This document shows positions 1 through 17,425 of a DNA stretch of 17,425 nucleotides, piece after piece. The DNA is taken from IMG/VR virus record IMGVR_UViG_2531839586_000008; one strand, 5' to 3'. Within the stretch, counting starts at the first letter, position 1; every line of letters starts with the position of its first letter. This DNA is from a virus (Duplodnaviria > Heunggongvirae > Uroviricota > Caudoviricetes). Under the pieces are notes generated by a model. That model was not told where the DNA came from. It made no database searches and worked only from the letters and a program-made list of their open reading frames with translations. A program made the position numbers and the translations under genes.

Positions 1-321
<321 letters not shown>

Positions 322-443
322 CTCACGCGCATATTAACGAGAGCCTTTCAGTAAGCGAGCCTGAGAAATGCCGTTATAGGTGGCGACCTCTCTCGGGCGG
401 CTTTTCTGTGAGACAGGCTCACTTTCTAAAAGGTAAAGACGCT

Positions 444-968
444 ATGAATAATCATTCAGTTATTCCAGCCTTCGACTTCCGAGAAATGGTGCAAGCCAAA
501 AACGGAGAGGTCGTTACCACATCCAGAAAAATTGCCAAGTACTTCGGCAAGCGACACGGTGATGTTCTCAGGAAAATCGAGCAGGTTAAGGCTGATTGCT
601 CGCGTGAGTTTAGCCAACGCAATTTTGCGTCGGCTGATTATATCGATGAGCAGGGCAAGGTTCGCCCGATGTACAGCCTGACGAAAGATGGCTGGATCAT
701 GGTTGTGATGGGGTTCACCGGGAAAGCTGCTGCGGCAATCAAGGAGAGCTATATCGCAGCATTCAACTGGATGGCAGAACAACTGAGCCGCCGCATGGCA
801 ATTGGCGAAGAAATGCAGCACCGCTACGCCATCAAAGAAACACGCTCAAAGCTGAAAGGTACGATCGGCAGTCGGTTAATGAACGAACGGAAGAAAGAGA
901 AGCGTGTCCTGGCTGTCGAGCATGAATACATCTTGCAGGTGACACAGCCTGAACTGCTGATTAATTGA
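444..968 (+). CDS. Rha-family phage regulatory protein (antirepressor-like)
   Basis: 174-aa ORF from the ATG at 444, with an AAGG-containing stretch (428-432) about 11 nt upstream. Sequence VVTTSRKIAKYFGKRHGDVLRKIE...MYSLTKDGWIMVVMGFTGKAAAAIKESYIAAFNWM matches the Phage_pRha domain pattern. The 294 start offered by the ORF track probably lies in the IS end or junction. Confidence 0.75.
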   Translation: MNNHSVIPAFDFREMVQAKNGEVVTTSRKIAKYFGKRHGDVLRKIEQVKADCSREFSQRNFASADYIDEQGKVRPMYSLTKDGWIMVVMGFTGKAAAAIKESYIAAFNWMAEQLSRRMAIGEEMQHRYAIKETRSKLKGTIGSRLMNERKKEKRVLAVEHEYILQVTQPELLIN

Positions 969-1270
969 AGATGTCATTACAAAGCCTATCTACGGGGGGC
1001 TTGATAATGGCTTATACCCTGCACGGGATAACTTAACTGATATCCCTTTTAACGGATAAAGGTATTCAAGCCTGACACATCATGCGCTGTATCGTCGCCG
1101 TATTCCCGCATTAACCATGACCGTAGCACGACGGGGAATTCCTTCTGCGGGAGGGTGCGGGAATAATCAAAAACGATGCACACCGGGTTATTAACGCGTC
1201 AACTGAACGCGGGGTTGCTCTTCATGTCAGCCAGTCCGGTGCAGGGGTAGAAGAAACCGGACGTTATGGT

Positions 1271-1681
1271 TTAGTGTGGAAACATTTGTGATGTGCTCTG
1301 TATGTTTTCAGTAAAGAGTAATGAATTATCAAAGGCATAGTAATATCTTTTTTGTTCGTGGATATTTGTAACCCACCGAAAAACTCCTGCTTTAGCAAGG
1401 TTTCTTCTGTATTCCTGAAATGTGATCTCTCTGGATTTCAGCTTATTAGAGGTCGTTTCTATAAGATGCCTATCCTTTGAAAATTTGACAGACACAATGT
1501 TTTTTAGGCCCTTTAATAACACTGTATTATCATTTTTTAATACAATATGAACATTCTCTGTGGCTAAATAGTAAATGTAATGTGAGACATTATGACGTTT
1601 TAGCTCAGAATAAAACCATTGATAGTTTAAATCGTTTCGAACTTTATCAAATATTTGTTTAAAAATGACTACCTGATCCAT
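1271..1681 (-). CDS. DUF1398-family prophage protein (YdfO/YbcV-like), 136 aa
   Basis: Minus-strand ORF. Start chosen at the ATG (MDQVV...) that has a GGAAGG Shine-Dalgarno 7 nt upstream, rather than the upstream GTG at 1723. The region is markedly AT-rich compared with flanking phage DNA. Length and sequence resemble the E. coli cryptic-prophage proteins YdfO/YbcV (recalled, not searched). Confidence 0.7.
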
Positions 1682-1739
1682 AGATAAACCTTCCATGTGA
1701 TATGAGGGGGGCGTAGTCTGCACGATTATCTAAATTGCT

Positions 1740-1973
1740 TCAATCTGGTCTGATCTGTTTTCTGAGCAATTCAGTAATGTCACTCTTTTCTTTGTTTGCT
1801 TCAGGAGAAACTCTTTTTTCTGAGCACAGTCTCCGGCGGCAGGCTTCAATGACCCAGGCTGAGAAATTCCCGGACCCTTTTTGATCAAGAGCGATGTTAA
1901 TTTGTTCAATCATTTGGTTAGGAAAGCGGATGTTGCGGGTTGTTGTTCTGCGGGTTCTGTTCTTCGTTGACAT
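1740..1973 (-). CDS. DUF3950-family small protein with ribbon-helix-helix-like core (YnfO/YlcI-like), 77 aa
   Basis: Minus-strand ORF MSTKNRTRRTTTRNIRFPNQMIEQINIALDQKGSGNFSAWVIEACRRRL... The basic N-terminal tail followed by a beta-strand/helix/helix pattern is typical of RHH (CopG/Arc-type) DNA-binding proteins. It sits immediately next to cos/Nu1, as ynfO/ylcI sit next to nohA/nohD in E. coli K-12 cryptic prophages. Confidence 0.7.
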   Translation of the reverse strand: MSTKNRTRRTTTRNIRFPNQMIEQINIALDQKGSGNFSAWVIEACRRRLCSEKRVSPEANKEKSDITELLRKQIRPD

Positions 1974-2172
1974 GAGGTTGCCCTGTATTCAGTGTCACTG
2001 ATTTGTATTGTCTGAAGTTGTTTTTACGTTAAGTTGATGCAGATCAATTAATACGATACCTGCGTCATAATTGATTATTTGACGTGGTTTGATGGCGTAG
2101 ATGCACGTTGTGACATGCAGATGATAATTATTATCATTTTGCGGATCCTTTCCGGCGATCCGACAGGTTACG

Positions 2173-2184
2173 GGGCGGCGACCT
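2173..2184 (+). other. cosN, the 12-nt cohesive-end sequence GGGCGGCGACCT (terminase nicking site)
   Basis: Exact match to the lambda left cohesive end, preceded by ...CCGACAGGTTACG as at the lambda right end, and located about 190 bp upstream of Nu1 as in lambda. Confidence 0.85.
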
Positions 2185-2220
2185 CTCGGGTTTTCGCTAT
2201 TTATGAAAATTTTCCGGTTT

Positions 2221-2340
2221 AAGGCGTTTCCGTTCTTCTTCGTCGTAACTTAATGTTTTTATTTAAAATACCCCCTGAAAAGAAAGGAAACGACAGGTGC
2301 TGAAAGCGAGCTTTTTGGCCTCTGTCGTTTCCTTTCTCTG
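2221..2340 (+). other. cosB terminase small-subunit binding region: R3 (2225-2238), AT-rich I1/IHF region (about 2244-2276), R2 (2281-2296, inverted), R1 (2322-2338)
   Basis: Three copies of the CGTTTCC(g/t)TTCT R-element. R2 is inverted relative to R3 and R1, and an AT-rich stretch lies between R3 and R2, matching lambda cosB organisation. Confidence 0.75.
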
Positions 2341-2361
2341 TTTTTGTCCGTGGAATGAACA

Positions 2362-2881
2362 ATGGAAGTCAACAAAAAGCAGCTGGCTGACATTTTCGGC
2401 GCGAGTATCCGTACCATTCAGAACTGGCAGGAACAGGGAATGCCCGTTCTGCGAGGCGGTGGCAAGGGTAATGAGGTGCTTTATGACTCTGCCGCCGTCA
2501 TAAAATGGTATGCCGAAAGGGATGCTGAAATTGAGAACGAAAAGCTGCGCCGGGAGGTTGAAGAACTGCGGCAGGCCAGCGAGGCAGATCTCCAGCCAGG
2601 GACTATTGAGTACGAACGCCATCGACTTACGCGTGCGCAGGCCGACGCACAGGAACTGAAGAATGCCAGAGACTCCGCTGAAGTGGTGGAAACCGCATTC
2701 TGTACTTTCGTGTTGTCGCGGATCGCAGGTGAAATTGCCAGTATTCTCGACGGGATCCCCCTGTCGGTGCAGCGGCGTTTTCCGGAACTGGAAAACCGAC
2801 ATGTTGATTTCCTGAAACGGGATATCATCAAAGCCATGAACAAAGCAGCCGCGCTGGATGAACTGATACCGGGGTTGCTGA

Positions 2882-2907
<26 letters not shown>
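2362..2907 (+). CDS. nu1: Terminase small subunit Nu1
   Basis: 181-aa ORF MEVNKKQLADIFGASIRTIQNWQEQGMPVLRGGGKGNEVLYDSAAVIKWYAERD..., recognisable as lambda gpNu1 (winged-HTH N-terminus). Sits directly downstream of cosB. Confidence 0.95.
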
Positions 2908-6581
<3,674 letters not shown>

Positions 6582-6601
<20 letters not shown>

Positions 6602-7897
6602 TCTCCCGCATATTGCCAGTATGGCCTTTAATGAGCCGCTGATGCTTGAACCCGCCTATGCGCGGGTTTTCTTTTGTGCGCTTGCAGGCCAGCTTGGGAT
6701 CAGCCGCCTGACGGATGCGGTGTCCGGTGACAGCCTGACTGCCCAGGAGACACTCGCGACGCTGGCGTTATCCGGTGATGATGACGGACCACGACAGGCC
6801 CGCAGTTATCAGGTCATGAACGGCATCGCCGTGCTGTCGGTTTCCGGCACGCTGGTCAGCCGGACGCGGGCGCTGCAGCCGTACTCGGGGATGACCGGTT
6901 ACAACGGCATTATCGCCCGTCTGCAACAGGCTGCCAGCGACCCGATGGTGGACGGCATTCTGCTCGATATGGACACGCCAGGCGGAATGGTGGCGGGGGC
7001 ATTTGACTGCGCTGACATCATCGCCCGTGTGCGTGACATAAAACCGGTATGGGCGCTGGCCAACGACATGAACTGCAGTGCAGGTCAGCTGCTTGCCAGT
7101 GCCGCCTCCCGGCGTCTGGTCACGCAGACCGCCCGGACAGGCTCCATCGGCGTCATGATGGCTCACAGTAATTACGGTGCTGCCCTGGAGAAACAGGGCG
7201 TGGAAATCACGCTGATTTACAGCGGCAGCCATAAGGTGGATGGCAATCCCTACAGCCATCTTCCGGATGACGTCCGGGAGACACTGCAGTCCCGGATGGA
7301 CGCAACCCGCCAGATGTTTGCGCAGAAGGTGTCGGCATATACCGGCCTGTCTGTGCAGGCTGTGCTGGATACCGAGGCTGCAGTGTACAGCGGTCAGGAG
7401 GCCATTGATGCCGGACTGGCTGATGAACTTGTTAACAGCACCGATGCGATCACCGTCATGCGTGATGCACTGGATGCCTAAATCCCGTCTCTCAGGAGGG
7501 CGAATGACCAAAGAGACTCAATCAACAACTGTTTCAGCCACTGCTTCGCAGCTGACGTTACTGACGTGGTGCCAGCGACGGAGGGCGAAAACGCCAGCGC
7601 GGCGCAGCCGGACGTGAACGCGCAGATCACGCTGCGGTTGCGGCAGAAAACAGCCGCATTATGGGGATCCTCAACTGTGAGGAGGCTCACGGACGCGAAG
7701 AACAGGCGCGCGTGCTGGCAGAAACCCCCGGTATGACCGTGGAAACGGCCCGCCGCATTCTGGCCGCAGCACCACAGAGTGCACAGGCGCGCAGTGACAC
7801 TGCGCTGGATCGTCTGATGCAGGGGGCACCGGCACCGCTGGCTGCAGGTAACCCGGCATCTGATGCCGTTAACGATTTGCTGAACACACCAGTGTAA
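6582..7897 (+). pseudogene. C: Head maturation protease C with nested scaffold Nu3, frame-disrupted
   Basis: GTG start 20 nt inside the B 3' end (VTAELRNLPHIASMAFNEPL...). Frame 0 stops at 7479-7481 (...VMRDALDA*). Continuation KSRLSGGRMTKETQSTTVSATASQ is in frame 1, and the C-terminus MGILNCEEAHGREEQARVLAETPG...NDLLNTPV is in frame 2, ending at 7897. Confidence 0.7.
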
Positions 7898-7906
7898 GGG
7901 ATGTTT

Positions 7907-8239
7907 ATGACGAGCAAAGAAACCTTTACCCATTACCAGCCGCTGGGCAACAGTGACCCGGCACATACGGCAACCGCGCCCGGCGGATTGAGTGCGAAAG
8001 CGCCTGCAATGACCCCGCTGATGCTGGACACCTCCACCCGTAAGCTGGTTGCGTGGGATGGCACCACCGACGGTACTGCCGTTGGCATTCTGGCGGTTGA
8101 TGCTGACCAGACCAGCACCACGCTGACGTTCTACAAGTCCGGCACGTTCCGTTATGAGGATGTGCTCTGGCCGGAGGCTGCCAGCGACGAGACGAAAAAA
8201 CGGACCGCGTTTGCCGGAACGGCAATCAGCATCGTTTAA
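7907..8239 (+). CDS. D: Head decoration protein D, 110 aa
   Basis: [46 protein letters not shown]...AISIV, recognisable as lambda gpD. Start ATG at 7907 with AAGGG upstream. Confidence 0.9.
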
Positions 8240-8260
8240 CCTTACCCTTCATCACTAAAG

Positions 8261-8281
8261 GCCGCCTGTGCGGCTTTTTTT
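8261..8281 (+). terminator. GC hairpin plus T-run between D and E (GCCGC-CTGT-GCGGC-TTTTTTT); terminator-like, probably read through in the late operon
   Basis: 5-bp GC stem with a 4-nt loop followed by 7 T, directly seen in the sequence. Its function as a terminator is not established. Confidence 0.3.
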
Positions 8282-8294
8282 ACGGGATTTTTTT

Positions 8295-9320
8295 ATGTCG
8301 ATGTACACAACCGCCCAGCTGCTGGCGGCAAATGAGCAGAAATTTAAGTTTGATCCGCTGTTTCTGCGTCTCTTTTTCCGTGAGAGCTATCCCTTCACCA
8401 CGGAGAAAGTCTATCTCTCACAAATTCCGGGACTGGTAAACATGGCGCTGTACGTTTCGCCGATTGTTTCCGGTGAGGTTATCCGCTCCCGTGGCGGCTC
8501 CACCTCTGAATTTACACCGGGATATGTCAAGCCGAAGCATGAGGTGAATCCGCAGATGACCCTGCGTCGCCTGCCGGATGAAGATCCGCAGAATCTGGCG
8601 GACCCGGCTTACCGCCGCCGTCGCATCATTATGCAGAACATGCGTGACGAAGAGCTGGCCATTGCCCAGGTCGAAGAGATGCAGGCAGTTTCTGCCGTGC
8701 TTAAGGGCAAATACACCATGACCGGTGAAGCTTTCGATCCGGTTGAGGTGGATATGGGCCGCAGTGCGGCCAACAACATCACGCAGTCCGGCGGCACGGA
8801 GTGGAGCAAGCGTGACAAGTCCACGTATGACCCGACCGACGATATCGAAGCCTACGCGCTGAACGCCAGCGGAGTGGTGAATATCATCGTGTTTGATCCG
8901 AAAGGCTGGGCGCTGTTCCGTTCCTTCAAAGCCGTCAAGGAGAAGCTGGATACCCGTCGCGGCTCTAATTCCGAGCTGGAGACAGCGGTAAAAGACCTGG
9001 GCGAAGCGGTGTCCTATAAGGGGATGTATGGCGATACGGCGATCGTCGTGTATTCCGGACAGTACGTGGAAAACGACGTCAAAAAGAACTTCCTTCCGGA
9101 CAACACGATGGTGCTGGGGAACACTCAGGCACGCGGTCTGCGCACCTATGGCTGCATTCAGGATGCGGACGCACAGCGCGAAGGTATTAACGCCTCTGCC
9201 CGCTACCCGAAAAACTGGGTGACCACCGGCGATCCGGCGCGTGAGTTCACCATGATTCAGTCAGCACCGCTGATGCTGCTGGCTGATCCTGATGCGTTCG
9301 TGTCCGTACAACTGGCGTAA
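8295..9320 (+). CDS. E: Major capsid protein E, 341 aa
   Basis: ORF from MSMYTTAQLLAANEQKFKFDPLFLRLFFRESYPFTTEKVYLSQIPG... to ...FVSVQLA, recognisable as lambda gpE. The ORF track's upstream start at 8268 is rejected. Confidence 0.95.
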   Translation: MSMYTTAQLLAANEQKFKFDPLFLRLFFRESYPFTTEKVYLSQIPGLVNMALYVSPIVSGEVIRSRGGSTSEFTPGYVKPKHEVNPQMTLRRLPDEDPQNLADPAYRRRRIIMQNMRDEELAIAQVEEMQAVSAVLKGKYTMTGEAFDPVEVDMGRSAANNITQSGGTEWSKRDKSTYDPTDDIEAYALNASGVVNIIVFDPKGWALFRSFKAVKEKLDTRRGSNSELETAVKDLGEAVSYKGMYGDTAIVVYSGQYVENDVKKNFLPDNTMVLGNTQARGLRTYGCIQDADAQREGINASARYPKNWVTTGDPAREFTMIQSAPLMLLADPDAFVSVQLA

Positions 9321-9361
9321 TCATGGCCCTTCGGGGCCATTTTCTCTCTGTGGAGGAGTCT

Positions 9362-9754
9362 ATGACGAAAGATGAACTGATTGCCCGTCTTCAGGTGCTG
9401 GGTGAGCAACTGAACCGTGATGTCAGCCTGACGGGGACGAAAGAAGAACTGGTGCTCCGTGTGGCAGAGCTGGAAGAGGAGCTTGATGACACGGATGACG
9501 CTGCCGGTCAGGACACATCTGTCAGCCCGGAAAATGCGCTGACCGGACATGAAAATGAGGTGGTATCAGCGCAGCCGGATACCGTGATTGATACGGCTGC
9601 TCTGGTCACGGTCGTGGCACTGGTGACGCTGCATACTGATGCACTTCACGCCACGCGGGATGAGCCTGTGGCATTTGTGCTGCCGGGAACGGCGTTTCGT
9701 GTCTCTGCCGGTGTGGCAGCCGAAATGACAGACGGCCTGGCCAGAATGCAATAA
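9362..9754 (+). CDS. FI: DNA-packaging accessory protein FI, 130 aa
   Basis: ORF MTKDELIARLQVLGEQLNRDVSLTGTKEELVLRVAELEEELDD..., with GGAGG RBS upstream. Preceded by the hairpin ATGGCCC-TTCG-GGGCCAT at 9323-9340. Confidence 0.85.
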   Translation: MTKDELIARLQVLGEQLNRDVSLTGTKEELVLRVAELEEELDDTDDAAGQDTSVSPENALTGHENEVVSAQPDTVIDTAALVTVVALVTLHTDALHATRDEPVAFVLPGTAFRVSAGVAAEMTDGLARMQ

Positions 9755-9765
9755 CGGGAGGCGCT

Positions 9766-10116
9766 GTGGCTGATTCGATAACCTGTTCGATGCTGCCATT
9801 GCCCGCGCCGATGAAACGATACGCGGGTACATGGGAACGTCAGCCACCATGACATCCGGTGAGCGTCGGTGCGGTGATACGTGGTGTTTTTGATGACCCT
9901 GAAAATATCAGCTATGCCGGACAGGGCGTGCGCGTTGAAGGCTCCAGCCCGTCCCTGTTTGTCCGGACTGATGATGTGCGGCAGCTGCGGCGCGGCGACA
10001 CGCTGACCATCGGTGAGGAAAACTTCTGGATAGACCGGATTTCGCCGGATGATGGCGGAAGCTGTCATCTCTGGCTTGGGCGGGGCGTACCGCCTGCCGT
10101 TAACCGTCGCCGCTGA
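9766..10116 (+). pseudogene. FII: Head-tail connector protein FII, frame-disrupted near the N-terminus
   Basis: GTG at 9766 follows a GGGAGG RBS, but that frame hits TGA after about 28 codons. The FII-like N-terminal peptide DNLFDAAIARADETIRGYMGTSAT is in another frame, and the conserved C-terminal 85 aa (...GAVIRGVFDDPENISYAGQGVRVEG...NRRR) is in the 9859-10116 frame. Confidence 0.65.
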
Positions 10117-10127
10117 AAGGGGGATGT

Positions 10128-10706
10128 ATGGCCATAAAAGGTCTTGAGCAGGCCGTTGAAAACCTCAGCCGTATCAGCAAAACGGCGGTGCCTGGTGCCG
10201 CCGCAATGACCATTAACCGCGTTGCGTCATCCGCGATATCGCAGTCTGCGTCACAGGTTGCCCGTGAGACAAAGGTACGCCGGAAACTGGTAAAGGAAAG
10301 GGCCAGGCTGAAAAGGGCCACGGTCAAAAATCCGCAGGCCAGAATCAGGGTTAACCGGGGGGATTTGCCCGTAATCAAGCTGGGTAACGCGCGGGTTGTC
10401 CTTTCGCGCCGCAGGCGTCGTAAAAAGGGGCAGCGTTCATCCCTGAAAGGTGGCGGCAGCGTGCTTGTGGTGGGAAACCGTCGTATTCCCGGCGCGTTTA
10501 TTCAGCAACTGAAAAATGGCCGGTGGCATGTCATGCAGCGTGTGGCCGGGAAAAACCGTTACCCCATTGATGTGGTGAAAATCCCGATGGCGGTGCCGCT
10601 TACCACGGCGTTTAAACAGAATATTGAACGGATACGGCGTGAATGTCTTCCGAAAGAGCTGGGCTATGCGCTGCAGCATCAACTGAGAATGGTAATAAAG
10701 CGATGA
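10128..10706 (+). CDS. Z: Tail completion protein Z, 192 aa
   Basis: Intact ORF MAIKGLEQAVENLSRISKTAVPGAAAMTINRVASSAISQSASQVARETKVRRKL... with GGGGGA RBS. Position and sequence match lambda gpZ. Confidence 0.9.
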   Translation: MAIKGLEQAVENLSRISKTAVPGAAAMTINRVASSAISQSASQVARETKVRRKLVKERARLKRATVKNPQARIRVNRGDLPVIKLGNARVVLSRRRRRKKGQRSSLKGGGSVLVVGNRRIPGAFIQQLKNGRWHVMQRVAGKNRYPIDVVKIPMAVPLTTAFKQNIERIRRECLPKELGYALQHQLRMVIKR

Positions 10707-11098
10707 AACATACTGAACTCCGTGCAGCCGTACTGGATGCACTGGAGAAGCATGACACCGGGGCGACGCTTTTTGATGGTCGCCCCGCTGTTTTTGATGA
10801 GGCGGATTTTCCGGCAATTGCCGTTTATCTCACCGGCGCTGAATACACGGGCGAAGAGCTGGACAGCGATACATGGCAGGCGGAGCTGCATATTGAAGTT
10901 TTCCTGCCTGCTCAGGTGCCGGATTCAGAGCTGGATTCGTGGATGGAGTCCCGGATTTATCCGGTGATGAGTGATATCCCGGCACTGTCAGATTTGATCA
11001 CCAGTATGGTGGCCAGCGGCTATGACTACCGGCGCGACGATGATGCGGGCCTGTGGAGTTCAGCCGATCTGACTTATGTCATTACCTATGAAATGTGA
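10703..11098 (+). CDS. U: Tail terminator protein U, 131 aa
   Basis: [48 protein letters not shown]...ITYEM, with ATGA overlap with the Z stop. The ORF track's upstream start at 10643 is rejected. Confidence 0.9.
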
Positions 11099-11105
11099 GG
11101 ACGCT

Positions 11106-11825
11106 ATGCCTGTACCAAATCCTGTAATGCCGGTGAAAGGTGCCGGGACCACCCTGTGGGTTTATAAGGGAACGGTGACCCTTATGCGAACCCGCTTTCA
11201 GACGTTGACTGGTCGCGTCTGGCTAAAGTTAAAGACCTGACGCCCGGCGAACTGACCGCTGAGTCCTATGACGACAGCTATCTCGATGATGAAGATGCAG
11301 ACTGGACTGCGACCGGGCAGGGGCAGAAATCTGCCGGAGATACCAGCTTCACGCTGGCGTGGATGCCCGGAGAGCAGGGGCAGCAGGCGCTGCTGGCGTG
11401 GTTTAATGAAGGCGATACCCGTGCCTATAAAATCCGCTTCCCGAACGGCACGGTCGATGTGTTCCGTGGCTGGGTCAGCAGTATCGGTAAGGCGGTGACG
11501 GCGAAGGAAGTGATCACCCGACGGTGAAGTCACCAAGTGGGCGTCCGTCATGGCAGAAGATCGCAGACGGTACGCGGCAACCGGATGACGTGACGCCTGC
11601 CAGCCTCGGTGGTGAAAGGGCAGAGCACCACGCTGACCGTGGCATTCCAGCCGGAGGGCAACGACAAGAGCTTCCGTGCGGTGTCGCGGATAAAACAAAA
11701 GCACCGTGTCGGTCAGTGGTATGACCATCACCGTGAAGGGTTGCTGCAGGAAGGTCAACATTCCGGTTGTATCCGGTAATGGTGAGTTTGCTGCGGTTGC
11801 AGAAATCACCGTCACCGCCAGTTAA
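11106..11825 (+). pseudogene. V: Major tail tube protein V, heavily frame-disrupted
   Basis: ATG at 11106 gives [22 protein letters not shown], then the frame is lost (stop at 11238-11240). The V-like peptide [115 protein letters not shown] is in another frame and stops at 11525-11527. The C-terminal part is further scrambled up to the TAA at 11823-11825. No single ORF covers V. Confidence 0.7.
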
Positions 11826-11840
11826 TCCGGAGAGTCAGCG

Positions 11841-12262
11841 ATGTTCCTGAAAACCGAATCATTTGAACATAACGGTGTGACCGTCACGCTTTCTGAACTG
11901 TCAGCCCTGCAGCGTATTGAGCATCTCGCCCTGATGAAACGGCAGGCAGAACAGGCGGAGTCAGTCTCAATCGACAGGTGAGCGTGGAAGATCTCGTCAG
12001 AACCGGCGCTTTTCTGGTGGCGATGTCCCTGTGGCATAGCCATCCGCAGAAGACAAAGATGCCGTCCATGAATGAAGCCGTTAAACAAATTGAGCAGGAA
12101 GTGCTTACCACCTGGCCCACAGAGGCAATTGCTCAGGCTGAAAATGTGGTAATGCGTCTGTCCGGTATGTCTGAGTTTGTTGTGAATGATGCACCTGAAC
12201 AGGCAGATGACGCCGGGCCAGCAGAGCCTGTTTCTGCGGGAAAGTGTTCGACGGTGAGCTGA
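11841..12262 (+). pseudogene. G: Tail assembly chaperone G, frame-disrupted about 45 codons in
   Basis: ATG at 11841 gives MFLKTESFEHNGVTVTLSELSALQRIEHLALMKRQAEQAESVSIDR, then TGA at 11979-11981. The conserved remainder VEDLVRTGAFLVAMSLWHSHPQKTKMPSMNEAVKQIEQEVLTTWPTEA...AGKCSTVS is in the 11978-12262 frame. Confidence 0.65.
12238..12244 (+). other. G-T programmed -1 ribosomal frameshift slippery heptamer GGGAAAG
   Basis: GGGAAAG lies 16 nt upstream of the G stop, with the T reading frame open in the -1 frame from this point, as established for lambda G/G-T. Confidence 0.6.
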
Positions 12263-12678
12263 GTTTTGCCCTGAAACTGGCGCGTGAGATGGGGCGACCC
12301 GACTGGCGTGCCATGCTTGCCGGGATGTCATCCACGGAGTATGCCGACTGGCACCGCTTTTACAGTACCCATTATTTTCATGATGTTCTGCTGGATATGC
12401 ACTTTTCCGGGCTGACGTACACCGTACTCAGCCTGTTTTTCAGCGATCCGGATATGCATCCGCTGGATTTCAGTTTGCTGAACCGGCGTGAGGCTGACGA
12501 AGAGCCTGAAGATGATGTGCTGATGCAGAAAGCGGCAGGGCTTGCCGGAGGTGTCCGCTTTGGCCCGGACGGGAATGAAGTTATCCCTACTTCCCCGGAT
12601 GTGGCGGACATGACGGAGGATGACGTAATGCTGATGACAGTATCAGAAGGGATCGCAGGAGGAGTCCGGTATGGCTGA
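12244..12678 (+). CDS. T: T frame of the G-T tail assembly chaperone (expressed only as a G-T fusion via -1 frameshift)
   Basis: Open frame VFDGELSFALKLAREMGRPDWRAMLAGMSSTEYADWHRFYSTHYFHDVLLDMHFSGLTYTV... in the -1 frame relative to the G C-terminus, ending with an 8-nt overlap with the H start. Confidence 0.7.
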   Translation: MFDGELSFALKLAREMGRPDWRAMLAGMSSTEYADWHRFYSTHYFHDVLLDMHFSGLTYTVLSLFFSDPDMHPLDFSLLNRREADEEPEDDVLMQKAAGLAGGVRFGPDGNEVIPTSPDVADMTEDDVMLMTVSEGIAGGVRYG

Positions 12679-15234
12679 ACCGGTAGGCGATCTGGTCGTT
12701 GATTTGAGTCTGGATGCGGCCAGATTTGACGAGCAGATGGCCAGAGTCAGGCGTCATTTTTCCGATACGGAAAGTGATGCGAAAAAAACAGCGGCAGTCG
12801 TTGAACAGTCAATGAACCGGCAGGCGCTGGCTGCACAGAAAGCGGGGATTTCCGTCGGACAGTATAAAGCCGCCATGCGTATGCTGCCTGCACAGTTCAC
12901 CGACGTGGCCACGCAGCTTGCAGGCGGGCAAAGTCCGTGGCTGATCCTGCTGCAACAGGGGGGTCAGGTGAAGGACTCCTTCGGCGGGATGATCCCCATG
13001 TTCCGGGGGCTTGCCGGTGCGATCACCCTGCCGATGGTGGGGGCCACCTCGCTGGCGGTGGCGACCGGTGCGCTGGCGTATGCCTGGTATCAGGGCAACT
13101 CAACCCTGTCCGATTTCAACAAAACGCTGGTCCTTTCCGGCAATCAGGCGGGACTGACGGCAGATCGTATGCTGGTCCTGTCCAGAGCCGGGCAGGCGGC
13201 AGGGCTGACGTTTAACCAGACCAGCGAGTCACTAGCCTGGTAATGCCGGTGTGGGTGGCAGTTGCGTCCATCAGCCAGAGTGTGGCGCGTTTCTCCTCTG
13301 CATCCGGCGTGGAGGTGGACAAGGTCGCTGAAGCCTTCGGGAAGCTGACCACTGACCCGACGTCGGGCTGACGCGATGGCACGCAGTTCCATAACGTGAC
13401 GGCGGAGCAGATTGCGTATGTTGCTCAGTTGCAGCGTTCCGGCGATGAAGCCGGGGCATTGCAGGCGGCGAACGAGGCCGCAACGAAAGGGTTTGATGAC
13501 CAGACCCGCCGCCTGAAAGAGAACATGGGCACGCTGGAGACCTGGGCAGACAGGACAGCACGGGCATTCAAATCCATGTGGGATTCGGTGCTGGATATTG
13601 GTCGCCCGGACACTGCCCAGGGAATGCTGGAGAAAGCAGAAAAGGCTTTTGATGAGGCGGACAAAAAATGGCAGTGGTATCAGAGCCGGAGCCACCGGCG
13701 CGGTAAAACCTCAGCATTTCTTGCCAATCTCCGGGGAGCATGGGAGGACAGAGCGAATGCGCAACTTGGGCTTTCAGCCGCCACGTTGCAGGCCGATCTT
13801 GAAAAGGCCAGAGAGATGGCAGCAAAGGACTGGGCCGAGTCTGAGGCATCACGGCTGAAATATACCGAAGAGGCGCAGAAGGCTTACGAACGGCTGCAGA
13901 CGCCGCTGGAGAAATATACCGCCCGTCAGGAAGAACTGAACAAGGCACTGAAAGACGGGAAAATCCTGCAGGCGGATTACAACACGCTGATGGCGGCGGC
14001 GAAAAAGGATTATGAAGCGACGCTGAAAAAGCCGAAACAGTCCGGCGTGAAAGTGTCTGCGGGCGATCGTCAGGAAGACAGTGCTCATGCTGCCCTGCTG
14101 ACGCTTCAGGCAGAACTCCGGACGCTGGAGAAGCATGCCGGAGCAAATGAGAAAATCAGCCAGCAGCGCCGGGATTTGTGGAAGGCGGAGAGTCAGTTCG
14201 CGGTACTGGAGGAGGCGGCGCAACGTCGCCAGCTGTCTGCACAGGAGAAATCCCTGCTGGCGCATAAAGATGAGACGCTGGAGTACAAACGCCAGCTGGC
14301 TGCACTTGGCGACAAGGTTACGTATCAGGAGCGCCTGAACGCGCTGGCGCAGCAGGCGGATAAATTCGCACAGCAGCAACGGGCAAAACGGGCCGCCATT
14401 GATGCGAAAAGCCGGGGGCTGACTGACCGGCAGGCAGAACGGGAAGCCACGGAACAGCGCCTGAAGGAACAGTATGGCGATAATCCGCTGGCGCTGAATA
14501 ACGTCATGTCAGAGCAGAAAAAGACCTGGGCGGCTGAAGACCAGCTTCGCGGGAACTGGATGGCAGGCCTGAAGTCCGGCTGGAGTGAGTGGGAAGAGAG
14601 CGCCACGGACAGTATGTCGCAGGTAAAAAGTGCAGCCACGCAGACCTTTGATGGTATTGCACAGAATATGGCGGCGATGCTGACCGGCAGTGAGCAGAAC
14701 TGGCGCAGCTTCACCCGTTCCGTGCTGTCCATGATGACAGAAATTCTGCTTAAGCAGGCAATGGTGGGGATTGTCGGGAGTATCGGCAGCGCCATTGGCG
14801 GAGCTGTTGGTGGCGGAGCATCCGCGTCAGGCGGTACAGCCATTCAGGCCGCTGCGGCGAAATTCCATTTTGCGACCGGGGGATTTACGGGAACCGGCGG
14901 CAAATATGAGCCAGCGGGGATTGTTCACCGTGGTGAGTTTGTCTTCACGAAGGAGGCAACCAGCCGGATTGGCGTGGGGAATCTTTACCGGCTGATGCGC
15001 GGCTATGCCACCGGCGGTTATGTCGGTACACCGGGCGGCATGGCAGACAGCCGGTCGCAGGCGTCCGGGACGTTTGAGCAGAATAACCATGTGGTGATTA
15101 ACAACGACGGCACGAACGGGCAGATAGGTCCGGCTGCTCTGAAGGCGGTGTATGACATGGCCCGCAAGGGTGCCCGTGATGAAATTCAGACACAGATGCG
15201 TGATGGTGGCCTGTTCTCCGGAGGTGGACGATGA
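12671..15234 (+). pseudogene. H: Tail tape measure protein H, frame-disrupted between the N-terminal 190 aa and the C-terminal 612 aa
   Basis: ORF 12671-13243 (MAEPVGDLVVDLSLDAARFDEQMARVRRHF...) stops at 13241-13243. An H-like peptide ASISQSVARFSSASGVEVDKVAEAFGKLTTDPTSG is in a third frame, and the remainder (13396-15234, ...GGLFSGGGR) is in another. Coiled-coil and Gly-rich composition is typical of tape measure proteins. Confidence 0.75.
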
Positions 15235-15560
15235 AGACCTTCCGCTGGAAAGTGAAACCCGGTATGGATGTGGCTTCGGTCCCTTCTGTAAGAAAGGTGC
15301 GCTTTGGTGATGGCTATTCCCAGCGAGCGCCTGCCGGGCTGAATGCCAACCTGAAAACGTACAGCGTGACGCTTTCTGTCCCCCGTGAGGAGGCCACGGT
15401 ACTGGAGTCGTTTCTGGAAGAGCACGGGGGCTGGAAATCCTTTCTGTGGACGCCGCCTTATGAGTGGCGGCAGATAAAGGTGACCTGCGCAAAATGGTCG
15501 TCGCGGGTCAGTATGCTGCGTGTTGAGTTCAGCGCAGAGTTTGAACAGGTGGTGAACTGA
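15231..15560 (+). CDS. M: Tail tip assembly protein M, 109 aa
   Basis: Intact ORF MKTFRWKVKPGMDVASVPSVRKVRFGDGYSQRAPAGLNANLKTYSVTLSVPREEATVLESFLEEHGGWKSFLWTPPYEWRQIKVTC...; ATGA overlap with the H stop. Confidence 0.9.
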   Translation: MKTFRWKVKPGMDVASVPSVRKVRFGDGYSQRAPAGLNANLKTYSVTLSVPREEATVLESFLEEHGGWKSFLWTPPYEWRQIKVTCAKWSSRVSMLRVEFSAEFEQVVN

Positions 15561-16253
15561 TGCAGGATATCCGGCAGGAAACACTGAATGAATGCACCCG
15601 TGCGGAGCAGTCGGCCAGCGTGGTGCTCTGGGAAATCGACCTGACAGAGGTCGGTGGAGAACGTTATTTTTTCTGTAATGAGCAGAACGAAAAAGGTGAG
15701 CCGGTCACCTGGCAGGGGCGACAGTATCAGCCGTATCCCATTCAGGGGAGCGGTTTTGAACTGAATGGCAAAGGCACCAGTACGCGCCCCACGCTGACGG
15801 TTTCTAACCTGTACGGCATGATCACCGGGATGGCGGAAGATCTGCAGAGTCTGGTCGGCGGAACGGTGGTCCGGCGTAAGGTTTACGCCCGTTTCTGGAT
15901 GCGGTGAACTTCGTCAACGGAAACAGAGCCGATCCGGAGCAGGAGGTGATCAGCCGCTGGCGCATGAGCAGTGCAGCGAACTGAGCGCGGTGAGTGCCTC
16001 CTTTGTACTGTCCACGCCGACTGAAACGGATGGCGCTGTTTTTCCGGGACGTATCATGCTGGCCAACACCTGCACCTGGACCTATCGCGGCGATGAGTGC
16101 GGTTATAGCGGTCCGGCTGTCGCGGATGAATATGACCAGCCAACGTCCGATATCACGAAGGATAAATGCAGCAAATGCCTGAGCGGTTGTAAGTTCCGCA
16201 ATAACGTCGGCAACTTTGGCGGCTTCCTTTCCATTAACAAACTTTCGCAGTAA
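15560..16253 (+). pseudogene. L: Tail tip assembly protein L, frame-disrupted in the middle
   Basis: ORF 15560-15907 (MQDIRQETLNECTRAEQSASVVLWEIDLTEVGGERYFFCNEQNEKGEPVTWQGRQYQPYPIQGSGF...RRKVYARF) stops prematurely. The C-terminal part (...SASFVLSTPTETDGAVFPGRIMLANTCTWTYRGDECGYSGP...SINKLSQ) is in the 15990-16253 frame. Confidence 0.7.
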
Positions 16254-16257
16254 TCCC

Positions 16258-17001
16258 ATGACACAGACAGAATCAGCGATTCTGGCGCACGCCCGGCGAT
16301 GTGCGCCAGCGGAGTCGTGCGGCTTCGTGGTGAGAACGCCGGAGGGGGAAAGATATTTTCCCTGCGTGAATATCTCCGGTGAGCCGGAGGCGTATTTCCG
16401 GATGTCGCCGGAGGACTGGCTGCAGGCAGAAATGCAGGGTGAGATTGTGGCGCTGGTCCACAGCCACCCCGGTGGTCTGCCCTGGCTGAGTGAGGCCGAC
16501 CGGCGGCTGCAGGTGCAGAGTGATTTGCCGTGGTGGCTGGTCTGCCGGGGGACGATTCATAAATTCCGCTGTGTGCCGCATCTCACCGGGCGGCGCTTTG
16601 AGCACGGGGTGACGGACTGTTACACGCTGTTCCGGGACGCTTACCATCTGGCGGGAATTGAGATGCCGGATTTTCATCGCGGGGATAACTGGTGGCGTCA
16701 CGGTCAGAATCTCTATCTGGATAATCTGGAGGCCACAGGGCTGTATCAGGTGCCGTTGTCAGCGGCGCAGCCGGGCGATGTGCTGCTGTGCTGTTTTGGT
16801 TCATCGGTGCCGAATCATGCCGCCATTTACTGTGGTGACGGCGAGCTGCTGCACCATATTCCTGAACAACTGAGCAAACGAGAGAGGTATACCGACAAAT
16901 GGCAGCGACGCACACACTCCCTCTGGCGTCACCGGGCATGGCACGCATCTGCCTTTACGGGGATTTGCAACGATTTGGCCGCCGCATCGACCTTCGTGTG
17001 A
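16258..17001 (+). CDS. K: Tail tip assembly protein K (JAB/MPN metalloprotease-like N-domain plus NlpC/P60-like C-domain), 247 aa
   Basis: ORF MTQTESAILAHARRCAPAESCGFVV... contains the JAMM-type motif HSHPGGLPWLSEAD (HxHx7Sx2D) and a downstream Cys/His-containing NlpC/P60-like region (DCYTLF...). Position between L and I matches lambda. Confidence 0.85.
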   Translation: MTQTESAILAHARRCAPAESCGFVVRTPEGERYFPCVNISGEPEAYFRMSPEDWLQAEMQGEIVALVHSHPGGLPWLSEADRRLQVQSDLPWWLVCRGTIHKFRCVPHLTGRRFEHGVTDCYTLFRDAYHLAGIEMPDFHRGDNWWRHGQNLYLDNLEATGLYQVPLSAAQPGDVLLCCFGSSVPNHAAIYCGDGELLHHIPEQLSKRERYTDKWQRRTHSLWRHRAWHASAFTGICNDLAAASTFV

Positions 17002-17425
17002 AAACGGGGGCCGAAGCCATCCGGGCGCTGGCCATGCAGATCCCGGCGTTTCGTCAGAAGCTGAGCGACGGCTGGTATCAGGTACGCATTGCCGGGCGTG
17101 ATGCAGGTAAAACCGAATTGTCTGCCCGTCTTAATGAGCCGCTGGAAAATGGTGCCGTGATCCATATCGTGCCGCGTCTGGCAGGAGCCAAAAGTGGCGG
17201 TGTGTTTCAGGCTGTGCTGGGGGCGGCTGTTATGGCGGTTGCTATATGGATGCCGGGGGTAGGAATTATGGCGAGTAATCTGCTGTTTTCTCTCGGTGCC
17301 AGTATGGTGCTCGGTGGTGTGGCGCAGATGCTGGCACCGAAAGCCAGAACTCCCCGTACACAGACAACGGATAACGGCAAACAGAACACCTATTTCTCCT
17401 CACTGGATAACATGGTTGCCCAGGG
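16899..17425 (+). CDS. I: Tail tip assembly protein I, N-terminal part (3' end outside window)
   Basis: ATG at 16899 opens a frame with no stop to the window end (MAATHTLPLASPGMARICLYGDLQRFGRRIDLRVKTGAEAIRAL...). It overlaps the K 3' end in a different frame, as in lambda. Not in the ORF track because no stop lies within the window. Confidence 0.8.
   Translation, partial: MAATHTLPLASPGMARICLYGDLQRFGRRIDLRVKTGAEAIRALAMQIPAFRQKLSDGWYQVRIAGRDAGKTELSARLNEPLENGAVIHIVPRLAGAKSGGVFQAVLGAAVMAVAIWMPGVGIMASNLLFSLGASMVLGGVAQMLAPKARTPRTQTTDNGKQNTYFSSLDNMVAQ

Follow-up and report, generated by a model that had tools for sequence, protein, structure and literature searches.

Frameshifts in the C/Nu3 protease-scaffold gene of a lambdoid prophage contig very probably arise from the collapse of two near-identical prophages into one assembly

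In the viral record analysed here, a lambda-type head protease-scaffold gene cannot be read through in a single frame, and this raises the question whether the prophage has lost its C/Nu3 gene or whether the frameshifts belong to the assembly. The window, i.e. the whole stretch of 17,425 nt that was analysed, corresponds by exact-protein match to the full length of contig AQBW01000016.1 from the draft WGS assembly GCA_000358615.2. It is a lambda-type late-gene module with the gene order cos, Nu1, A, W, B, C/Nu3, D, E, FI, FII, Z, U, V, G/T, H, M, L, K, I and is collinear with positions 1 to ~15,300 of lambda (J02459) at 97-98% identity. According to the alignment with lambda and the Pfam calls of the neighbors, C sits between portal gene B, whose end it overlaps, and the decoration/capsid genes D and E. 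A preliminary description, made from the letters of the window, had recognized the gene as lambda C/Nu3. The alignment to lambda gpC/gpNu3 agrees with this: the nucleotide sequence is ~98% identical to lambda 4236-5939, the order B-C(Nu3)-D-E is kept, Pfam places a Peptidase_S49 domain (PF01343, E=8.8e-45) in the N-terminal two thirds of the protein (residues 150-296 of the ORF of 299 aa in the window), and Nu3 retains its internal in-frame ATG. Judged by this likeness, the gene is lambda C/Nu3 and would work like it. Unlike lambda, the record is 4 nt short, and the 439-codon frame is spread over three frames.

The gpC frame was read directly from the window. It starts with GTG at 6582 and runs to ...VMRDALDA, where it ends at the stop TAA 7479-7481, just as the preliminary description had it. 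This stop occupies codon 300 and lies just after the Peptidase_S49 match, so the earlier placement of the break between protease domain and scaffold part is fair. Compared with lambda and two E. coli prophages, four single bases are absent, after 7477, 7478, 7551 and 7630. They form three break sites, with 2 nt lost at 7477/7478 and 1 nt at each of the other two, and the C span 6582-7897 consequently measures 1316 nt, 4 nt less than the 1320 nt of lambda and the two reference prophages. The TAA arises from the two-base loss, by which GC[A/G]C[A/G]T becomes GCCT. Across the window, the reading path of C passes from frame 3 to frame 1, back to frame 3 and then to frame 2 (Table 1). The continuation in frame 1 and the C-terminal part in frame 2 (MGILNCEE...NDLLNTPV, equal to ORF 7661-7897) had both been described correctly before. 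However, only two shifts had been listed, and the intervening frame 3 segment, whose frame is also used by ORF 7566-7736, had been overlooked.

In lambda, C starts at 4418 and nu3 at 5132, an offset of 714 nt. The nested in-frame Nu3 start, which shares the C-terminal ~201 codons with C, is present in the window, and the frame downstream of it is continuous only after the four bases are restored. As the Nu3 start at 7296 lies upstream of the break, the record as written encodes truncated versions of both C and Nu3, and the expectation that both products would be affected holds for the record.

Table 1. Segments of C/Nu3, positions of missing bases and other affected regions in the window
Feature	Position (nt)	Strand	Details
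Left flank	1..1810	.	End of istB (IS21-family), Rha, DUF1398, YnfO; beside copy 2 only
Terminase A dropout patch	3951..3985	+	3 variant columns lost, net -3, ORF open
Portal gene B patch	5365..5434	+	4 variant columns lost; B split into ORFs 5004-5381 and 5345-6601
gpC (S49 prohead protease/scaffold), codons 1-299 and false TAA 7479-7481	6582..7481	+	
ATG of nested scaffold gene Nu3	7296..7298	+	Aligns with lambda 5132; same frame as C, 5' of the first dropout
Dropout sites 1 and 2	7477..7479	+	Gaps after 7477 and 7478
Gap after 7477			Codon 299 position 3; copy 1 GCA, copy 2 GCG; synonymous
Gap after 7478			Codon 300 position 2; copy 1 CAT, copy 2 CGT; His/Arg
C/Nu3 codons 301-324 (KSRLSGGRMTKETQSTTVSATASQ)	7480..7551	+	Read from 7480, shifted to frame 1
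Dropout site 3	7551..7552	+	One base absent between
Gap after 7551			Codon 325 position 1; copy 1 GCT, copy 2 ACT; Ala/Thr
C/Nu3 codons ~325-351 (…DVTDVVPATEGENASAAQPDVNAQIT)	7552..7630	+	Original frame 3 regained, net loss 3 nt
Dropout site 4	7630..7631	+	One base absent between
Gap after 7630			Codon 351 position 3; copy 1 ACT, copy 2 ACC; synonymous (Thr)
C/Nu3 C-terminal part (AAVAAENSRIMGILNCEE…NDLLNTPV and stop)	7631..7897	+	Shifted to frame 2
FI end/FII start patch	9732..9867	+	6 variant columns lost
Tail tube gene V and G dropouts	11170..11962	+	V: 1 at 11170, 20 at 11520-11750; G: 1 at 11962
Tape-measure gene H patches	13233..13383	+	16 variant columns lost; H split into 12671-13243 and 13396-15234
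Tail gene L patch	15891..15965	+	5 variant columns lost
Short ORF without Pfam match	7478-7690	-	
Short ORF without Pfam match	11106-11240	+	
Short ORF without Pfam match	11198-11761	-	
Short ORF without Pfam match	13243-13371	+	

A whole-window search of complete genomes identified two lambdoid prophages that match the window in the ETEC strain 120899 (NZ_CP025916.1). They are located at 4,736,923-4,758,626 (L001, in the following copy 1) and 569,507-590,728 (L006, copy 2) and are 96-98% identical to each other across this module. Each of them contains an intact S49 peptidase gene of 1320 nt and 439 codons. The continuous frame of ~439 codons, which is absent from the record as written, is thus present in both copies. 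An identical 2.7-kb ISCro1 element (IS66 family) interrupts terminase A in copy 1 (L001 5075-7773) and Z in copy 2 (L006 10875-13572), which corresponds to window positions 4177-4184 and 10349-10357, respectively. The two defects are complementary, and taken together the 120899 copies still provide every head and tail gene in intact form. Neither ISCro1 insertion is found in the window.

The flanks of the contig were compared with the two copies. The left flank 1-1810 matched copy 2 at 99.83% identity, with 3 substitutions and no indels, and was used as internal control. Window 17099-17282 aligned to copy 1 only. As the left flank is specific for copy 2, the contig joins sequence of both copies, and the three substitutions in the flank indicate a source strain closely related to 120899 but distinct from it. 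From the related complete genome and the chimeric flanks of the contig, we infer that the source strain also harbors two copies. The contig opens within istB of the IS21 family and breaks off in tail gene I, at the point from which the two prophage copies diverge; ends of this kind are typical of contigs bounded by repeats.

The window was then aligned to the pair of copies by dynamic programming, where either allele was free, deletion of a variant column was nearly free and all other events were expensive. Window 1811-17098 (15,288 nt) was reproduced without any mismatch or insertion, and no deletion was needed at the 14,923 columns at which both copies carry the same base. The copies differ at 426 columns (2.8%), and every one of the 61 deletions in this constrained alignment was placed on one of these. 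At 2.8% per deletion, the chance of this outcome is ~1e-95. The freedom of gap placement was controlled for by sliding the variant flags by 3-50 columns; just 3-20 deletions could then be placed on a flagged column, and 41-58 events were left without explanation. MAFFT --auto put several gaps beside the variant column, with an apparent coincidence of 33/60, and the variant-aware alignment raised this to 61/61. One of the 61 positions, window 16251 (A in copy 1, gap in copy 2), is a real inter-copy indel near the end of L and not a consensus loss. No association of the dropped sites with homopolymers was observed, with 50 of 61 in runs of 2 or fewer. The deleted bases are sites that vary between lambdoid phages.

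Inside each dropout patch, all consecutive variant columns are gone. At the variant columns that were retained, copy-1 and copy-2 alleles occur in short runs. Over 15 kb the allele switches 65 times; 15 of these switches come within ≤20 nt, the closest at a distance of 3 nt. Compared with the 120899 prophages, every base of window 1811-17098 equals one copy or the other, and the left flank matches that of copy 2; the window differs from them in that 61 of the 426 variant positions and both ISCro1 elements are missing and the alleles are mixed.

The C gene follows the same pattern. Its four gaps are four consecutive inter-copy variant columns, and none of its bases in the window is at odds with both copies. 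Refilling the gaps with the allele of either copy resulted in 439 codons with a single terminal stop, and the repaired protein, like those of both real copies, differs from lambda gpC by few substitutions only. The dropouts hence coincide with sites that differ between the copies, the retained alleles form a mosaic, and the parental genes are intact. Losses at variant sites only, the absence of any private change in 15 kb and the alternation of parental alleles at intervals of a few tens to hundreds of bases are together the signature of a collapsed repeat and not of a real sequence. As expected for a collapsed repeat, the unique flank 1-1810 is free of these errors, and the contig starts inside the IS21 istB gene. 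The C/Nu3 frameshifts are therefore very probably (probability about 0.95) an assembly artefact, which arose when two near-identical prophages were collapsed into one contig.

C/Nu3 is not the only gene affected. Between the window and the closest complete-genome prophage, ~58 gap openings were counted, and these are deletions of 1-3 nt apart from one insertion block. This sole exception, a 9-nt block at ~9493-9505, is a real difference between the prophage copies. Besides C/Nu3, the genes B, FII, V, G, H and L are broken by the artefact. Terminase A measures 640 aa versus 641, and ~11 codons are scrambled out of frame within its 35-nt patch; this error is invisible to a check for stop codons only. 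Along the contig, the dropout patches (3951-15965) return every ~1.4-2.6 kb. The spacing of the patches and the total loss inside them suggest a process tied to tiling or overlap regions of the assembler. In the public gene calls on the contig, the holes left by the false frameshifts are filled with short ORFs without Pfam match, some of them on the opposite strand (Table 1), which are most likely spurious orphan genes.

The C-gene deletions were also searched for in other genomes. A search of 5,426 complete E. coli genomes found them nowhere; the best match there was 99.2% identical (1704 nt versus 1700). An exact 48-mer across the 7477/7478 break had no match in genome contigs and was present in 3 contigs in IMG/VR, and a window-specific 42-mer across the 7630 break had no match in IMG/VR. 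The three IMG/VR contigs, IMGVR_UViG_2537561685_000014 (L003), IMGVR_UViG_2537561684_000005 (L004) and IMGVR_UViG_2531839579_000014 (L005), come from other isolate assemblies. All have the 7477/7478 gap, and their remaining deletions overlap those of the window only partly. When the deletion sets of the four assemblies are compared, any two share deletions that are absent in a third, which is incompatible with a tree. The same constrained alignment revealed that L003, L004 and L005 are also mosaics of copy 1 and copy 2, with 74 of 75 deletions on variant columns. The sole deletion outside a variant column among the 136 examined is located at ~7771 of L004 (column 7811 of the analysed range) and could be a strain-specific variant site or a genuine error. 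In all three contigs, the same two prophages have been collapsed into one consensus, with similar false frameshifts.

The preliminary description had taken the protease-scaffold gene as broken. A genuine pseudogene would belong to a cryptic, decaying prophage in which C/Nu3, B, FII, V, G, H and L were inactivated by real small deletions. The large number of frameshifted genes in the window fits such a history, and both 120899 prophages are already defective through ISCro1, so that selection on their head genes may be relaxed. However, there is no reason why real deletions should fall on paralog-differing sites in 61 of 61 cases against a background of 2.8%, and a decaying prophage does not explain a stretch of 15.3 kb with no private substitution and 65 flips between parental alleles. 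The deletions are moreover found in no complete genome, and the sets in the related assemblies are partly different and incompatible with a tree. In C itself, all four gaps lie on inter-copy variant positions and both parental genes are intact at 1320 nt, and the claim of a broken gene is not supported. We consider a real pseudogene very improbable.

An ordinary platform error unrelated to repeat collapse, for example from poor read ends or miscalled homopolymers, is hardly to be expected either. The deletion-only pattern and the clustering in patches roughly every 2 kb would suit it, and on account of this ~2-kb spacing low-quality read ends had been our first idea. It was dropped, as the lost bases are exactly the inter-copy variant sites; random miscalls would not sit solely on such columns. 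The dropouts also show no link to homopolymers and are missing from the 1.8-kb unique flank, and identical sites return in independent assemblies, all of which argues against an error of the platform.

A single hybrid prophage was considered as well, in which repeated gene conversion between the two resident prophages led to a heteroduplex and faulty repair deleted the mismatched bases at dozens of sites. If true, paralog-variant positions would be the target of a natural mutational process; we regard this as very unlikely. Lambda-type phages use one programmed -1 frameshift, at G/T, and mosaicism is common among lambdoid phages, but a natural recombinant prophage that expresses C/Nu3 by programmed frameshifting or other recoding can be dismissed for practical purposes, as it would require four shifts of differing sign in a stretch of 155 nt, a single uninterrupted frame with no conserved two-frame arrangement is seen in all close relatives, both parental copies among them, and allele switches 3-20 nt apart are unlike natural recombination.

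For the collapse of two prophages, the following course of events can be proposed. The source E. coli would contain two lambdoid prophages with head and tail modules ~97% identical, which were merged into AQBW01000016.1. At an inter-copy variant position, the consensus would take one allele, the other allele or no base, and the baseless positions would be confined to a few patches of ~70-230 nt each. In the 3' third of C, four consecutive variant positions would have been dropped in this way, with the loss of 4 nt and the false stop at 7479-7481 as the result. Where neither allele won, the base may have been lost because the SNP was written as a pair of half-gapped alignment columns and a gap was called in both. 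Alternatively, ambiguity letters may have been stripped afterwards. Both prophage copies in the cell almost certainly encode a normal gpC of 439 aa and a normal Nu3 of 201 aa.

Collapsed repeats and indel-induced false frameshifts are standard error classes in the validation of bacterial assemblies (PMC13577107). The contig shares with the collapsed-repeat errors of draft assemblies, as described there in general terms (PMC13577107), the short repeat-bounded contig, the mosaic alleles and the false frameshifts and premature stops. It differs from them in that the bases at paralog-variant sites are deleted, not miscalled, and that this happens in patches. No description of such a patchy base deletion at paralog-variant sites was found in the literature searched, and a search for AQBW… and GCA_000358615 yielded no paper naming the accession.

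The frameshifted C/Nu3 is thus almost certainly not a property of the organism, where the gene is intact, and has no biological significance of its own. What it reveals is that draft contigs in which co-resident, near-identical prophages are collapsed can hold dozens of false frameshifts. Such contigs are present in public genome collections and in IMG/VR, where at least 3 further contigs bear the same signature, and they inflate the counts of pseudogenes, of "defective prophages" and of orphan short ORFs. These collapsed-prophage cases can be picked out cleanly without reads by asking whether the indels fall on paralog-variant sites.

Follow-up and report, generated by a model that had tools for sequence, protein, structure and literature searches.

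Background

A close described counterpart of the gene considered here is gene H of phage lambda, which encodes the tail tape-measure protein gpH. The closest described counterparts of the defect found in it belong to genome assembly, where collapsed repeats and false frameshifts induced by indels are recognised classes of error (review PMC13577107).

The locus lies in a window of 17,425 nt, the whole stretch of DNA that was analysed, which is the entire draft contig AQBW01000016.1 (GCA_000358615.2) of the ETEC isolate Escherichia coli p0305293.15. Gene H is interrupted in this window, and the original prediction, made from the sequence of the window, was that small indels had damaged the gene. 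Comparison of the window with two resolved prophages, with other public genomes and with a second isolate of the same patient leaves little doubt that the interruption arose in the consensus of a draft assembly of short reads, through the collapse of a repeat.

Methods

Source of the contig

The isolate p0305293.15 appears to belong to the sequencing project described in PMC4462620, as judged from the naming of the isolates and from the neighbouring accession AQBX, which corresponds to P0305293_2, an ST443, CS5/CS6 ETEC isolate from Bangladesh (PMC5469772, supplement). According to the project paper, 300-bp inserts were sequenced as HiSeq 2000 paired-end reads and assembled with the Celera Assembler at >200x coverage, and the population was clonal in 10 of 12 patients (PMC4462620). 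The window was matched to its contig by exact look-up of the encoded proteins. The deposited record and the window were checked and found to be equally long, and the window contains no letters other than ACGT, so that the deletions must already have been present in the deposited record. Stripping of ambiguity codes or Ns downstream of deposition, which was considered as a source of missing bases, is ruled out on the same grounds, as the record also has 17,425 nt and the window only ACGT.

Reference copies of the repeat

Two lambdoid prophages from the complete genome of another strain, ETEC TW10722, were used as proxies for the two copies of the repeat, and are hereafter referred to as copy A (locus L003; NZ_CP035841.1, ~615.5-633.7 kb), which is the best complete-genome match to the window, and copy B (locus L006; ~4,908.7-4,924.4 kb). 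The late regions of the two copies are ~96.6% identical, with 531 of the 15,712 aligned columns (3.4%) discordant between A and B. The part of the window homologous to both copies extends over 1811..17425 (+ strand), while the part at 322..1810 (+ strand) is homologous to copy A only and served as an internal control.

Results and discussion

Organisation of gene H in the contig

Gene H (12671..15234, + strand) sits between T and M in the order G, T, H, M, L, as in lambda. On the basis of its sequence it is a lambda-family tail tape-measure gene (gpH), with Pfam TMP_2 (PF06791) matched on its N-terminal fragment of 190 aa and Tape_meas_lam_C (PF09718) on its C-terminal fragment of 612 aa. The GGGAAAG slippery heptamer of the programmed -1 frameshift of G/T is intact at 12238-12244, at the overlap of the two genes. 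The full-length identity of the window gene to annotated intact tape-measure genes (2580 nt, 859 aa) is 98.3-98.9%.

An intact gene of this type would be expected to form one uninterrupted ORF of ~850-860 codons, and the deposited H consists instead of three ORFs, all on the + strand. The N-terminal fragment (12671..13243; ENG54869.1) starts with ATG, encodes 190 aa and stops at the TAA at 13241-13243; a middle ORF of 42 aa (13243..13371), corresponding to H residues ~203-237, is closed by the TGA at 13369-13371; and the C-terminal fragment (13396..15234; ENG54871.1) starts with GTG and encodes 612 aa. The interruption, its stop codons and the ORF coordinates had been described correctly in the original prediction, as judged from the ORF list and the sequence, and the recognisable H peptide noted after the first stop is confirmed by the middle ORF, which contains ASISQSVARFSSASGVEVDKVAEAFGKLTTDPTSG, a stretch of 35 residues identical in lambda gpH and in copy B. 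This peptide had been assigned to a third frame; it in fact shares the frame of the C-terminal ORF (+2 relative to 12671).

The span of the gene, 2564 nt, had been considered close to the length of H in lambda. Lambda H does have 2562 nt, but the appropriate comparison is with the nearest relatives, >98% identical to the window gene and 2580 nt long; since the window gene is 16 nt short of this length, its near match to the lambda value is coincidental. Global alignment to two intact relatives places the entire shortfall of 16 nt within about 13233-13384, with all gaps being deletions in the window and the remainder of the gene near-identical (13 substitutions relative to strain 120899). The many tiny deletions thus found on alignment bear out the view that small indels, and not one large deletion, underlie the interruption.

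The missing bases fall into two zones. In the first (13233..13261, + strand) 13 nt are absent, each at a column at which copies A and B differ, and the frame is thereby shifted; the TAA that ends the N-terminal fragment is a product of this shift. In the second (13367..13383, + strand) single bases are absent at 13367, 13372 and 13383, all three at A/B SNP columns (A/G, A/G and T/C, respectively); the net shift of frame is zero, and the TGA at 13369-13371 arises within the 17 nt that are read out of frame from the first to the last of the three. Restoration of the 16 nt yields an ORF of 859 aa, 99.9% identical to the protein of copy A and 97.9% identical to that of copy B.

Missing bases and the differences between the two copies

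In the interrupted region of H (13225-13390), 23 of the 182 columns are discordant between A and B, and all 16 missing bases fall on these (hypergeometric P = 7e-18); the other discordant columns carry the A base in three cases and the B base in four, and the concordant columns are retained without exception (159/159). The three discordant columns retained inside the first drop zone are of type A, and the next three, just downstream at 13265-13269, are of type B. A four-way alignment of 13190-13410 shows the same arrangement, with each deletion of the window at a column that differs between A and B and with A-like or B-like stretches elsewhere. The claim that H is damaged in the organism is thus contradicted by the positions of its own lesions, 16 of 16 missing bases being located at columns at which two prophage copies differ.

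The pattern extends over the whole contig. Relative to copy A, the window shows 91 gap bases, all of them deletions, in discrete clusters and without any insertion; copy B is as close to the window as copy A, with 98.2% identity. An apparent cluster of 30 deleted nt relative to copy A at 17238-17282 was rejected as damage, being merely the copy B allele. Within 1811-17425, 61 bases are missing relative to both copies and none is inserted. In a MAFFT alignment made blind to the hypothesis, 33 gaps fell on discordant columns (33/531, 6.2%) and 28 on columns at which the two copies agree (28/15,181, 0.18%; Fisher P = 8e-33). A dynamic-programming alignment in which either allele is allowed at each column placed 60 of the 61 missing bases on discordant columns, as against 2-9 of 61 when the same procedure was applied to simulated mosaics carrying 61 random deletions. 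The one remaining base, at 16251, is missing at a column at which the proxies A and B agree.

The retained sequence is a patchwork of the two copies. A, B and the window are all identical in 15,139 of the 15,712 aligned columns; at 435 discordant columns the window follows one copy or the other (219 of type A and 216 of type B), changing between them 69 times, and 60 discordant columns are dropped. The dropped columns are grouped in runs, and for 41 of the 60 the two flanks are of opposite type, compared with a baseline of 24%. At the level of single bases, a mixture of two resolved repeat copies therefore accounts for the contig, and from how fully A and B together do so, p0305293.15 very probably carries both prophages itself.

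The ends of the contig were also examined. One end lies within IS100 and the other at a point of strong divergence between copies A and B, as is typical of a contig bounded by repeats. On the left, 322-1810 is specific to copy A, and the right end follows copy B; the left flank of one prophage is thus linked in this contig to right-hand sequence of the second. In the last 425 nt (17000-17425), copy B is followed at essentially all of the ~100 discordant columns. Positions 1-322 comprise the 3' end of istB and the IS100 terminus and are 100% identical to the IS100 of TW10722. The IS100 junction at 322 lies upstream of a gene for a Rha-family regulator, at an insertion site shared with the complete genome 120899, and the IS100 of TW10722 is located elsewhere, in the lysis gene. 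A different element, ISCro1 (IS66-family), interrupts the tail gene Z in the otherwise near-identical ETEC prophages of 120899, 103605, 204446, 504237 and ETEC-2265 (9011-11626 of locus L001, NZ_CP025916.1); Z is free of it in the window and in TW10722.

Other genes of the contig with the same defect

Eight other genes carry the dropped-column defect, seven of them split or truncated and one, the terminase gene A, altered in frame. The defect sites are 3951-3985, 5365-5434, 7477-7630, 9732-9867, 11170, 11520-11750, 11962, 15891-15965 and 16251, and all except 16251 are on A/B-discordant columns. In terminase A, three 1-nt drops produce a short out-of-frame stretch and a protein of 640 aa in place of 641. 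The portal gene B is split (125 + 418 aa), the protease gene C is truncated (299 aa), FI encodes 130 aa, FII is truncated (85 aa), the tail tube gene V is fragmented, and G and L are split (46 + 94 aa and 115 + 65 aa, respectively).

Some of these products have entered the protein databases. The 640-aa terminase (2882-4804; WP_149007943.1) and a chimeric K (16258-17001; ENG54875.1, WP_001665280.1), which also has a UniRef100 entry, are each encoded on this one contig only; the 130-aa FI (9362-9754; WP_001665269.1) is encoded on two sister contigs only.

Occurrence in other genomes and in a sister isolate

Among 5,426 complete E. coli genomes, which contain 5,092 places homologous to 13200-13400, the window's version of this segment was not found once, nor was it present in the phage records (88) or plasmid records (47) in which a homologous stretch occurs. 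Full-length matches to this segment reach at most ~91% identity and measure 217 nt, against 201 nt in the window. An exact match to the aberrant 43-mer was found in neither the genome-contig nor the viral-contig collection; a search of ~15 billion proteins placed the exact 190-aa protein on a single contig, and both H fragments (ENG54869.1 and ENG54871.1) are confined to AQBW01000016.1. The possibility that the variable segment of H represents a third, natural allele was rejected, as no better match was offered by the 5,092 places in complete E. coli genomes or by the phage and plasmid collections.

Only one further contig encodes the 130-aa FI of the window, namely AQBX01000050.1, from isolate p0305293.2 of the same patient; this contig has 6,970 nt and covers 8881-15816 of the window. 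In this assembly G is intact and H is intact with 859 aa, both Pfam domains (TMP_2 and Tape_meas_lam_C) being matched. A single long ORF on resequencing, which the original prediction had named as the result that would speak against an interrupted gene, is in effect provided by the p0305293.2 assembly, although with 859 codons and not the 853 expected. Across the variable segment, the H of p0305293.2 is likewise chimeric between A and B.

The two contigs differ by 58 substitutions and 34 gap bases. Every base of AQBX01000050.1 is accounted for by A or B, and 50 discordant columns are resolved in it opposite to the window; 34 columns are dropped in the window only. A difference of ~1.3% (gaps counted) over 7 kb is unexpected within one patient, and the two contigs are therefore best read, on the assumption of clonality, as two consensus mixtures of the same prophages. 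Independent assemblies of what is presumably the same clone thus differ in the mixture that they present. Ten dropped columns, in FI/FII and V, are common to both contigs. Such shared drops (FI, FII and 4 of V) are expected of a deterministic artefact, and taken alone are compatible with a real variant at these sites as well. AQBX01000050.1 (L010) thus has artefacts of this type too, at 482-1236 and 2226-2962, with FI of 130 aa, FII of 85 aa and V split (156 + 96 aa). The like pattern in eight other genes of the window and the intact H of the sister isolate both argue against gene damage in the organism.

Alternative explanations

The lesions might be thought to reflect a genuine pseudogene, that is, a decaying prophage whose H carries small frameshifting deletions in the living strain. 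The interruptions are already in the deposited record, several genes of the contig are broken, and E. coli often carries defective lambdoid prophages. Decay, however, gives no cause for 60 of 61 deletions to be located on the 3.4% of columns that are discordant between two paralogues. Private substitutions, at which the window follows neither A nor B, number only three in the 15,615 bases (15.6 kb) of 1811-17425, with no insertions, beside 61 deleted bases, and no deletion is present in the 1.5 kb at 322-1810, for which copy B offers no homologue. The fragments of H are on one contig and are shared with no other public genome, and the independent assembly of the sister isolate, with its intact H, gives the lesion no support. 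We therefore regard a genuine pseudogene as very unlikely.

Errors of the sequencing chemistry, such as homopolymer under-calls and poor read tails, at low coverage of a single prophage copy would be compatible with clusters of deletions only, ~2 kb apart, as the pattern appeared before the second copy was compared. Base-calling errors in read tails or at low coverage were indeed the first idea, abandoned once the deletions were found to track paralogue differences. Such errors would not follow A/B-discordant columns, and on testing the error positions proved not to be independent of the differences between the paralogues. Homopolymer runs of at least three bases would hold just 17 of the 61 dropped bases, and the project reports Illumina sequencing at >200x (PMC4462620). 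Chemistry errors are accordingly a highly improbable source of the deletions.

A real A/B recombinant with deletions left by error-prone heteroduplex repair at mismatches would fit the enrichment of drop zones at A-to-B transitions, where the joints would lie, but is scarcely credible, because 69 switches in 15.6 kb are implausible as a recombination history, the sister isolate has a different patchwork, and known mismatch repair excises and resynthesises from the other strand and does not delete the mismatched base. A biological origin would thus need an unknown process, and it is hardly to be believed that the deletions are real and that some unknown mutagenic processing of heteroduplexes removes precisely the mismatched bases during exchange between two co-resident prophages and so inactivates the recombinants.

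A collapsed repeat as the probable source of the interruption

The placement of the missing bases, the A/B patchwork, the uniqueness of the window's version and the intact H of the sister isolate were all observed directly, and together they are best explained by the collapse of a repeat during assembly. A prophage repeat of >15 kb cannot be spanned by paired-end reads with inserts of 300 bp, and the assembler would have merged the reads of both prophages into a single contig of 17.4 kb. Wherever one copy dominated the pile-up, its base would have entered the consensus, and the A/B patchwork would have arisen in this manner. In short zones in which the copies were evenly matched, often at switches between A and B, the disagreeing column would have been omitted from the consensus. 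Each omitted column would mimic a deletion of 1 nt, and sixteen of them in H would suffice to break the reading frame. We infer the step in which tied columns are dropped by the assembler; a description of such column-omitting behaviour for the assembler concerned was not found in the literature.

There is no sign that p0305293.15 carries a broken tape-measure gene, and the interruption is almost certainly not a real feature of the organism. The gene under the artefact is an ordinary lambda-family tape-measure gene, with nothing new to offer on phage biology, and the value of the case is in database hygiene and not in biology. Artefactual proteins of this origin are now present in reference collections (WP_001665280.1, WP_149007943.1, WP_001665269.1, ENG54869.1 and ENG54871.1), and counts of defective prophages or pseudogenes derived from such drafts would be inflated. 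Lesions that consist of deletions only, each at a column that differs between paralogues, provide a diagnostic for false pseudogenes in drafts of genomes with multiple prophages.

Comparison with known systems

The intact H genes of ETEC TW10722 (WP_000840178.1 in copy A and WP_000840312.1 in copy B) are the closest to the window, as every retained base of its H matches A or B, and the window gene differs from them in being without 16 A/B-differing columns within 13233-13383. Lambda gpH (NP_040595.1, 853 aa) shares the gene order and the Pfam families, and the restored protein is 92% identical to it over the full length; the alleles described here, however, have 859 aa, and the deposited version is split into 190, 42 and 612 aa. 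With the known errors from collapsed repeats, the present case shares near-identical repeats that exceed the read length and whose reads are merged, a contig bounded by the edges of the repeat, a chimeric consensus and false frameshifts; it differs from them in its unusually clean signature, in that the discordant columns are omitted and not called as one allele or as N, with the result that all of the errors are deletions.
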